Positions 1-64,000 of a stretch of DNA of 64,000 nucleotides are shown piece after piece; position 1 is the first letter of the stretch; each line of letters starts with the position of its first letter. The translations under genes were made by a program, and so were the position numbers. Origin of the DNA: a virus. Lineage: Duplodnaviria > Caudoviricetes. The notes under the pieces are model-generated. The model did no database searches, had not been told where the DNA came from, and saw only the letters and a program-made list of their open reading frames with translations. Location of the stretch: IMG/VR virus record IMGVR_UViG_3300017780_003104, positions 128,001 through 192,000 of that record. The stretch is one strand, 5' to 3'.

Positions 1-15
1 TAAATTAATATAATT

Positions 16-333
16 ATGGGAGCATGTAGAGAAAGTAGTAGAATGGAAAGAGCATTAGATAAATTCTTATCTCAGGTAAGAAATACAGATAAAGTTCTTT
101 GGAGTTACGGCGGTAAAAATATCGAAAAGGAGGAATATCCAATTATTTCTTTTTCTTGGGTTGATGAAGAGATTGAAGATTCACATAGATTGTGGATGGA
201 CTTCATGAATGAGAGATTGAATGAGAAGAAAAGGGTCATCAAACTTAATAACATTAAACATCCAGTCAAAGATGCCATCCCTAAGAAAGAGAGTATAGGT
301 GAGGCTATGTTCCCCATTCTTTATAAAAATTAA
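16..333 (+). CDS. hypothetical protein
   Basis: ORF track; stop overlaps the next promoter motif. Confidence 0.6.
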   Translation: MGACRESSRMERALDKFLSQVRNTDKVLWSYGGKNIEKEEYPIISFSWVDEEIEDSHRLWMDFMNERLNEKKRVIKLNNIKHPVKDAIPKKESIGEAMFPILYKN

Positions 334-357
334 TTAAAACCGAAATATAATTTCCCC

Positions 358-795
358 ATGTTACAAGCTATGGGGAAAATTTCTGTGGAACCGAACCGTG
401 GACGTATTGTTCTCGATGTGTCTCCCGATTTTGTTAAGCTTTATAAATACTTTATCGAGAAGCACTATTGGATTCGTATGGGTTCGCCTCTACATGGAAG
501 TCATATTACTATTTTCTCGCAAAAGCATCACGCTAAAGTAAATTGGGGAAAAGCTGTGTGGTATGATAAAAAGATAATTGAATTTACATATGATCCTTAT
601 ATAATCGAAGGTGGTTATCGTAAAGGATTTCTGATGTATTACCTCAAAGTTTTTTCCGCTGAAATTGATCAGATGAAAAAGAAATTGGGTATTGTTGATG
701 GAGAAGCCTATAGGGGGCTGCATTTGACTATATCTAACGGGAAGAACAATTCAGTCTTTCCTGATTGGCCTAAAATGATCGAAATTAAGAAATGA
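358..795 (+). CDS. 2H phosphoesterase family protein
   Basis: Two HxT motifs (SHITIF, LHLTIS) at 2H-like spacing; promoter 6 nt upstream. Confidence 0.65.
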   Translation: MLQAMGKISVEPNRGRIVLDVSPDFVKLYKYFIEKHYWIRMGSPLHGSHITIFSQKHHAKVNWGKAVWYDKKIIEFTYDPYIIEGGYRKGFLMYYLKVFSAEIDQMKKKLGIVDGEAYRGLHLTISNGKNNSVFPDWPKMIEIKK

Positions 796-1070
796 AACCA
801 TACGGTAAAAAACCTAAGAAGTCTAAACTCGGAATTCATAGTTCTGATGCATGTGGATGTGAAGTCTGTAATACTCATGGATGGAAAGTATCCAAATCTA
901 GAGAACGTCAAGATATCACCGAAGAGATTCAAACTCTTTATATGAAAGGTGGTGGATGCTGGGTCGGATACTACAAACCTCTGGGTATATCTGTTATAGG
1001 AGAAACAGAGGGGATTGTTATGGATGGAGTTCAAGAGGCATACGATTCATACTTAACAAAAGATAGTTAA
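792..1070 (+). CDS. hypothetical protein, basic N-terminus with CxCxxC
   Basis: ORF track; ATGA overlap with the upstream gene. Confidence 0.5.
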   Translation: MKPYGKKPKKSKLGIHSSDACGCEVCNTHGWKVSKSRERQDITEEIQTLYMKGGGCWVGYYKPLGISVIGETEGIVMDGVQEAYDSYLTKDS

Positions 1071-1071
1071 T

Positions 1072-1389
1072 ATGAAAGCCATTATAACAAAAATTACAAC
1101 CGTTGAGTTCGATCTTGATGTAGAACGCAAACTTGTTAAAGAGTGTTTCAAAAAGAAAAAGGAGAAGCTTTATAGGGATGCTCTTTTAAACGTTATCGAT
1201 GTTTTTGAAAAGGATGGGTATTCCAAAGCTTACGATGCTTACGATGATCTACCTTATAATGAAATCGATGAATATCCGTTACAAGAATCCATGGGGTTCT
1301 GGTGGTATCAAATTAGTGGGTGGAACTTTCAATATAAAGAAAATGTGTCCCATACACTGAAAACCGAAATAATTAAAACCGAAATATAA
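1072..1389 (+). CDS. hypothetical protein
   Basis: ORF track; TAATATG coupling. Confidence 0.65.
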   Translation: MKAIITKITTVEFDLDVERKLVKECFKKKKEKLYRDALLNVIDVFEKDGYSKAYDAYDDLPYNEIDEYPLQESMGFWWYQISGWNFQYKENVSHTLKTEIIKTEI

Positions 1390-1396
1390 TCACATT

Positions 1397-1798
1397 ATGA
1401 AACGAAGAAATTGCATAATTCTAAGGGGCTGCTCGGGCGCAGGTAAGACTACTTTCTGTAATCTCATGCCCAATGCCTTAGTATGTTGTGCTGATGATTA
1501 TTTCACTGATAAGGATGGTAATTATAATTGGTATTCACAAGGTTTGGGCGAAGCACATGCTTATTGTTGGAATCAATTTGTAGATGCTTTGGGAACCGAT
1601 AAAGATATCATCATTGCTAATGTTAATGCTAAAGCTGCGGATTGGAACAAGTATGTCGATCAGGCTAAGAATCTTGGATTTATTGTAACCTTCGTTGTGC
1701 TTGAAAACAGGCATGGTGGTAAGGATGTACATAATGTACCTGAAGTTACTCTAGAGAGACAAGAGAAAACCATTAGAGAGAACCTTAAATTGAGATAA
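1397..1798 (+). CDS. P-loop kinase (AAA_33 / polynucleotide-kinase-like)
   Basis: Walker A GCSGAGKT, CCADDYF, HNVP motif; promoter 6 nt upstream. Confidence 0.8.
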   Translation: MKRRNCIILRGCSGAGKTTFCNLMPNALVCCADDYFTDKDGNYNWYSQGLGEAHAYCWNQFVDALGTDKDIIIANVNAKAADWNKYVDQAKNLGFIVTFVVLENRHGGKDVHNVPEVTLERQEKTIRENLKLR

Positions 1799-1799
1799 T

Positions 1800-2033
1800 A
1801 TGCCAGCAAAAAAGAAAGCAGCGAAAAAAGTCGAAAAGACTCCTGTTAGAATTAAAAAAGGATCTTTAGAATGTTCATATGTCCCAGTTTCATATGTGGT
1901 TGAAAGACTTATAAAAGATTGGAAATTTACACTTGAGGATCTTGAAAAAACTTCAATTGATTTTGATTACAGTGGGTGTTATTATGAAAGTGATACGCCG
2001 AGTATATCTGTAGAGTGGGATGATATTTTATGA
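1800..2033 (+). CDS. hypothetical protein
   Basis: ORF track; coupled to the upstream stop. Confidence 0.6.
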   Translation: MPAKKKAAKKVEKTPVRIKKGSLECSYVPVSYVVERLIKDWKFTLEDLEKTSIDFDYSGCYYESDTPSISVEWDDIL

Positions 2034-2089
2034 AAATTGAAAATATAGATAGGTTGATTAATTAATTAAAACCGAAGTATAATAACCAC

Positions 2090-3181
2090 ATGAAGTTACC
2101 CGATCCAGAACAATTCAAATTCAAAGACTGTGTTATAGCAGGAGATGAATGTTGGTTGATTAATCCCGTCGATATGTCTACTAAGTGGGATGATGATAAT
2201 GCACGATTTTGTTCATGTATTGTTCGTAAGTCCGATAACTTTGTAGTATCGCAGGGATTTGGTAAGTTTACTAATTTCGGGGAACGTCCTGATTTTCAAC
2301 CATGGGATAACTCATGGAAGATTGAAGCAAGAATGAAATTAGATGGTTCTTTGCTTATCATATCCAAGTATAAGGGTGAACTTATCTGTAGAACCCGTGG
2401 AACTATTGATGCTCGTCAAATGGCTAATGGATATGAAATAGATTTTCTTCTTAAGAAGTATAATTTATTTTTTGAAACAGTAAAGAGGGGACCAGAAGAT
2501 CATCATATTTCTTATCTATTTGAATGGACCACACCAAATAATATTATCGTGTTGAGGGAACATAACGAACCGACCCTAACTTTAGTTGGGGCTGTAGTGA
2601 ACAACTATTATTACGAGTATGCGACCCAATCTTATTTGGATGACTTGGCTAGGGTGTATGGGCTTAATCGTCCACAAAAGTATGAATACAACTCTATCGA
2701 AGAATGTATTCTTGATGTTGCTGCTTGGAGAGGTAAAGAAGGTGTAGTGTTATATTCACCCGATGGTCAAACTCTTAAGAAGATCAAGGCTGACGAATAC
2801 TGTGAGCTTCACAAACTCGCAACTGGTATCAAAGGTATCAAGCAAGTTCTTGATGTGTTTATGGCATCACCTAAGTTTGTTGAACCTGATGATTTTTATA
2901 AGTATATCGAGACTACTCTTGATTTTGAGATAGCTGAAAAGTGTAAGGATTTTATCTATGATATATGTCTAGCGTATGGGAAGTATGTGGTTAAATCCAA
3001 TATAATCAAATCCGAGATTACCGACTATATCAAACCTCTGGATACTCGTAAAGAACAGGCTATAGCAATAACTACCAAGTTTAAGGGTTGGCAAACGTCT
3101 TTGGCGTTTTGTTTACTTGATGATAAGATCGTTGAAGATAAACTTATGCGTACAGCGTTAGACCAACTATTAGAACTATGA
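2090..3181 (+). CDS. RNA ligase (T4 Rnl1-like)
   Basis: Nucleotidyltransferase motif I KLDGS, FEW, EGVVL, KKIK. Confidence 0.8.
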   Translation: MKLPDPEQFKFKDCVIAGDECWLINPVDMSTKWDDDNARFCSCIVRKSDNFVVSQGFGKFTNFGERPDFQPWDNSWKIEARMKLDGSLLIISKYKGELICRTRGTIDARQMANGYEIDFLLKKYNLFFETVKRGPEDHHISYLFEWTTPNNIIVLREHNEPTLTLVGAVVNNYYYEYATQSYLDDLARVYGLNRPQKYEYNSIEECILDVAAWRGKEGVVLYSPDGQTLKKIKADEYCELHKLATGIKGIKQVLDVFMASPKFVEPDDFYKYIETTLDFEIAEKCKDFIYDICLAYGKYVVKSNIIKSEITDYIKPLDTRKEQAIAITTKFKGWQTSLAFCLLDDKIVEDKLMRTALDQLLEL

Positions 3182-3753
3182 TTGATTATTCACAAGACTT
3201 AAAAAACAAGTGTAAACGGTGGCATATATCGGAATATACCGATCCCGTATTGACAGATCCAAAATTTGAATATTGGTCTGGTTCTGGTAGTTCTATACAC
3301 CATCATTATGGTGATGGTGGGCTACTTAAACACACTCATGAAGTCTTTACTTACTGTGAAGTGATATCACAACAACATAATTCGACTTGTCATGGAGATA
3401 AAAGACTTAATCATAAGGAATTATTAATTAGTGCTATTTGGCATGATTATGGTAAGATTTGGGATTATCAAAAAGACGATAATGGTGTTTGGGGAAAGCA
3501 TAATAACCATGCTCGACAAATTCATCACATTTCAAGATCCGCGATCCAATTTCAGACTTGGTATTACTCAAGACTGACCACACCAATCCACGATATAGTT
3601 GCAGATAATATTACTCATAATATTCTAGCACATCATGGTATGAGAGAATGGGGGAGTCCTGTTGCTCCTGCTACGAGAGAAGCATGGGTGTTGCATCTTG
3701 CTGATAACCTATCTGCAAGACTTGACGATTTAGATAAACACGATAGATTTTAA
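3178..3753 (+). CDS. HD-domain phosphohydrolase (YhaM-like)
   Basis: HHYGDGGLLKHT, WHDYGKI, HNILAHHG..EWGSP, LHLADNLSA. Confidence 0.8.
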   Translation: MIDYSQDLKNKCKRWHISEYTDPVLTDPKFEYWSGSGSSIHHHYGDGGLLKHTHEVFTYCEVISQQHNSTCHGDKRLNHKELLISAIWHDYGKIWDYQKDDNGVWGKHNNHARQIHHISRSAIQFQTWYYSRLTTPIHDIVADNITHNILAHHGMREWGSPVAPATREAWVLHLADNLSARLDDLDKHDRF

Positions 3754-3781
3754 TTAATTAAAACCGAAATACAATAACGGC

Positions 3782-4243
3782 ATGAACAAAATGAAACTAG
3801 TATTGGGTGATTGGTCAAAAGATGGACATAATCAACATGAAACGATTATGGTTGAAACCAATAAAACGGTAGAAGAAATTCAACAAGGGTATAAAGACTC
3901 TTGTAAATTAACTACGGTGTCGTTTAATCATAATGAGGATTACACAGGAGTTGGGAGACACTATAGTATTTCCGATGATTACGAAATAGCTACTAATTAT
4001 GAGGAACGTCAAATTCCAGATAAAGCGAAAGAAATTTTGGAAAAATATAATGGATTTGATGAGATTTATGAGTTCTATAGTGAAGAAGCCAGTGAAGATA
4101 ATTTTACAAAACTTTGGTTCTGGTTTGTGAGTCTTTCAATTCCAGATTTGGTTTGGAATAAAATTGAAGATGATGCTCCAGTCATTAATGGGTTTTGGAA
4201 TAAGAACTTAAATGTTCAATTTGGATATGGTTTGTATTGGTAA
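3782..4243 (+). CDS. hypothetical protein
   Basis: ORF track; promoter 6 nt upstream. Confidence 0.7.
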   Translation: MNKMKLVLGDWSKDGHNQHETIMVETNKTVEEIQQGYKDSCKLTTVSFNHNEDYTGVGRHYSISDDYEIATNYEERQIPDKAKEILEKYNGFDEIYEFYSEEASEDNFTKLWFWFVSLSIPDLVWNKIEDDAPVINGFWNKNLNVQFGYGLYW

Positions 4244-4267
4244 TTAAAACCGAACTATAATAGCGGC

Positions 4268-5500
4268 ATGGCAACTGAAAAAGTAAGACTAGTATTTTCT
4301 GACTTGGGATGTAATAGTTACAAGTATTGGGATGGTGAGCTACACGATGATGGTCGAGTAATATCAACTTTTGGCGTTGTTGGTGCAAAGAACCCACAAT
4401 CAAAGGATTTTGGTATTGTTGGTAGATCGTTCTTTGATAAGAAGATTCGTGAGAAGGAACGTAAGGGATATGAACGCGCTAAAGTACTAATGGAAGGTGC
4501 CACTACAGTAGTCAACAAATCATCCCTTGCTGATATCGCATTAAGTCAAATTAAACTGTCTGATACCAGTCTTAAAACTCTTGTTAAACGACTGGCTGAT
4601 AGCAATGTCCATAAGATCACTAATTCGACCAGTATTAGTTTTGATAATGGAATGTTCCAAACCCCATTGGGTATTGTTACCAAAGAGGGGATATCCGATG
4701 CTAGACTGTTACTGGATTTCTTCTTCAAAAATATTAAGAAGAATGGTCAAGATGATTTCAATGAAAAGATTGATTCATATCTTCGAATTATCCCAAGACC
4801 TAAAGGTAATGGATTACACTATGAAGACATTTTTCCGACATTGGAATCCGTCCAAAAAGAATCAGATGTTTTGGATGCTCTTGATAATAGTGTTGAACTT
4901 GCCATGAAACCAAAGGACGATGGAACGTCGAAGGTGGAAAGTGTGTTTAACCTTAATATGGCTATCGTGGAAGATGATAAGATTATCAAAGCGATTAAAG
5001 ATTGGTATACTAGGACCAATAAGGCAATGCATAATTACACATCGATCAAAATTGCTAATATTTACGGTGTCGATATCGTAGATTACAATAAGAATTTTAA
5101 ACAAGATGATAAAAACATCATTGAAGTTTGGCATGGTAGTGGTCAATCAAATATTCTTAGTATCTTGAAGTCTGGATTGTTCTGTAGCCCACCTAGTACT
5201 GCCGCTATTGCTGGTAAGATGTTTGGTAATGGTGTATACGGTTCCAAAACATCATCTAAAAGTTTAGGATATAGTCTTGGTAGATGGGGTCAGGGAAAAG
5301 GTGAAAGTGGTTGGCTTTTTGTTTGCGACTTCGCTATGGGAAATCCGTATTACCCGAATACCAGAGGTGGCTTAAACAAGATTCCTGATGGATATCATAG
5401 TTGTTGGGCATTACCTGAAAAAACAGGCTTGCTAAATGATGAACTCATCGTATACTCCGAAAAGCAGATCAAAATTAAATTTCTCGTAGAACTAAAATAA
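4268..5500 (+). CDS. WGR + PARP-regulatory + PARP catalytic ADP-ribosyltransferase
   Basis: WGR-like N-terminus (FGVVG..KERKGY); PLG/Y..IP regulatory segment; catalytic WHGS, GKMFGNGVY, SKSLGYS, NDELIVY (H-Y-E triad). Confidence 0.85.
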   Translation: MATEKVRLVFSDLGCNSYKYWDGELHDDGRVISTFGVVGAKNPQSKDFGIVGRSFFDKKIREKERKGYERAKVLMEGATTVVNKSSLADIALSQIKLSDTSLKTLVKRLADSNVHKITNSTSISFDNGMFQTPLGIVTKEGISDARLLLDFFFKNIKKNGQDDFNEKIDSYLRIIPRPKGNGLHYEDIFPTLESVQKESDVLDALDNSVELAMKPKDDGTSKVESVFNLNMAIVEDDKIIKAIKDWYTRTNKAMHNYTSIKIANIYGVDIVDYNKNFKQDDKNIIEVWHGSGQSNILSILKSGLFCSPPSTAAIAGKMFGNGVYGSKTSSKSLGYSLGRWGQGKGESGWLFVCDFAMGNPYYPNTRGGLNKIPDGYHSCWALPEKTGLLNDELIVYSEKQIKIKFLVELK

Positions 5501-5504
5501 AATT

Positions 5505-6044
5505 ATGAAACAAATAAACGCAATTACAGCAATCCTATTAGCACTTAAGAATATTAGAAACGTGCAATTTTCGATATATAATATCACCCTCGAAATTCGT
5601 GATCAGATGTATCTCGGAACCTACCAAATAGATTACACCAATTTCATTTCCCATGCGGAAGTCAAGAAGAATTTTGAGGAATTGGAATTGATGGGTCTTT
5701 TAGATGATTACACAGTAAGTCATAATGTTGATGGTTATAGACTGTATCAATTGAAACAAGAAATGGTAAACATTCCAGATGCTTCTGTGCCAACTCCAAT
5801 ACAATCCGCATTGGTTAGAGTTCAAGCAATTAGTCGTGCTAGTGTTATCCCAATGGATATTCAGAAGAAAATTTATACATACCTTAAAGGTAATGGATCG
5901 GTTTCCATGAAGCAGATTCAATCTCGCCTCAAGAATCAACCTTATACATGTAAGGATATTAAAAACTTTTTGGCCCAATTACAATTGATTGATCCTAATA
6001 CTACATCACTACCTGATAGCCAAGCTAAAACAATTAAAATCTAA
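5505..6044 (+). CDS. hypothetical protein
   Basis: ORF track. Confidence 0.6.
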   Translation: MKQINAITAILLALKNIRNVQFSIYNITLEIRDQMYLGTYQIDYTNFISHAEVKKNFEELELMGLLDDYTVSHNVDGYRLYQLKQEMVNIPDASVPTPIQSALVRVQAISRASVIPMDIQKKIYTYLKGNGSVSMKQIQSRLKNQPYTCKDIKNFLAQLQLIDPNTTSLPDSQAKTIKI

Positions 6045-6048
6045 TATT

Positions 6049-6210
6049 ATGAGAAACCTTAAAAAAAGATGGAGTGATCTCATATGGTATGAAAAGTTAG
6101 CAGCGACTCCCGGTGTTATTATCGTTGGATGTTCAGTAGTTGCAATATCACCAGTCTTGCTTTTTATGTATTGTATAATTATTACATTTGAATTACTGGA
6201 TTTTAGATGA
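6049..6210 (+). CDS. small membrane protein
   Basis: In-frame ATG at 6049 of the track ORF; hydrophobic stretch. Confidence 0.5.
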   Translation: MRNLKKRWSDLIWYEKLAATPGVIIVGCSVVAISPVLLFMYCIIITFELLDFR

Positions 6211-6230
6211 TTGTATGAGAGGATAATAAT

Positions 6231-6677
6231 ATGATTACGAAAATTAATGATGAATTGAAACAGGCAATGCGCGACAAGAACACGACTAAGTTGAATGTTC
6301 TTCGCGCATTGAAAACAGCTATTATGAATGCTTCTCTACAGAAGGGTAACGTAAATGAACCGTTATCGGAAGTTGAGGTTATTGGTATTATTAGGAAACA
6401 ACTATCACAACGACAAGATTCTATAGCTCAATTTGTTACTGCACAACGTAATGATTTAATTGCTACAGAAGAAGCAGAAGTAGAAGTCCTCAAAGAGTTT
6501 ATACCAGAGGATTTGTCGGATTTACAGTTAGAAACATACATCATCAATACAATTTCTGAGTTAGGTGCTACTAGTAAAAAGGATATGGGGAACGTTATCA
6601 AACGGGTTGCTCATATTGTTAATGGTCGTGCTGATAATAAGAAAATATCTAAAATGGTGGGTGAGAAATTACAATGA
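6231..6677 (+). CDS. GatB/YqeY domain protein
   Basis: KQAMRDK..LNVLRALK, RQDSIAQF..R.DL..E..E..VL.EFIP, KDMGNV. Confidence 0.9.
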   Translation: MITKINDELKQAMRDKNTTKLNVLRALKTAIMNASLQKGNVNEPLSEVEVIGIIRKQLSQRQDSIAQFVTAQRNDLIATEEAEVEVLKEFIPEDLSDLQLETYIINTISELGATSKKDMGNVIKRVAHIVNGRADNKKISKMVGEKLQ

Positions 6678-6967
6678 AATATATCCTCTTTCTTAATAAA
6701 GCATGGGGGGTTGATTTCATGTTAATCCGAAGACTTGAACGTGAAAAAATTGAGTATGATTATGTATCCTTATCTGATGAAGGACATGTGGACACCGAGT
6801 TGTATACTAAGTATGGGATAAGATCTACACCTTGTCTTTTGATTCTTGACAACGATGAGGTGAGTGATAAACTCAGTTCAACAGACGAAATCGTAGAATA
6901 TTTAAAAAATGTACAAAATACTAAAATTCCCGTGGGAACAGAGGACCAAACACTTCTGGGCAAGTGA
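6674..6967 (+). CDS. thioredoxin/glutaredoxin-fold protein (no CxxC)
   Basis: KYGIRSTPCLLIL cis-Pro-type motif; size. Confidence 0.5.
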   Translation: MKYILFLNKAWGVDFMLIRRLEREKIEYDYVSLSDEGHVDTELYTKYGIRSTPCLLILDNDEVSDKLSSTDEIVEYLKNVQNTKIPVGTEDQTLLGK

Positions 6968-7568
6968 TTGGCATAACTTCCATGACCCTAAAACTTGGAC
7001 TTCCCCTATTTGGGAAATGCGGGGATATAGCAATGCTGAAGAGGCATTAGAACAAACTCTCAGGACAACCAATGAAAAGGTTGGTGTGGATGATACCTTG
7101 TGGTATCTTGGTGATGGATTTCTTAATGCCACAGATGATCAATGCATTAATTGGTTGAGTAGAGTGAATTGCCAAAATATTTACTATTTGTTTGGTAATC
7201 ACGAATCCAATATGTATAGGATCTATAAGGAACAGGTCGCGGAACAATATGGGATTGGTGATGCTGAGATTTATCCCTTGAAGTATAAGAATGTCACATT
7301 CTTAGGAAATCATCAAGAAATTCAAATTGGTAAACAGATGATTACCATGAATCATTTCCCTTTAAGAATTTGGCACAAGGATAACCGTAGTGCTTGGATG
7401 CTTAGTGGGCATTCCCACTTACAAGATAAAGGTCGTAGACCAGATGCACCTTTTCAAAAAGGTCTTGATTGTGGTTGTGATTATAAAGTGGTGTGGAGTT
7501 TTTTGGAAATTGAAGATGTAATGTCAACCAAATCGATTCAAATTTTAGACCATAATAGGACTAGTTAA
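6909..7568 (+). CDS. calcineurin-like metallophosphoesterase
   Basis: SDWHNFH, LGDG, GNHE, NHFP, SGHSH motifs. Confidence 0.85.
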   Translation: MYKILKFPWEQRTKHFWASDWHNFHDPKTWTSPIWEMRGYSNAEEALEQTLRTTNEKVGVDDTLWYLGDGFLNATDDQCINWLSRVNCQNIYYLFGNHESNMYRIYKEQVAEQYGIGDAEIYPLKYKNVTFLGNHQEIQIGKQMITMNHFPLRIWHKDNRSAWMLSGHSHLQDKGRRPDAPFQKGLDCGCDYKVVWSFLEIEDVMSTKSIQILDHNRTS

Positions 7569-7570
7569 AT

Positions 7571-7792
7571 ATGACAGATGATGAATATGAAATGCGAATG
7601 GGTAAAGTCCGTAACAAGATGACGCAATTAAGAGAGGTTGAGAATTCTATGGAATCGACATTTCCAGATATTGACATTTCAAAAGAGTGGCGTAAACTGG
7701 CTTTAGAAGTAGAGGACATGATAAATGAAATCGAAGTGGATGATTTTCTCGTAAATGGTGCGGGAAATACTAGTATAGATATAATAGAATAA
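7571..7792 (+). CDS. hypothetical protein
   Basis: ORF track. Confidence 0.55.
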   Translation: MTDDEYEMRMGKVRNKMTQLREVENSMESTFPDIDISKEWRKLALEVEDMINEIEVDDFLVNGAGNTSIDIIE

Positions 7793-7801
7793 CAGAATAA
7801 T

Positions 7802-8032
7802 ATGAACGTAAATAAGCAAAAAAACAAACAGTGGATGAGAAATCGTGATCAATTGAAAAACCCAAAGGTATTCAATGTAACTATGGTTCGTAATCCAGAT
7901 GGAACATTCCACATGATTGGTGGGCAGAGTAAGGTTCTTGTTCGCAAGAATCAACACTCTAGCGAATGGGTAAACGTTGATACACGCGATCTTACTTGTG
8001 AGATGCGTAATAGTCGAATCTCTTCTTTCTAA
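7802..8032 (+). CDS. hypothetical protein
   Basis: ORF track. Confidence 0.6.
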   Translation: MNVNKQKNKQWMRNRDQLKNPKVFNVTMVRNPDGTFHMIGGQSKVLVRKNQHSSEWVNVDTRDLTCEMRNSRISSF

Positions 8033-8043
8033 GAAGAGATTAT

Positions 8044-8606
8044 AGAACCGAAGCAATAACACTGATAAAGTTAAGGTGCTTTTTCACCATTCGATATGGT
8101 GCGGTTCTCTATTGTGGTGGGGAAGCAGTTCCCCCTAGTAGGTAATGAGACTTAGCTCTTAATGGTGAAGACCGATAATAATAACGTTTAAACATCGGGA
8201 TAAACTACAGACGCATCTATTAAGAGTTTCTTGCGGATAAGTCTACCACATTAATTTTAAGGAAGTCCAAATAGGTAGCGGTTACACTCAAGCGCGATGA
8301 GTGTGAGAGAAAAGAATGACAATACTCTTAGTATTATATCAACTTTCGAAACGGTGAAAATCGTAAATTGCGGGTTCAAGTCCCGCTCCTTAAATCTTTG
8401 AAGTGTCGATGTTGAAGGAAACATATCGAAGTTTGTAAGATAGTTATGGAAAGGCGCATGGCCGAACCACTAAGAAAGTTGAGAAATCTTAACTAGGTTG
8501 GTAGCCTAGACTTACCATGTAGCCCATACGGAGTAATTGTCTAAACCTAATCTCGCCAGAGAAAAGTTACGGACTCCATAGTTGGTATCAAGCCCAACAC
8601 ACTTCA
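8044..8606 (+). ncRNA. cluster of structured ncRNAs, two with tRNA-like acceptor and T-arm ends (8257-8394, 8400-8606)
   Basis: No ORF; TTAAGGA/TCCTTAA with GCGGG-TTCAAGT-CCCGC; GAAGTGT/ACACTTC with GTTGG-TATCAAGC-CCAAC. Confidence 0.6.
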
Positions 8607-8640
8607 TAATTTTTAATTAAAACCGAACTATAATTTGGTT

Positions 8641-9066
8641 ATGAAACGAGACGAGTTACAAAAAATTCTAAGAGCATATATGGAAGAACATGGTGCTATG
8701 GAATTTCTATGGACTGTTGATGATGAACTTCTACGTCCAACTATTCATAAGAATAGACATGAAATGATTTGTTCGACTGGAGATTTTAGAGGTAACTTTG
8801 ATTATGATCGTGGGTTCTTGGTAGTTTCCATTTCAGTATATTGGGAAAGGGATGAATTATATTCCGTTAATATGCCTATTTTCAATATCGATGATGGTAT
8901 TTGGAGAGCTGTTTCTAAGAATTTTGACACTAAAGAAGAGGCTCAAGAATTAGCAGATAAAGTGGCTTCAGGTTTTGTTAAAAACTTTGGAACTAAGCTT
9001 CCAACCGAAGATGAACTAAATGAATTTCTTCGTCCCTTTGGTATGTATGGTCATTCAGAAGGTTAA
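8641..9066 (+). CDS. hypothetical protein
   Basis: ATG 6 nt after TATAAT (8641 rather than the track start 8635). Confidence 0.7.
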   Translation: MKRDELQKILRAYMEEHGAMEFLWTVDDELLRPTIHKNRHEMICSTGDFRGNFDYDRGFLVVSISVYWERDELYSVNMPIFNIDDGIWRAVSKNFDTKEEAQELADKVASGFVKNFGTKLPTEDELNEFLRPFGMYGHSEG

Positions 9067-9090
9067 TTAAAACCGAAGTATAGTAGTGAT

Positions 9091-9324
9091 ATGAAAATCA
9101 TCACCACACGCCTTAGAGTCATGCGATACAATTATCGAAATGATTGGAAAGCTGTTCAAATTCTACTCAAATATTATTATATTTTTGGCTTTAAATTTTT
9201 CGAAGTAGAATTAGATAGGGAAGATGTTCCAAGGCATGTGGTTCTTGCCAATGCATGTTTTGGCGATACGAGTGGATGGACTTCAAAATTTATGCCCTTT
9301 GAAAAAGGAGGATGGAAAGACTAA
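9091..9324 (+). CDS. hypothetical protein
   Basis: ORF track; promoter 6 nt upstream. Confidence 0.65.
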   Translation: MKIITTRLRVMRYNYRNDWKAVQILLKYYYIFGFKFFEVELDREDVPRHVVLANACFGDTSGWTSKFMPFEKGGWKD

Positions 9325-9325
9325 A

Positions 9326-9961
9326 ATGCAAACTCGTTATAAATACAACAGAACAAAACATCTTCCATGGTCCCCCGGTGCAACTTCAGATGATAAGATT
9401 CTTAAGGACACTTCTTGCTTTAATGGTAAGACGGTAATCATTACTGAGAAGATGGATGGTGAAAATTCCACTCTTTATAGTGATTATTATCATGCACGTT
9501 CATTAGATGGTAGGGATCATCCTTCACGTTCATGGATTAAACAGTTTCATGCATCTATTAAGAATGACATTCCAGAAGGATGGCGTATATGTGGTGAAAA
9601 CCTTTATGCAAAACATTCCATTGGATATGATAAGCTAAAATCATATTTCTATTGTTTCAGTATTTGGGATGATACTAACTATTGTTTATCTTGGAAAGAC
9701 ACTGTAGAGTTTTGTCAGTTGTTAGGTATTGAACATGTTAAGGTTTTTAAGACTTTGAAGTGGGACGAATTAACAGTAAAGAATTTCTTAATTGATTCTG
9801 AAAAAGAGGAAGGTTATGCTGTTCGTAATGTTGGTGGATTTCTATATGAAGACTTTGGAAGTAACGTAGCGAAATGGGTAAGACCAAATCACGTAACCAC
9901 TTCGACCCATTGGCTACATTCGGAAGTGATACCAAACAAGTTAATTAAAACCGAAGTATAA
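9326..9961 (+). CDS. second RNA ligase family protein
   Basis: KYNRTKHLPWSPG..SDD, TEKMDGEN, ICGENLYAKHSI, EGYAVR, KWVR; start moved to ATG 9326. Confidence 0.8.
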   Translation: MQTRYKYNRTKHLPWSPGATSDDKILKDTSCFNGKTVIITEKMDGENSTLYSDYYHARSLDGRDHPSRSWIKQFHASIKNDIPEGWRICGENLYAKHSIGYDKLKSYFYCFSIWDDTNYCLSWKDTVEFCQLLGIEHVKVFKTLKWDELTVKNFLIDSEKEEGYAVRNVGGFLYEDFGSNVAKWVRPNHVTTSTHWLHSEVIPNKLIKTEV

Positions 9962-9968
9962 TCACTAT

Positions 9969-10556
9969 ATGAACATTTTTGTATTAGACGAACATCCCCA
10001 ACAAGCTGCACAATGGCATTGTGATAAGCATGTAGTTAAAATGATTCTTGAGTCTGCACAATTAATGTGTTCAGTGTATCATCTTAATGATATTGAAGCA
10101 CCATATAAGCTAACTCATAAGAATCATCCTTGTGCTATTTGGGCTAGAGAGTCTTTAGGTAATTTTAAATGGTTGTTGAGACATTCCAAGGCATTGACCG
10201 AAGAATATTATGAGCGTTATAATAAAATTCACAAAAGTGAAACTGTCATTAGATGGTGTGAAGAAAATATCAATAAGTTAAAATTTCCTAGAGAACACAT
10301 GACACCTTTTGCTCTGGCTATGCCTGACGAATATAAACGTGCTACACCAGTTCAATCATATAGAGAATACTACAAAGAAGGTAAAAAACATTTACATAGT
10401 TGGAAACGCAATCATCCACATTGGATTGACAAGTATATGGATAAGGAAACATCTGAAATGCTTTGGAGTGCAGATCCCAATTGTGAACATGTTTATGACC
10501 CTTATAATTATTCGGGTATAAAATGTAAAAAATGTAATGGGTGGTATTGTTTATGA
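9969..10556 (+). CDS. pyrimidine-dimer DNA glycosylase-like protein
   Basis: MNIFVLD, CDKHVVKMILESAQL, THKNHPCAIWARES family signature. Confidence 0.75.
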   Translation: MNIFVLDEHPQQAAQWHCDKHVVKMILESAQLMCSVYHLNDIEAPYKLTHKNHPCAIWARESLGNFKWLLRHSKALTEEYYERYNKIHKSETVIRWCEENINKLKFPREHMTPFALAMPDEYKRATPVQSYREYYKEGKKHLHSWKRNHPHWIDKYMDKETSEMLWSADPNCEHVYDPYNYSGIKCKKCNGWYCL

Positions 10557-10957
10557 ATCTTTTAAAGAAAATGAATCCAGAATATTTGCCAGAAAATGAT
10601 ATCTATATGTTTAGGTATGATGTGGATACATACTACAATCACAACACTAGTTTAGGATGTAGGGTATTTATAATTTCTTCAAAAACACCTAAAGGAGTTT
10701 GGGTGGTTCCTGATTGGACTAATTTACATAATGAAGAAGATGTTAAAAGATATCGTAAATTTGTTCGCAATGATGGTGTAAAAAGATTCGCATACGAAAC
10801 TAGAGAACTTGCAAGACATTCATTCTTATGTAGGAAAAGACGACATATTGAGATTCTAAAATCACAACTAAAGAAAGCAGAAGATGGGTATGTTCTTGCT
10901 GGTGGGACATTACCTATAGCAACTAGATATAGAACTTGGTTCAACGAATACGATTAA
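10553..10957 (+). CDS. hypothetical protein
   Basis: ORF track; ATG overlaps the upstream stop. Confidence 0.6.
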   Translation: MNLLKKMNPEYLPENDIYMFRYDVDTYYNHNTSLGCRVFIISSKTPKGVWVVPDWTNLHNEEDVKRYRKFVRNDGVKRFAYETRELARHSFLCRKRRHIEILKSQLKKAEDGYVLAGGTLPIATRYRTWFNEYD

Positions 10958-10982
10958 TTAAAACCCGAACTACAATACAGAC

Positions 10983-11327
10983 ATGAAACTTGAATTTAAA
11001 TCAACTAAGGACATTTTACCAAAGGATCGTGAATTTATTCTCTGTATTAAGACAGATAGAAGTCTTTATTATGAGGACTCCCCACTTCCAGAATTTTATG
11101 AATGTGAGTGGTCTTGGTCTGATGGTGAAGGTGGACAACTATGCCATTCTGATGAATATTCTTTAGAAAATCCTCCAGAAGACTATCCATATCTTTTAAT
11201 TTTAAATGGTGAGGGATTTGTCATCTGGACGAATGAAATCAATAAATGGAATCCAGATATTCAACATTTATGGTGGGTTTTTCAGGAAGAGTTTAACACC
11301 ATTTGGAGAAACGCCAAACACGTTTAA
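10983..11327 (+). CDS. hypothetical protein
   Basis: ORF track; promoter 6 nt upstream. Confidence 0.65.
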   Translation: MKLEFKSTKDILPKDREFILCIKTDRSLYYEDSPLPEFYECEWSWSDGEGGQLCHSDEYSLENPPEDYPYLLILNGEGFVIWTNEINKWNPDIQHLWWVFQEEFNTIWRNAKHV

Positions 11328-11354
11328 TTAAAACCGAACTACAATTAGACCACG

Positions 11355-13292
11355 ATGAAAACGGGAATCCTCACAACAAAGACCATCGCATCCGACGATA
11401 TCAAAGATAACAAGAGTATAATGGGTATGTCTGCTAAGGGCATGGAGATGGCACAATATTTTCTTCGGGATAAGATTTATTCTGATAAGGTTTTAGCTGT
11501 CGTTCGTGAATACATTTGTAATGCACAAGATGAACATATAAAGTATAATATCGACAAGAATGTTGATGTTAAATTGACCAAAGTTGATTCCAAATGGGTA
11601 TGGTCCGTTCGTGATTATGCTATGGGACTGAATGAATATGATATCCGAAATGTATTCGGTATGTATTTTGAGTCCACTAAGTCAAACGAAAATGATTCTG
11701 TTGGTGGATTTGGAATTGGGGGAAAGGCCGGATTCTCCTATACGGATACATTCTATGTCAATTCCCATTACAATGGAACTAAGAGTTGCTACGTATGCAC
11801 ACTTGGATCTGGAACTAAGGGTATTCCAGTTGGGGAGATTTATAAAATCTCTGAGGAACCTACTACCGAACAAGGTATTGAAATCAGTTTGGATGTTGAT
11901 AAGGATGTTAGTCAGTTCTCAAGGAAAACTCATAATTTGGTTGAATTCTATCTACCAAATGCCAACATACTATTCGAAAACGAATACTATTCTAAGGTAT
12001 ATGCACCTCTACAACCAGATACCGTAAAAACTGTTGGGGATTATGTCTTCAATACCTATACTTCACACCCATATGAGATATATAGTAATGATAAGTTCTT
12101 GATCCGAATGGGGGGTGTCATATATCCATATAAGTCATCATCAGTGAGAGTTGGATCATATGCAAAATGTATTATAGTTGATGTTCCAATTGGAATGCTC
12201 AGTATTCCTATCTCAAGAGAAAGTATTGAAAACACTCCACTCAATGAAAAAGTGTTTGTTGATATCAATAAGTGCTTAGATCTTATAAATGAAGAAGAAG
12301 GGTCCACAATCACTGTTCCAAAATTTGGTGCTGTATGCACGGGAAACGAAGAGTTTAATAAGACCTGTACAGGAGAATGGTTCATTCATCAGTATAGAAC
12401 TCGTTTTGAACTGACGAATACTTGGCAACGTCATATTGGACGTATTGGTAGTGGAGATGATTGTGATCATACATATGGGAAGGTATCGAAAGGTCCGGTT
12501 CATATCGTGTATCTGGTCCCAGATATTAAAAATATTAAGAATTGGCTGAAACGTATTCACCAAACATGTAAGAAAATTCAAGGTGTAGATTTCATTGGGT
12601 TTTCTTACATGAAGATTACAGACTATAATAAAATGATTGCTAGTATCCCTGCGGGAGATACCACTATCGACTTATCTGATTGTGTATTTGTTGATGTTAA
12701 AACTCTTAAACTTCCAAAGCTTGATAAAGGTAAAGTTGATGATACGACCTATTTGGTATATGACCAACATGGATATAAGACATATCACACTGCTGAGTCA
12801 CTCGATGCTATCGTAAGGAAACAACATTTCAATGATGAAGATCTTGAAGATGATTGGTATAACGATTGTAATGGTATGGATAAAGTTAGACTCAGAACCA
12901 TTGGCCGAGTATCCGATTATGGAACTAGGTCAAGTTTTTTCACTGTGAATAGTGTGAAGATGGTCGATTCTCTTGTAGAGCTTGGTTGGTTGACACCTAC
13001 TAGTCCTGAATATGTTTCAATCAAGGCTAAATTTGACGATGAGTATCGTATTAAACGAGAGATTGCTTGTGCGAGTAATTTGTTAAATACTATTTATTTT
13101 GGCACTAATGTCAAGGATAAGGTTAGGAAATACATTGAGAAGAGTCCACATAAGATCACTAGATTTGAAAGGGTCAAAGCTGCCATTCTTGGTGAGAATT
13201 CTGCCCGTGGTCGTATTTTGAAGTCTCTTCAATCCTATGATCGAGCTATTACACGAACAGATCTTCGCAAAATCCTAATGATGAAAGACTAA
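11355..13292 (+). CDS. rIIA: rIIA-like protein (GHKL ATPase N-terminus)
   Basis: KIYSDKVLAVVREYICNAQD, VRDYAMG, STK...GGFGIGGK; paired with rIIB. Confidence 0.85.
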   Translation: MKTGILTTKTIASDDIKDNKSIMGMSAKGMEMAQYFLRDKIYSDKVLAVVREYICNAQDEHIKYNIDKNVDVKLTKVDSKWVWSVRDYAMGLNEYDIRNVFGMYFESTKSNENDSVGGFGIGGKAGFSYTDTFYVNSHYNGTKSCYVCTLGSGTKGIPVGEIYKISEEPTTEQGIEISLDVDKDVSQFSRKTHNLVEFYLPNANILFENEYYSKVYAPLQPDTVKTVGDYVFNTYTSHPYEIYSNDKFLIRMGGVIYPYKSSSVRVGSYAKCIIVDVPIGMLSIPISRESIENTPLNEKVFVDINKCLDLINEEEGSTITVPKFGAVCTGNEEFNKTCTGEWFIHQYRTRFELTNTWQRHIGRIGSGDDCDHTYGKVSKGPVHIVYLVPDIKNIKNWLKRIHQTCKKIQGVDFIGFSYMKITDYNKMIASIPAGDTTIDLSDCVFVDVKTLKLPKLDKGKVDDTTYLVYDQHGYKTYHTAESLDAIVRKQHFNDEDLEDDWYNDCNGMDKVRLRTIGRVSDYGTRSSFFTVNSVKMVDSLVELGWLTPTSPEYVSIKAKFDDEYRIKREIACASNLLNTIYFGTNVKDKVRKYIEKSPHKITRFERVKAAILGENSARGRILKSLQSYDRAITRTDLRKILMMKD

Positions 13293-13293
13293 T

Positions 13294-13542
13294 ATGAAAG
13301 ACACAAAATTCGCTATAAGACATAAAGAGTCTAAGAAATGGGTTAAGATATGGTTTGGTATTGGATTGGAAGGATATGTTCATTTGATGAATGAATTTCA
13401 CTCCGATGTTCTCTATTCCTCTAAGAATCTTATCGAAGAAGACTTATCATATGCCCATTGGGGCGATGGTCGTAAAGGATTTGTTGATCCTAAAGAATTT
13501 GAAATCATGACTATTGAGATAACCTACAAGCTGCCTGATTAA
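13294..13542 (+). CDS. hypothetical protein
   Basis: ORF track; TAATATG coupling. Confidence 0.6.
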   Translation: MKDTKFAIRHKESKKWVKIWFGIGLEGYVHLMNEFHSDVLYSSKNLIEEDLSYAHWGDGRKGFVDPKEFEIMTIEITYKLPD

Positions 13543-13661
13543 TTAAAACCGAATTATAATGACCCTGTTGACAAATTGAAAGAATAGATTAAACTAATAA
13601 ACAGAAAATAAAAATATGACATACCTGACTAAAAGTTGAAGCGTTTGGACTAAATAATAGA

Positions 13662-14279
13662 ATGGGAATACATTCTAAATATCCGAATAACGCTGGAATA
13701 TACAAATTAACATGCACCAACAATAATAAAATATATATCGGAAAATCTCTCAGTTTAAATCGAAGACTTAATGTATATAAAAACTATAAAGTTCATTGTA
13801 GAGCTACTGGATATTTAAAAAATACCATATTAAAATATGGTTGGGATTCATTCAAAGTTGAGATTTTAGAAAATTTTGATATTCAAAACAAAGAACTAGA
13901 TAATCAATATCTATTAGATCGAGAATCATACTATATTGAGTTATACGATTCCACCAATCCCGATATAGGGTTTAACGTGTGTAAGTATTCTTTTGATGCC
14001 ACAGGGAGAACAATGCCAGAAGATTTCAAAATAAAAACCGGATTGAGAATGCGTGGAAATACTATAAATAAAGGACGAGTAATGTCCGAGGAACATAAAG
14101 AAAAACTTAGACAATCCAATCTTGGGAAACCAACTTCAGAAGAGACTAAAGAAAAAATTAGAAAGGGTAATATTGGAAGAATCCATAGACCCGAATCTAT
14201 AGAAAAAATGAGAAAAGCGAAGACCCTTATGTGGGAAGAAAAAAGAAAACAAAAAGAAAATAAACAAATAGAAAACTAA
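13662..14279 (+). CDS. free-standing GIY-YIG homing endonuclease with NUMOD3-like repeats
   Basis: AGIYKL..KIYIGKS, RESYYI, GFN; C-terminal SEEHKEKL/SEETKEKI repeats. Confidence 0.9.
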   Translation: MGIHSKYPNNAGIYKLTCTNNNKIYIGKSLSLNRRLNVYKNYKVHCRATGYLKNTILKYGWDSFKVEILENFDIQNKELDNQYLLDRESYYIELYDSTNPDIGFNVCKYSFDATGRTMPEDFKIKTGLRMRGNTINKGRVMSEEHKEKLRQSNLGKPTSEETKEKIRKGNIGRIHRPESIEKMRKAKTLMWEEKRKQKENKQIEN

Positions 14280-14284
14280 ACATC

Positions 14285-15286
14285 GTGACGTATTTAACTA
14301 ATGCAAGTGCCATCATCCTTTTCCTATCTAATGGAGAAAAGGCCCGAGTCGAAAAGACTGATAAAAATTATGCGAAGATTCTTAAGACCTTTGAATTGCC
14401 AAAGGATGAACAAGAGTCTGCGGTTCGTGAAGTTCTTAACCCTGTTACAGTCATTAAGGCTGATATTCGTGGTAAGGATGGATTTGAAGTGGTTGGAGAA
14501 ACCGTATTTTATAAAGGTGAAGAACTTCCTGCCGCATTGGTGACAAAGGTTCTCTCCATCATCAAGGATGGTCTTCCTCTTGAACACTTTGAAAAGTTCT
14601 GGGAACGTCTTGAAAAGAATCCGAGTGCCGCATCAGTTAATCAACTGATTGACTTCCTTTCATATAAGGAATTACCGATTACCGAGGATGGTCACTTTAT
14701 CGCTTATCGTGGTGTTAATTCCGATTATTACTCCGTGCATGGAAACCTTAAGACAAAGGTTCTACAAGGCAAGGTGGACAGTCAAGGACGTATCCTTAAT
14801 GAGATTGGAGCAACTATTGAAGTTCTTCGTCGTGAAGTTGATGATAATCGTGATGTTGGCTGTTCATTTGGTCTTCATGTTGGTTCTCTTAATTACGCTA
14901 CTAGTTGGGGACCGAAGGTTATTGTCGTTAAAATCGATCCTGCTGATGTTGTGTCAGTTCCAAAGGATTCGTCTTGTCAAAAGTGTCGTGTTTCCAAGTA
15001 TGAAATCCTCTATGATTTCGTAGGTGAAATCACTTCGTCTGTAGTGACGGAAGATGGCGAAGATGATCTTGTCACTAATGACGAAAACGAACGCCAAGAG
15101 TTCATTACTAAGGTTTGCGCGTATCTTGAAAAGAAAACCGATGATGGATATTCTGAGGTTACTGTTCGTCAGATTCAAAATAGTTTCTCACCAATTTGGC
15201 CTAGTAAGGAATCCGTTCTAGATGCACTACAAGACTTGTGGTATGAATGGGATGAAGAAACCTTCGTTGTGAGTTTGGAAGATTAA
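14285..15286 (+). CDS. rIIB: rIIB-like protein
   Basis: FWERLEKNPS, LPITEDGHFIAYRGV, VDDNRDVGCSFGLHV, VKIDPADVVSVPKD...KCRVSKY. Confidence 0.85.
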   Translation: MTYLTNASAIILFLSNGEKARVEKTDKNYAKILKTFELPKDEQESAVREVLNPVTVIKADIRGKDGFEVVGETVFYKGEELPAALVTKVLSIIKDGLPLEHFEKFWERLEKNPSAASVNQLIDFLSYKELPITEDGHFIAYRGVNSDYYSVHGNLKTKVLQGKVDSQGRILNEIGATIEVLRREVDDNRDVGCSFGLHVGSLNYATSWGPKVIVVKIDPADVVSVPKDSSCQKCRVSKYEILYDFVGEITSSVVTEDGEDDLVTNDENERQEFITKVCAYLEKKTDDGYSEVTVRQIQNSFSPIWPSKESVLDALQDLWYEWDEETFVVSLED

Positions 15287-15308
15287 TAGATGTTGTTGTG
15301 GTTGGTCA

Positions 15309-15345
15309 GAACGGGTAGTGTGAAATATCGCTACCCGTTCTTCAT
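15309..15345 (+). terminator. hairpin terminator after rIIB
   Basis: GAACGGGTAG...CTACCCGTTC followed by TTC. Confidence 0.6.
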
Positions 15346-15354
15346 TAGAAAAAT

Positions 15355-15732
15355 ATGAACGAAATATTATTAACTATACTAATTCTTCTTTTGTGGTATA
15401 ATGTATTACAAATATGTACAGGAGCATTTGATTACGGGGTATCACAGTTTCGGGAAGTATCAACTCTTCTAACAATAATTATATTTGGGTTTGGGTTGAT
15501 CTTCTCTATTGTTTTACCAACAGGGTATGATAAAATCACAATGTATCCTGCCACTAACACAAGAGTTGGTGATCAACTGATAATTCAAGCCGAGAACGTC
15601 CCAACACAAATATCATCTGATATTTCATTGATTAATAAACCAGTTCAAATCAAAAAAATATCAGAAAATAATGCGTGGGGTGGTTGTTTGCAGGTCAAAT
15701 ACGAAATAGAAATAATTAAAACCGAACTATAA
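15355..15732 (+). CDS. membrane protein
   Basis: Two hydrophobic segments. Confidence 0.6.
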   Translation: MNEILLTILILLLWYNVLQICTGAFDYGVSQFREVSTLLTIIIFGFGLIFSIVLPTGYDKITMYPATNTRVGDQLIIQAENVPTQISSDISLINKPVQIKKISENNAWGGCLQVKYEIEIIKTEL

Positions 15733-15739
15733 TACGAAC

Positions 15740-16657
15740 ATGCGACAACATATCCTCTGGAAAACTACCACTGAATATCCTTACATTCTAAACTTAGATT
15801 TAGGGTTCACACCTTATAAAAAAGGGTTGGATCTCTTATATAAGAAATTTGAATTTAAGGGTGGTGAACCACATTTTCAAATTACCACCCCTTGTGAGTA
15901 TGCTGCACAATCTCATCTTATCATCACACAACGATATAACACGGTCGGTGATCTATTTGATATCATTCTTGCTAACGATGCTGCTCGACGTATGGGCTTT
16001 AGGAACATTAAGTTGATCCTACCATACTTCCCTGCTGCTCGTCAAGATCGAGTATGTAATGAAGGCGAACCTTTGACAATTAAGGTCTTTACTGATATGA
16101 TTAATGGTTGCGGGTTTGATGAAGTAGTTATCCTATGCCCGCATAGTGAAGTGACACCCGCATTGATTAATAATGTTACAGTTCTTGATGAGCATGAATA
16201 TATAGAGAAGGCACTGGAAACTTATAACCATGATCAGATCAATATCGTATGTCCTGATGCTGGTGCTGGTAAGCGTGTGGGTAAAATTGTAGAATTTCTA
16301 TCGAACGGTCCAAAGAAATTCAAGACAGTAAACCTTATTCGCTGTGAAAAGGTTCGTGACGTTAAGGATGGAAGTCTTAAGGGTTTCTTTGTTCAAGCAG
16401 ATGACCTTGGTGGTTGGCCCACTCTCATTTGTGATGATATTGTATCTCTTGGTGGAACCTTCATTGGGCTTGGAGAAGTTCTTAAGACTAAGAATTGTGG
16501 TAAGCTTATGTTGTTTACTGCTCACGCTGATTGTATCGAGGGTCTTGATAAGATGGCGAATTACTTTGACCATTTCTATACAACAAATTCTAAGCGTAAT
16601 TGGGGAGAACTATCCTTGTCTCCCAATAAGGTGACTTGTTTTGATATTAACTTATGA
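15740..16657 (+). CDS. ribose-phosphate pyrophosphokinase-like (Adps candidate)
   Basis: FKGGEPH, LPYFPAARQDR, VCPDAGAGKR, KVRD, ICDDIVSLGGTF. Confidence 0.85.
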   Translation: MRQHILWKTTTEYPYILNLDLGFTPYKKGLDLLYKKFEFKGGEPHFQITTPCEYAAQSHLIITQRYNTVGDLFDIILANDAARRMGFRNIKLILPYFPAARQDRVCNEGEPLTIKVFTDMINGCGFDEVVILCPHSEVTPALINNVTVLDEHEYIEKALETYNHDQINIVCPDAGAGKRVGKIVEFLSNGPKKFKTVNLIRCEKVRDVKDGSLKGFFVQADDLGGWPTLICDDIVSLGGTFIGLGEVLKTKNCGKLMLFTAHADCIEGLDKMANYFDHFYTTNSKRNWGELSLSPNKVTCFDINL

Positions 16658-16660
16658 AAA

Positions 16661-17437
16661 TCAAACCGCATCTATTCTATCCCACTTCCTATTCATATAG
16701 GGAATATTAGAATTAGTGATTAGTGATTTTAAAATTCTAGAATCCTTTTTCGGAACAGTCAAAATAACCCAACTATCTTTAGTAATTCTTATAGTTGAAT
16801 TTATATCGTAAAATGTTTTGAGATTGTGGGATATTGCTTTAAGATTATCTGTCCAATTTGGGTGTATTTTAATCTTAATATTTTGATTAGTCTTATCCAC
16901 ATACCCATCCCCATCTATTAATCCAGTTATGAAATATTTCAACTTATCAGGTGTTAAAAATTCAATTATGTTAAATGGATTATATGTCTTTTTCGGAACG
17001 ATAGAAAACCTTTCAATCAATCTTCCCAAAGTATAATAATCATTTATAGCAATTCTACTCATTGTATAACCATCAACATTCCAACCATTTTCTCTATACA
17101 CATCAACAATATCACAATTTGTTAATTTTGAAAATCTTTCTAGATGTTGTTTATCGTGAATACTAATCGATAATATCAACTGTTTTTGGGTTATACAACC
17201 ATCTGCGGTAATGAATCCCCACCAATAACAATTCTCATCAATATCTAGGTTTTCCAACCATGTTATATCTTTTTTACTTTTGGTAACTTTTTTATGCAAC
17301 TTATACGTTTTAGCCTTCCATCTAATTTGATCATTAGTTTTATCCTTTAGATGTGTCACTAAATCGTGAGTTTTCATAAACTCATAATTTTCAATAAGAA
17401 ACTGTTCTTGTTCTCGACTCCATTTTCTTTCCTTCAT
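16661..17437 (-). CDS. free-standing LAGLIDADG homing endonuclease
   Basis: YWWGFITADGCI and YFITGLIDGDGYV helices. Confidence 0.85.
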   Translation of the reverse strand: MKERKWSREQEQFLIENYEFMKTHDLVTHLKDKTNDQIRWKAKTYKLHKKVTKSKKDITWLENLDIDENCYWWGFITADGCITQKQLILSISIHDKQHLERFSKLTNCDIVDVYRENGWNVDGYTMSRIAINDYYTLGRLIERFSIVPKKTYNPFNIIEFLTPDKLKYFITGLIDGDGYVDKTNQNIKIKIHPNWTDNLKAISHNLKTFYDINSTIRITKDSWVILTVPKKDSRILKSLITNSNIPYMNRKWDRIDAV

Positions 17438-17492
17438 ACTATTATTTAGTAAAGAGGTTTCTTTTTACGAGGAATAAATTAAAATAAATTAT

Positions 17493-18998
17493 ATGATTAC
17501 AAATCCCTTAACACAAACAGATGCTTATAAATTATCTCATCACGGGTTTATGGACCCATTGACGGAATATATTTACGCTAACCAAACACCAAGAGGTAGT
17601 AGTTACCTACCAGTTCTGAAACAATTTTATGATGATAAGTCCGTGATCTTCGGGTTACAACATTTCATCATTGATTTCCTAATTAATGATTATAACACTG
17701 GATTCTTCAATCTCCCAAAGGAGACTGTGATCAAGAAATTCAAACGTAGGTGTGATGCATATCTAGGAAAGGATAATGTTGATATGACTCGTTTTGAAGA
17801 ATTACATGATCTTGGATATCTTCCAATTCGTATCAAGGCACTACCAGAGGGTAGCAGAGTTAATGTTAAAGTTCCATATTTTACCATTACTAATACTCAC
17901 CCTAAATTTGCTTGGCTTACTAATTATCTTGAAACTATTATTTCCTGTGAAACTTGGAAACCGATTACCAATGCCACTATCGCATTTGAATTCCGTAAGA
18001 TGTTTAATAAGTTTGCTATGGAAACAGTTGGAAATACCGATGGTGTCTGTTTTCAAGGACATGGATTTGAATTTCGTGGTATGAGTGGGAGACACGATTC
18101 TGCTATTAATGGTGCGGCATTCCTTTTAAGCTTTATGGGAACAGATACTATTCCTGCTATTGATTTACTTGAAGATTATTATAATGCTGATGCCGATAAA
18201 GAACTTATTGCTGCTTCTGTTCCAGCATCCGAACATAGCGTAAGTAGTCTTGGAACTGCATTAACAGGGGAGTTGGATTTCTTTAGAGATGCCATCACAA
18301 AACATTATCCAACTGGTATCGTTAGTCTTGTTAGTGACACCTACGACTACTTTAAAGTCATCACTGAGTATGCAACAATTCTTAAAGATGATATCTTAAA
18401 TCGTCAACCCAATGAACTTGGATTAGCTAAAGTTGTATTTAGACCTGATAGTGGAAATCCGGTCAATATTATTTGTGGTGATCCTAATGCTCCTATTGGT
18501 AGTAATGAATACAAAGGCTCCGTTGAGTGTTTATGGGAAATCTTTGGAGGGACTGTATCTGAACAAGGTTATAAGACATTAAACCAAAGGGTGGGATTAA
18601 TCTATGGAGATTCTATCACTCAACAAAGAGCGTATGATATTTTAACTCGTCTCAAAGAAAAAGGATTTGCATCTAATAATATTGTATTCGGGGTTGGGTC
18701 TTATACTTTAAATCTATTAACGCGTGATTGTTTGGGTATGGCTATTAAGGCTACTTGGGCGCAAGTTGATGGTGTGGGTTACGATATTTATAAAGATCCT
18801 ATCACTGATGATGGTCTTAAAAAGTCTGCCAAAGGTCGTCTTAGGGTTGATCTAATTGATGGTGAATATGTTTTGAAAGATCAATGCACGGAAGAAGAAG
18901 AATCTGGAGGAGAACTCAAGACAGTTTTTCTTGATGGTAAATTGATTGTTGATCAAACACTTACTGAGATTCGTGCAAGAGTCGCAACACAATTCTAA
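17493..18998 (+). CDS. nicotinamide phosphoribosyltransferase-like (Nampt/Namat candidate)
   Basis: TDAYKLSH, HGFEFRG, SVPASEHSV, VSDTYD, RPDSG, GLIYGDSIT, FGVGSYT, KKSAKG. Confidence 0.9.
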   Translation: MITNPLTQTDAYKLSHHGFMDPLTEYIYANQTPRGSSYLPVLKQFYDDKSVIFGLQHFIIDFLINDYNTGFFNLPKETVIKKFKRRCDAYLGKDNVDMTRFEELHDLGYLPIRIKALPEGSRVNVKVPYFTITNTHPKFAWLTNYLETIISCETWKPITNATIAFEFRKMFNKFAMETVGNTDGVCFQGHGFEFRGMSGRHDSAINGAAFLLSFMGTDTIPAIDLLEDYYNADADKELIAASVPASEHSVSSLGTALTGELDFFRDAITKHYPTGIVSLVSDTYDYFKVITEYATILKDDILNRQPNELGLAKVVFRPDSGNPVNIICGDPNAPIGSNEYKGSVECLWEIFGGTVSEQGYKTLNQRVGLIYGDSITQQRAYDILTRLKEKGFASNNIVFGVGSYTLNLLTRDCLGMAIKATWAQVDGVGYDIYKDPITDDGLKKSAKGRLRVDLIDGEYVLKDQCTEEEESGGELKTVFLDGKLIVDQTLTEIRARVATQF

Positions 18999-18999
18999 T

Positions 19000-19470
19000 A
19001 TGAAACATATAGTAATTAAAGCACCAGAAAGAAAGCACATTCACCAAGATATACTTAGCGTATTTTTAGCTGGTTCTATCGAAATGGGAACCGCTGAAAA
19101 CTGGCAAGATAAAGTTATTGATGGGCTTTCTATTCATCATCGTATAGCGTTCTTAAATCCTCGTAGGGATGATTGGGATAGCACATGGACACAAGACCTC
19201 AATAATCCACAATTTTATGATCAAGTGACTTGGGAGCTTAACATGTTGAATAAGGCGGATATTATAGTGATGTATTTCGATCCAAACACTAAGTCTCCTA
19301 TCAGTCTTCTTGAACTTGGATTGTATGCAGGTAGTGGAAAACTTATTGTGTGTTGTCCTGATGGATTCTGGAGAAAGGGTAACGTTGATATCGTATGTCA
19401 ACGTTTCAACATTCCAGTATTCACCAATATTGAAACTCTTTTAATGGAAGTGAAGAATCAAATTAATTAA
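19000..19470 (+). CDS. nucleoside 2-deoxyribosyltransferase-like protein
   Basis: VFLAGSI, NPRRDDW, QVTWEL, SPISLLELG; start moved to ATG 19000. Confidence 0.8.
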   Translation: MKHIVIKAPERKHIHQDILSVFLAGSIEMGTAENWQDKVIDGLSIHHRIAFLNPRRDDWDSTWTQDLNNPQFYDQVTWELNMLNKADIIVMYFDPNTKSPISLLELGLYAGSGKLIVCCPDGFWRKGNVDIVCQRFNIPVFTNIETLLMEVKNQIN

Positions 19471-19490
19471 AACCGAAGTATAATAAACAT

Positions 19491-19829
19491 ATGAAACAAG
19501 TAATGCTAAAAGAATATATTCGCAATCCAGAAACCCAACAACCCCGTGGTATTGCGCTCGCAATTCGTAAAGATGATGAAGTCCTTTATGGTTTCTCTCT
19601 TTTGAATACTAAGATGGATCGTTTTGATAAGACTGTCGGATTCAACATTGCACTTAACCGTGCTTTGTCTGATTCTTACACTCTTCCTGATACTCCTGAT
19701 CGTGAAGCTATGGTTCTAGGGGCTTTCAATCGTTTGGAACAACGCGCATTGAAATACTTTAAGGATATTGATCCTGCTAAGGTTAAGCTTTGCCCATCCA
19801 ATATCGAAAGTCCTTATCTTGAAAATTAA
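19491..19829 (+). CDS. hypothetical protein
   Basis: ORF track; promoter 6 nt upstream. Confidence 0.7.
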   Translation: MKQVMLKEYIRNPETQQPRGIALAIRKDDEVLYGFSLLNTKMDRFDKTVGFNIALNRALSDSYTLPDTPDREAMVLGAFNRLEQRALKYFKDIDPAKVKLCPSNIESPYLEN

Positions 19830-19830
19830 T

Positions 19831-20079
19831 ATGAAATATCTAATTATACTGGTAATCGGAATCGTTTCACTATCATGCACTGATGCTGAACGTTCAAAGA
19901 TTGGTGGATATGGTGATAAGTTTAAGGTAGAAATGTATTCCGGTGGTCAAAAGGTTCGTGAATGGACTTCCAGTGGAAAAGTATTATCAGAAAATGGTTC
20001 TGATGGTTACTATTTTAATGATAATGAAACCGGAAAACTCATTGAAGTTAGTGGTGATGTAGTTATCACTAAACTGTAA
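19831..20079 (+). CDS. small lipoprotein
   Basis: Signal peptide ending in a lipobox-like LSC. Confidence 0.6.
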   Translation: MKYLIILVIGIVSLSCTDAERSKIGGYGDKFKVEMYSGGQKVREWTSSGKVLSENGSDGYYFNDNETGKLIEVSGDVVITKL

Positions 20080-20097
20080 ACAAAACATCTTTTACAT

Positions 20098-20420
20098 TAT
20101 AAATATCCGGTGTTCGAATCATCGGTCTTGGAAGGCCCGCCTACCTAACAGGGCTGATAGCTTAATGGAAACTAAAAGCGTTATAATGTGAAAACTCAGT
20201 GGATAGGTTGTAACATCCCACTTTTTAAGTAGAAAACAGAAGTGTAAGCTGTAAATGATTCCACAAATATTCTAGATGATAAGTTGTGGATGTGTTCTCA
20301 CCTATTGGCTCATAACTGATAGAACTAGTGGGGTTGGAGTAACGACCAACTACTTAATCTTGTATAGAGAGTAAGAATCTTTTTCATGCGGAGTTTTCGG
20401 TCCCGTTCTTATAACCGATA
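20098..20420 (+). ncRNA. structured ncRNA downstream of TATAAATA
   Basis: No ORF; stems ATCGGT/ACCGAT, TTAAGTAG/CTACTTAA, TCCACAA/TTGTGGA; T-arm-like hairpin 20107-20125. Confidence 0.5.
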
Positions 20421-20432
20421 CATTTTAATATT

Positions 20433-21230
20433 ATGAATAACAAAGACGGACTAGGAGACAGAATAAAAAATTACGAAAGTATTTCAGAGCATTACTTTCT
20501 ACCAAAGACTCCGATTATTATTCGCGTTGATGGTAAAAGTTTTCATACGTGGACTAAAGGTTGTCAAAGACCTTTCGATCAAACGCTGATCACTTGTATG
20601 TTTGAGTCTGCTAAAGAAGTAGCTAAACAAATGCAAGGTTGTAAAGCTTTGTATGCTCAATCGGATGAAGTAACATTTGTTCTTACTGATGATACTACTC
20701 TTGATTCACAACAATGGTTTGGCGGTAGACAGAACAAGATTGAAAGTGTTACTGCTGCAATGATGACAGCATACTTTAATAAGAATTGGTTACATTCTGT
20801 TCCTAGACATATGGTTGATTATGATTTTCACGTAGATTACACCCCCGCTATCTTTGATGCCCGTGCTTTTCAATGTCCTAAAGATGATGTTGCTAATGTC
20901 TTTCTATGGAGAGTAAAGGATTGGGAACGTAATAGTCTCAATATGTATTGTGAACAGTTCTTCTCTCATAAGGAACTGCAAGGTCAAGGTCGTGCTGATA
21001 GACATGAAATGCTTCATAAGATTGGACATAATTGGGCTACTGAATGCACCGATCAACAAAAGAATGGTTCGTGGTATTCTCCGGGAAAACCTGATAAGTT
21101 CAACCTCACTAATTACTATGATATCGATGATTATATCTTTCGTGACGGTATTGCTTATGTAATGTCAAAGAAGATGCAATCAGAGGATTTAAGTTGGATG
21201 AGTAAAATGATTGTAAAGAGAATGGGTTAA
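20433..21230 (+). CDS. tRNA(His) guanylyltransferase Thg1-like
   Basis: IRVDGKSFH, YAQSDEVT, WFGGR..KIES, FDARAF, WRVKDWERNS. Confidence 0.9.
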   Translation: MNNKDGLGDRIKNYESISEHYFLPKTPIIIRVDGKSFHTWTKGCQRPFDQTLITCMFESAKEVAKQMQGCKALYAQSDEVTFVLTDDTTLDSQQWFGGRQNKIESVTAAMMTAYFNKNWLHSVPRHMVDYDFHVDYTPAIFDARAFQCPKDDVANVFLWRVKDWERNSLNMYCEQFFSHKELQGQGRADRHEMLHKIGHNWATECTDQQKNGSWYSPGKPDKFNLTNYYDIDDYIFRDGIAYVMSKKMQSEDLSWMSKMIVKRMG

Positions 21231-21259
21231 TGAATCATTAATCAAAATATAATAGCGAT

Positions 21260-21547
21260 ATGATGACAATAAAATTGGATACAAGTATTTTAGATAAATT
21301 TCTCGAATACTTCGAAAACGATAATAAGTTCATCGAATGTAACTTCAATTTTCAAATCTCTGGGAAAGATGATGGTGAGGATTTCATGTTGAATGATTCC
21401 GCGTCATTTATTAAAGATAGTAATGGGAACCTTCAGGTTTCTTATAATGGGCAACTATACAACCTACAGTTTTGGCTTGATGGTTGGGATTATGACGATG
21501 CTAATATTGACGCTATCTATATCACAACTATAACTAAAAGATATTAA
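21260..21547 (+). CDS. hypothetical protein
   Basis: ORF track. Confidence 0.6.
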   Translation: MMTIKLDTSILDKFLEYFENDNKFIECNFNFQISGKDDGEDFMLNDSASFIKDSNGNLQVSYNGQLYNLQFWLDGWDYDDANIDAIYITTITKRY

Positions 21548-21571
21548 TTAAAATCAAAATACCATACTGGT

Positions 21572-21772
21572 ATGGAACACGACGAATTTATCAGTCAGTT
21601 GAAAGAAAAGTTCTACAATAAGAATACTTGGCTTAAACCATCATATGCTTTACAAGATGCAGTTCTCGATACAATCAAATCATTTCTTCTGAAAAAGAAT
21701 CTCGTTATTATATCTAGATCTGATCTTTCTAAATTGGAAAATAAGGCAGCTAATATTCCTGAAAATTATTGA
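21572..21772 (+). CDS. hypothetical protein
   Basis: Variant promoter 6 nt upstream. Confidence 0.6.
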   Translation: MEHDEFISQLKEKFYNKNTWLKPSYALQDAVLDTIKSFLLKKNLVIISRSDLSKLENKAANIPENY

Positions 21773-21773
21773 T

Positions 21774-21950
21774 ATGAAAGTAACTGTTAAAAACTGTATC
21801 AAACGTCTCGAAAAAGAGAAAGACCTTCTCGCTAAGAGACGAGATTCTATTAGAGAATATCTTGATGAACTTCAAGAACTTGATGATAATTGTAATAGTG
21901 CAATTGAAGATATTGAATGTGCTATTGATAAACTAAGTGAACTTGTATGA
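21774..21950 (+). CDS. small coiled-coil hypothetical protein (58 aa)
   Basis: ATG-to-TGA read manually; coupled on both sides. Confidence 0.5.
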   Translation: MKVTVKNCIKRLEKEKDLLAKRRDSIREYLDELQELDDNCNSAIEDIECAIDKLSELV

Positions 21951-22603
21951 AAATTACTAAGAAAAAGGTAACTACTGTTACTGAGACTATTACCTATAAC
22001 ATTCATCCGAATGTTAGAATTATGGATGTTATTGTTAATGGTAAAGCTAGTCCAAGACAAATATTTAAGCATGGTAAGATCGTTAAAGATGGTGATTATA
22101 CGGTTGATTTTTGGCCTATCTATGATCCTGATTTAACATATCTTGAAGAAACTAATCCATTTTGGCGTCACAATAAAACAAAAGATTCTAAATGGTTTGA
22201 AGGTAATCCTCTTCCAGATGATGTGAATGATATTGATGTATCCAAGATCGTCTTTACAAGTGGTTATGATCATTCCTTTTGGACTGTAGACTTGGAACCA
22301 ATTCCTGTAGTGTTTTATGGAGACTATATTGATGCTGGTATTCGGTCGGGTAGGTTTGACCTTAAAAAATTACACAAACATCTTTCAAAACATAAACAAG
22401 TCAAAACCATTTCGGAAATAGAAATGATCCCATGGTATAATAATGATGGTTCAGAGACATATTTCACTATAACAGTATTACCAACAGTTAAACAGTTAAA
22501 GGAATTGAAAAAAAATAAACAACGAAGAGGAGAGTTTTTCTACAAACCTTGGAATGAAACTGATTACTTGGGAGTGAAGAAGTTCTACATCGGAAAAGAT
22601 TAA
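21947..22603 (+). CDS. hypothetical protein
   Basis: ORF track. Confidence 0.65.
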   Translation: MKITKKKVTTVTETITYNIHPNVRIMDVIVNGKASPRQIFKHGKIVKDGDYTVDFWPIYDPDLTYLEETNPFWRHNKTKDSKWFEGNPLPDDVNDIDVSKIVFTSGYDHSFWTVDLEPIPVVFYGDYIDAGIRSGRFDLKKLHKHLSKHKQVKTISEIEMIPWYNNDGSETYFTITVLPTVKQLKELKKNKQRRGEFFYKPWNETDYLGVKKFYIGKD

Positions 22604-22639
22604 TTAAAACCGAAATATAATTGCGACATCGAAAGTCGC

Positions 22640-22667
22640 TTGACAAATCAAAAAACTAAACTAAGAT
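22640..22667 (+). promoter_or_regulatory. sigma70-like promoter TTGACA-N16-TAAGAT, 6 nt before ATG
   Basis: Read directly; a similar TTGACA-N16-TAAACT lies at 13568-13595. Confidence 0.55.
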
Positions 22668-22673
22668 AAACAC

Positions 22674-24329
22674 ATGTTTGAGAATAAAAGAAACGCAGAA
22701 GTCGTGACTGTTAAATCAGTTACTCGTAAGGAAGTTAACGCATTCCTAAACAATGCTAAAGCAGAATCATCCAAGACTCGTTCTGGTAACGGGGCATTGA
22801 AATTCAGTTCAAGTGGTGATTCGTTTACCGATCAGTTTACTAAGGCTGGTAAGTATAAGGAACCTCGTAAGTTCTCTCAAATCGCACAAGATTGTGAAAT
22901 GTTGTGGGGTGAAGACCCTCTCAAGTGTGTGAAGTTCGCATTGTTTCTTCGTACTATTCCTCGCGTAGTTAATCTTCCTGATGGAAGTAAGACTGAACTT
23001 CCTCAAAAGGGAACCGAGTTGAAGCATGAAGCAATTATGCGTATGCTTTGGTTGAGTGATAAGTCTCCTCAAGCATTCTGGAATAACATTCTATTGTTTG
23101 TTTCTCTTGGATCTTGGCACGATGTTTTCACTATGCTTCAATATGATCTTAGCTACAACGGTTGGAATAATCGTAAGCTTGATTGGGATAAGTTTGGTGA
23201 GTTGATTCTTGCTGGTCTTAACAATAAGAACACCTGTGATCTTATTAAGAAGTATCTTCCTCAAATCAAGTCTCGTAGTCAAGCTACGACTATTGATGCT
23301 CAATCCAACAATGCTATTGCTAAGTGGATTTGCTCTCTAGTCTTTGGTAACAAGGAAAGCGCATCTTCATACAAGGCTTATCGTAAGATCAAGACTAGTG
23401 GAACCGCGCATGATTGGCAAAAGCTTATCTCCCAAAAGAGAATGAGTGAATTGGATTTCAATAAAATTCATGGTCGTGCTCTATCAATTCTTGTTAAGAG
23501 TAAGTTCTTAAAGAACCAAGGACTTAGCGATAAGTATGCATCTTGGATTACTGCACCTACCACCAAGGAAGTTAAGTATACTGGATTCGTCCATGAACTC
23601 TTCGAAGGTAACTGGAAGAACGATAAGAACAACGAAGCAACTATCAATAAGCAATTCGATACTCTTGTTCAAAAGGCAAGAACTAATGAAGTTACTGATT
23701 TGATTGTCGTTCGTGATACTTCTGGATCGATGTCTTCAATTTGTCCCGGCACTAAGTCTTCATGTCTTGATGTTGGAAAGGCAATCGCTCTATACTTTAG
23801 TGAATTCCTTCAAGGAACCTTTGCGGGTCATTGGATTGAATTCAACTCTGATGCTAAACTTCAAAAATGGGTTGGTCAAACTCCCGTTGATAAGTGGAAG
23901 AATGATAAGTCAAGCTTTTATGGTGGAACTAACTTTCAAAGTGTTGTTAATCTTCTCGCTAAGATGAAGAAAGAGGGAACACCTGAAAGTGATTTCCCTA
24001 GCGGTATCCTTTGCATTTCCGATGCAGAATTCAATCCTACTTCATTAGGTAAAACTAATGTTGAGACTGCGTTGACTACTCTTCGTAATGCTGGATTCTC
24101 CAAGGCTTATGTTGATAACTTTGTGATTATTCTTTGGAACCTTCAAAATAGTTATTATGGTAAAGGGTCTGGTGAAAAGTTTGAGACTGGTAAAGAAGTA
24201 AACAACGTTTACTATCTGGGTGGGTATAGTGCCTCCGCAGTTAGTTTCCTTTCAGCTAAGATCAAGACAACCTATGATCTAATCAACGAGTGTCTTAATC
24301 AGGAAGTTTTGAATATGGTTGAGATTTAA
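22674..24329 (+). CDS. TROVE/Ro60-like (DUF2828-type) helical domain + C-terminal vWA domain
   Basis: vWA MIDAS-like VVRDTSGSM, GGTNFQSV, CISDAEF, ILWNL; N-terminal FSSSGDSFTDQF, LGSWHDVF. Confidence 0.7.
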   Translation: MFENKRNAEVVTVKSVTRKEVNAFLNNAKAESSKTRSGNGALKFSSSGDSFTDQFTKAGKYKEPRKFSQIAQDCEMLWGEDPLKCVKFALFLRTIPRVVNLPDGSKTELPQKGTELKHEAIMRMLWLSDKSPQAFWNNILLFVSLGSWHDVFTMLQYDLSYNGWNNRKLDWDKFGELILAGLNNKNTCDLIKKYLPQIKSRSQATTIDAQSNNAIAKWICSLVFGNKESASSYKAYRKIKTSGTAHDWQKLISQKRMSELDFNKIHGRALSILVKSKFLKNQGLSDKYASWITAPTTKEVKYTGFVHELFEGNWKNDKNNEATINKQFDTLVQKARTNEVTDLIVVRDTSGSMSSICPGTKSSCLDVGKAIALYFSEFLQGTFAGHWIEFNSDAKLQKWVGQTPVDKWKNDKSSFYGGTNFQSVVNLLAKMKKEGTPESDFPSGILCISDAEFNPTSLGKTNVETALTTLRNAGFSKAYVDNFVIILWNLQNSYYGKGSGEKFETGKEVNNVYYLGGYSASAVSFLSAKIKTTYDLINECLNQEVLNMVEI

Positions 24330-24558
24330 ATATCTTAAACTTTCTATCTAAAAAGAGAGTGGAGTCTTTGTAAATAAAGTTTCCGATGCGACCAACTTTA
24401 TCTAGAATCAATAGACAAGCCGACTGATTTGGAAAAATTTACAATGACAATAATAACAGCAAAATTAGAAGAGGTTGACAAATCTAAATTTCATGATTAA
24501 ATAAAGATCCGATGAGGTTTCGGTAGCTTCCTATGGCGAACAAATAAAACTACCAATA

Positions 24559-25461
24559 AGATTGCTTCAGCAAATATATTTTTATTTAAGGAAAAACAAA
24601 AGCAATCTGATAAGAGGACAAACTACAAATACAAAAAATCAAACGTCCTCTGATAAGAATAAGTAACAGCAAAAACAATAAAAAATAAAAGCAAATATGC
24701 TAAACGATGAAAGTCGTCCGGGTATCCTCACCATATTAGAGGTTGTAATATGGAGCTTAGAAGGGAGTCAATCTTAACTTATTCTGATAAAGTCATAAAC
24801 TGCAAATAAAAATACTATTATGCAAAATAGCCTGTCGGTGGGTCCGAGGTAACTAAAACGGTTCGATTCCGTATCTATGACTTGCATAAAATCTCTTCAG
24901 CAAATAACGGAACGTAAAACTCCCATACGTGTGGTTCAAATCCCGCTGCTCACACTTTATTAAAAAGTGGGTATAGCCAAGTGGTAAGGCAGGAGTCCAA
25001 AAACAATGAGATTTAATAGAAATACTCCAGCAAATAACGCAACAAGGAACCGTGTGTCGAACGTTCGATTCGTTCTCTCCCACCATATAAGTAAAATGGG
25101 AGGTAGCTCAGTTGGTAGAGCAACGGTAAGCAAAAAACATAGTATTTCGATAGGATTATATTCAGCAAATATACTACTCAACTGTTAATTGAAAAAAGTA
25201 AAAGTAATCCGATAAGAATTTCAGCAGCATAATATCGTAACTATAACGACTCTAAGGTAGCTTAGGTTTGGGAAACCAATACGGCGATGGTAGATAGGTA
25301 AACTAAGTTCTTTATAGAATATGTAAACCCTACGGGACGAACGATTGAATATTTATATATTCTTTAATGTGTCAGTGAAAGATGAAATTCTGATAAAATT
25401 AGCAACAGCAAACCAAACAAAAATTTGACTTTTAATCAAACAATAAAATGCTAATTTGATA
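24559..25461 (+). ncRNA. array of nine tandem stem-CAGCAAA-cargo-stem-GATA RNA modules (Y RNA-like)
   Basis: Nine different but self-complementary 7-9 bp closing stems; shared CAGCAAA-like bulge; 4-5 nt GATA-like linkers. Confidence 0.85.
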
Positions 25462-25462
25462 C

Positions 25463-25741
25463 ATGGAAATATTTTATATCATAACACTATCATTCATATT
25501 GAATGTATTATGGTCAATGATGGGTAGAGCTAGAAATAGAAACAACCTCATTTATCATGGTGTATTAGTATTTCTATCAAATCTATTATGGATTCTTTTT
25601 ATGAAAAAGTTAATGACTTCCGATACGGAATCTTTAATATATGGAAGTATTGGTGGGACTATTGGTGCCATTTGTGGACAACCATTATCAATGTTTATTG
25701 AACGTGTGTTGAATGCTAAGAGTGATGATCACATAGAATAA
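25463..25741 (+). CDS. membrane protein
   Basis: Three hydrophobic segments. Confidence 0.65.
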   Translation: MEIFYIITLSFILNVLWSMMGRARNRNNLIYHGVLVFLSNLLWILFMKKLMTSDTESLIYGSIGGTIGAICGQPLSMFIERVLNAKSDDHIE

Positions 25742-25742
25742 T

Positions 25743-26042
25743 ATGGAAGACTACTGGACAAAAAATAATCTAATCAAACCCGCATCAAGGATCGTATGTG
25801 CTGCTAATAGGCATAAAGAATCTGGTAGGATTGTCTGTGGTGCTCGTCATTGGGATAATGTAATGCGTTCACAAAAACTTGAATCAGAAACCTTTAATAA
25901 TTGGGATCAAGGATTCATCAATCAATTTGGTGAATGGTTGAATAGAGAAGAAGCGTGGGTAATTGCCGAAGAGCAGGGACAGATTAGAAATCTTTGTTAC
26001 GACAAACAGACGGGTTACTTATTCAGCGAAAATTTATACTAA
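25743..26042 (+). CDS. hypothetical phage protein
   Basis: ORF track; VCGARH, QGF...R.EA, LFSENLY. Confidence 0.7.
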   Translation: MEDYWTKNNLIKPASRIVCAANRHKESGRIVCGARHWDNVMRSQKLESETFNNWDQGFINQFGEWLNREEAWVIAEEQGQIRNLCYDKQTGYLFSENLY

Positions 26043-26043
26043 G

Positions 26044-26355
26044 ATGGAAGAATATTATGTATTTATAACACCCGACAATGTAATATGGGGGGTGGGACTT
26101 TCTAAGAAAGAAACAGTAGAGGATGCTCTTAAAAATATTAATGATTATCCCGATTGGGATTCTAAGCCAAAGAGTGGTAAGATTGTGAGAGCTACATATG
26201 AACTAGCATGGGAAATCTGGGATAATGGATTCAATGAAGATGTGTGGGACTTAGAGAAGAATGGTGAAATGTGGTTAGCTATATTAAAGGATAATAATCC
26301 AGATGATCATTATACTCAACTTACTATAAAGGAAACAAAACTAAAATACAATTAA
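26044..26355 (+). CDS. hypothetical protein
   Basis: In-frame ATG right after the upstream stop. Confidence 0.55.
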   Translation: MEEYYVFITPDNVIWGVGLSKKETVEDALKNINDYPDWDSKPKSGKIVRATYELAWEIWDNGFNEDVWDLEKNGEMWLAILKDNNPDDHYTQLTIKETKLKYN

Positions 26356-26379
26356 TTAAAACCGAACTATAATAACAAT

Positions 26380-26844
26380 ATGAAGAACATGAACATCGCA
26401 ACCGCATTGAAAGAGAAAAATCGAATCACGGGACGCATTAGTGTATTGCAAGCACAAGTCTATAAGTTTAATACCTATACTAAAGGAGTTGATCAAGACT
26501 TCAATTCGAATGATCTTTTAGTAAAACTACAAGAAGAGTGGGCATTCCTAATTGATCTTAAGACTAAGATCACAAAGGCCAATGTTGGTATTACTGACAA
26601 GTTGGTGCGACTCACAGAATCCAAGGCTGAACTTTCCTTCTGGAATAGCTTTAGGAATACTGGATCAAGTGAGACTAAGAGTAATGAACGCAAGTATATT
26701 GACGGTGAGTGGGCATATGTTGAGGTTGCAACCGTCAATACCATCAATAGTAAAACCGTTCAAGAGAACGTTGATCGTGTTCAAAAGCAAATTGAAGATC
26801 TCCAAGATGAGATTGACAATTATAACGGGACCACAAAGATTTAA
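26380..26844 (+). CDS. coiled-coil protein (DIP1984-like)
   Basis: ALKEKNRI, LKTKITKAN, LQDEIDNYN pattern; family call from memory. Confidence 0.6.
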   Translation: MKNMNIATALKEKNRITGRISVLQAQVYKFNTYTKGVDQDFNSNDLLVKLQEEWAFLIDLKTKITKANVGITDKLVRLTESKAELSFWNSFRNTGSSETKSNERKYIDGEWAYVEVATVNTINSKTVQENVDRVQKQIEDLQDEIDNYNGTTKI

Positions 26845-26850
26845 ACAATT

Positions 26851-27135
26851 TGGATAGTCCGATCTGTAGTAAGTGAAAGAGGGCGCGACCCCCTCAATTG
26901 GGGCTTAGTCAGTCGTAGGATGACAACCTACCTATCCATAATAATTTCCGGGAGTAAGTAAGGACATTCAACATTTAGTGATTTCACTAAAACACCGAAC
27001 TTTGATAATGTTACTGATAATATTTCCTATTTTCGAATAGGAATAAAACTTAAGGTTTAAAACTTAGTAGTTTAAAATTCAAACATTAAAGTTTAAAATT
27101 TAGTTATGTTGAATAGAAGCTATTGAAACCGGAAT
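26851..27135 (+). ncRNA. structured RNA with internal heptamer tandem repeats
   Basis: Nested stems TGGATAG/CTATCCA, TTCCGG/CCGGAA, TTCAACAT/ATGTTGAA; UUCG hairpin; 8 degenerate heptamers at 27047-27103. Confidence 0.6.
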
Positions 27136-27172
27136 CCATTTTTTATAATAAACTTAAAATACTGATAAATTT

Positions 27173-27682
27173 ATGAAAACTACAACTTTTAATTGGGATG
27201 ATGATACTATTGATTCCCGTGATATTATTGAACGACATGAGGAACTACAAGAAGAATTCGATTCTCTTGTAGAAGCCTTGGAAGAGGCAGAATCAGACTT
27301 CAGATTTGTGAATGATAGTGATGAATCATCACTATATGAATATCAAGATGCTGAGAATACCATTAGCTTGGCTCAAGATGCTATTGAAGATTTCAATCTA
27401 TCAGATAATAGGGAGGAACTCGATTTATTGAATAAAGTGATCGCTCAAGGTGAGGATTCTCCTGATTGGCATCATGGCGAAACTCTTATTCATGAATCGT
27501 ACTTCACAGAATACATTAAGAATTTGATCGTTGATTGTTATGATTTCCCATCCGAATTAACTGATGGGAAATGGCCGTTTAACCACCTAAATTTCGACTT
27601 TGAAGGAGCGGCAGAAGAAGCTAAAGTGGATTATTCTACTATTGAAGCTGGTGGAGAAACTTATTATATTAGAAGCGTTTGA
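27173..27682 (+). CDS. acidic hypothetical protein
   Basis: ORF track. Confidence 0.7.
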   Translation: MKTTTFNWDDDTIDSRDIIERHEELQEEFDSLVEALEEAESDFRFVNDSDESSLYEYQDAENTISLAQDAIEDFNLSDNREELDLLNKVIAQGEDSPDWHHGETLIHESYFTEYIKNLIVDCYDFPSELTDGKWPFNHLNFDFEGAAEEAKVDYSTIEAGGETYYIRSV

Positions 27683-27746
27683 CTAGGTAGAAAACATTCC
27701 GAAGAGATTAAACAAAAAATGAGAGAAGCTAGACAAAGAATTTCTA

Positions 27747-28058
27747 ATGATGATTAATTATAAGACATTAACAGTTCAAGAACTAAAAAAGGATTACTCT
27801 GAAAGACATGGATTTATTTTCCAAGGTCCAAATAGATCATCTGATAAAGCTATTGAACATCTTTGTAATACATTGATTCAACATAATATCACTAAGGAAT
27901 ATCCAGAATTTGTTGTTAGATTGGATGATCTTAATTTAGTCTTTGTATATCAAGACGATTTCGATGCTCCTCCATTTTTCCATAAGGCTGATATTGCAAC
28001 TCAAATGGGTATCTGTAAAATAGAATCCTTATCAATCTTCTTAAAAAAACAACCCTAA
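27747..28058 (+). CDS. hypothetical protein
   Basis: ORF track. Confidence 0.6.
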   Translation: MMINYKTLTVQELKKDYSERHGFIFQGPNRSSDKAIEHLCNTLIQHNITKEYPEFVVRLDDLNLVFVYQDDFDAPPFFHKADIATQMGICKIESLSIFLKKQP

Positions 28059-28064
28059 AATAAT

Positions 28065-28295
28065 ATGTATGAACTAATTAATCCCATGACTTATGGGCAA
28101 GCGGCAGATGTCCTCAATAGATGTGATGAAGATGATATTCCAATCTATATTGTATTGACAGACTTGAATAAAAACATTACCAAATTTCCAATTGATAACT
28201 TCCAAATGTTTAAGGAAGTTACTGGACATGACATTAATGAGATGTTTCCCTTTAGCTTTTCCAAAGATGATGATGCCGTATATATCGGTAATTAA
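28065..28295 (+). CDS. hypothetical protein
   Basis: ORF track. Confidence 0.6.
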   Translation: MYELINPMTYGQAADVLNRCDEDDIPIYIVLTDLNKNITKFPIDNFQMFKEVTGHDINEMFPFSFSKDDDAVYIGN

Positions 28296-28315
28296 AACCG
28301 AAATACACTTTGGGT

Positions 28316-29020
28316 ATGACAAGACAAAGACTTCTCACAGCGTATAATCCGAAGATTGCTAAGAATGAAAAGTATGGATGGAAGTCATTTGGCTTACATC
28401 TTGCACCTCACAAACTTGGTGGTAAGAACATCTGTTGTAATGCTAGTGCTGGTTGTATCAAGGCTTGCTTGAATACAGCGGGACAAGGTGTATATAATAG
28501 GGTTCAACAATCTCGCATTAAGAAGACTGAGTTCTTCCATTCAAACCGTGAAGAGTTCCTCCGCAATCTTTATAGGGAAATCAATGCCAAAGTAAATACT
28601 GCGGCTAAGACTAATGAGAAAGTTAGCTTTCGTCTTAACCTTACTTCCGATGTTGCATGGGAAACTGTTAAGCTTGATGGTAAGAACTTCATGGAACATT
28701 TCCCAACAGTTCAATGGTATGATTACACTCCTAATCTAAAGAGAGTTCTTAACTTTCTTACTGGTAAGTTTCCAAAGAACTATCACCTCACGTTCTCTCG
28801 TAAAGAAGATAACCAATCTGATGTAGAGATCGCTATGGGTTGCGGTGCAAACGTGGCAGTAGTCTTTGATGAGAAACTTCCTAAGACTTGGATGGGTAAG
28901 AAAGTCATTGATGCTACTAAGCATGACCTTCGCTTTCTTGATAAGAAAAATACCATTGCTGGTCTTATCGCTCTTGGTAAAGCCCGTAGAGATACCAGTG
29001 GATTCGTAGTGAAAGCATAA
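28316..29020 (+). CDS. gp88-like (CxxxxxxCxxxC) phage protein
   Basis: ICCNASAGCIKACLNTAG, FRLNLTSDV, QWYDYT, YHLTFS; ATG 6 nt after TACACT. Confidence 0.7.
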   Translation: MTRQRLLTAYNPKIAKNEKYGWKSFGLHLAPHKLGGKNICCNASAGCIKACLNTAGQGVYNRVQQSRIKKTEFFHSNREEFLRNLYREINAKVNTAAKTNEKVSFRLNLTSDVAWETVKLDGKNFMEHFPTVQWYDYTPNLKRVLNFLTGKFPKNYHLTFSRKEDNQSDVEIAMGCGANVAVVFDEKLPKTWMGKKVIDATKHDLRFLDKKNTIAGLIALGKARRDTSGFVVKA

Positions 29021-29021
29021 T

Positions 29022-29225
29022 ATGATAACTAGTATATTTGAAACAATACATCCTTGGCTAATGACAGATCATTGTCTTAGGGAAATGGATGGAGAAGAAC
29101 ACCAATGTTGTAATGATCACACTGGTTGTATATGGAATGATGGTCATAACACTTGTATGTTTGATATCCCGTCTATTAAACGATATGACTCTCCCCTTCT
29201 AAAGATTAAAACCAAAATACAATAG
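29022..29225 (+). CDS. Cys-rich hypothetical protein
   Basis: ORF track. Confidence 0.55.
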   Translation: MITSIFETIHPWLMTDHCLREMDGEEHQCCNDHTGCIWNDGHNTCMFDIPSIKRYDSPLLKIKTKIQ

Positions 29226-29229
29226 CAAC

Positions 29230-29475
29230 ATGATTAAGAAAGAAAAGAGTGGCATTAAAAAGCTGATCCACAACACCAAATGTCTTTTGATTAAAGACTA
29301 TGAGGCAAAGTTGGAATCCTCTCGGCTTACTAGGAAGATGATCTTAGAATCTACTCGCGGATCTATTAACCATTTCTATAACATGGATGGTGTTCAGATT
29401 CGTGGATACTATAAGCGTTCTACTCGTTTTAATAATGTTCTTCCTACCCATCCTCTACTTGTAAGATACAAATAA
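29230..29475 (+). CDS. hypothetical protein
   Basis: ORF track; promoter upstream. Confidence 0.6.
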   Translation: MIKKEKSGIKKLIHNTKCLLIKDYEAKLESSRLTRKMILESTRGSINHFYNMDGVQIRGYYKRSTRFNNVLPTHPLLVRYK

Positions 29476-29476
29476 T

Positions 29477-29719
29477 ATGAAACGTGGTCTTACTCTACTG
29501 GAAGTTGTAATTGGATGTGTAATCACATTAATTATTGCAACTCTCATGTTTTCTATAGTATCTAATATATTATCTAGCGAGCATCCTGACACTGATTTTG
29601 ATTATACCTATATCAATCCACAACTCGAAACCGCAAAGCAACAAAGGAAAATGGTGGAAGAACTCAAACGTCAAAATGATTTGATGGAAGAACGTATGCA
29701 CCGATTGGAACAGAAGTAA
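29477..29719 (+). CDS. prepilin-type N-terminal cleavage/methylation motif protein
   Basis: MKRG|LTLLEVV followed by a hydrophobic helix. Confidence 0.7.
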   Translation: MKRGLTLLEVVIGCVITLIIATLMFSIVSNILSSEHPDTDFDYTYINPQLETAKQQRKMVEELKRQNDLMEERMHRLEQK

Positions 29720-29720
29720 T

Positions 29721-29903
29721 ATGAAATACACTAAAGAACAAATCTCTAGCTATGTCTTGGGTTGGCTTAGTGCTGGTAATGAGACTCATGATTTCAATGA
29801 TGTCTTTGCTGCTATCAAGAATGCGGCTTTAATGGTAGATGATGCCCAAGATGGTATTGAGTCTTATGTTGAGAGGTTCCAATTGTATAATCAAAGGGAC
29901 TAA
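29721..29903 (+). CDS. hypothetical protein
   Basis: ORF track. Confidence 0.55.
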   Translation: MKYTKEQISSYVLGWLSAGNETHDFNDVFAAIKNAALMVDDAQDGIESYVERFQLYNQRD

Positions 29904-29927
29904 TTAAAACCGAAATATAATAAAGCC

Positions 29928-30326
29928 ATGTTGGAATCCAAAGATAAAAGATTAACTCGAAATATTAACCTTGCCAATAAAGAAGTTGAACTGTTTGTTG
30001 GATACTGTGACATACTTCTTAAGAAGAAGTTGAACCATACATCTTTGGGTGTTACAGATGCTGATGGTAACAAATTTTGGGATGTAAACTTCGATGGTGT
30101 TGGAATTATAGCCAATGAAGACTTTAATGAGTTTGAAGTTGGGCATGAAGTTTATTATCCCGGTAATTACTATGAACCAGAGTCTTCAGACTATGCGGAA
30201 GATGGTAAGTATTCGACATTAAGAGAAGCACTATGGGCAGTTCTTACTATCTGGTTGAAGTATGATTATAATAACTTTTTAGAATCACAATGGGCGGAAG
30301 AATGTGCAGGAGAATTAGAAGAATAA
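29928..30326 (+). CDS. hypothetical protein
   Basis: Promoter 6 nt upstream. Confidence 0.65.
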   Translation: MLESKDKRLTRNINLANKEVELFVGYCDILLKKKLNHTSLGVTDADGNKFWDVNFDGVGIIANEDFNEFEVGHEVYYPGNYYEPESSDYAEDGKYSTLREALWAVLTIWLKYDYNNFLESQWAEECAGELEE

Positions 30327-30333
30327 TAATTAT

Positions 30334-30699
30334 ATGGGATACTATACACTAATAACAATTGTCGTTTGTCATTTCGTTTTTGACTTTTTCTTGCAAACAT
30401 CAGAGATGGCTAAAAATAAAAGCTCATCTAATGAGGCTTTATCTAGTCATGTTATGGTTTATTCCGCTGGACTTTCCTTAATGGTAATGTTAAATTTTCC
30501 ATTGATTCATGAATGGGGATTCTTATTCATTATCATTAATGCTATTGCACACTTTGTCACTGATTGGGTAACAAGTAGGGCATCATCCGCTCTATATAAA
30601 GAAGAACGTTATCATGAATTCTTTACAGTAATTGGAGTGGATCAAATGGTTCACTATATCACACTATTCGGAACTTTCATCTGGTTAACAAACATATGA
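30334..30699 (+). CDS. DUF3307-like membrane protein
   Basis: HFVFDFFLQT..MA..K, H...Y, AHF..D, GVDQMVH. Confidence 0.75.
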   Translation: MGYYTLITIVVCHFVFDFFLQTSEMAKNKSSSNEALSSHVMVYSAGLSLMVMLNFPLIHEWGFLFIIINAIAHFVTDWVTSRASSALYKEERYHEFFTVIGVDQMVHYITLFGTFIWLTNI

Positions 30700-30890
30700 T
30701 ATTTAATATCACCAAAACTGTTAAATGTAGGATTTGTGGAAAGAAGGGTAAGACCACTTCTAAGGCATCAGTGGTAAGATCTCAGCTAAATAATAACATT
30801 ATTACAATGTGGCAACATGATGGTAGTAAAGCTGGATGGGAATGTAATGATGGGTTTGGTTGTAAGAAGTTAATTAAAACCAAACTATAA
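30696..30890 (+). CDS. small Zn-finger-like protein
   Basis: CxxC...CxxxxxC. Confidence 0.5.
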   Translation: MIFNITKTVKCRICGKKGKTTSKASVVRSQLNNNIITMWQHDGSKAGWECNDGFGCKKLIKTKL

Positions 30891-30897
30891 TCTGGGT

Positions 30898-31221
30898 ATG
30901 GCTGCTACTTATACAATCATTACAGAATTTGAAATGGATACTTTATTCAAGTCTGAGAAGAATTGGAATAAAGTAATTGAAGGTGGTGAATATGTTTACA
31001 CCTTTGTTCCTAAGAAGAATCCAGATACACTTGTTAAAGTGTTTTCATCTGTAACTCCTAATGGAGTATCAAGGAAATGTGGTGGTGATGCAATTAGGAT
31101 TTGTGCTATCAATACAAAGACTAATAAAGGTATCCTTAAAACTGGTCGTGTTAATAGAACTGCTGGTTGGGATGACCGTGTAAAGAATAAGGTGTTGGAA
31201 ACAATTAACAAGATTTGGTAA
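30898..31221 (+). CDS. hypothetical protein
   Basis: Promoter 6 nt upstream. Confidence 0.7.
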   Translation: MAATYTIITEFEMDTLFKSEKNWNKVIEGGEYVYTFVPKKNPDTLVKVFSSVTPNGVSRKCGGDAIRICAINTKTNKGILKTGRVNRTAGWDDRVKNKVLETINKIW

Positions 31222-31222
31222 T

Positions 31223-31441
31223 ATGAAAAAGAGATACATTCGGTTCTGGCATGGGTTTAGCCCTAATGATAAATTAGTTCAAAAGATTGCCACCTTTTGC
31301 CATCTGGAATTACATGACGGTAAGGAGTTTTATGCATATGATGGATCATTAGATGATTTCGAAAAGCTATATAATAGTAAGTTCATCGTCTTTGATGATT
31401 ACATTGCAGTAACTCAACGCAATACATTTGGACAACGTTAA
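31223..31441 (+). CDS. hypothetical protein
   Basis: ORF track. Confidence 0.55.
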   Translation: MKKRYIRFWHGFSPNDKLVQKIATFCHLELHDGKEFYAYDGSLDDFEKLYNSKFIVFDDYIAVTQRNTFGQR

Positions 31442-31523
31442 AGTCCTAATTAAAATCGAAATATAATTACGAAATGATTACTCCATATCTAGTAATGTAA
31501 CATTTCTATTATAAATAACTTTT

Positions 31524-31550
31524 GGGTCTTTCGTTCAACGGATAGGACTT
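31524..31550 (+). pseudogene. 5' half tRNA remnant after TATAAATA (31510-31517)
   Basis: GGGTCTT-TC-GTTC-AACGGATA-GGAC, then the structure ends. Confidence 0.45.
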
Positions 31551-31562
31551 TATTATATTAAT

Positions 31563-31637
31563 GGCATCGTAGCTCAATGGAAGAGCAACACCCTTCTAAG
31601 GTGTGGGTTGAAAGTTCGAGTCTTTCCGGTGTCACCA
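31563..31637 (+). tRNA. tRNA-Arg(UCU)
   Basis: Full cloverleaf; loop CT-TCT-AA; encoded CCA. Confidence 0.95.
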
Positions 31638-31642
31638 TCTAT

Positions 31643-31798
31643 ATGAAACTGGAAACACTTATACTTCAAACATTAGCTAAAGTTCGTGACCATGAGCTTA
31701 ATGTAATGGAAGCATTTGATATTCTTAGTAAAAGACTCAGTGATGAGTTTGATGAAATACATGATAAGTGGTTAGAAGAAATAGAAAACTTTGATTAA
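31643..31798 (+). CDS. hypothetical protein
   Basis: In-frame ATG downstream of tRNA-Arg. Confidence 0.45.
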   Translation: MKLETLILQTLAKVRDHELNVMEAFDILSKRLSDEFDEIHDKWLEEIENFD

Positions 31799-31801
31799 TA
31801 T

Positions 31802-31988
31802 TATGGCATTAGGTAAACCAGAACAAATAGAACATGCTTGGGATAGAACTAAGCGTGGTGGTGAAAAACGTAAATCTGCTTATCGTAAAGCTAATAAGAA
31901 AAATAATATTCGTGGAGAAAGACGTAGAGCTAATGCTGATCTAGAATATCATCCTGAGTATCGAAAATATGAAGGATGGGAGTATTAA
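31802..31988 (+). CDS. small basic hypothetical protein
   Basis: ORF track 31791..31988; start uncertain. Confidence 0.45.
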
Positions 31989-32012
31989 TTAAAACCGAAA
32001 TATAATAGTCGT

Positions 32013-32225
32013 ATGAACTGGAAACCAATTAAAGATGTTCCAACTGAAGGTTATCTAAAAGAATTACTGTTGTATACACCTAAAAGTGACAAGTATAGAG
32101 TTGGATACGCATTTCCAATTGATGAAGAGTGTAATCGTTCGCGCATTATGTTTATCGTAGGGTTAGACTTTCTTCAAACATATGATGAACCTACACATTT
32201 TGCCAATCTTACAGAGCCTGTATAA
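32013..32225 (+). CDS. hypothetical protein (WKPI...TH-type, DUF551-like)
   Basis: MNWKPIKDVP...PTHF. Confidence 0.55.
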   Translation: MNWKPIKDVPTEGYLKELLLYTPKSDKYRVGYAFPIDEECNRSRIMFIVGLDFLQTYDEPTHFANLTEPV

Positions 32226-32249
32226 TTAAAACCGAACTACAATCCGGGT

Positions 32250-32648
32250 ATGATGCATGCAAGTTATTTAGAGGCGATTTTTAATCGTAAAGCACAAGAT
32301 GAAGCTATTCGTAATATGAAGGCTCTTATCAAGGATATTGAATATGATGGATTTGTAGTAACCGGAGTTTCTGGTATTACTATGGGTGCTATCATGGCAA
32401 GATCATGTCGAAAGAAATTGATTATTATTCGTAAAAGTAATAATACCCATTCTGGGCATTCTGTTGAAAATTTTGATTCCGGTTCATATATCTTTCTCGA
32501 TGATTTGATTGCATCGGGACTTACGTTTAAAAGAGTGAAAAGAGAACTAAGGGACGCACAGCAACGATTTAGTTGGATTGGTAAAAAGGCACCCAAAATC
32601 ATTGGCAAGTTGCTATATTGTGATGATGCAACCTATAAAAAACTTTGA
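32250..32648 (+). CDS. type I phosphoribosyltransferase-like protein
   Basis: GVSGITMG, IRK, YIFLDDLIASGLT PRPP-binding loop. Confidence 0.7.
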   Translation: MMHASYLEAIFNRKAQDEAIRNMKALIKDIEYDGFVVTGVSGITMGAIMARSCRKKLIIIRKSNNTHSGHSVENFDSGSYIFLDDLIASGLTFKRVKRELRDAQQRFSWIGKKAPKIIGKLLYCDDATYKKL

Positions 32649-32672
32649 TTAAAACCGAAATATAATTTGGGT

Positions 32673-32903
32673 ATGAAACGACTTGTAAATGGAACTTATT
32701 TTTCCCCTATTGTCACAATAGATGGGAAGAAAATCATTAATGTATCAAGATATGGGAATCCTTTTGGTTGTATGTGGACTTGGAAAAATACCAAGACTGA
32801 ACAACATCCTTGGCACGTAAAAACTTTAAATGGAAAACACGCTTGCTTTTGGCCGAATGAAGGTTATAAGTTTGCCGCAATGGATTGGATTGAACATCAA
32901 TAA
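32673..32903 (+). CDS. hypothetical protein
   Basis: ATG 6 nt after TATAAT. Confidence 0.55.
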   Translation: MKRLVNGTYFSPIVTIDGKKIINVSRYGNPFGCMWTWKNTKTEQHPWHVKTLNGKHACFWPNEGYKFAAMDWIEHQ

Positions 32904-32936
32904 TTATATGTGGAAAAGTGAACGAAAATCTGTAAT

Positions 32937-33128
32937 ATGTTTGAAGAAATACAAGATAGTATTGATCGTGATATACTACTAAACGAAATTTATGTTTTTG
33001 TAGCAATGAAACATCGAGCATGTGATCCATGGAGAGAAGCCTTAGATGAATGGCAATCCAAGGTTGAACGTTTAACTGGATGGGATACTTACACAGAAAT
33101 CGAAAACCATAAGAAATCTATAAATTAA
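32937..33128 (+). CDS. hypothetical protein
   Basis: ORF track. Confidence 0.5.
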   Translation: MFEEIQDSIDRDILLNEIYVFVAMKHRACDPWREALDEWQSKVERLTGWDTYTEIENHKKSIN

Positions 33129-33148
33129 AACCGAACTATAATAACGAC

Positions 33149-33667
33149 ATGACAACGACTAATAAACAATTGGATGCAGCATCTGTCCGTGATAAGATTC
33201 TTAATGCTAAGGGTAGCTTTGTTAAGGCTGCTTGGAAGTCTAACCCTAAACCTAAAGCAGAATTTAAAAACATTCTTCTTGAAAAGAATACCGTTGCGGT
33301 TGTTCAAGCGGGTGTAAACTTTGCCAATCTTTCATCTGTTAAAGATGCTATTGCTGCTGGTGAACGTGGTGAAGTTCAAGAACTTCCTTGGGGTAAGTGG
33401 TATGAAGACAAGCTCACTGGTAAGAGTTGGTTCCCTCATGTTATTGAACATAAGGATGAACTTTACCTTCGCCTTTATCCTAGTCAGGGTAATAACCATA
33501 AGACCACTAGTGTATTCTATGCTGATGGTAAAGAAGTCACTAAGGATGAGTTTGCTGCATATCTTACGAATAGTGATGCTAAGAAGCTACTGGAACCTGA
33601 AAAGGATTTGCTCTGCTTTACTATCAAGTTGAATAATCTTCTTGATCTTCCGCAAGACGTTGACTAA
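33149..33667 (+). CDS. hypothetical protein
   Basis: Promoter 6 nt upstream. Confidence 0.75.
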   Translation: MTTTNKQLDAASVRDKILNAKGSFVKAAWKSNPKPKAEFKNILLEKNTVAVVQAGVNFANLSSVKDAIAAGERGEVQELPWGKWYEDKLTGKSWFPHVIEHKDELYLRLYPSQGNNHKTTSVFYADGKEVTKDEFAAYLTNSDAKKLLEPEKDLLCFTIKLNNLLDLPQDVD

Positions 33668-33682
33668 TCAATTTATAATTAA

Positions 33683-33913
33683 ATGGACTTTTTAAAATGT
33701 ATTGGTGGAATATTGGGTGGTGGAATCATGCTTACCACCATGATTATCATAGGAAAGCAAATGGTTGATCCAAAAAGTGATCCTATTTATAAACTAGGTG
33801 TTCTCGACACCAAACGAGAAGCATTCAATCATGGATTCATGACAAAAGAAGTTAATGAAAAAGATGAAGTGATCTATCGTTGGTTAGAGGCTCATAAATA
33901 CAACGAACAATAA
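33683..33913 (+). CDS. membrane-anchored hypothetical protein
   Basis: N-terminal hydrophobic helix. Confidence 0.55.
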   Translation: MDFLKCIGGILGGGIMLTTMIIIGKQMVDPKSDPIYKLGVLDTKREAFNHGFMTKEVNEKDEVIYRWLEAHKYNEQ

Positions 33914-33938
33914 ATTAAAACCAAACTATACTACTGAT

Positions 33939-34340
33939 ATGAGGATTAAAACAACTACAAAATCTGACCGAATTGAACTTTTAACCATCCTACTTAAGAT
34001 GGGTTATAAATGGCATGGTGATGATAATTTTAAAACATCTGGTGATATTGAATCCCGATATCCTAGTAGCAATTGGCCTTGTGTTGATATTGGTGGAGAT
34101 GATAATGAAGCTGATTACATGAGTGGTTGTCCTAATACCAGATCCACTTGTGAGTATCCTCAAGATGTCCTTAGTATTCTTAAACTATTGGCTACTGGTG
34201 ATATTGTCATCGAAGTTCCAAATATTGGAGACTACACAGCTAAGGTTCATAAAGATAAAATCGTGGTTGGTTGTCAGACTGTTTCATTTAAAGCATTTGA
34301 AGAACTGGTGAAAGCTTTCAATAAGCAAAATGGAAATTAA
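33939..34340 (+). CDS. hypothetical protein (VGCQT C-terminal family)
   Basis: Promoter 6 nt upstream; C-terminus resembles 46720..47286. Confidence 0.7.
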   Translation: MRIKTTTKSDRIELLTILLKMGYKWHGDDNFKTSGDIESRYPSSNWPCVDIGGDDNEADYMSGCPNTRSTCEYPQDVLSILKLLATGDIVIEVPNIGDYTAKVHKDKIVVGCQTVSFKAFEELVKAFNKQNGN

Positions 34341-34364
34341 TTAAAACCGAAATACAATAACGAT

Positions 34365-34598
34365 ATGAAAACAATTACTGTAAGTCAAGAGTTCTTCGAT
34401 GCTGCTATGTCATTAGCTTCTTATATTCACGAAACCGAGTATGATAATTATACAGAGTTTTTGGAGGATGGTAATAATTCCGAAGATCATGTTTACTATC
34501 AAGCATCTATCATTAATAGTGATGGTGATGATAGTGAAACTATTCTAGAACTGATTGAAGTAGACTTCAACAAAACACTAGATCGAACCATTAATTAA
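34365..34598 (+). CDS. hypothetical protein
   Basis: Promoter 6 nt upstream. Confidence 0.65.
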   Translation: MKTITVSQEFFDAAMSLASYIHETEYDNYTEFLEDGNNSEDHVYYQASIINSDGDDSETILELIEVDFNKTLDRTIN

Positions 34599-34621
34599 AA
34601 CCGAAATATACTGAAACTGTT

Positions 34622-34888
34622 ATGAAAACTGAAAATAAGCAAAAACAAATCGTGGTCAATGTCTCTGAGGAATCAAAGACTAAGATCAATTCACTTAAGG
34701 AAAAGTTCAAGGCTTCTGATAAGGAGTTCATTGAAGCGGTCCTCATTCTATTGGAAACTGTCTCTGATGAAAAATTTCAAGAAGCAGTAGAAAAGATCAC
34801 AGTTACTAAGCAAATTGCTAAGGTGAAAGCTCGTATTGCTAAACTTGAAGCGAAAATCGCTGAAGAAACTGAAAGTCTCGCTGAATAA
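34622..34888 (+). CDS. hypothetical protein (possible ribbon-helix-helix + coiled coil)
   Basis: IVVNVSEESKTKINSLK...SDKEFI pattern. Confidence 0.6.
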   Translation: MKTENKQKQIVVNVSEESKTKINSLKEKFKASDKEFIEAVLILLETVSDEKFQEAVEKITVTKQIAKVKARIAKLEAKIAEETESLAE

Positions 34889-34900
34889 TAGCAACATTTA

Positions 34901-34958
34901 ACCCATAGTTATCAATATAGTTTTTCATTTTTCATTTTCTATATTGATAATTATGGGT
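34901..34958. repeat. 20-bp inverted repeat at a convergent gene junction
   Basis: ACCCATAGTTATCAATATAG / CTATATTGATAATTATGGGT (one mismatch). Confidence 0.75.
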
Positions 34959-35699
34959 GATTGCTTGGCTTGAGCCTTTCATTATATTGTCAATCGCCCA
35001 TAAAGGTTGGAGATTGGTATAATGGAAACATTTCATCTGATTCTCCTCTATTGTTAAATCAAATGCCGCACAAGGAATTATATGATCAATATGCCACTCG
35101 CCGTAATTGTTCCATGTCATTCCTTCTGTGAATGATTTTTCAAGCCAACCCATCAAGAATTCAATTGAACAACCCACTAATACTAGAGTAGAATTTGATT
35201 TATATAAGACTGCTGCTCTAAGTCTGCTTCTTAGATTGTTCGCCAATCTTCTATGTGTGCGTTGGGTAGATTTACTGGTAGTATACATGTCAATATCCTT
35301 GTAGTGACGGGAACACAATGAATGGTTGGTTAGAATATCTTTATTTTCTGATAAACAATATAAAAGTCCGTCAATTGATATTGTCTTCCTCTTCATACCA
35401 CAATATCTCATTTTATTAAACTCTACAATAATTCTTGGGTTAGACACTACTCCTATCTGTAAAAGAAATCCATTAACAGAAACACACTCATATTCAACAT
35501 TTGTATCCAAACAATAAACGTGGAATATTTTATCTTTATGTTCCAGCTTAATAAATCTATTAAGGGAATGGATAGTTCTTCTTCTAAATTCGTTAAACGT
35601 TTTAACATTGTTGTGATTGTGTAATCCATAAGATTTTAAGAATGCTGGAGTCTTATTGACTTCAACCAACTGTTTAGTAAATGTATCATATATAACCAT
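34932..35699 (-). CDS. free-standing HNH endonuclease
   Basis: GMTWNNYGEWHIDHIIP...CFHYTNLQPLWAIDN. Confidence 0.85.
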   Translation of the reverse strand: MVIYDTFTKQLVEVNKTPAFLKSYGLHNHNNVKTFNEFRRRTIHSLNRFIKLEHKDKIFHVYCLDTNVEYECVSVNGFLLQIGVVSNPRIIVEFNKMRYCGMKRKTISIDGLLYCLSENKDILTNHSLCSRHYKDIDMYTTSKSTQRTHRRLANNLRSRLRAAVLYKSNSTLVLVGCSIEFLMGWLEKSFTEGMTWNNYGEWHIDHIIPCAAFDLTIEENQMKCFHYTNLQPLWAIDNIMKGSSQAITHNYQYRK

Positions 35700-35759
35700 A
35701 TAAATATTTAGTCAAAACGACGACAACAAAAAAACAAACAAATAACAAATAAAAAAACA

Positions 35760-35984
35760 ATGAATCGTAACACAAAACGCGCTCGAAAAGGTTCACCTAA
35801 AGATGGTATTGCTCCAGTGAGTAATCAAATTGAAATTACTATTGGCACTGGTGCTGGTAGGCAATTTGGTGCTCGTAATTATGAGAGTATTTTCACTGGA
35901 AGTGTGTGCAATACATCTCGCCCAGCAGGAAAACGTAAGTGGGTTGGTGCGGCTAAGGCTAGCGGCGGAAGTAATAATCAATGA
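35760..35984 (+). CDS. small basic hypothetical protein
   Basis: ORF track. Confidence 0.55.
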   Translation: MNRNTKRARKGSPKDGIAPVSNQIEITIGTGAGRQFGARNYESIFTGSVCNTSRPAGKRKWVGAAKASGGSNNQ

Positions 35985-36322
35985 GATATTTCAGATATAT
36001 AACTGATCTACCATTTTGGGTAGGACTGCCAATATTTTTAACTGGTAGCTTGCTCGTATCATTTGGTTTATTCCTTTATATATTCGGAGTAATTATGTGT
36101 CTGTTTGGTTGCTGGACATTCTCTAAGAATCTTAAAGAAGATCCTTATGCCAGTAGTGGTCAAGCCATTGTATGCTTACCGCTGATGGCGATTGTCTTGT
36201 GGGTTTCCACTAACCAATTCATGGATACATATATTATTGTAACTTTTGGCACACTATATGTTATGCGAACTGCTATCGCATTATATTTAGGATTTTGGGG
36301 ATTCCAAGGATTTAGAAAATGA
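35981..36322 (+). CDS. membrane protein
   Basis: Multiple hydrophobic helices. Confidence 0.6.
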   Translation: MRYFRYITDLPFWVGLPIFLTGSLLVSFGLFLYIFGVIMCLFGCWTFSKNLKEDPYASSGQAIVCLPLMAIVLWVSTNQFMDTYIIVTFGTLYVMRTAIALYLGFWGFQGFRK

Positions 36323-36564
36323 GTAATTATAGACTACCAAAAATTCCAGTTCGACCAAAGAAAACCGAAAGGGAATATGCAATTGAACTAGCTACAAGTC
36401 TCCACTCTAAACAATGTAGGTGGAACCATACTGATGGTTGTAGTTGGCATTATAGCAATTGGGATAATCCTTGTGGACCTAGAAAGTCATATCTCGAAAA
36501 GGCATACAAACTTCTATCTAAGAATGATATTCATACTATCAATTCCGTATTATCAAATATATGA
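36319..36564 (+). CDS. hypothetical protein
   Basis: ORF track; H..C.WNHTDGC.W motif. Confidence 0.6.
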   Translation: MSNYRLPKIPVRPKKTEREYAIELATSLHSKQCRWNHTDGCSWHYSNWDNPCGPRKSYLEKAYKLLSKNDIHTINSVLSNI

Positions 36565-36716
36565 AAAGTAAATCAGCTGTTGTTATTTGGAATGCTATAG
36601 TATCTTTAGTTCCTATAGTATTACCATTGATTGTTCAACATAAAGACTTAATTATCAAAACTGCTAAGAAGGTAAAAGTTGGATGATATTAATTAAAACC
36701 AAACTACAATAATACC

Positions 36717-37004
36717 ATGAGAAAGATTAGTGAAGAAGCTGCCGATGCTCTTATCTTTGGATATAAGTATAAGAAGTCTAATACCGAAGTAGTGGTGATT
36801 GGCAATTCTACCTATCTCAAACTTCATGGCAATACAATTGCTCGTAAGATTGGTGGTGAGCTTACTATTACGATGGCGGGATGGTTTACTAACTTAACAA
36901 AGGAAAGGCTTAATGCTCTTCCTGTGGGAGTGCGAATCAATTCCTCAAATGGTCAATATTATCTTAATGGAACTCCTTGGGATGGTGAATGGATTAAAAT
37001 TTAA
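36717..37004 (+). CDS. hypothetical protein
   Basis: Promoter 6 nt upstream. Confidence 0.7.
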   Translation: MRKISEEAADALIFGYKYKKSNTEVVVIGNSTYLKLHGNTIARKIGGELTITMAGWFTNLTKERLNALPVGVRINSSNGQYYLNGTPWDGEWIKI

Positions 37005-37034
37005 TTACAATCAACCAGTTAGGAGATGTAGGTA

Positions 37035-37223
37035 ATGAAGACATATAAGATTGAATCTTTTAGCGTTGGTGGATCGTCAGGATCTTATTGGGAAACATAT
37101 TATTCCACTGGTAAGAATATAAAAGAAGCAAAAGCTAATCTTGTTAAAAAGGTTGGATGCACTAAAGACTATTTTGATGATCGAGAATATAACAAAATCA
37201 CAATGATTAAAACCGAAGTATAA
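37035..37223 (+). CDS. hypothetical protein
   Basis: ORF track. Confidence 0.55.
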   Translation: MKTYKIESFSVGGSSGSYWETYYSTGKNIKEAKANLVKKVGCTKDYFDDREYNKITMIKTEV

Positions 37224-37230
37224 TTTGATT

Positions 37231-37416
37231 ATGAAAGAGAAGATCGAAGAAATTATCCTAGCATATCAGAATGATATTACAGAATATATGCAATCTTGTA
37301 TTAGTTTAAATAATTATCAATTTGATATTGATTATAAATTGAATGAAATGAAACTAGAAATCCTTGAATTGTTAGAGGATGAAGATTGTTTGAATTATAT
37401 CGATTATCTAAACTAA
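37231..37416 (+). CDS. hypothetical protein
   Basis: ATG 6 nt after TATAAT. Confidence 0.55.
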   Translation: MKEKIEEIILAYQNDITEYMQSCISLNNYQFDIDYKLNEMKLEILELLEDEDCLNYIDYLN

Positions 37417-37417
37417 T

Positions 37418-37624
37418 ATGAATATGTCACCAATGATGCATAATAACCTTCGATTCTATACACTTAGAATGAATGAATCGACTGAAATGGCCGAACAAAT
37501 GGCTCTTGACTTTGAGGATAAACTTGATAAACTTGATAAGTATGATCAAATGGAAGTTGCAAGAGTCATTGATATGAATGGATGGGAAAGCGCATTTGAA
37601 TTAGTTGATAGTTTGAGTAATTAA
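37418..37624 (+). CDS. hypothetical protein
   Basis: ORF track. Confidence 0.55.
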   Translation: MNMSPMMHNNLRFYTLRMNESTEMAEQMALDFEDKLDKLDKYDQMEVARVIDMNGWESAFELVDSLSN

Positions 37625-37628
37625 TAAT

Positions 37629-37904
37629 ATGAAAATTAAGAAAAAAACATTTAAAGAGCTTGAAGCAGGTGATTGGTTTGTTGTTGACTATATCGACTCT
37701 AAACTTATAGTTTTTTCTATAGATTATGAAGATGGAATCATGATGGTTACTTCTCCTTGGTATCTAGCGAATGATTATATACGTTGGGAACTCAAGGGTG
37801 ATGATACTTTTAATGTTATCGGAACAAGTAAAAGGAACATTTGGTATAAACTATTTTTTAATTGTTCTTTAATTTGTCCTTGGAAAAGGGTTGATTTGGT
37901 ATAA
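37629..37904 (+). CDS. hypothetical protein
   Basis: ORF track. Confidence 0.55.
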   Translation: MKIKKKTFKELEAGDWFVVDYIDSKLIVFSIDYEDGIMMVTSPWYLANDYIRWELKGDDTFNVIGTSKRNIWYKLFFNCSLICPWKRVDLV

Positions 37905-37916
37905 GTATAATACAAT

Positions 37917-37999
37917 GGGAGTGTGGAGAAATTGGTAAACTCAAGGGATTTAAAATCCCTCGCGCAAGCTTGTGGGTTCGAGTCCCACCACTCCTACCA
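37917..37999 (+). tRNA. tRNA-Leu(UAA)
   Basis: Cloverleaf with variable arm; loop TT-TAA-AA; encoded CCA. Confidence 0.95.
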
Positions 38000-38015
38000 T
38001 TAATTAAAATATAAT

Positions 38016-38423
38016 ATGAATACAGATAAACTACAAGAACAATTACTTGAATATATCAAAATCTCAGTGGAGAAAATTGGAGACTTTACAGCCAATGAAA
38101 TTCCCCCATTTGTTAATGAATATATTACTTGGAAGTTCTATGAAAATCTACTACCGATTGGAATGTACGCTTTAGTTATGTTGATTATATCGGTAGTAGT
38201 TTACAAACTTATTATACCACTTTATAGGTGGGCAAATACTACATCCAAATTAAAAGATGATGGTGTTTATTTTGTGACTCCAGCACTTGCCACTTTTGTA
38301 TTATTGATAATTACATTATTTGCATTTCCATATAATAGTATTAAAAATTGTATCCAAATTAAAGTTGCACCTAAAGTATTTTTAATTGAACAGGCATCTA
38401 AACTTATAACTAATAAGGATTGA
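38016..38423 (+). CDS. membrane protein
   Basis: Two TM-like helices. Confidence 0.65.
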   Translation: MNTDKLQEQLLEYIKISVEKIGDFTANEIPPFVNEYITWKFYENLLPIGMYALVMLIISVVVYKLIIPLYRWANTTSKLKDDGVYFVTPALATFVLLIITLFAFPYNSIKNCIQIKVAPKVFLIEQASKLITNKD

Positions 38424-38447
38424 TTAAAACCGAACTACAATCTGGGT

Positions 38448-38633
38448 ATGCCACCGAATTATAAAGCGAAGTTGTTAAAGATTATCTTTAATGCTGAAAG
38501 TGTTGCACACCTACAAGGGTATGAACGTGAGATTCTACCAGCAACTGATTTAATCAAAGAAATGATTGACATTCTAGCTAAACATGATTTGCTTAATGAA
38601 ATCGAGTTTAAAGAATTTGTAGAGTTTATTTAA
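38448..38633 (+). CDS. hypothetical protein
   Basis: Promoter 6 nt upstream. Confidence 0.6.
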   Translation: MPPNYKAKLLKIIFNAESVAHLQGYEREILPATDLIKEMIDILAKHDLLNEIEFKEFVEFI

Positions 38634-38639
38634 TATAAC

Positions 38640-38733
38640 ATGAGTGTGACCCGAATTGGTTAAGGGCGCGGTTTCATAAACCGTTATGAGGTTGATAGCC
38701 TCTTTGAGAGTTCGAGTCTCTCCACTCATACCA
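38640..38733 (+). tRNA. tRNA with CAU anticodon (Met or Ile2) and long variable arm
   Basis: ATGAGTG/CACTCAT acceptor; loop TT-CAT-AA; GAGG/CCTC variable arm; A73 + CCA. Confidence 0.85.
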
Positions 38734-39283
38734 TTATATTATTTGGATTATGTAATTCAAAGTGACAATTACTACATAACAACTCACACTTTTTCCACTC
38801 GTCTAAAATAGACTCCCAATTAGTATTAGATAGTAGTCTAGAATCTAGAGTGAATACTTTATTCTTAGGATCTTTATGATGAAACTGTAAAGCTGAGTAA
38901 TTCTTACAGTATCCACAACTATTACATGAACCACCACTCATTTCTATCAATTTGAGTTTTCTTTCTTTGGATAGTTTTCTCTGCCTTTCATTAGTATTAG
39001 CATTCAAAACATCTTTATTTTCCGCATAATATAATGCGGTTTTACATTTATTATCACAATATCTAGTATTGTATCCTAGTAGTTCTTTTGAACAATGTCT
39101 ACAATATAAACCAGTTGGTTGATTCATAACACCATTTGGATTCCTTTTAGGGTTATGTTTTGTATTCATCCCAAACTTTCTAAGCCAGTGTCTTACATTA
39201 GTCTGACTACAATTCAATTCCTTTGATATCTGGTGAGTCGATAATTCAAGTTCTACTAATCTTTCTAATTCATTCTTATCCAT
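38726..39283 (-). CDS. free-standing HNH endonuclease with N-terminal HTH
   Basis: CxxC, ALQFHHKDP, KCELLCSNCHFELH. Confidence 0.9.
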   Translation of the reverse strand: MDKNELERLVELELSTHQISKELNCSQTNVRHWLRKFGMNTKHNPKRNPNGVMNQPTGLYCRHCSKELLGYNTRYCDNKCKTALYYAENKDVLNANTNERQRKLSKERKLKLIEMSGGSCNSCGYCKNYSALQFHHKDPKNKVFTLDSRLLSNTNWESILDEWKKCELLCSNCHFELHNPNNIMV

Positions 39284-39359
39284 ATAATATATTTAGCTCA
39301 TTGGGTGAATAATTCAATAGTAAACTTTGAAATAATTAAAACCGAACTATACTTTCAAT

Positions 39360-39560
39360 ATGGCAGATGATGAACATAAAGATCCTGAGTATAATCCATA
39401 CCTGTATTGTATATGGGTTGTAGATAAAAACGTTAGAAGTCTTTGGGCGTTGTTTCATCATGGATTGAATGCAGAAGCTAAATGTAGGCAATTAAATGAA
39501 GACTTTGGCCCTAGAATCTCATTTAGTGTGAGTGGTCTTGAAGCAGGAGATAAACCATGA
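39360..39560 (+). CDS. hypothetical protein
   Basis: Promoter 6 nt upstream. Confidence 0.6.
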   Translation: MADDEHKDPEYNPYLYCIWVVDKNVRSLWALFHHGLNAEAKCRQLNEDFGPRISFSVSGLEAGDKP

Positions 39561-40201
39561 TTAAAGTAATTTCACAATACGTTCCCAAATCTCCCTTTAC
39601 TGTTTGTGTATCATCTGGTGTTGATAGTATTGTTGCAGCCCATTGGTTGAAACATAACTATCATAAAGAGTTTAACATCATTCATTTTAATCACTGGTAT
39701 CAAGCTATCAATGATGTAATGGAAGAAAGCGTTTCAAGATTCTCAGATGATTATAATATTGAATGTCTTTACTCCTATCGCCCCCCGTGGATCACTGATA
39801 ATAGTGAGAACGGATTAAGGGAATGGAGATTGAGTGAAATGCGAAAAATTGGTGGTAAGTATGTAACTGCTCACCATCTTGATGATTGTGTTGAGAACTA
39901 TTTAATGAATTGTTTTCATGGAACACCTGAGTATAAACCAATTCAAGAGTTCACTCAGTTTAATGGATTCTCTATTTATCATCCATTCCTTACAACTACT
40001 AAGGAAGACTTCATTAGATATGCTATTAAAAATGATCTAATGAAATATGTAGTCGAAGATCCCACAAACAAAGAAGTAACACAAAAACGTAACTGGATTA
40101 GAAACGTTATTGTGCCTGAATTGGATGCTTGGGAAATGGGATTGCAGACAATCGTTAAGAAGAAATTTTACAACAATTTAATTAAAACCGAACTACAATA
40201 A
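39557..40201 (+). CDS. tilS: tRNA(Ile)-lysidine synthetase-like PP-loop protein (catalytic domain only)
   Basis: VSSGVDS, HFNH, TAHHLDDCVENYL, HPFL, EDPTN...RNWIRN. Confidence 0.8.
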   Translation: MIKVISQYVPKSPFTVCVSSGVDSIVAAHWLKHNYHKEFNIIHFNHWYQAINDVMEESVSRFSDDYNIECLYSYRPPWITDNSENGLREWRLSEMRKIGGKYVTAHHLDDCVENYLMNCFHGTPEYKPIQEFTQFNGFSIYHPFLTTTKEDFIRYAIKNDLMKYVVEDPTNKEVTQKRNWIRNVIVPELDAWEMGLQTIVKKKFYNNLIKTELQ

Positions 40202-40205
40202 AGTC

Positions 40206-40502
40206 ATGAAGATCACACCATATGAAAATGCAGTAAAAGTTAAACGAGTTGTAATTGATACAGTAATTGAAAGGGGGGTTACTCTTGATTTAAATGAAAA
40301 GGAAGCTGCATATCTATATCATATGCTTGGATGTTTGAAGCCCCAAGCTATGTTTCATGCCATTAGGGATTCTATATCTTATTATTATCCAAGTAAGAAG
40401 GATCTTCTAATTGATTTAGATAATTCTAAAGTCAATGCTGTGTTGGTGAATCCTATTCACAATGCACTTAAAAACTTTCTTAACCTTACAAAAGAGCGGT
40501 GA
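40206..40502 (+). CDS. hypothetical protein
   Basis: Promoter 6 nt upstream. Confidence 0.6.
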   Translation: MKITPYENAVKVKRVVIDTVIERGVTLDLNEKEAAYLYHMLGCLKPQAMFHAIRDSISYYYPSKKDLLIDLDNSKVNAVLVNPIHNALKNFLNLTKER

Positions 40503-40951
40503 AACTAAAATTGATTCATGGTGATGGAGAGATTAAAAGAATCTCTCGTCAAGTAAAAGAGGGATTTAAGATTCTGGATGGAATTAATTTAGTTAATACT
40601 AAATCAAATGTTCGCATCATTGATAAGATGTATGACCTTGGATTCTATGATGAACTTTCATCTGGTATTGCTTTCATTGGTGACACTCAAGTAATTAAAT
40701 GTGGACTTCTTACTAGACGCCCACCACCTCTTAAGTATAGAGTTCCTACTTTGATATATGCTTATGATAATATCACACCCACTCAATGGGAATGGGAAAC
40801 AGTTATATTGATTCAGCCAAAGGTTGATAATGATTACGATGACGATGATGTAGTTAAATCGATGAAAGTCTTTAGTAGACTTTCCGGTTGTGATTCTCAT
40901 CAAGGTAATATTGGAATGTATAAAGGTGAGTTTAAACTATTTGATTGGTAA
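40499..40951 (+). CDS. small kinase-fold-like protein
   Basis: VIK, DSHQGNIG catalytic-loop-like motif, terminal LFDW. Confidence 0.5.
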   Translation: MKLKLIHGDGEIKRISRQVKEGFKILDGINLVNTKSNVRIIDKMYDLGFYDELSSGIAFIGDTQVIKCGLLTRRPPPLKYRVPTLIYAYDNITPTQWEWETVILIQPKVDNDYDDDDVVKSMKVFSRLSGCDSHQGNIGMYKGEFKLFDW

Positions 40952-40975
40952 TTAAAACCGAACTACAATCCAAAC

Positions 40976-41332
40976 ATGGAACAGATTTCAAACATTGATA
41001 TTCTAATTATTAGACAATGTAAAACTAATAAACTTTCAATCAATAATCTCAAAAAGCTTGTGTGTAGGAGACACGCATTATCATATAGTTATGTGACTAA
41101 TAGTGATCTTATCTATGTTTTAACTAATATTGTGTTGGACTATAAGTTGATTAGAGATATGTATGAATTCATTGCTGTGGATTTAAATCCCAATAATTGG
41201 AGGAACAAGATAATGAAAGTTGAACTTAGTTATGAAGATAATTTAATTGAAGAACTCATCTCTAAGATTAGATGCGCTCCTGTTGTAAAATTCCCACGTT
41301 ACATTACACCTCTTTCACACCGCAACAAGTAA
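40976..41332 (+). CDS. hypothetical protein
   Basis: Promoter 6 nt upstream. Confidence 0.6.
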   Translation: MEQISNIDILIIRQCKTNKLSINNLKKLVCRRHALSYSYVTNSDLIYVLTNIVLDYKLIRDMYEFIAVDLNPNNWRNKIMKVELSYEDNLIEELISKIRCAPVVKFPRYITPLSHRNK

Positions 41333-41363
41333 AGATTAATTAAAACCGAACTACAATCTGGGT

Positions 41364-41954
41364 ATGACGATGCAACAACGTATTCTTGATAAGGTTGAGG
41401 AATCATTTAAGAAAGCTGAGTCTTTCTATGGTAGGACGTTTGATCGTCCTAAGAACATTATCTTTCAACGCACTGGAACTAATGCTGGTCATTGTTGTTA
41501 TGGTAGGAGTGAGTTAATGTTTCAAATTGCTATTGCTGAAAAGGCTGGTGATTCTTATATTGCTAGGACTCCTGCTCATGAAGTAGCACATTGGATTGAG
41601 AAAGAAGTCTATGGGTATCAATATAAGCCTAGTGGTCGCCGCGATGTTCATGGTAAGAAGTGGCAATACATTATGGTTTATGTTATGAAGCAAGATTCTT
41701 CTCGTTGTCATAGCTTTGATACATCGGAAGTGAAAGGTAAGAGAGGAGTCTTTGCTTACTGCTGTTCTAGTGGTCATAGCCTTAATCTTTCCTCAGTAGT
41801 CCACAATAGGATTGTTAGTGAGAGGAAAAGTTATCGTTGCAAGTGTGGTGGCAAGTTGGCATTGAAAGTTGATGTTGATATCAACTCAAAGCAACTTGAA
41901 ATTGAACGTATCAAACAACAAATCAAAGAACTTCAAAGTAAATTAGATGTCTGA
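41364..41954 (+). CDS. SprT-like zinc metalloprotease with Zn ribbon
   Basis: TNAG, PAHEVAH, HGKKWQYIM, C-terminal CxC/CxCG. Confidence 0.85.
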   Translation: MTMQQRILDKVEESFKKAESFYGRTFDRPKNIIFQRTGTNAGHCCYGRSELMFQIAIAEKAGDSYIARTPAHEVAHWIEKEVYGYQYKPSGRRDVHGKKWQYIMVYVMKQDSSRCHSFDTSEVKGKRGVFAYCCSSGHSLNLSSVVHNRIVSERKSYRCKCGGKLALKVDVDINSKQLEIERIKQQIKELQSKLDV

Positions 41955-41992
41955 AAAATAGAAGTTAATTAAAACCGAACTAGAATCATAGT

Positions 41993-42334
41993 ATGCGACA
42001 CATTAAAACATTATCAAGAAACTCCACCCAAAACGGGTTTTTCCGTATTATAGATTCAAACTACAGAATATGTATTGAATTTGTTGGTGCTTTAGTTGGG
42101 AGTCTAGTGGAAGATAATCTCTCTGTTAAACTTATACTAGCAACAAAGAATCCTAAACAAAAAGGATTCAAAAAGGTCTTATATAACTCAATGATTGCTA
42201 ATGGTAGGAGTGGAATGAACATTATGGATGGACAACCGTATGAGACTATAGATAGACAATGCAGTGTTCTTAAAAGTCTTGGAATTAAAGTCGGGGATAC
42301 GTATTGGATAAAGGGTGAATTAAAACCGAACTAG
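41993..42334 (+). CDS. hypothetical protein
   Basis: Promoter 6 nt upstream. Confidence 0.6.
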   Translation: MRHIKTLSRNSTQNGFFRIIDSNYRICIEFVGALVGSLVEDNLSVKLILATKNPKQKGFKKVLYNSMIANGRSGMNIMDGQPYETIDRQCSVLKSLGIKVGDTYWIKGELKPN

Positions 42335-42343
42335 AATCATAGT

Positions 42344-42610
42344 ATGCTATCCAAACTCGCTAATCTATTTAAGAAAGAAACATGGGAAGTTCTTAAAGAA
42401 GAAAAAGCAACAATATCATCTTGGAAATATGGTGTAAGATGGGCGCAGTATGATTGTATAGTTGTTCACGAAAAATCAAATAAAGGAAACACCAGACACT
42501 TTATGGTAGAACTTGAGGGATTATTTAAAGGTATTAAATATCCTTATGATTATGTGAATAAGCATCCATTAGTATCTGTGTTAGATATTCCAAAATGTCC
42601 CAAATATTAA
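42344..42610 (+). CDS. hypothetical protein
   Basis: Promoter 6 nt upstream. Confidence 0.6.
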   Translation: MLSKLANLFKKETWEVLKEEKATISSWKYGVRWAQYDCIVVHEKSNKGNTRHFMVELEGLFKGIKYPYDYVNKHPLVSVLDIPKCPKY

Positions 42611-42634
42611 TTAAAACCGAACTATAATATCAAT

Positions 42635-43219
42635 ATGACAAGGACAGAAGTAGTAAAGAAATATCCAATTGGTTCTAAGTTTAAAGTAATTAAAACTGGT
42701 GAAATTGTAGTAGTAGGTAGTTATGGAACTGGACTTACGGGTGTTCTAATCAAAAAACATTATAACGATTTTACGGGATTTAATACATATGAAATTGAAC
42801 CAGTAGAACCTGAAAAGAGTGGTCTTAGGATGTATTTTTTTGTTATGTATAATCTTTCTGGTATTCAGAAAGGTATTCAAGCGGGTCACGCTGCTATTGA
42901 GTATTATCTAAAATATGGTAATATTACCAAATATCAAGAATTTGCTGAACACCATAAAACATTTATCCTATTGGATGGTGGTGGTTCCAATGATATGACT
43001 GAACGATCATCAGAACTTGAAAATTTTGGAGTTGATTATGCTACATTTTATGAACCTGATCTTAATGACTCTTTGAGTGCCATTGCATTCATTGTTCCAG
43101 AAGAGATTTATGGTATGGATCAAGCATTCATCGATCATGCTATAATTGATTCATCCTTTATGACTGAGGATATTAAGTTTGCCAGATACCTTAAAGGATT
43201 CCGCCTTGCGAGTAATTAA
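42635..43219 (+). CDS. peptidyl-tRNA hydrolase 2-like domain protein
   Basis: RMYFFV..NLS..QK.IQAGHA, TFILL, F.EPDLNDSLSAIAF. Confidence 0.6.
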   Translation: MTRTEVVKKYPIGSKFKVIKTGEIVVVGSYGTGLTGVLIKKHYNDFTGFNTYEIEPVEPEKSGLRMYFFVMYNLSGIQKGIQAGHAAIEYYLKYGNITKYQEFAEHHKTFILLDGGGSNDMTERSSELENFGVDYATFYEPDLNDSLSAIAFIVPEEIYGMDQAFIDHAIIDSSFMTEDIKFARYLKGFRLASN

Positions 43220-43393
43220 AACCGGAGTATAGTTATGGCATGGAAACGCTAGTCGAATTTGAAACTGAGACTTTCTTAGAAGAAGATGATGTATGGGATG
43301 CACTCTTCGTAAGAGTTAATAGTGGAAAATGGATGATGGCTATGCCTAACTTCAAGACAGAAGATAGGCAGGAAATTATAAATATTATTTCAA

Positions 43394-43588
43394 ATGATCC
43401 AAGAAATTGGTAATAATGTCATAATTAATGATACGTTTGTATTCTATAAAACCTTTATAGAAACCTATAGGGGATTAACTGTCATTGAAGCAAGACGCAA
43501 ACTGAAAAAGTATTATACTCATTCCATGCAAGATACTATCATAAAATATCTGAAAGAAAAGGATGTAATTAAAACCGAACTACAATAA
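43394..43588 (+). CDS. hypothetical protein
   Basis: ORF track. Confidence 0.5.
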   Translation: MIQEIGNNVIINDTFVFYKTFIETYRGLTVIEARRKLKKYYTHSMQDTIIKYLKEKDVIKTELQ

Positions 43589-43773
43589 TAACATGAAAGC
43601 ATTCAAAGCACCGCAAAAGAGTCTTCAATCAAGCTGGGTCCAAATTGCATTTAGCAAACCAAAGGCTGGTTCAATCATTAAGAAATCATTGGGTCGTAAT
43701 GCTCAAAGTATTTCAAAGCATCGTGGAGATATGTTCTCCAATTCCTCAATGAAACATTCTAACCTTTATTAAT

Positions 43774-43995
43774 ATGAAATTTATTGATTCAAATGATACT
43801 CCTTCTCTACAATTTAAAGATGTTCCTACCCACAGGCTATTCATTGATTGTTCTGGGGAACTCCTAATTAAACTAGATATGCTTACCGCATGTAGGATTG
43901 CTACATGCGATGGACTAATTAATGCTAAAATTTTCACCCCATGTGAATCTTGGGGTATTAAAGAGATTCTCCCTTACGATAAAGTAGAGTTCTAA
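43774..43995 (+). CDS. hypothetical protein
   Basis: ORF track. Confidence 0.55.
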   Translation: MKFIDSNDTPSLQFKDVPTHRLFIDCSGELLIKLDMLTACRIATCDGLINAKIFTPCESWGIKEILPYDKVEF

Positions 43996-44023
43996 TTAAT
44001 TAAAACCGATATACAATAGGGGT

Positions 44024-44230
44024 ATGAAGAAGCCTACATTTAGTATTAGTAATTGCACTCCAGAAGGTAGAGTATTTATTATCTATCCTGATCTTAATTA
44101 TATGGTGTGGGAAGCTACTAGTGAAATTGGTCCTATTAGTATTCCTCTCAAGAATGGTCAAGATGATTGGATGGATCTCATGTCTTGTTTAAAGAATGGC
44201 GAATCCTTTAAACGTTTCCTCGCAGTCTGA
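44024..44230 (+). CDS. hypothetical protein
   Basis: Promoter 6 nt upstream. Confidence 0.6.
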   Translation: MKKPTFSISNCTPEGRVFIIYPDLNYMVWEATSEIGPISIPLKNGQDDWMDLMSCLKNGESFKRFLAV

Positions 44231-44259
44231 GTTAATTAAAACCAAAATAAGATAATAGC

Positions 44260-44454
44260 ATGAAAGAGAAACTTAGTAAGTGTGTTACGATGCAAGATTC
44301 CCACGAAGTTCTTTCGGAATGGGATACAATCGACCTTGATAGTTTTGTAAATGCCTTAAACAAAGTTAAGGAATATGTTGATATTACTATGAGGGATGAG
44401 TTCTTGCTTAATCAAGCTGCGGGTATTCTAATCAATCGTGGTTATGGCTACTAA
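44260..44454 (+). CDS. hypothetical protein
   Basis: Promoter 6 nt upstream. Confidence 0.6.
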   Translation: MKEKLSKCVTMQDSHEVLSEWDTIDLDSFVNALNKVKEYVDITMRDEFLLNQAAGILINRGYGY

Positions 44455-44674
44455 AAGGAAACTTAACTTATACCTATCGGAACTTTATACAGTGGGGACA
44501 GCGATCTTAATGGAAGATCCTAACCTTCGCTGGGGGCAATGCCTGATGATTGCCCTTAATGAAATTGATCCAGATATGTATATGAAGATCACGGGGACTG
44601 AGTATGATCCCTTTTATCTTAATGAAAAAGTGGAAGGGTTCGTGGAACATTTAATTAAAACCGGAGTAAAATAA
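44438..44674 (+). CDS. hypothetical protein
   Basis: ORF track; LRWGQ...DPFY motif. Confidence 0.6.
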   Translation: MVMATKRKLNLYLSELYTVGTAILMEDPNLRWGQCLMIALNEIDPDMYMKITGTEYDPFYLNEKVEGFVEHLIKTGVK

Positions 44675-44678
44675 TATC

Positions 44679-44891
44679 ATGATAATCGCTGATACACCTG
44701 AGAAAGTTAATGCATTTAGACTTCTTGCCCTAAAGGGTGCATTGAAGTTGGAAACTCTTGGTATGAAAAGTCGTGGATATTCTGCGTATAAGATTGTTAA
44801 AGAGGAATTCGGTTTCAAAGGTGATAAGAAAAAGGTCTATGACCTTTATGTTCAACACCTTAAAGATGTGGGTATTCTAATCACTGCTTAA
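44679..44891 (+). CDS. hypothetical protein
   Basis: Promoter 6 nt upstream. Confidence 0.65.
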   Translation: MIIADTPEKVNAFRLLALKGALKLETLGMKSRGYSAYKIVKEEFGFKGDKKKVYDLYVQHLKDVGILITA

Positions 44892-44892
44892 T

Positions 44893-45108
44893 ATGAATCC
44901 AGAACACTTAAAGCATCGTGCTTGTTTCCAAGATAAGTCAAGGGGTACATTGTATTTCCTACTTAAGATTGATCATCCTGTAATGGAGTCTTGGATTCTA
45001 GTGAGTGAATTTAATCATCATTGGATTTCACCTCAATCAACTCCTATTGATGCTTTTGGGGGTGTGGGATGGTATGATACATTTGAATTCGTTAAAATCT
45101 GCGAGTAA
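44893..45108 (+). CDS. hypothetical protein
   Basis: ORF track. Confidence 0.5.
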   Translation: MNPEHLKHRACFQDKSRGTLYFLLKIDHPVMESWILVSEFNHHWISPQSTPIDAFGGVGWYDTFEFVKICE

Positions 45109-45139
45109 CCTTTAATTAAAACCAAAGTAAGATACTTAC

Positions 45140-46657
45140 ATGACTCCAAGCAAACAGCAACTTGAGATTTACAATTGGGTGGATAAAGGTGAGGGAAATC
45201 TTATCATTAAAGCCCGTGCTGGTAGTGGCAAGACTACTACTGCCGTCAATGCCATTCAATTCATGAAAGGTTCGGTCCTTGCAATGGCTTTCAATACTAA
45301 GGCTTCTTATCAATTGAAAGATAAGCTTAGTAACATGGGTTGCCCTAACGCTACTGCTTCAACTGTTCATTCCGCTGGTAAGAATCTTATTTATAAGGCT
45401 CTTGGGTGGCATAAAGTTGATGGTTCCAAGGTCTTTTGGATTACCGATAAGTATTGTAAGACTGAGGAACTTAGCTTCACTCGTAACTTCATTACTAAAC
45501 TGGTGGGTTTTGCCAAGCAGAATGCCTTTGGTGTTACTGGTCAAACTCCTATTGATGACACTCAAGCATGGATGGACATCGTTACCCATCATGATATCGA
45601 TATGAATTTCGAGACTGATCTTCATACGGTTATTGAAATCGCCAAAGAAGTTCTTATTGATAGTAATCGTGATACCAAGGTCATTGACTTTGACGATATG
45701 CAGTATCTCCCATTGGTTTATGGTATCATTGGTAATCAGTATGATTGGGTTATCATTGATGAAGCACAAGATACCAATATCTGCCGCAAACTACTCCTTA
45801 AAACTCTTCTCAAGCCTTCTGGTCGCCTTGTAGCCATTGGAGACGAGGGACAAGCTATTTATGGTTTTACCGGGGCTGAGAACGATTCCTTGAATCTCAT
45901 TAAGGATATGTTCAACTGTTCGGAACTTCCTCTCTCTACTTGTTATCGTTGTGGTAAGACTATCATTGCTGAAGCTCAAAAGTTCTTCCATGACATTGAA
46001 GCATGGGATGAAAGTCCAGAGGGTTCTATTACTTCCATCAAGTATGAAGAGTTTGTGAATACTGCTCTCAGTATGAAGTTTGGTCGTGGAGATGGTATTA
46101 TCTGCCGAAATAATGCCCCTAACGTTGCCCTTGCCTTTGCCTTGATTAAACAAGGTATTGGTTGCCGCATTGAGGGTAGGGATATCGGTAATGATCTTAA
46201 GAAACTTGTAAAGAAGTGGAAGAAGGTTACTAACCTTGATGACTTCGCTGTAAAGCTTAATGAGTTCTTTCAACGTGAGTTTGAAAAGGCTAACTATGCC
46301 AAGCTTGCCTTGCTGGAAGATAAGATGGATACAATGATCATCTTGATTGAACGTTGCAAGAGTCTTGGTCAAAATGATATGAAGTCTCTGGAAGATCTTA
46401 TCACTTCCATGTTCACTGATTCTACTGATAAGAATCTTCCCGACATTATTACTCTTAGTTCTATTCATAAGGCTAAGGGATTGGAATGGAATAGGGTTTT
46501 CTGGGTAGGAGACGCACAATTCTCCCCTAGTAAGTATGCGGTTCAAGCATGGCAAGTTGAGCAAGAGAACAATCTACGTTATGTTGCTTGCACTAGGGCA
46601 ATGACAGAACTTATCCATATCACGGATTGCCCTAGCCGTAGGAACCAAGAGGATTAA
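45140..46657 (+). CDS. UvrD/Rep-like SF1 helicase
   Basis: ARAGSGKTTT, IIDEAQD, IGDEGQAIYGFTGA, CYRC, SSIHKAKGLEW, YVACTRA. Confidence 0.92.
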   Translation: MTPSKQQLEIYNWVDKGEGNLIIKARAGSGKTTTAVNAIQFMKGSVLAMAFNTKASYQLKDKLSNMGCPNATASTVHSAGKNLIYKALGWHKVDGSKVFWITDKYCKTEELSFTRNFITKLVGFAKQNAFGVTGQTPIDDTQAWMDIVTHHDIDMNFETDLHTVIEIAKEVLIDSNRDTKVIDFDDMQYLPLVYGIIGNQYDWVIIDEAQDTNICRKLLLKTLLKPSGRLVAIGDEGQAIYGFTGAENDSLNLIKDMFNCSELPLSTCYRCGKTIIAEAQKFFHDIEAWDESPEGSITSIKYEEFVNTALSMKFGRGDGIICRNNAPNVALAFALIKQGIGCRIEGRDIGNDLKKLVKKWKKVTNLDDFAVKLNEFFQREFEKANYAKLALLEDKMDTMIILIERCKSLGQNDMKSLEDLITSMFTDSTDKNLPDIITLSSIHKAKGLEWNRVFWVGDAQFSPSKYAVQAWQVEQENNLRYVACTRAMTELIHITDCPSRRNQED

Positions 46658-46665
46658 TCATACAA

Positions 46666-46692
46666 CGTCCTGAGCATGACATGAAAAGGCTC
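46666..46692 (+). repeat. short intergenic motif CGTCCTGAGCAT..GACAT.AAAAGGCTC (second copy 49323-49352)
   Basis: Two near-identical copies just downstream of genes. Confidence 0.7.
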
Positions 46693-46719
46693 TCAATTTA
46701 ACAAACAAAAAACAATAAT

Positions 46720-47286
46720 ATGACATTTAAAAAAGGTGATAAGATTCGTCGCAAGGTAGAGTATCTTCAAGTAAATGATTGGAAGCATGGACGATCTATC
46801 TTAATTGTAAATAATGATCAATATCATGATGGCACAGTTTATTTTACTGTCAATGGGCATGACTCATTGAATTCAATTTATAGTGAATACTTTGAACTTG
46901 CCAAAGAAATGACTATCGAGGATCAAATCACTTTCGCCAATACTCTTATTGGTAAGAAGAGCCTAAAGTCTATTCATACAAGTATATATCTCGATTGGAT
47001 TCCAGTAGGTATTCGTATCTATACTGGTAATTGTAACTATGAAGATAGTAGTGGTTCTGTCATGGAGTATATGAAAACTCATGATGTCTGTGTAGCCTTA
47101 ATAGATGAAAACAATTATAAGAGTTATCCAGTCGCACTCATTGAACCACCAGTAGAGTCTGTAACGGTAAAACTTAATGATGTATATACCGTAGAAGTTA
47201 CTAAGAATAGTATCACCGTGGGTTGTCAAACATTTCCTGTCAGTATCCTAGAGGATCTTATTAAAGCACACAAACAACTATCATGA
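46720..47286 (+). CDS. hypothetical protein (VGCQT C-terminal family)
   Basis: ORF track. Confidence 0.65.
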   Translation: MTFKKGDKIRRKVEYLQVNDWKHGRSILIVNNDQYHDGTVYFTVNGHDSLNSIYSEYFELAKEMTIEDQITFANTLIGKKSLKSIHTSIYLDWIPVGIRIYTGNCNYEDSSGSVMEYMKTHDVCVALIDENNYKSYPVALIEPPVESVTVKLNDVYTVEVTKNSITVGCQTFPVSILEDLIKAHKQLS

Positions 47287-47510
47287 TTATTCCAATTGCA
47301 TCTTCAGCCCTACGAGATTCCCGAAAGAATAAGGAGGCTAATACAAAAATGATTACAAGTGTGGCTATTAATGATGCTATTAAGCTCGGATTATGTCATA
47401 CTGTCATTAATCTTGATAAAGATATCCGTGGTAATCTTGCTTTAGATCTGATAAAATTCGGGTATAAAGTTACAGAATATAATACTTATCTTGCTGTGTC
47501 ATGGAACTAA
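47283..47510 (+). CDS. hypothetical protein
   Basis: ORF track. Confidence 0.5.
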   Translation: MIIPIASSALRDSRKNKEANTKMITSVAINDAIKLGLCHTVINLDKDIRGNLALDLIKFGYKVTEYNTYLAVSWN

Positions 47511-47524
47511 TAGTAAAGTATATG

Positions 47525-48098
47525 GACATAATGACACAGTAGTATGTGACATAATGACACAGTAGGTATAAAGTGTAGGAGATAGAGAGATATTGATTAA
47601 AACCGTGATAAGATACGTTTATGAAGATTCCTGTAAAAACATATAAGATTGTAGAAGTCGAAGAAGTTATTACTAACCTTGTTGATGTTCCAGAGATTAT
47701 TAATCGTCATTTTCATACTAATACCTTTCAACAAGTAATTGATTATCTATTGACACTTGAATTTGTAGAAAGTTCAACTTACTTTAGGGATTTTAAATCC
47801 TTCATATCACCAGAGCAAGGTGGAGATAATACAGTTAATCTCCATAGTATTAAGACTCTTATTGATGATCCTACTAATTCTAAGATAGTCATTCAAGTTA
47901 CTTGGGATTGGTATAAGAATAATATGACAGATAACGCAATTATCATTTTTAGGAAACCTATACAGGAGTAGGGATAAAAGTAGTTTTCCCCTAGAGAAAA
48001 TTCGAAAATATAATCAACTAAAAACTACAATTAAGTTAGTCTGATAAAAGTAACATACTGTGACATAATGACCTAGTAAGTGTGTCATTATGTCACAG
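47525..48098. repeat. GACATAATGAC repeats (direct at 47525 and 47548; inverted pair 48058-48098)
   Basis: Read directly. Confidence 0.75.
47621..47971 (+). CDS. hypothetical protein
   Basis: Promoter 6 nt upstream. Confidence 0.6.
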   Translation: MKIPVKTYKIVEVEEVITNLVDVPEIINRHFHTNTFQQVIDYLLTLEFVESSTYFRDFKSFISPEQGGDNTVNLHSIKTLIDDPTNSKIVIQVTWDWYKNNMTDNAIIIFRKPIQE

Positions 48099-48125
48099 TA
48101 ATTAAAACCAAAGTAAGATAATAGC

Positions 48126-48347
48126 ATGACAACGATTCACAATTCGAGTGATATTAAAGTGGGGAAACTCTATAAGACTCTCGAACCTAGATACAATAAG
48201 ACCGTTCTCTACCTTGGATGTATCAATGGTGATACCCATGAGAAGTTCTTGGTGGTTGTTGTGTTTGATGAGGACGATTACTACATTGGTAGAACTGTTA
48301 TCAGAAACAGTAACTATTGGAACTTGGGATTCGAGGAACAGGATTGA
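48126..48347 (+). CDS. hypothetical protein
   Basis: Promoter 6 nt upstream. Confidence 0.65.
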   Translation: MTTIHNSSDIKVGKLYKTLEPRYNKTVLYLGCINGDTHEKFLVVVVFDEDDYYIGRTVIRNSNYWNLGFEEQD

Positions 48348-48371
48348 TTAAAACCAAACTAAGATACTGGT

Positions 48372-48527
48372 ATGACCACATTCAAAGTAACATTATATCA
48401 AGAGACTTACACTGAAGTAATCATTGAAGCAAGTTCTTTAGAAGAAGCGCAAGAACTGGTAATGGCTGGAGAGTTTAATGAAGAAGATATTCATGATGTC
48501 TCAGTCAAGGAAAGTTGTATCATTTAA
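48372..48527 (+). CDS. small acidic hypothetical protein (51 aa)
   Basis: ATG 6 nt after TAAGAT; read manually. Confidence 0.55.
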   Translation: MTTFKVTLYQETYTEVIIEASSLEEAQELVMAGEFNEEDIHDVSVKESCII

Positions 48528-48547
48528 AACCAAAATAAAATAATACT

Positions 48548-48745
48548 ATGTTTGACCCCAACGATGACCATAACTTGAATGCTAATGATGAGAATGAACA
48601 TTGGTATGAGAATGATTATATTGAATCATCCGAAGATGATGAAGAAGAATGGGATGAATATGAAGACCCGTTTGAGGATCATGATGAAGATGATGAGTTA
48701 GATGAAGATGATGACTTATCAGAAGAAGGCTGGGAACTCGATTGA
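48548..48745 (+). CDS. extremely acidic small protein
   Basis: Promoter 6 nt upstream; D/E-dominated with spaced aromatic residues. Confidence 0.65.
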   Translation: MFDPNDDHNLNANDENEHWYENDYIESSEDDEEEWDEYEDPFEDHDEDDELDEDDDLSEEGWELD

Positions 48746-49092
48746 TTAAAACCAACGTAAGATAGTAGCATGAAAAGATACAGCTGGATTGTTCAAAACA
48801 AAAGGACCGGGGCCGTTGTTACCTATAACAGTTCTTATGGTCCATGTAATAAGGATTGTGTTAATACTTCTCCAGCTGTTATTGAGTGGGCCAATGGAGA
48901 TCCTATTAGTATCTTCCCTTGTGAACAGTAGTTCTATTACTCAACGTAATAGTTATTTCATTATCCATATCATAACTTTGTCAAATTGATAAAAAAGTCA
49001 ATCTGACAAAGTTACGATAGTGTGATATAAAACATACAGTGTAGTAGATTCTCTAGTAGTATTGATTAAAACCAACATAAGATAGTAGCACG

Positions 49093-49314
49093 ATGAAACC
49101 GCTTACCATTGCAAAGAATAATAAGGAGACACTTTTGGATGCAGCAAAACGCGCTTCCAATCAGGCGACTCTTAACAATAGAATTGTTACCTTTCAAGAT
49201 GGTAACTATTCCATACTGGTTTATCCCTACGATATTCTTAATAACATTATCCGTGGTATTAAGGCTATGGCATTGATGGCTGAGATTGCAGCACTTGAAG
49301 CTCAATTGTCTTAA
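49093..49314 (+). CDS. hypothetical protein
   Basis: Promoter upstream. Confidence 0.6.
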   Translation: MKPLTIAKNNKETLLDAAKRASNQATLNNRIVTFQDGNYSILVYPYDILNNIIRGIKAMALMAEIAALEAQLS

Positions 49315-49833
49315 CACTTTGCCGTCCTGAGCATCGACATTAAAAGGCTCAGTGGTATTATGATCGCTTACACACATAAGTATAGTAGGTTTCACCCACT
49401 AAATATCATAGTGGGTGAAAGGATTAAGACCATTAAGGTGTGGATACACTTTATAGCATTTGTATTAGGGATTTCTGAACTACTTAAAAAAGTTGATGAG
49501 GAAATCCGCAAGAGTTCTATTGATTAAAACCAAAGTAAGATTCGCGTGGGTGCGTGTGAGTGTTATAAGTGACACTCCCGGAGGGAAGAGTTAGAAGTTT
49601 GATTAAAACCAACGTAAGATGTAGGAGCATGATAATCAAATCCGCAATGTCCATTACCGTTAGTATTGATGCCGATGAAACCTTGATCGACGCCCTAGCA
49701 GAAATGTATGGGTTTTGATTAAAACCCAAGTAAGATAGAAACGTCCCCAGTAGCTTTACCCTGATGCTACTGGGGACGGAATGAAAGTAAGGGAGTTTGA
49801 AGTTCAATTAAAACCAAAGTAAGATCCAATCGT

Positions 49834-50202
49834 ATGCAAAAACAAAACATGATCGCAGTGTCCATCGAAGCCAAGTCGTTTGTCCAATCGCTTACTGCCG
49901 CTTTTGGCGGGCCAAGCAAGACGAAAGACTTTCTTGCCCTCAGTGAACGAGAAGCCGTGGACGCCCTTGTGGAGTTCGCACAAGCAAACCGCATCACAGT
50001 GACGCAAGAGGTCAATGACGAGGGGGAAGAGTATGAATTGGAGCATGACGGGCTTGCTCTTGAGATCTCCCGCACGATTGCCCTTCGTGCCGCCACGGTT
50101 CGCGCAAACACCGCGACCGCAAAGCTCGCGGAAAAAGAGCAAGAGTTGGAGGAGATGAAAGCCTTGCTTGCTAAGTATCAGGCGGCGGCATCGGTGGAAT
50201 GA
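49834..50202 (+). CDS. hypothetical protein, GC-rich, C-terminal coiled coil
   Basis: Promoter 8 nt upstream; terminators downstream. Confidence 0.7.
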   Translation: MQKQNMIAVSIEAKSFVQSLTAAFGGPSKTKDFLALSEREAVDALVEFAQANRITVTQEVNDEGEEYELEHDGLALEISRTIALRAATVRANTATAKLAEKEQELEEMKALLAKYQAAASVE

Positions 50203-50211
50203 CCACCTAGC

Positions 50212-50311
50212 AGGGAGTGGTTAGAGGTCTAACGACTGACTAACCACTCCCTAACTACTCTCTAACCACCCCTTCTGTTAGGAATTGCCCTAATAGAAGG
50301 GGATTTTTTTT
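50212..50311 (+). terminator. 13-bp hairpin followed by an intrinsic terminator ending the early block
   Basis: AGGGAGTGGTTAG/CTAACCACTCCCT; CCCCTTCT...AGAAGGGG followed by a T8 run. Confidence 0.8.
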
Positions 50312-50486
50312 GCCCCCTAGCCCCCCATGGAAAAATTCTTAACAGTTTTTCAACAGTTTCCCCAATATAAAAATATTTTTATTATATTCCCCAACATTTT
50401 CCCCACGCGACCCCCCTATAAAAAATATTTTTTACATATTTTGCAACAGTTTCCCTATATGATTCAAATATATTAAATAATTATAT

Positions 50487-50677
50487 ATGCGAAACTTTGC
50501 AACATACATGGAGATGGCGTATCCGTCACCCCTTTCATTTCCCAATTTGAGAACATAGGTTCATATGCTGTGAAAGTGAAATACGCCACGGAACATCTCC
50601 AACGAATCGCGGCTGGTTCGTCTAGGGTTATCTTCAAGATAGATTACGAGAAAGTGCTTAAGGTTGCTAAGAATTAG
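50487..50677 (+). pseudogene. frameshifted, truncated late gene fragment
   Basis: TAAATA upstream; MRNFATYMEMAYP* in one frame, ...EHLQRIAAGSSRVIFKIDYEKVLKVAKN* in another. Confidence 0.45.
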
Positions 50678-51117
50678 TCATCTCTTGTGGGAGAGTTGAG
50701 TCCATAGAACTCAGATATGAATTCCAGAAATTTCTTTTGTGATTGTGTTAGTTGTCTATCTTTTCTCCCCATCTCATATACAACAGAGGGATTGTTTATC
50801 ACAACACGAACCCAACCCATTTCGAACATACAAGTATAAGTATAAGGTAATCTTTCGTGACCTTTGACGCCTTTATCGAGTAGATATTTTAAAGTTTTAT
50901 GTGCGATTTGATCGATACCGCTAGCATGTCCAAATGGTTTTACTTGTAAGAAATTACCACTCCTATCCACCCAAAATCCATAAGGAGCATCATCGGGTAA
51001 ATCTCGAACGGATGTTGACATACCCAACACTTCGCGTGGGATAGTATCCACGATATGCTCCACCAAGGTATATATCTTCATGTAGGTTTCAAATAGCTTG
51101 TCAAATATCATATACAT
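50674..51117 (-). CDS. hypothetical late protein
   Basis: TAAATA 5 nt upstream; FDKLFE..E-type leader. Confidence 0.7.
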   Translation of the reverse strand: MYMIFDKLFETYMKIYTLVEHIVDTIPREVLGMSTSVRDLPDDAPYGFWVDRSGNFLQVKPFGHASGIDQIAHKTLKYLLDKGVKGHERLPYTYTCMFEMGWVRVVINNPSVVYEMGRKDRQLTQSQKKFLEFISEFYGLNSPTRDD

Positions 51118-51143
51118 ATTTATTGAAATAGATAAATAATTGC

Positions 51144-53219
51144 ATGTATGTATCCCGTCATAATATAGGAAATCTTTACAGCAACATGATCTTGAAAGAG
51201 ATGGATGAGCGTGTTGTCGATTATCTTAATGAGAATTTGGATGAGTTACCGTTCGGTAACATATTCGGGGACGATCTTAGGATTTATCTACCCATCCACA
51301 AGGATCAAACCGCCAGAGATATTTTGAATACTCTGAAACGCATTAAAGATTACGAGGGATTGGACTTGCAGAAGGGGGAAGTTGTTCGTAAAATCAAACT
51401 TGATCCTAGACATGGTGGTGGTGATGAGAAGGAGCAGAGAATGAATATAGGTTCCGCTATTTCCAAATTGAAGATATCCCTAGAAGAAAAGAAAAAGTAT
51501 TTGGATTGGTTGGCACGTTATAAAGATAATATACAGGAATCTTTAGGAGAGCAAAAATATGGCATTATTATCACCAGAGCACCAATTGACGTTCTTAGAA
51601 TGTCAGATCACGATAATATTCAATCGTGTCATAGTGCCACTGGTTCATATTTTCAGTGTGCTGTTCAGGAAGCTATTAATGGTGGTGTGATTGCATATGT
51701 TGTAAATAATAATGAATTGTCCGATGAGTTTGATGCTGGTAGAGGATTACAGGATGATGAACTGTTTTATGACGAGGATAGAAATAATTTAGGATTGCAA
51801 CCCATATCACGTTTAAGAATTCGAAGACTGGCGGATAATGAAGGTATAGAGTTCGGTATTCCAGATACACGAATATATGGTGATACCACGATTCCGGGAC
51901 TATATGAAACGGTTAAAGCCTTTCTACATGAAAAACAACCTGTTGATTTAGATGATTTCGGAAAACACGAATGGGAAAAAAGGGGAGGAACCTATTACGA
52001 TAATCACATGGATGACTTGATAAAGAAATACTATGATATTGTGGGTGGTGACTGGAATTATCCCCACAACGCATCCGATAGGTCGGCAGAATCCCATAGA
52101 AATTACGAAATAAAAACACTAACCCAAAACTTAGAAGAGGAGTGTGAGGAGATAACGGATAGATATAATAATAGAATGACGTTTACAACAGTTGGATGCG
52201 ATGTTCAAATTGATGATGACGTTTATATCTTGGCGTGGGGAATATCAGAATTTGATGTTGGTAATTGGGGATTTCCAGAATTGCATGATATCAACTTTGC
52301 CATAGAATCCGACAGAGATGATATGAAAAAGGCTCTACAAGGGGATTATGATGATGATATGATTTGGTCAGGACTTTTAAATTGGATTGAGAGGAAATCG
52401 GGTCTGGAACTTCAAGGTTTTGAGTTTTATAATGGTTCGATAAAATTATTCTATTATTCCGAGGATATATTCTTTCAATCGGGAGAGTATGACACCTTCT
52501 GTGATGAAGTGGAGTATTACGATATAGAGCTAAGGAGGCAATTCGAAACACCCAATGATTGGATAGAAGTTTTTGTGGAATGTAACATCTTGAAAGATGA
52601 AACAAATGAAGGAGCACTCAATAAATTAATTTCTAATATTCCAGATGATGATTTAGTGTATAGTAATACTTCGGATGATAGAAATGTCGAGTTCTCCTTG
52701 TTGTTGGATTCTCTCAAAGAAGAATCTTTCGAAAAGTATACCGATCCAGATAGCATCTATAATACTATCCCATTTATTAAAGACAATGCCTATATTGGGG
52801 ATTTGTTTGGGAAAATGTTGGACAACTATATAGGCCAATATGATAAAGTTCGTCCAAGTAATACCCATCAACAAGAATTTAAATATTTCGTGGAAGCTTA
52901 TTATCAGGTTAGGTTGATGGGAAACAACAACATAACAAAATATGACATAACACGTATCTCAGTGGAATTCGATCCTGTGGTGTATCAGGGGAATACTTCT
53001 GATGGAAGTAGAACCATTTATATGAATCTAAAATTTGACGTTGAATCATTCAACGAGGAAAATGTTGACCTGATTATATTTCTATATAAGAACTTGGACG
53101 ACTTACGGAATATGGCAACTCTGGCATATTTATCTGAGAATAGACACATCGTAACAGGAAGTCCCAGATACAAGAACCAATTCAATTCATTATTGAAGGT
53201 CTATGGCAAATTAATGTGA
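51144..53219 (+). CDS. large acidic hypothetical late protein (possible virion internal protein)
   Basis: TAAATA 5 nt upstream; 691 aa; DVLRMSD..SCH motif. Confidence 0.75.
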   Translation: MYVSRHNIGNLYSNMILKEMDERVVDYLNENLDELPFGNIFGDDLRIYLPIHKDQTARDILNTLKRIKDYEGLDLQKGEVVRKIKLDPRHGGGDEKEQRMNIGSAISKLKISLEEKKKYLDWLARYKDNIQESLGEQKYGIIITRAPIDVLRMSDHDNIQSCHSATGSYFQCAVQEAINGGVIAYVVNNNELSDEFDAGRGLQDDELFYDEDRNNLGLQPISRLRIRRLADNEGIEFGIPDTRIYGDTTIPGLYETVKAFLHEKQPVDLDDFGKHEWEKRGGTYYDNHMDDLIKKYYDIVGGDWNYPHNASDRSAESHRNYEIKTLTQNLEEECEEITDRYNNRMTFTTVGCDVQIDDDVYILAWGISEFDVGNWGFPELHDINFAIESDRDDMKKALQGDYDDDMIWSGLLNWIERKSGLELQGFEFYNGSIKLFYYSEDIFFQSGEYDTFCDEVEYYDIELRRQFETPNDWIEVFVECNILKDETNEGALNKLISNIPDDDLVYSNTSDDRNVEFSLLLDSLKEESFEKYTDPDSIYNTIPFIKDNAYIGDLFGKMLDNYIGQYDKVRPSNTHQQEFKYFVEAYYQVRLMGNNNITKYDITRISVEFDPVVYQGNTSDGSRTIYMNLKFDVESFNEENVDLIIFLYKNLDDLRNMATLAYLSENRHIVTGSPRYKNQFNSLLKVYGKLM

Positions 53220-53224
53220 TTATA

Positions 53225-53623
53225 TTAAACACTCTCAGATAAAATTTTCCAGTTGGTCATGTGCATTTCCTTAGCTATTACATCGTCATCTTGATATACT
53301 ATAGCATAATGATTTTCTACCATATATTTTGATAATGTTGTCTCATTTAGTGAGAAGTCTCCCAATACTCTACCAAATTTATCACGATCTATTACAGTTG
53401 TGATGATTTGAGTAGATCCTATAGGTATCAATTTCTCTACAATACTTTTAGATAATAACCCCCATCTTTTCTCTATAAGGTCTTTAGTTCTCGTTTCCGG
53501 TGCATCGATTCCATTTACACGAATAGATATGTCATGAAGCCACGCCCTAAATCCTAGATCTATATCAACCACCACAGTATCACCATCTTTAATATCAGTT
53601 ATTATACATTTATACGTATACAT
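53225..53623 (-). CDS. thermonuclease (SNase-like)
   Basis: DGDTV..DIDLGF, IRVNGIDAPE, DKFGRVLG. Confidence 0.9.
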   Translation of the reverse strand: MYTYKCIITDIKDGDTVVVDIDLGFRAWLHDISIRVNGIDAPETRTKDLIEKRWGLLSKSIVEKLIPIGSTQIITTVIDRDKFGRVLGDFSLNETTLSKYMVENHYAIVYQDDDVIAKEMHMTNWKILSESV

Positions 53624-53637
53624 TGATATTATTTAAC

Positions 53638-53934
53638 TTATAATCTCTCAAGATTCACCTTACGATTTACAAGTTCAACCAAAACATCTCCATGACAAGG
53701 ATTTGGTTTACACCAACACCCTAAGACTTTTCCTTGAAGTTCTGGTAATTTTTTCAATAGTTCATCATTATTTAAAATATACTCTTTATATTTCTCGATA
53801 GATTCTTTACGAGTATTGACTTTATATTTCGCTGTGGTGCTATCCTTACTACTATAAGGATTTCCCCATATAGTAGTTCTATCAATTTTTACATCATACG
53901 ATTCTTTGTTCATATGAACAACTCTAGTTTCCAT
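53638..53934 (-). CDS. DUF4326-like protein
   Basis: VVH, IDRTTIWGNPY, GKVLGCWCKP.PCHGDVL. Confidence 0.85.
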   Translation of the reverse strand: METRVVHMNKESYDVKIDRTTIWGNPYSSKDSTTAKYKVNTRKESIEKYKEYILNNDELLKKLPELQGKVLGCWCKPNPCHGDVLVELVNRKVNLERL

Positions 53935-53982
53935 ACTATAATTATATTACATCATGGGTCGATGTCAATATCATGACCGTAT

Positions 53983-55005
53983 CTATCGAACTTGCATCAG
54001 TTGGAATATACGTTGTTTATGATATGGGTGTAATGTTGAGAAGTATTGTAGCAAAGCAGCCCACGTTTCGTCAGGATCACTCAACCCATAAGCACCAGTG
54101 AATTGAATTAACTTTGATAGTTTTTCACGAACATCCGGTTTCTTAACTAGCCCAGATTGGATAGTGTGTTTGATGTCGTTCCCAAACAATCTAGACATAT
54201 CTAGATTGGAAATAGAAGACTTAACATAATCATAATTTTGGGTTTCAATACCTTTTTCAAAAATATTAGATATCTGAGCGGATATATCATTTATTGTTTT
54301 TGCATCTATAACTATAGATAAATTCCCCAGTTTATCTATATAATTACGTAATGTCTTATTAATAATAGTTTTGTAATCTATATTTTGATTAGGTGATTGA
54401 ACGATAGTAGAAAACATAGACATTAATATATCTGTAAATTTATTAAAGACTTTATTTGGATCTTCTTTGAAGTAATCGTATGGTAATTTATCGACATTCG
54501 AATGCACAAGTGCTTCATGGTATTGTGTGATTGCATTCCTGAAAGCCTTTCCATTATTAAACATCCATATATGTCCCCATTCGTGGACTATAGTTTCGGT
54601 TAATTTTGGAATATATTTCTCTGGATTTTTGCCAAGTCCCTTCACGAATAAATAATTAAGACCTATGGATTTTAATTGTTTATAATCCTTCTGTGCTGTT
54701 GGATTCCCATGAGCAAGCCCAGCAACAAATGATCCTGCTGCTCGATTCCCTGCTGCTATGTCCATATCTTTGAATACTACATTTGTATGCATCGACGGAA
54801 ACCCCATCTTCTGAATTTGCGTTCTAGCGTCAGAAAAACAATCTCTAATTGTGTCTTGATAATAGTCGAACCCTAGATTATAATCCTTTGGGACCGACTT
54901 ATCCAGAAATAGAGAAAACATCGGAAGATCCATTTTGTGGATTAATTTTTGGGACTTTCTAAATTTCCCACCTTCTGTAAGGATATATTCTTTAAACGAT
55001 AACAT
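53983..55005 (-). CDS. HExxH zincin-like late protein
   Basis: TIVHEWGHIW, PDETWA; MLSFKEYILTE leader. Confidence 0.6.
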   Translation of the reverse strand: MLSFKEYILTEGGKFRKSQKLIHKMDLPMFSLFLDKSVPKDYNLGFDYYQDTIRDCFSDARTQIQKMGFPSMHTNVVFKDMDIAAGNRAAGSFVAGLAHGNPTAQKDYKQLKSIGLNYLFVKGLGKNPEKYIPKLTETIVHEWGHIWMFNNGKAFRNAITQYHEALVHSNVDKLPYDYFKEDPNKVFNKFTDILMSMFSTIVQSPNQNIDYKTIINKTLRNYIDKLGNLSIVIDAKTINDISAQISNIFEKGIETQNYDYVKSSISNLDMSRLFGNDIKHTIQSGLVKKPDVREKLSKLIQFTGAYGLSDPDETWAALLQYFSTLHPYHKQRIFQLMQVR

Positions 55006-55055
55006 ATGTTAAATAGTATATCTTTATTTATCAAACTTATTAAATATTAACAACA

Positions 55056-56543
55056 ATGAAAACATTCTCTAAATTCTTCAAGGAAAGCATCAACTACAAT
55101 ATGGATGACTTTTCGGATAAATGGAAAAATGCTATCTCATCTTCAGAAGAATTAAGAGTTGGTCTAGAATTGATGACCAAAATTATCTCATTGTTTCCAA
55201 CGGGTGAGATATATATTGTTGGTGGTGTCCCTAGAGATTTACTTATGGGTAATGAAATAGATGATGTGGACATGGCGACCAACATACCATTCGAAGATTT
55301 ATCAAAACATTTTGAATTGAGGAATATATCCAAAAATGATTCACAACCCGTTTATACTATTCTGTATAATAATTATGCATTCGACTTAGCTAAGTTTAGA
55401 GAGGATACCCAAAGTGAGATGGGTAGACAAAGTAATGTATCGACTGAGGTTGATAGTTTTGAGACTGATACAAAACGTAGGGATATAACAATCAACAGTT
55501 TTGGCTTAGATCATAAAGGTAGAATAGTTGACTATCAAGGAGGTTTACAGGACTTGCAGAACAAAGTGATTCGGGCCGTTGGTAATGCCAAGGAGCGATT
55601 CAAAGAGGATGCTACTAGAATCCTCCGAGTATTTCGTTTTGCTGCTAAGATGGATTTTGATATTGAAGAAGAAACACTACAAGCCGCAAAAGAATTGAAG
55701 CATCTTCTACAAAATCCTAATTTAATTTCCCAAGAGAGTATTTCTCAAGAGATGTTTAAGGCAGCTAAATCTGGAAGAACACTATCTAATTTCCTACAAA
55801 AGTTGCAGGATGCTGGTATATTACAAGATATACTACCAGAGTTTTTAGAGATGGAAGAAATGACCCACAATCCAATACATCATCCTGAAGGTGGTAGTAA
55901 AGTATTAGGACATATTCACGAATGTCTGAAGGTATCACCATACTCAGATCCAGTTATAAACTTAGCAGTGTTATTCCACGATTTTGGAAAAGCCACAACC
56001 AGAGGTGATAAAAATGGACAGTCCACATATTATGGGCATGAAGCGGCGGGAGTTCCTATTGTTGAAAATATATTCAAACGATTGAGATTCTCTAAGCTTG
56101 GACCAAATGATAAGAAGAATATCTTAGCAGCAGTTGCGAGACATATGATGGTTCACAATTTAGATAACTTAAATCTTAAAACGTTGAGGAAGCTTATCCA
56201 CGACCCATCATGGGAAACGGTAAAGGCTGTATCTTATTGTGACGAGGCATCTCGCGGTCCCGGTCTATTCGATAAACAAAAGTTCTTAGATAAGATCGAA
56301 CTGGCAGAAAGTAAACTGAACACGATTCCCGGTGGTGCAGATGCGCTTAAAAAGCAAGTATCCGCAATCGTGAATGGTAACATGTTAATGCAGTGGTTTC
56401 CACAACTCCAAAAGGACAAAACTCAGATTGGATTGTATTTACCCAAGCTACAAGATTGGGTCGCTGATATGTTACTCAACAATCAAGAAGTAACACAACA
56501 AATGGTTCATAAGAAAGTTAAACAAATGATTCCTAAATCTTAA
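55056..56543 (+). CDS. cca: CCA-adding tRNA nucleotidyltransferase / poly(A) polymerase family with HD domain
   Basis: YIVGGVPRDLL, DVDMAT, DTKRRDITINS, RFKEDATRILRVFRFA, HHPEG, FHDFGK. Confidence 0.9.
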   Translation: MKTFSKFFKESINYNMDDFSDKWKNAISSSEELRVGLELMTKIISLFPTGEIYIVGGVPRDLLMGNEIDDVDMATNIPFEDLSKHFELRNISKNDSQPVYTILYNNYAFDLAKFREDTQSEMGRQSNVSTEVDSFETDTKRRDITINSFGLDHKGRIVDYQGGLQDLQNKVIRAVGNAKERFKEDATRILRVFRFAAKMDFDIEEETLQAAKELKHLLQNPNLISQESISQEMFKAAKSGRTLSNFLQKLQDAGILQDILPEFLEMEEMTHNPIHHPEGGSKVLGHIHECLKVSPYSDPVINLAVLFHDFGKATTRGDKNGQSTYYGHEAAGVPIVENIFKRLRFSKLGPNDKKNILAAVARHMMVHNLDNLNLKTLRKLIHDPSWETVKAVSYCDEASRGPGLFDKQKFLDKIELAESKLNTIPGGADALKKQVSAIVNGNMLMQWFPQLQKDKTQIGLYLPKLQDWVADMLLNNQEVTQQMVHKKVKQMIPKS

Positions 56544-56736
56544 AGATTGAATCCAGAAGACGATCTTCTGGTGTTTGTTTAAACACTTCTAAATTTTTAG
56601 GGATGTTTAAAATAGAATATGTCGATTTCTGATAATTTTCACTGCCCCATGCGGTTTCGTGAGGGTTTGATATATCATCGACATATTCCCACACATTTAA
56701 GTCATTCCATAGAATGATTTGTTTAATCCCGGCCAT
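56533..56736 (-). CDS. hypothetical protein
   Basis: ORF track. Confidence 0.45.
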   Translation of the reverse strand: MAGIKQIILWNDLNVWEYVDDISNPHETAWGSENYQKSTYSILNIPKNLEVFKQTPEDRLLDSIFKI

Positions 56737-57013
56737 GGATATGTATATGTAAAATATCCAATATGTGGTCAGCGAACCAACATATTGCAGATGAGTAAAA
56801 GGCTAATGATACCGCATGTCCAAGTGTGGATGTCCCAGAAAGAATCGCTTGTATATAACCAACGTGAAAGCCTATGCATAGTGAACATGATAATAATTTA
56901 TTGAAGAATTTTATTTTTTTAAGTGGTGTTCTAACTATGTCCAATATTTCTCCATATTTTATTATGAAACAACATCCAATTAGAACGAAGCTTTGGAATA
57001 TTAAATCAGCCAA
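56723..57013 (-). CDS. membrane protein with CxxC (DUF1360-like)
   Basis: LLSCSLCIGFH; hydrophobic helices. Confidence 0.6.
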   Translation of the reverse strand: MADLIFQSFVLIGCCFIIKYGEILDIVRTPLKKIKFFNKLLSCSLCIGFHVGYIQAILSGTSTLGHAVSLAFYSSAICWFADHILDILHIHIHGRD

Positions 57014-57221
57014 GTATCAATTTCTCCCCGTCTAAAGTTCTTACACCATCCGAAACAAGTTTAGCTTCCTCTTTAGTAATCTCAACTTCTTTCCCGAAAT
57101 CATCAGTGATTCTAACCATCCCATTTCCAAGATCAGTTATAACTGGGCATCCTTTTTTACCACAACATAATCGTACGGTATTATCTGTTTCTCGTTTAAT
57201 CATAGCTTCTATATTTAGCAT
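57006..57221 (-). CDS. hypothetical protein
   Basis: ORF track; CC...CP motif. Confidence 0.65.
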   Translation of the reverse strand: MLNIEAMIKRETDNTVRLCCGKKGCPVITDLGNGMVRITDDFGKEVEITKEEAKLVSDGVRTLDGEKLILG

Positions 57222-57239
57222 TAAAGTATGAATATATTG

Positions 57240-58094
57240 TTACTTATTTATATATTTTTTACAAACGTTTCCGGGAATTTGTTGTCTAAATTGTAACCAT
57301 CCTCTAAAATTGCCTGATATTCTATCTAAGTTTTTAGATGGGGTTGCTTGATGCTCGAACGGGCTAGCATGGGCGGGTTTTGAATGAACCAATCTCTCGT
57401 AAATTCTCAAAGCTTTCTCGACTGATTCATCTGATTTCCTATAGGACACTTGAGCACATAATGATGCGGATAATTTTATAGCATCTGTTAATGATATATC
57501 TAGTTCATGAAACGGAACAAATTCAGAATCTGGCATAATATTATATCCATCAACATATGGTAAATGCCACTCTCCAAGATTGAGTATATTTGGTTTGTTA
57601 TTTGAGTATAGATCCCACATAATTCTAGCTAATTCGTGAATTTCTGGTTGGGCATCTGGGTGATTTCTCAAGTAGAAGAAATTATCCCAATCGGTCGAAG
57701 ACGCAACTACCTTTATATGACTCCAAGGTTCTAATATTCTATTAGCTATTTGCTTGTGGACCTTAGTTCTCCCAAGAATCCATGCAAAAATACATACAAT
57801 TTTGCCAGTCACATTCCATATAAATTTAGCAGATTTTAAAGGAAACCCACGAAGATCTTCCTTAGCTTGCATACCACTTTGATTTTTACCCCAAGATACA
57901 GGTTCTGCTGGATTATTCCAAACTAATTTGATCATAGTTTGGAGTGGTATAGCTCTAGAACTGGCAGCATTTCTAGATAGCATCCGATGTGTCATAAACT
58001 CGCTGTGAATAAATCTCGGATACTCCAATTCAAAAGTTGTCAATCTTTTCCCATGCTTTGAAACACTATCTTTAATTATTTTTGCAGTAATCAT
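57240..58094 (-). CDS. thyX: FAD-dependent thymidylate synthase
   Basis: PRFIHSEFMTHRMLSRNAASSRAIP, HKQIANRILEP, HASPFEH. Confidence 0.9.
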   Translation of the reverse strand: MITAKIIKDSVSKHGKRLTTFELEYPRFIHSEFMTHRMLSRNAASSRAIPLQTMIKLVWNNPAEPVSWGKNQSGMQAKEDLRGFPLKSAKFIWNVTGKIVCIFAWILGRTKVHKQIANRILEPWSHIKVVASSTDWDNFFYLRNHPDAQPEIHELARIMWDLYSNNKPNILNLGEWHLPYVDGYNIMPDSEFVPFHELDISLTDAIKLSASLCAQVSYRKSDESVEKALRIYERLVHSKPAHASPFEHQATPSKNLDRISGNFRGWLQFRQQIPGNVCKKYINK

Positions 58095-58125
58095 TATTCT
58101 TATATTATATCAAAACTCTCCAAAG

Positions 58126-58506
58126 TCAAACACCTTTTTCGTAAATGTTTCCAATTTTCACGACACGACAAACATCACCGAATTTTTTAGTATTATCTAA
58201 AAAATGTTCGGATAAACAATCCCAGTCATCAAGCATCCATCTACCAAACGAATATTTTATTTCATACTCATCTGCCATGATGTTTGGATGATGAAAATAC
58301 AACTTTACTATATCTCCTTCGAAAAGTTCTTGCCCATATAAATCATGCAGTTCCGTGGACCTCAACACCTTATATGAATTTTCGGGTGCTTCAAGAAGAC
58401 CACCATCCATTATATCTTCGAAATATAATTTTCCGTATGGGTTTATATACCAGTTGCTACCATCTAAGTATCTACCTAATTTAGTTAACCATATTTTAAA
58501 TTTCAT
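58126..58506 (-). CDS. YopX-like protein
   Basis: MKFKIW, STELHD..G.ELFEGDIV, IGNIYE. Confidence 0.75.
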   Translation of the reverse strand: MKFKIWLTKLGRYLDGSNWYINPYGKLYFEDIMDGGLLEAPENSYKVLRSTELHDLYGQELFEGDIVKLYFHHPNIMADEYEIKYSFGRWMLDDWDCLSEHFLDNTKKFGDVCRVVKIGNIYEKGV

Positions 58507-58874
58507 ATTTTAATCTTTCCAACAACTTCTACCTTAACGGTTGTAATTCCTCGTTTAACAAATCCTAATTTCTTAGCAACACCAATAGTTAAATCTATTA
58601 TTCGTCCTCTTTTATATGGACCACGATCAGTAATCTTTACAACTTCACTTTTTCCATTTTCTAGATTGGTAACTTTCACTAAAGTTCCAAATGGAAGAGT
58701 TTTATGGGCTGCTGTATTAGCATTATTTTCAAGTTTATGACCACTTGCAGTGCGGATACCGCCATTACATTTAGTGGAATAGTGGGATGCTTTCCCAACT
58801 TCCATGGCATTTACTGTAGAAATTGGATATACTTGCGCGATTATAAACAAAATGGGGATAATTAATATTCTCAT
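58503..58874 (-). CDS. rlpA: RlpA-like (DPBB) lytic transglycosylase
   Basis: GKASHY, TASG, AAHKTLPFGT.VKVTN, ITDRGPY..GRIIDL. Confidence 0.9.
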   Translation of the reverse strand: MRILIIPILFIIAQVYPISTVNAMEVGKASHYSTKCNGGIRTASGHKLENNANTAAHKTLPFGTLVKVTNLENGKSEVVKITDRGPYKRGRIIDLTIGVAKKLGFVKRGITTVKVEVVGKIKI

Positions 58875-58943
58875 TGGCCTATTTAATCATAATTTCGATA
58901 TTTGTCAACTGTATTGGGTAAATATTAACACACTTACTACACA

Positions 58944-59288
58944 ATGATAGCAGATAAAAAAGATGAATATGAGGTAAAAACGGAAATTGCGGGATGGTCA
59001 TTAAAACTATCTGGATTTGTGATGTCTATTGCTATAGTATTATCTTCTTGGTTCTTAAATCAAGCATGGGACAGGATAAATTTAATCGAACATACAGTTA
59101 AAGTATTAGAACTATCTGATGCTAAACATGATAGTAGCACCATCTCATCTTATGATTTCGGCAAATATAAGGAAGCTCTAGATCATAAATCATATGAATT
59201 AGATCGTAGAATCACTAGACTTGAAGAATCATTACCCGTAATTAAAGATACTCTATTGGAGATTAAAAATACAATTAGATTAAAATGA
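58944..59288 (+). CDS. membrane-anchored coiled-coil protein (lysis module)
   Basis: Single TM segment; position upstream of the endolysin. Confidence 0.55.
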   Translation: MIADKKDEYEVKTEIAGWSLKLSGFVMSIAIVLSSWFLNQAWDRINLIEHTVKVLELSDAKHDSSTISSYDFGKYKEALDHKSYELDRRITRLEESLPVIKDTLLEIKNTIRLK

Positions 59289-60007
59289 ATAAGAGAAAAT
59301 ATACTCTTCGTAATAGAAGATTGTCGATAATATCGGTATTAATACCATGCTGTTTATTATTTGGGTGCGCTAAAGATATAACACCTTCACTAATAATTCA
59401 AACACCCCCAAAGACAGAAAGCGCAATCCCCCATTTCAAGAAGGTTGAAAACGGAATAGATAGGAGTATCCAATCAAATACTAAAATTGATAGTAAGATA
59501 AAAGAGCAGAAGGGCGCACTTCTAGATCAAAAAATAGTAATCGAAGAAACGATAACTAAAATTGAGAGATTGGTCGAACAAGTTACTGCACATAAGACAA
59601 TCCAAGAAATAGATGCCATCGATATTTTAAATTCTATTAAAACTATTCACACTAGAAATCTTTTCTTAGAAACCCAAAACAATGAATTGACTCAAATTTT
59701 ATCAGAACAAGAAGGAATTCTAAAAATGACCAAGGAGGATGCATCCATAACCTATAGAAAATTAATAGATAAAGAAGAAGAAGTTAATAGATTGCGAGAA
59801 TTGAATAAATTAATAGCAAATAATTTAGTTGCTAAAGATAATGACATTAGAACTTTACAAAATTCTCTCCAAAAGGAGAAGATTAATTCAGCAAGAGCGA
59901 ATGTTTATAGAAATTGGGTATATGGATTAGCTGGAAGTTTTATTGCGTGGTTAATTATCAAAAATATACTTATGGTATATTTTCCTCTGGCAAGATTTAG
60001 AATTTAA
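59285..60007 (+). CDS. lipoprotein-like coiled-coil protein with C-terminal TM (spanin-like)
   Basis: LLFGC lipobox; long coiled coil; C-terminal hydrophobic helix. Confidence 0.55.
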   Translation: MNKRKYTLRNRRLSIISVLIPCCLLFGCAKDITPSLIIQTPPKTESAIPHFKKVENGIDRSIQSNTKIDSKIKEQKGALLDQKIVIEETITKIERLVEQVTAHKTIQEIDAIDILNSIKTIHTRNLFLETQNNELTQILSEQEGILKMTKEDASITYRKLIDKEEEVNRLRELNKLIANNLVAKDNDIRTLQNSLQKEKINSARANVYRNWVYGLAGSFIAWLIIKNILMVYFPLARFRI

Positions 60008-60019
60008 CTAAATAGTAAT

Positions 60020-60376
60020 ATGGATACAAATAACACACCACCAGATAATAATACTGGAGTTAAAAGAGATTGGTTAATTGCGGGCGGTTCGGCTGCTGGA
60101 TTTTTCGCACTATTGAAAGGTGCTGGTTGGGTTGATGATAAATTCGATTTCGCTGCAATATTTAATGTGATAGATATCACACTTATAGCAGCCAAGGTTG
60201 CATTCGCTTCAGCTTTAGCTTGGACTGTTAAGAAATTTATTTTTAGAAATACACTAGGTAAAGATTTTGGAGAAACTTTCGACACTGGCTGGGATAAAAT
60301 CTCAAGTGATGAAAAAGTAAGGTGGATATTAATAATGTTTATTGTTATATTCTCCACAGTTATGTTCAACTTCTAA
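60020..60376 (+). CDS. holin-like membrane protein
   Basis: Three hydrophobic segments directly before the endolysin. Confidence 0.5.
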   Translation: MDTNNTPPDNNTGVKRDWLIAGGSAAGFFALLKGAGWVDDKFDFAAIFNVIDITLIAAKVAFASALAWTVKKFIFRNTLGKDFGETFDTGWDKISSDEKVRWILIMFIVIFSTVMFNF

Positions 60377-61086
60377 TGAAGAAATTTATAATATTTCTGT
60401 TATTAACATTAACTGTTAATGCTGGTCCAAATGATATAATATCAGATGGTTTAAGTTTGCAGATTTCTCAGAAATCTGTAGATCATATTATATATTATGA
60501 AGTTGGCGGTAGATCGTATTATAATTCCAATTATACTAGACCGATGGTACCAGCTTGGAGGACAACTGCGAGTGGTGTCACTGTAGGGTTTGGGTTTGAT
60601 TTAGGATACAACACCCCATCTCAAATTCAAAAAGCATTTGATGGCATATTATCACCATCTGAAATCAAAGCTATGCAAGAAGTATCCGGTTTAAAAGGTA
60701 GAGATGCATATTACAATGGATTGGCAAAAGTTAAATATATAATTAAATTATCTTATGAGCAATCAGAAGAGGTATTTAAACGTGATAGTTTGCCAAGATT
60801 CACCAAACAAACAGCTGATGCATTTAATCTCACACCAACTAGATTATCCCCACACTCTAATGGGGCATTGACATCATTAGTGTTTAATCGTGGACCATCA
60901 CTGGCTAATACAGACTCTAGAAAAGAAATGAGATGGATAAAGTATAATATATCAATCGGTCAAGAATCTAAAGTTCCATCTGATATAAAATCCATGAAAC
61001 GTCTTTGGAGTTATACAAAACTCAAAGGATTACATCTTAGACGAGATGCCGAAGCTTCATTATTTTCTGATGGATTGTCTAAGTGA
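60376..61086 (+). CDS. endolysin, pesticin/lysozyme-like muramidase with signal peptide
   Basis: YYEVGG, SGVTVGFGFDLG, ALTSLVFNRG, LRRDAEASLF; start moved to ATG 60376. Confidence 0.8.
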   Translation: MKKFIIFLLLTLTVNAGPNDIISDGLSLQISQKSVDHIIYYEVGGRSYYNSNYTRPMVPAWRTTASGVTVGFGFDLGYNTPSQIQKAFDGILSPSEIKAMQEVSGLKGRDAYYNGLAKVKYIIKLSYEQSEEVFKRDSLPRFTKQTADAFNLTPTRLSPHSNGALTSLVFNRGPSLANTDSRKEMRWIKYNISIGQESKVPSDIKSMKRLWSYTKLKGLHLRRDAEASLFSDGLSK

Positions 61087-61404
61087 CTTTCCCCTCACAA
61101 GTTCTCTAATTTCAGTTTTAACTAAAATACCACGCTTGTCCCATATTTCGACAAGTTTTGAAATATCAGGAATGTGATATGATTCAAATATACATTCCAC
61201 TAATGATCCAATAGAAGCACCATCATCGTTATATCTCAACTCATAACAATCAACACATGTTTTATATGATGATCCTTGATTGTCCCAAACACCGGAACAA
61301 TAATGATATCTTTCTTTATATAAAATAGTCCCACGACATTCACAACATTTGTGGGGTTTTCTAGACACTCTCCATTTTTCACAGTAAGCTTGTGGGTATT
61401 CCAT
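61060..61404 (-). CDS. Zn-binding hypothetical protein
   Basis: RKPHKCCEC...KTCVDC. Confidence 0.65.
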   Translation of the reverse strand: MEYPQAYCEKWRVSRKPHKCCECRGTILYKERYHYCSGVWDNQGSSYKTCVDCYELRYNDDGASIGSLVECIFESYHIPDISKLVEIWDKRGILVKTEIRELVRGKSLRQSIRK

Positions 61405-61439
61405 GAGTCTAGAATAGACTGATTTTTGAATTTGTCAAG

Positions 61440-61510
61440 AGTCCCGTGAGGTAATCGAAACCCCAACTGCGAATTTGCAATCCGCCGCCTTACCATTTGA
61501 CCAACGAGAC
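61440..61510 (-). tRNA. tRNA-Cys(GCA)
   Basis: Cloverleaf; U73; no encoded CCA. Confidence 0.9.
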
Positions 61511-61516
61511 TTTATG

Positions 61517-61588
61517 CAGGTCCACTACGAATCGAACGCAGATTTTCTGGTTTGGAATCAGAAGTATTAACCGTTATACGATGGACCT
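61517..61588 (-). tRNA. tRNA-Trp(CCA)
   Basis: Cloverleaf; G73; no encoded CCA. Confidence 0.9.
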
Positions 61589-61600
61589 ATTTTATTTATG

Positions 61601-61685
61601 CGGAAGATGTTAGGATCGAACTAACGCCACCTTTCGGTGGGACTCTGTTTAGCAAACAGGCAGATTACCACTCTCTCAATCTTCC
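61601..61685 (-). tRNA. tRNA-Ser(GCU)
   Basis: Cloverleaf with long variable arm; G73; no encoded CCA. Confidence 0.9.
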
Positions 61686-62135
61686 TTAATTCATTTCCCA
61701 CACACCGGATTCATTTTTCATATAGTATCCCTCGGCATGAGATATATTTAAAGTTTTATATGGTATTCCTATATCACCAGTTTTTTGATACATCTTCCCA
61801 TCTTTAATCACAACACCTTCAACTGCACCGAAAGGATTCGGAAATAATACATTTGGAACCATTTCTATATCCCCCAACTTATATCTAACTTGTGGTATGA
61901 AAAACTTAAAAAATCCATTATCAATAATACCAGCTTTTAACCATTCAAATAATAAAGTTTCATATTCTTCCAACTTTAAGGAAACGTATTCCTTTTTATC
62001 TTCTGGGGTTTCTTCTATATGTTGACTGGAGAAATCTACAACAGGTTTCCAATATTCAATTGCTTCTTCTTTGGTTCTGATAATTTTATTATCTCCAGTG
62101 TAATCACTAATAGGTCTTTGGTATTCTTTATTCAT
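61686..62135 (-). CDS. hypothetical protein
   Basis: Start moved to MNKEY to avoid overlapping tRNA-Val. Confidence 0.6.
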   Translation of the reverse strand: MNKEYQRPISDYTGDNKIIRTKEEAIEYWKPVVDFSSQHIEETPEDKKEYVSLKLEEYETLLFEWLKAGIIDNGFFKFFIPQVRYKLGDIEMVPNVLFPNPFGAVEGVVIKDGKMYQKTGDIGIPYKTLNISHAEGYYMKNESGVWEMN

Positions 62136-62144
62136 AATTTTATT

Positions 62145-62219
62145 TGGTGGGAATGGAGAATTTTGCAATCTCAACCTTCTGAATGTAAATCAGTTGCTCC
62201 ACTTTTGAGCTACACTCCC
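62145..62219 (-). tRNA. tRNA-Val(UAC) with atypical T-loop
   Basis: GGGAGTG/CATTCCC-A-CCA; loop TT-TAC-AT; T-loop lacks TTC. Confidence 0.8.
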
Positions 62220-62917
62220 TTAAATTTTGTCCAATATCCTCTGGATGGTTTTGATATATTATGCTCTCTACAAAAATTCTTAACTGCTGTATCAGATACC
62301 CCCAACTGCTTAGATATCTTTGTAGTCGGGATTTTCCATATCAAATTTTCCATTTCTTCTTTAGAAGGCCATTTAATTTTATGTTTATCGTCACATAATT
62401 TACAATTAATAGAATCTTTTAGTTTTATATTACCACAACTACAGTAGTATGTTGGTTTTCTAATTTTTCTATTTCTTCCCGAATACGTTTCGGTTTGACT
62501 ATGACAATTTGGACATAATAATCTTAAATTTGTTTTTCTATGATCTAAATTATTGCCGTTTGTATGATCTAAATGTAAGGTTATTGGTATACCATTCCAA
62601 TCCGATATTTTACAAATTTCACATACGTATTCTCTCTCTAATAATAATCTTTCCTTTGCTGTTTTTCTATCTGTATATTTTCCACACTCTACAAAAATCT
62701 CATCATCACACCTCTTCGGTTTATATTCTTTAAATTGTTCTTTATTACTCTCGAATTTCTCTACATCTAACGATTTCATTCTATCTAGTAGACGACTGGA
62801 AAGATATCCACCATTGGATTTGTAACCTATGGCAAATATTATCTGCGTTAATGATGATTTTGTGTCGAGTAAATTTTGAAGACTTACATCTGAGATTGTT
62901 TGTAAATTTTGAGTCAT
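62210..62917 (-). CDS. free-standing HNH endonuclease
   Basis: CEIC, LHLDHTNGNN.DHR..NLRLLCPNCHSQT; C-terminal HTH-like segment. Confidence 0.9.
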   Translation of the reverse strand: MTQNLQTISDVSLQNLLDTKSSLTQIIFAIGYKSNGGYLSSRLLDRMKSLDVEKFESNKEQFKEYKPKRCDDEIFVECGKYTDRKTAKERLLLEREYVCEICKISDWNGIPITLHLDHTNGNNLDHRKTNLRLLCPNCHSQTETYSGRNRKIRKPTYYCSCGNIKLKDSINCKLCDDKHKIKWPSKEEMENLIWKIPTTKISKQLGVSDTAVKNFCREHNISKPSRGYWTKFKGV

Positions 62918-62957
62918 ACTATTATTTAGTATAACGGTGATATTTTATTCAGTATTC

Positions 62958-62995
62958 GATTCAAATCTAAGGCACTACCATTATGCAATTCTCCC
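62958..62995 (-). pseudogene. 5' half tRNA remnant
   Basis: GGGAGAA-TT-GCAT-AATGGTA-GTGC-C-TTAGA-TTTGAAT, then the 3' half is missing. Confidence 0.55.
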
Positions 62996-63001
62996 ATTAT
63001 T

Positions 63002-63238
63002 TTAACCTAACCCTTTTATTCCACCGGAAGAAATTCCTTTCTCATACCAATCCTTTGCAGCACCAGAGTAGTAACTTATTTTACCACAAGCATCACACTT
63101 GATTCTATGTAAATCCATATCATTTTCCCAAGATACCCAATTTTTTTCATACTCATCTTCGTCCTCTCCAGTGTAAGGATTGTTATATGTGACAACATTC
63201 CATTCCCACTCTCCATGTTCACATTCGTCATCGTTCAT
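63002..63238 (-). CDS. hypothetical protein
   Basis: ORF track. Confidence 0.55.
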   Translation of the reverse strand: MNDDECEHGEWEWNVVTYNNPYTGEDEDEYEKNWVSWENDMDLHRIKCDACGKISYYSGAAKDWYEKGISSGGIKGLG

Positions 63239-63474
63239 ATATCAGATGCTTGTCTTTGTTTTTTATACAGTTGAGATTGAAAGTCTGCTTCTTCGTGTCC
63301 CATTTTACCATCAGACACACCCATAACTTCCCAACCATCTTGCCAAGAACCATCGTCAAGTTTAATCTTAATAAACTTTCCAACGTTTGCAAATGATTCG
63401 GGAATCCATGCCATGTGATTAGAATCAATTCTTTTCAATGCACATTGTCTATAATTCGTATTTTTCTTTTTCAT
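63235..63474 (-). CDS. hypothetical protein
   Basis: ORF track. Confidence 0.65.
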   Translation of the reverse strand: MKKKNTNYRQCALKRIDSNHMAWIPESFANVGKFIKIKLDDGSWQDGWEVMGVSDGKMGHEEADFQSQLYKKQRQASDI

Positions 63475-63486
63475 AATTTTAAATTC

Positions 63487-63573
63487 TGGCGGGTGGTGAA
63501 GGTAACGCTCCCTCTCCGCTCATCACGGAGGCCAAGTTTTCAAGACTTGTTTGTGACTTTCACACCACCACCC
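63487..63573 (-). tRNA. non-canonical tRNA-Ser-like (UGA anticodon)
   Basis: 7-bp acceptor + G73 + CCA; 3-nt D-loop; long variable arm; T-loop AGCGTTA. Confidence 0.75.
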
Positions 63574-63587
63574 ATTTATTTTATATG

Positions 63588-63660
63588 TAGAGGGAGAGGT
63601 ATTCGAAACCTCTCTGGAAAGATCAAAACTTTCAGTGCTAGACCATTACACTACCCCTCA
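63588..63660 (-). tRNA. tRNA-Gln(UUG)
   Basis: Cloverleaf; loop TT-TTG-AT; 1:72 mismatch; no encoded CCA. Confidence 0.85.
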
Positions 63661-63885
63661 ATTTATTTCACTATAATATGTTGTTCTACTACATTTTACT
63701 TCTTTTTCCCTTCCACACCACCAACAACCAGTTCCAAGTCCATGACACTTACTAGTATTCCTAATAAATTTAACTGGAACATTATGAATCACACAACACC
63801 ACTTAGGTAATATATGTCGTTCTGATGCGGCTTGTGGATTGTTCATATGGAAGAAATTATCCCAATCAGACTTAAATTGTTTCAT
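63658..63885 (-). CDS. hypothetical protein
   Basis: ORF track; Cys-rich; stop overlaps the 5' end of tRNA-Gln. Confidence 0.5.
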   Translation of the reverse strand: MKQFKSDWDNFFHMNNPQAASERHILPKWCCVIHNVPVKFIRNTSKCHGLGTGCWWCGREKEVKCSRTTYYSEIN

Positions 63886-64000
63886 CTACTACTATTTTAC
63901 ATGGATCATTTGGATGGTCTTCGTAAAGATGAACCAATTGATTAACAGCTATAAAGTCAGTATCTATATATGCATCATGTAAATGCTTAAAAGCTTCTAA

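Follow-up and report, generated by a model that had tools for sequence, protein, structure and literature searches.

An array of small RNA units behind a predicted Ro60-like phage gene displays isolated tRNA-Lys and tRNA-Asn anticodon hairpins

The window analysed here, a stretch of 64,000 nt spanning bases 128001–192000 of a 211,724-bp freshwater phage record with terminal repeats, contains a non-coding region (24330–25462) between a 551-aa ORF (22674–24329) and a 92-aa ORF. Nine contiguous units of one grammar fill positions 24559–25457 of this region and, like the 551-aa ORF and the promoter-like and leader elements described below, lie on the plus strand. Each unit is built on a handle that combines a closing stem with a single-stranded motif. 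The stem, 6–10 bp long, begins with A-G/A and ends with C/U-U; its 5′ strand leads, after 0–3 bases, into the motif CAGCAA, in most cases extended by AUA. The variable insert comes next, before the second strand closes the stem, and the four bases GAUA join one unit to the next. When the whole 211.7-kb genome was scanned, this proved to be its sole cluster of CAGCAA handles. The same genome carries 22 tRNA genes, including those for Lys(UUU), Asn(GUU) and Thr(UGU).

On the 5′ side of the array, reading of the sequence suggested a putative promoter, TTGACA-N17-TAAATA (24475–24503), and the same TTGACA-N17-TAAATA precedes the array of a related locus (L002). The element is proposed from this sequence match; a sigma-70 scan returned nothing exceeding chance, and the consensus used for promoter scanning omits 24475–24503 because its last base is an A. 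A leader follows at 24522–24558, in which a mini-hairpin (GGTAG … CTACC) is combined with a degenerate form of the CGAACAAATA motif and with AATA as the linker; it, too, has a counterpart in L002. Two contigs from one metatranscriptome, 100% identical to positions 24184–24406 and 24807–25069 and covered at a depth of 2.5–4.7, weakly indicate that the array is transcribed, but may also stem from DNA carry-over.

The units differ in what their handles carry. Unit 1 (24559–24608) holds a short A/U hairpin of a ‘GG-loop’ class without an anticodon mimic, and matched the Rfam family Dicty_Class_I_RNA below threshold (30.2 bits, E 0.0026). An earlier note on this DNA had seen a Leu-UAA-like loop in this unit; that loop requires an A-A closing mismatch, its counterparts in three other loci (L008, L009, L010) are not anticodon-like, and we dropped the mimic in favour of a separate, recurrent class of inserts with GG in the loop. 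Unit 2 (24613–24651) combines a variant motif, CTACAAATA, with a 13-nt unstructured insert, and unit 3 (24656–24785) carries a 101-nt structured insert that is kept in L008. A supposed likeness of the latter to the GTPase centre (23S H43) was rejected: neither E. coli 16S nor 23S rRNA showed significant similarity to this insert. Unit 4 (24790–24883; handle CTGCAAATA) has an insert containing a T-arm-like hairpin. The inserts of units 5 (24886–25017) and 6 (25019–25148) are circularly permuted tRNA bodies with a T arm, a closed acceptor stem and a D arm, yet no anticodon arm; in unit 6, the closed acceptor stem is followed by ACCA, and positions 25051–25125 match the YrlA family of Rfam with an E value of 5.6e-5 and a score of 33 bits, where the family's gathering score is 69. 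Unit 8 (25215–25391; handle variant CAGCAGCAT) contains a 154-nt structured insert whose start matches 23S rRNA helix 69–70: it agrees with positions 1909–1934 of the E. coli 23S rRNA at 23 of 26 bases, with a local score of 37, compared with 20.3 ± 2.2 (maximum 30) for shuffled sequences. Two ideas about the RNA as a whole were also discarded. Rfam searches at E values up to 10 returned no ribozyme, and the CUGAUAAG linker, despite resembling the CUGAUGA of self-cleaving ribozyme cores, is merely GAUA between stems; permuted tRNA genes maturing via circles, another early lead, were given up as well.

The remaining two units, 7 (25153–25210) and 9 (25396–25457), carry mimics of the anticodon stem-loops of tRNA-Asn(GUU) and tRNA-Lys(UUU), respectively, as their variable inserts. 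Direct reading of the window bore out, in coordinates and in letters, both hairpins that the earlier note had described. The Lys hairpin of unit 9 (25424–25440) consists of TTTGA (25424–25428), CTTTTAA (25429–25435) and TCAAA (25436–25440), i.e. a 5-bp stem with the loop C-U-UUU-A-A, while the Asn hairpin of unit 7 (25178–25192) reads TCAA (25178–25181), CTGTTAA (25182–25188) and TTGA (25189–25192), giving a 4-bp stem with the loop C-U-GUU-A-A. Both loops are of the 7-nt C32-U33-NNN-A37-A38 type, and both hairpins show the features of a tRNA anticodon stem-loop, namely a stem of ~5 bp, a 7-nt loop, pyrimidine-32, U33 and purine-37. In its loop and in the two stem pairs adjoining it, each hairpin agrees in every base with the anticodon arm of the phage’s own tRNA-Lys(UUU) or tRNA-Asn(GUU), respectively for units 9 and 7. 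ARAGORN called no tRNA in 24330–25462 and seven tRNA genes elsewhere in the window, so the two elements are isolated hairpins; instead of a complete cloverleaf with an acceptor stem, units 7 and 9 present the anticodon arm only.

The 551-aa gene (22674–24329) ends 230 nt upstream of unit 1. By sequence, its product matched only Pfam DUF7788 (5e-10) and phrog_850, ‘RNA-binding protein’ (3e-30), its homologues carry DUF2828 together with DUF7788, and a sequence search against the PDB gave chance matches only. We therefore turned to a structural comparison based on an AlphaFold2 model, which was computed from 21 homologues and reached a mean pLDDT of 81. The 12 best PDB fold matches were all Ro60/TROVE proteins, among them that of Thermus phage phiLo and an RNA-containing structure of frog Ro60, and the five best Swiss-Prot fold matches were RO60 of worm, frog, Deinococcus, mouse and man, with telomerase p80 listed too; full-length matches were to Ro60 only. 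A MIDAS-type D348-x-S350-x-S352, the vWA metal site, is invariant across the 21 homologues. Because the model matches Ro60/TROVE over its full length, the predicted fold (TROVE plus vWA) identifies the protein as a ring protein of the Ro60-like type, divergent in sequence and equipped with a vWA domain. It is the presumed protein partner of the array RNAs. Within 15 kb further upstream lie genes for an RNA ligase, a Thg1-like tRNA 5′-end repair enzyme and NAD salvage, a neighbourhood that fits the idea, taken up below, of RNA decoys.

A search for the protein family yielded 80 loci on viral contigs and 80 on metagenome contigs; 50 of the former and 51 of the latter have an array next to the homologue. 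Our home-made unit finder requires the motif, a closing stem and a tail of the GA(U/A)A type in at least three units within 1.2 kb, and it misses divergent units. It collected 255 unique units from the viral set and 186 additional ones from the metagenome set, from which identical units had been removed and in which some loci are perhaps close relatives of viral-set loci. Arrays comprise up to about 11 units. In a strand control over 40 loci, 185 units lay on the strand of the gene and five on the opposite one. The flanks of the arrays at 80 loci contained no conserved protein gene besides the Ro60-like one, so that what stays together across loci is this gene and its RNA array. Clusters of tRNA genes are frequent neighbours of the arrays, with true tRNA genes often located 3′ of the array and, once, a tmRNA. 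Strict anticodon units, one or more per array, are present in 24 of the 50 viral-set arrays, and units with a tRNA body in 39. Among cultured phages, a DNA similarity search gave no match, while a protein-level search returned one phage, the cyanophage Lbo-JY46 of Leptolyngbya. Its homologous gene (43% identity) is followed, in an unannotated gap, by five units, two of which bear C-U-UUU-A-A hairpins.

To judge how often such hairpins arise by chance, the 124 unique short inserts were compared with 500 dinucleotide-preserving shuffles. A CU-NNN-AA hairpin with at least 4 bp occurred in 33 of the 124 inserts, against 0.57 ± 0.75 expected (maximum 5), and a looser YU-NNN-R-N pattern in 59 against 6.2 expected. 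The metagenome replicate gave the same picture, with a CU-NNN-AA hairpin in 20 of 82 new inserts (expected, 0.29 ± 0.51). According to the earlier note, its reading would be contradicted if canonical U33-NNN-A37 loops were not enriched among homologous arrays; the opposite was found, an enrichment of roughly 60-fold in both locus sets. When the best hairpin of each insert was taken without pre-selection of the loop, 50 of the 124 had a 7-nt loop (9.2 expected), and these 50 loops carried U at position 2 in 43 cases, C at position 1 in 27, a purine at position 6 in 43 and A at position 7 in 31. In an alignment of 33 units, the anticodon-like helix was 93% paired with both-side changes at all five pairs, and the closing stem 83% paired with double changes at all nine pairs; the units were picked for having the stem, and the pairedness is thus partly selected, which leaves the double changes and the shuffle tests unaffected. 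None of 500 shuffles matched the observed covariation score, and slid partners paired in 33–40% of cases vs. 87%.

These data bear on the possibility that the hairpins are functionless, arising by chance or from decaying tRNA fragments. The sequence is A+T-rich and tRNA gene clusters, a possible source of fragments, often lie next to the arrays. However, the enrichment over shuffles in two locus sets, the covarying stems with constant loops, and the recurrence of anticodon hairpins, both in loci whose proteins range from 42% to 91% identity and in the cultured cyanophage, make such an origin extremely improbable. The anticodon likeness exceeds chance, and we consider a chance origin refuted by the shuffle enrichment, the covariation and the metagenome replicate.

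What do the arrays display? Strict loops in the viral set carried UUU in 12 cases, UGU in five, CUU in four, GCA in three, and CGU and GUA in two each, next to single instances of CAU, UCU, GAU, GUU and UGA and near variants of the Lys loop. In the replicate set, CUU and UUU were seen four times each, GUU three times, UGU and UCU twice each, and GGA, GCU, GCA, CAA and UGA once. Lys (UUU, CUU) is foremost in this spectrum, followed by Thr and Asn. Base composition alone would favour triplets rich in A, yet these are almost missing. tRNA-Lys(UUU) is a substrate of PrrC and RloC, and the substrates of colicin E5 include the tRNAs for Asn and Tyr. [quoted passage not shown] The earlier note had proposed that the units are decoys that titrate anticodon nucleases and that displayed anticodons should be compared across homologous arrays; this comparison came out in line with the proposal, in that the dominating Lys, Thr and Asn are the reported AriB substrates. 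In the Lys unit of the window, the AriB site as cleaved in E. coli, U36-A-A-U-C-A41, is present in every letter. Lys mimics of different phages vary at positions 39–41, and the AriB site is therefore not present in all of them.

Judged by the match between the displayed spectrum and the AriB targets, a decoy that titrates anticodon nucleases is our leading inference, albeit one that we hold with less than even confidence. Several observations do not sit easily with baits for such nucleases. AriB reads the D loop as well, as a tRNA with the cleavage site but T5-type distal positions remains uncut (PMC12409363), and given these D-loop contacts an isolated hairpin may bind AriB poorly. Anticodons for Cys, Tyr, Phe, Met, Ile, Arg and Ser are displayed too, for several of which there is no known nuclease. 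Finally, the phage has its own full tRNA-Lys, tRNA-Thr and tRNA-Asn genes, another known route of survival under tRNA cleavage.

In bacteria and some phages, Y RNAs are encoded on the flanks of Ro60 genes, and one or more of them imitate the body of a tRNA (PMC4201824); tRNA mimicry of the YrlA type beside Ro60 is already known. The phage units share with the YrlA Y RNAs of Ro60/Rsr (RF02553; Chen et al. 2014, PMC4201824) the location of small RNAs beside a Ro60-fold gene, a stem formed by pairing of the two RNA ends, and a tRNA-mimicking module that varies. The YrlA arrangement itself is seen in units 5 and 6, with their T arm, closed acceptor stem, D arm and a stem at the anticodon position. 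Differences are equally apparent: the phage protein belongs to a DUF2828/DUF7788 branch that escapes the Pfam TROVE model, a short stem with a single-stranded CAGCAA serves as the handle instead of the conserved bulged helix of Y RNAs, and the units come in arrays of up to about 11. Moreover, units 7 and 9 mimic the anticodon arm only, the very part that YrlA lacks; they gave no YrlA match in Rfam and, being hairpins of 4–5 bp with a 7-nt loop, have none of the T arm, D arm and closed acceptor domain. Sub-threshold YrlA scores reached 39–42 bits in two further loci (L011, L021), also short of the gathering score. The adjoining gene qualifies as a Ro60 (TROVE) orthologue by predicted fold, its sequence match being to Pfam DUF7788 only, and the covarying closing stem is presumably the counterpart of the terminal stem that serves as a Ro60 site. 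Given the Ro60-fold gene immediately upstream and the YrlA-like neighbouring units, we read units 7 and 9 as belonging to a family of small phage RNAs that partner Ro60-like proteins and are Y-RNA-like in design.

A second resemblance is to the Class I RNAs of dictyostelid social amoebae (RF01414; Kjellin et al. 2021, PMC7919456). These are about 60 nt long, have a short covarying stem joining the ends and a conserved, CAGCAA-containing motif adjoining its 5′ strand, with the rest being variable; they begin with AAG and finish with CUGU, to be compared with ..A-AG[stem] ... [stem]CU-GAUA in the phage units (PMC7919456). In contrast, they are eukaryotic, cytoplasmic, transcribed singly from DUSE promoters, reported from Dictyostelia only and partnered by the RRM protein Rnp1A (PMC7919456). 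The phage units have the same architecture of end stem, motif and variable rest in about 60 nt, and Class I scores, all below the gathering score of 41.5 bits, were 30.2 and 16.4 in the window (units 1 and 7, respectively) and 32–34 in three other loci (L009, L047, L050). We know of no link between Class I RNAs and a Ro60-like protein. The resemblance may be stated as a likeness in description accompanied by sub-threshold Rfam scores, and we make no claim of homology. Rfam holds no family of CAGCAA handles next to DUF2828-type proteins, and literature searches on DUF2828, RNA arrays of phage Ro60 and anticodon decoys retrieved no earlier description. What our census adds is that isolated anticodon arms form a major, conserved class of inserts, whose spectrum matches known nuclease targets.

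Phage-encoded RNAs that imitate the RNA ligand of a host immune protein have a precedent in RNA anti-CRISPRs, which are mimics of CRISPR repeats. As in the reading proposed here, small phage RNAs imitate the natural ligand of an immune protein, while the immune system and the RNA are different ones and no protein partner is known to be encoded alongside. Phage tRNAs that survive anticodon nucleases, such as those of T5 for Lys, Thr and Asn in the face of PARIS, feature the same three anticodon arms (PMC11464382, PMC12409363). However, the T5 tRNAs are complete, functional, cleavage-resistant replacements, whereas the phage units are bare hairpins that are not chargeable, and the Lys unit of the window retains a site of the sensitive type.

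Taken together, we propose, at a probability of roughly 40%, that units 7 and 9 are Y-RNA-like bait RNAs of the Ro60-like protein that decoy proteins recognising anticodons, e.g. tRNA-cutting nucleases. The handle would be held by the protein encoded upstream and the array processed to single units, each displaying its variable module outward, which in units 7 and 9 is a faithful copy of the Asn GUU and the Lys UUU anticodon stem-loop, respectively. The protein would keep the small RNA stable and abundant, and the exposed hairpin would occupy readers of the anticodon arm, above all host defence nucleases (candidates being PARIS AriB-, PrrC- or RloC-like), such that the real tRNAs would be spared during infection.

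Other roles for the same hairpins can be envisaged. Possible, if doubtful, is that the module acts as an adaptor, recruiting an enzyme that binds anticodon arms (an RNA ligase or a healing, modification or exonuclease activity) to a Ro60-like ring that holds damaged tRNA ends; by analogy with the Ro60/Y RNA/PNPase machine of Deinococcus, the particle might then repair or clear cleaved tRNAs. The predicted Ro60 fold and the YrlA-like neighbouring units would suit this role, as would the RNA ligase and the Thg1-like enzyme encoded nearby, the placement of jumbo-phage TROVE proteins under RNA repair (PMC7824862) and the tethering of Ro60 to an effector by a Y RNA in known systems (PMC4201824). 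Over 80 loci, however, no repair gene is conserved beside the arrays, and the skew towards Lys, Thr and Asn does not discriminate, as it fits nuclease targets and the repair of these targets alike. Appreciably less probable, in our estimate, is a sponge or regulator that tunes host translation by binding aminoacyl-tRNA synthetases or the t6A37/i6A37 machinery. U36-A37, the t6A-type loop of ANN-decoding tRNAs, occurs in 29 of the 45 strict loops and A36-A37, the i6A type, in 11; Ala mimics were not seen among the displayed anticodons and those of Ser and Leu are rare, in keeping with the synthetases for these three amino acids ignoring the anticodon. Yet the benefit for the phage is not evident, the heavy Lys skew is not predicted, and the literature searched held no comparable phage strategy.

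The co-occurrence of bodies that miss exactly the anticodon arm (units 5 and 6) with units that are an anticodon arm only, in a window that also encodes an RNA ligase, might suggest split tRNA genes whose hairpins and anticodon-less bodies are joined into working tRNAs. Such an assembly is disfavoured and, in our view, very unlikely, since every unit closes on itself and bodies and hairpins do not correspond one to one. Specifically, each unit has its own covarying stem, bodies and hairpins share no complementarity, and their counts differ (bodies in 39 arrays vs. strict hairpins in 24), with arrays such as those of loci L013, L027, L047, L082 and L083 having hairpins and no body. In addition, the acceptor stem of the bodies is closed and their order circularly permuted, and the phage has ordinary tRNA-Lys and tRNA-Asn genes.

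The bait reading may extend beyond units 7 and 9. As a more tentative generalisation, the Ro60-like protein could be the carrier of a changeable library of RNA baits, composed of anticodon arms from the tRNAs that bacterial immunity attacks most often (Lys, Thr, Asn and others), anticodon-less tRNA bodies and a 23S helix-69 look-alike, that disarms RNA-targeting defence nucleases. If true, this would constitute an RNA-decoy counter-defence system, and it would follow that the Class I RNAs of social amoebae, so far unexplained, may be RNAs of the same handle-plus-cargo kind. The proposal can be tested, as two Lys units are available in the cultured cyanophage Lbo-JY46 and assays for PARIS and PrrC exist in E. 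coli. Cleavage of tRNA is among the commonest outputs of bacterial immunity, being executed by PrrC, RloC, PARIS, retron effectors, Schlafen-like proteins and CRISPR-linked nucleases, and the phage answers known so far are tRNA repair and resistant tRNA genes. Protein-carried look-alikes of the anticodon arm would, if true, represent a third answer. They would further provide a concrete function for the likeness of Y RNAs to tRNA, which has awaited an explanation since 2014, and the anticodons displayed by an array might be read as a record of the tRNAs that host defences attack.

The Rfam model of the Dictyostelium Class I RNA recurrently matched short phage units at 30–34 bits (gathering score, 41.5). 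Such matches lay at 24559–24608 and 25153–25211 in the window and, among relatives, in the homologous loci L009 (5444–5506), L047 (5633–5690) and L050 (5490–5544). Class I RNAs, reported from dictyostelids only, are described as ~60 nt long, with a 6-bp stem joining the ends, a motif beside the 5′ strand of this stem and a variable remainder; they start with AAG and end with CUGU (PMC7919456). The grammar of the phage units, in which a closing stem and CAGCAA(AUA) motif are followed by a variable insert, closely matches this published description.

Besides the anticodon hairpins, a second insert class recurred in 38 units across many loci, e.g. L028 (6168–6225), L047 (5632–5690), L057 (5315–5375) and unit 1 of the window. 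In this class, an A/U stem of 5–6 bp closes a loop that reads UU-NNG-G-U or A-UUGG-UA. Such inserts could mimic anticodon loops of the G37 type, as in Leu or Pro tRNAs, or alternatively a D loop containing G18–G19.

A further insert begins with an rRNA-like stretch. Sequence comparison of the 154-nt insert of unit 8 (25215–25391) with E. coli 23S rRNA revealed 23 of 26 identical bases between its start (25235–25260) and positions 1909–1934, which span helix 69 and the first part of helix 70, with a local score of 37 (shuffles, 20.3 ± 2.2). The counterpart in L008 scored 27 against a shuffle maximum of 29 and is not significant alone. After the 23S-like stretch, unit 8 has a hairpin that is capped by a GAAA tetraloop and covaries between loci (UUGG-GAAA-CCAA in the window, UCGG-GAAA-CCGA in L002).

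In run X4, from a related freshwater population, contigs join across 24646–24802 and 25122–25236, omitting 155 and 113 bases, respectively, and other CAGCAA-type units occur on loose ends in X3 and X4. This suggests that units behave as cassettes that strains gain, lose or exchange.

Real tRNA genes often lie directly downstream of arrays (e.g. in L011, L021 and L082), and in L050 a tmRNA gene (72 bits; region 6422–6781) directly follows the array. Outside the window, the phage genome carries a cluster of 15 tRNA genes including one with a CUA anticodon (amber suppressor type; G000:C1:196159–196232), labelled Pyl by ARAGORN. In the phage's own tRNA-Leu(UAG) and tRNA-Pro(UGG), position 37 is A instead of the usual G. 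The genes upstream of the array encode an RNA ligase (PF09414; 9224–9961), a PRPP-synthetase-like protein (15740–16657) and a nicotinamide/nicotinate phosphoribosyltransferase (NAD salvage; 17493–18998), and a Thg1-like tRNA 5′-end polymerase (20433–21230), which together look like an RNA-repair and counter-defence neighbourhood.

An unannotated five-unit array is also present behind the Ro60-like gene of Leptolyngbya phage Lbo-JY46 (L089 5160–5520, corresponding to about 6920–7280 of PP438436.1); two of its units carry Lys-UUU anticodon hairpins and one is a T-arm unit. This cultured cyanophage offers a possible experimental system.

Follow-up and report, generated by a model that had tools for sequence, protein, structure and literature searches.

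Genes for bacterial and phage orthologues of Ro60 adjoin those of Y RNAs, which build a protein-binding stem from their two ends and carry a module that imitates tRNA (PMC4201824). Phage Ro60 proteins with adjoining Y-like RNAs have been documented (PMC4201824, PMC12135203), and that of phage phiLo binds two adjacent Y-like RNAs and the host PNPase (PMC12135203). Here we describe a tandem array of RNA units within a window of 64,000 nucleotides (positions 128,001 to 192,000 of IMG/VR record IMGVR_UViG_3300017780_003104), the whole stretch of phage DNA that was analysed. Like the YrlA-type Y RNAs (RF02553; Chen et al. 2014, PMC4201824; phiLo Yrl1/2, PMC12135203), the unit under study, unit 8, lies at most about 1 kb from a gene for a protein with a predicted Ro60 fold, on the same strand, and has paired 5' and 3' ends with a conserved internal-loop motif in the stem. 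Both systems also have several RNAs per locus and a variable module that looks like an RNA of host translation, with the stem joined at its loop position. Conversely, the array has about nine units in strict tandem, a protein too divergent for the Pfam TROVE model and a handle, CAGCAAA, that differs from the Ro-binding motif GNCGAAN0-1G found near the 5' end of known Y RNAs (PMC4201824). The imitated RNA differs as well, because the module of unit 8 appears to copy helix 69 (H69) of 23S rRNA with its flanks, whereas the YrlA-type module imitates tRNA.

Imitation of rRNA is familiar from the leaders of ribosomal-protein operons (the L1, L10, L20 and S8 autoregulatory sites), which mimic the rRNA binding sites of proteins. 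There, as here, a short non-ribosomal RNA reproduces rRNA sequence together with local structure, and in the leaders the same protein binds both copies. However, such leaders act in cis, in mRNAs from operons of the cell itself, whereas unit 8 would be a separate RNA, encoded by a phage and mounted on a Ro60 handle, with a putative partner. The array also resembles phage decoys such as pseudo-ToxI of phage PhiTE, a tandem phage RNA that looks like a host RNA and occupies a host protein (PMC3475682); the ToxI mimics, however, are antitoxin repeats that neutralise a toxin, whereas unit 8 imitates ribosomal RNA and is accompanied by a Ro60-like partner protein. A full-text literature search returned no description of a Y RNA imitating rRNA.

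A Ro60-like gene and its tandem array

The window belongs to a complete jumbo phage genome of 211.7 kb with terminal repeats, and the assemblies carrying the locus are freshwater metagenomes. The gene preceding the array encodes a protein of 551 aa (Table 1), for which AlphaFold returned a model with pLDDT 78.8 and pTM 0.79. In a Foldseek comparison with the PDB, the best 13 matches were all Ro60/TROVE structures, including the Ro60 of Thermus phage phiLo, and were aligned over their full length (490-611 columns, E from about 1e-6, the best being 1.2e-6, to 3e-4); the comparison recovered both the HEAT-repeat ring and the vWA domain that characterise Ro60/TROVE. Pfam detected DUF7788 only (E 5e-10), for which at least 1711 homologues were counted, leaving TROVE undetected, and neither phmmer nor hmmsearch matched the protein to any PDB sequence, solved Ro60 chains included. 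From its predicted structure, the protein is best read as a very divergent Ro60, and it is the main clue to how unit 8 works.

The array holds no credible ORF between its borders. Its units abut, about nine of them in strict tandem, and share a layout in which a closing stem is followed, after its 5' strand, by a CAGCAAA-type motif and preceded, before its 3' strand, by an A-rich stretch, with a (C)UGAUAA linker between units and a cargo that varies from unit to unit. The handle motif CAGCA(A/G)(A/C)A is present in all units, and handles were catalogued across about 60 loci; on other, more distant arrays, model R1 matched the handle only.

The neighbouring units are tRNA bodies with the handle attached at the anticodon side. 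One of them (25051-25125) scored 33 bits with the Rfam family YrlA (RF02553), short of its gathering score of 69, over a T arm, a closed acceptor stem and a D arm. No Rfam family, RF02553 included, matched unit 8 or its counterpart in lineage L203 even at E <= 10, and unit 8 lacks a GNCGAA motif. Nonetheless, its position and architecture are those used to recognise Y RNAs: the Ro60-fold gene, also on the + strand, precedes it by about 0.9 kb, as in its relatives, which places it within about 4 kb of the Ro60 orthologue, and its 5' and 3' ends pair in a stem that flanks a large internal loop. Because the upstream gene has a predicted Ro60/TROVE and vWA fold, we consider the units to be Y-RNA-like partner RNAs, and the array is best read, by analogy, as a set of such partners for a very divergent Ro60. 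Adjacency and the same analogy suggest that the protein would bind the handle.

Scanning the array for promoters and terminators gave nothing exceeding background. Metatranscriptome run X20, an RNA library in which DNA may be present, yielded contigs at 24184-24406 and 24807-25069 only and none at unit 8, and it says nothing either way on the expression of this unit.

Table 1. Positions in the window of the array, of unit 8 and its elements, and of two upstream genes
Feature	Position	Strand	Basis or remark
Thg1-like gene	20433-21230		Upstream of the Ro60-like gene; synteny preserved among relatives
Gene for the 551-aa Ro60/TROVE-like ring protein, C-terminal vWA-like domain	22674..24329	+	Predicted, AlphaFold/Foldseek
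ORF-poor tandem array of stem-clamped RNA units	24556..25460	+	Sequence, repeats
Unit 8	25215..25391	+	Tandem-array unit with the 23S-like stretch
Closing stem of unit 8, 5' strand AGAAUUUCA	25215..25223	+	Pairs with 25383-25391; overlaps the handle motif
Handle motif of unit 8, CAGCAGCA	25222-25229	+	Overlapped by the 5' closing strand
Local H69-like hairpin UCGU-AACUAUA-ACGA (helix 3)	25235..25249	+	Loop identical to 23S 1912-1918
Conserved 18-nt core AUAACGACUCUAAGGUAG	25243..25260	+	Corresponds to 23S 1916-1933; 15/18 in the window, up to 17/18 in relatives
Predicted hairpin UCUAAG-GUAG-CUUAGG (helix 4)	25251..25266	+	RNAalifold consensus
Hairpin UUGG-GAAA-CCAA (helix 5)	25268..25279	+	Invariant GAAA tetraloop
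Long stem GUAG..CUAC around hairpin GUUCU-UUAU-AGAAU (helices 6-8)	25290..25333	+	Five pairs with compensatory changes
Stem GACG..UGUC around a variable hairpin, GAAUAU/AUAUUC in the window (helices 9-11)	25336..25373	+	Eight pairs with compensatory changes
Closing stem of unit 8, 3' strand UGAAAUUCU	25383..25391	+	Followed by the GAUAAA linker

A copy of the helix 69 region of 23S rRNA in unit 8

The first-pass annotation, made from the letters of the window, had pointed to a likeness between unit 8 and H69, and direct comparison with the 23S rRNA of E. coli (rrlH) bore this out. Positions 25236-25261 (CGTAACTATAACGACTCTAAGGTAGC) align without gaps to 23S 1909-1934 with 23 of 26 identities, and the H69 loop AACUAUA and the following CUAAGGUAGC are identical in both. 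The uridines that are pseudouridylated in H69 (1911, 1915 and 1917) correspond to 25238, 25242 and 25244 of the window. A local alignment of the 961-nt array with 23S scored 37, which is 6.5 standard deviations above the mean of 300 dinucleotide shuffles of the array searched on both strands (mean 24.1, sd 2.0, maximum 33) and corresponds to a Gumbel p of 2.5e-4 for the whole array. Blastn of unit 8 against E. coli genomes gave no match, in a database too large for a match of 26 nt.

According to the Rfam LSU consensus, the matched segment of 23S is almost invariant in bacteria and is paired as the 3' strand of H68 (ACGGC), then H69 (GGCCGU-AACUAUA-ACGGUC) and then a small C-UAA-G turn. Relative to 23S, the stem of the H69-like hairpin in unit 8 has changed from C-G to U-A, just as initially described, and lineage L183 has the U.G intermediate. 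Past GGUAG, comparison of the 65 nt downstream with 23S 1934-2000 gave no significant likeness in any lineage (p 0.05-0.94), and thus none to H70/H71. The copy is local, comprising some 26-37 nt, rather than a domain IV in miniature. The 211.7-kb genome contains one true copy of the 18-nt core.

Recurrence in nine phage lineages

The core, AUAAYGGYCCUAAGGUAG (23S 1916-1933), recurs in array units of nine lineages, each time at the same place, directly behind the handle motif: the window with L189, L118, L183, L002, L141, L146, L148, L199 and L203. Full homologues of unit 8 are found in L189-191, whose Ro-like protein is 95% identical to that of the window, and in L118, L183 and L002/L129 (85% identical). 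That of L183 reads CGUAACUAUAACGGUUCUAAGGUAGC and matches 23S 1909-1934 at 25 of 26 positions, again with an identical loop. The distant L141, L146 and L148, with Ro-like proteins 52-56% identical, have AAUAAUGGYCCUAAGGU(A/U)G right after the handle. An exact-pattern scan of IMG/VR added a core-bearing unit in L199 (Ro-like protein 36% identical) and another in L203, which matches 20 of 21 positions of 23S 1916-1936 and 13 of 14 of 1901-1914 and has no Ro-like gene within the 11 kb covered. Where the gene is seen, Ro-like proteins next to core-bearing units are thus 36-95% identical to that of the window, and across lineages the cargo outside the core has diverged past alignability.

Broader searches returned the same element. 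In 618 kb of Ro-type loci, the 18-mer ATAACGGTCCTAAGGTAG, allowing up to three mismatches, was found in array units only, on the + strand only and right after the handle. When the complete rrn operon of E. coli was compared with Ro-like loci totalling about 600 kb, six of the seven best matches fell on 23S 1909-1936; the seventh (L169, 23S 2310-2333) is a chance match inside a coding gene. An nhmmer profile built from the nine lineages found 23S 1911-1940 (E = 2.3e-6) and nothing else in 16S, 23S, 5S or reversed sequences. The additional 23S flanks differ by lineage, covering 1909-1915, 1934-1936 or 1900-1905. A 14-mer scan of viral contigs gave 120 matches, mostly chance, of which L118 alone was left after filtering; a pattern scan of metagenomes gave two true homologues (L182, which is L118, and L183), its five other matches being GC-rich chance or coding sequence. 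The B-type 19-mer (see below) matched ten times in a genome collection, about the number expected by chance, always in ordinary coding sequence without handles.

The first-pass annotation had named in advance the presence of the same cargo in related phages as a check on its reading, and the cargo is indeed present in homologous arrays. A homologue of unit 8 is missing from the equally close arrays L192, L193 and L130, indicating that the unit is dispensable or exchangeable and that units come and go. Taken together, these results support the view that the 23S-like element in this phage RNA array unit is real and selectively maintained.

Unit 8 is a structured RNA

The borders proposed at first for unit 8 are those set by its closing stem (helices 1-2), which shows compensatory changes among five relatives. 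In the five A-type sequences, 92% of the cells are paired in the consensus fold and 17 pairs show double changes; none of 500 shuffles scored as high, and slid controls paired 31-38% of cells. Unit 8 is, therefore, a structured RNA with a multi-helix fold supported by covariation.

Support differs among helices. Two of the further hairpins proposed from the sequence, UUGG-GAAA-CCAA and GAATAT/ATATTC, are backed by compensatory changes, whereas the third, CCC-TACG-GG, lies outside the consensus fold, in which CCCUAC pairs with GUAG..GG. In UUGG-GAAA-CCAA, two of the four pairs show such changes, and a strain variant in DNA run X3 (T25268A plus A25279T) turns U-A into A-U, keeping the pair. The H69 hairpin itself had also been proposed, and here only part of the claim stood: hairpin and loop are intact, the loop being invariant, in the window, L189, L118 and L183, but the stem, of 3-5 bp in these four A-type lineages, shows no double compensatory change in the phage family and is broken in L002. 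Every pair of helix 4 is invariant, so that covariation neither supports nor refutes it. In 23S, CUAAG is not paired with CUUAG, whereas the predicted fold of unit 8 uses CUAAG as a helix strand; consequently, the three-dimensional shape of the element may differ from that of the ribosomal junction. Other lineages likewise have a hairpin behind the core, which is GAAA-capped in six of the nine, including L141 and L148.

The conserved part and a permuted design

What stays constant across lineages is the equivalent of 23S 1916-1933, in which the H69 loop is represented by its 3' part and the stem by its 3' strand, followed by the junction CCUAAGGUAG. The Ro handle interrupts the H69 loop in the five distant lineages L141, L146, L148, L199 and L203 (B-type), and L002 has a 2-nt insertion in the loop, with loss of the local stem. 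Conservation thus centres on the H69 stem with its flanks, including the 5' flank (1900-1911), and not on the loop, which is at odds with the weight first given to the loop of H69 and to bridge B2a.

In B-type units, the last 20-odd bases of the cargo before the 3' side of the handle read NGGM followed by GRCYRU, like 23S 1901-1911. When aligned to 23S 1890-1915, these 3' ends landed on 1900-1914, with 11/12 identities in L148 and 13/14 in L203 (p 0.0008 each), 9/10 in L199 (p 0.01) and L141 (p 0.045), and 6/6 in L146 (p 0.2); against the whole of 23S, the best matches of the tails are scattered, L203 excepted. The 3' hexamer pairs with the 5' AUGGYC at five or six of six positions, with changes from C-G to U-A, U.G to U-A and G-C to G.U. 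The four or five bases before the hexamer pair with a nearby upstream partner, and the short helix so formed would stack directly on the H69-like stem, in parallel with H68 stacked on H69 in 23S, whose ACGGC followed by GGCCGU is copied in these distant relatives. Since the 5' strand has to pair with a conserved 3' strand, part of its likeness is forced; independent evidence comes from the flanks, namely ACGGC before the hexamer and, in L203, AAC after it.

Judging from these five sequences, B-type RNAs appear to rebuild the H69 stem with both flanks and to place the Ro handle where the loop would be, which parallels the tRNA-like units and YrlA, where the anticodon side bears the handle. A long-range partner is present in L183 and L002 as well (CGGUU/AGCCG and CGGCA/UGCCG, which include a change from U-A to A-U), whereas in the window and L118 the hairpin is solely local and its loop intact.

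Alternative explanations

Chance resemblance and an assembly chimera with host rRNA reads could be suspected of a match of only 26 nt in an AT-rich metagenomic window. Both are excluded, with next to no probability left to them: the shuffle and profile statistics argue against chance, and the element recurs in several independent assemblies from different studies, always flanked by the array handle, differing from 23S by three substitutions and with handle sequence on both sides in the window; the initial view that this is not a chimera thus held. Only slightly less far-fetched is a reading at the DNA level, in which the 26-mer is the target, or a relic site, of a LAGLIDADG homing endonuclease of the I-CeuI type. 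The I-CeuI site TAACTATAACGGTCCTAAGGTAGCGA overlaps the match, and the I-CeuI-type family recognises exactly this stretch of rDNA; moreover, one relative (L195/L196) has an ORF with a faint LAGLIDADG signature directly after the Ro-like gene. However, L195 contains neither the motif nor half-sites near this ORF, and none of the nine units that bear the motif adjoins an endonuclease gene, whereas a site of the I-CeuI type would lead one to expect an adjacent endonuclease or an insertion at the 1923-equivalent position. The motif also keeps one fixed position in the RNA unit, on the transcribed strand, and distant lineages split and permute it in a manner sensible for RNA pairing but not for a DNA site.

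Two explanations at the RNA level deserve more weight. The first-pass annotation had favoured a decoy substrate, either for a toxin that cleaves rRNA or for a translation factor that binds the H69 loop (release or recycling factors, RluD, hibernation factors), in which the loop would be the working part, as it is in bridge B2a. The 7-nt loop identical to that of H69, invariant in the four sequences with an intact hairpin, fits this idea, as does a neighbourhood with an RNA-repair flavour that includes a Thg1-like gene (PMC7824862). Nevertheless, we find the decoy improbable, its bridge-B2a version being weakened because the conserved part is the stem and junction: the loop is replaced by the handle in five lineages and altered in L002, and the complete 211.7-kb genome encodes neither an RluD-type pseudouridine synthase nor RtcB. 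In addition, we know of no toxin that cuts the H69 loop. Rather more probable, although still unlikely, is that the core is a relic of captured host rDNA, or a product of convergence, kept for the RNA's own fold and not as an rRNA mimic. In most lineages CUAAG is a helix strand with a downstream CUUAG or UUAGG, significant likeness to 23S ends with the core, and the frequent GAAA-capped hairpin behind it suggests an internal tertiary design. A helix strand, however, has no need of 15-17/18 identity to 23S in nine lineages, and flanks that extend the 23S likeness differently in each lineage fit continued selection towards the rRNA sequence. Furthermore, the neighbouring cargos are tRNA look-alikes, mimicry being the theme of the array, and the strands available do not suffice to build the canonical 11-nt receptor for GAAA (CCUAAG/UAUGG). 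This is a serious alternative, which explains the conservation of the core but not its degree of identity to rRNA or the differing flanks. The 23S-like copy is thus probably a deliberate rRNA look-alike rather than a coincidence.

A proposed role for unit 8

We give a probability of roughly 0.55 to functional rRNA mimicry on a Ro60 handle, which we favour by analogy with known Y RNAs. Unit 8 would be one of about nine Y-RNA-like partner RNAs of the Ro60-like ring protein of the phage, each consisting of a common handle, presumably the docking site of the protein, and a variable module. Unit 8 would be expressed and processed as a separate RNA. Its module is a structured RNA of about 150 nt, with a selectively maintained copy of the H69 region in its 5' part: the stem, the junction and, in the lineage of the window, also the loop. 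We interpret this module as an rRNA look-alike because those of YrlA-type Y RNAs imitate tRNA. The module would then be bound by a factor, of the host or of the phage, whose usual target is the H68/H69/H70 junction of 23S rRNA, should there be one, and this factor would be tethered to the Ro60-like protein or sequestered during infection.

A bolder version, which we regard as a long shot, is that phage Ro60-like particles use exchangeable bodies of host RNAs (tRNAs and the 23S H68/H69/H70 region), each with the Ro handle attached exactly where its loop would touch the decoding centre, and thereby dock the ring on ribosomal subunits or RNA-servicing enzymes. Were this the case, the intact-loop RNA of the window lineage could occupy the H69 pocket of the 30S subunit (bridge B2a), which would place the Ro ring beside the single-stranded 3' end of 16S rRNA and might allow a programmable seizing or dismantling of host ribosomes.

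The family is easily found, since the motif adjoins the handle. It exists naturally in two forms, one with an intact loop and one with the handle in its place, and these already tell hypotheses that depend on the loop from those that depend on the stem or junction. The 18-nt core offers a mutable bait for finding what Ro60-type particles recruit, in bacteria as well as in phages. The copy of the H69 region on a Ro60 handle suggests that Y RNA modules may be a general means of displaying look-alikes of host RNAs, and it makes the H68/H69/H70 junction a candidate recognition surface of importance in phage infection.

rRNA-like stretches in the H69-type units

Unit 8, the array RNA whose cargo resembles helix 69 (H69) of 23S rRNA, also contains a 12-nt stretch, CGGCGAUGGUAG, with 11/12 identity to positions 68-79 of E. 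coli 5S rRNA, corresponding to a strand of loop E (p ~0.02, uncorrected and for comparison to 5S alone). The stretch was unchanged in 5/5 A-type relatives, which carry a full unit 8 homologue, and was not found in the units of the distant B-type lineages, in which the handle (closing stem plus CAGCAAA-type motif) replaces the H69 loop. Misfolded pre-5S rRNA is a known ligand of Ro60, so CGGCGAUGGUAG may be of interest here, but its likeness to 5S is marginal.

The H69-type units of two B-type loci, L141 and L146, contained AGGCCC(C/U)AAGGGGUACUGG approximately 35 nt upstream of the unit 3' end. This sequence is similar to 23S positions 2534-2551, where the H91 hairpin runs into H92, with a score of 21 that is not significant alone.

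Other array units

Besides the H69 type, two more cargo types are kept across relatives: one of ~110 nt, with GGGUAUCCUCACCAUAU..GAGGUUGU, and another with CCUGUCGGUGG followed by the T-arm-like GGUUCGAUUCC. Additionally, two short, 'empty' handle units of the window gave sub-threshold matches to the Rfam family Dicty_Class_I_RNA (30.2 bits for the upstream unit and 16.4 bits for the downstream one; gathering score, 41.5). Common to these units and Dicty_Class_I_RNA are a terminal stem and then a ...CAGCAA motif, a shared design that is curious but probably reflects convergence.

Coordinates of array features and neighbouring genes
Feature	Locus	Position	Strand	Remark
CGGCGAUGGUAG	Window	25281-25292		Inside ACGGCGATGGTAGATAG, invariant stretch of A-type units
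Empty handle units	Window	24560-24609 and 25154-25211		
Two further cargo types	Window	24664-24790 and 24795-24885		
Two further cargo types	L129	5645-5760 and 5546-5630		
Two further cargo types	L193	5020-5140 and 4925-5010		
Faint-LAGLIDADG ORF	L195/L196	3529-4314	Minus	261 aa
RNA array	L195/L196	5560-6260		
Thg1-like gene	Window	20433-21230		tRNA-His guanylyltransferase family

Neighbouring genes

The Thg1-like gene precedes the Ro-like (Ro60/TROVE-like) gene by 1.4 kb. In relatives, its synteny with NAPRTase and with a gene resembling nucleoside deoxyribosyltransferase is conserved, and these surroundings look like an RNA-repair or NAD-salvage neighbourhood. In one relative (L195/L196), whose Ro-like protein is 79% identical to that of the window, an ORF with faint LAGLIDADG matches is situated directly 3' of the Ro-like gene, and the RNA array ~2 kb further downstream.

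RNA-library contigs and a possible strain rearrangement

Two contigs from a freshwater-sediment metatranscriptome library (X20), derived from the same sample as DNA run X2, mapped to the window, covering the end of the Ro-like gene (24184-24406) and array units 4-6 (24807-25069). They are compatible with transcription, although contigs from an RNA library are no proof of it. In DNA run X3, a single short contig from a related strain seemingly fuses window position 25122 directly to 25236, omitting unit 7 and the unit 8 handle. This junction is weak because one side spans just 22 nt; if real, it would mean that array units are reshuffled between strains.
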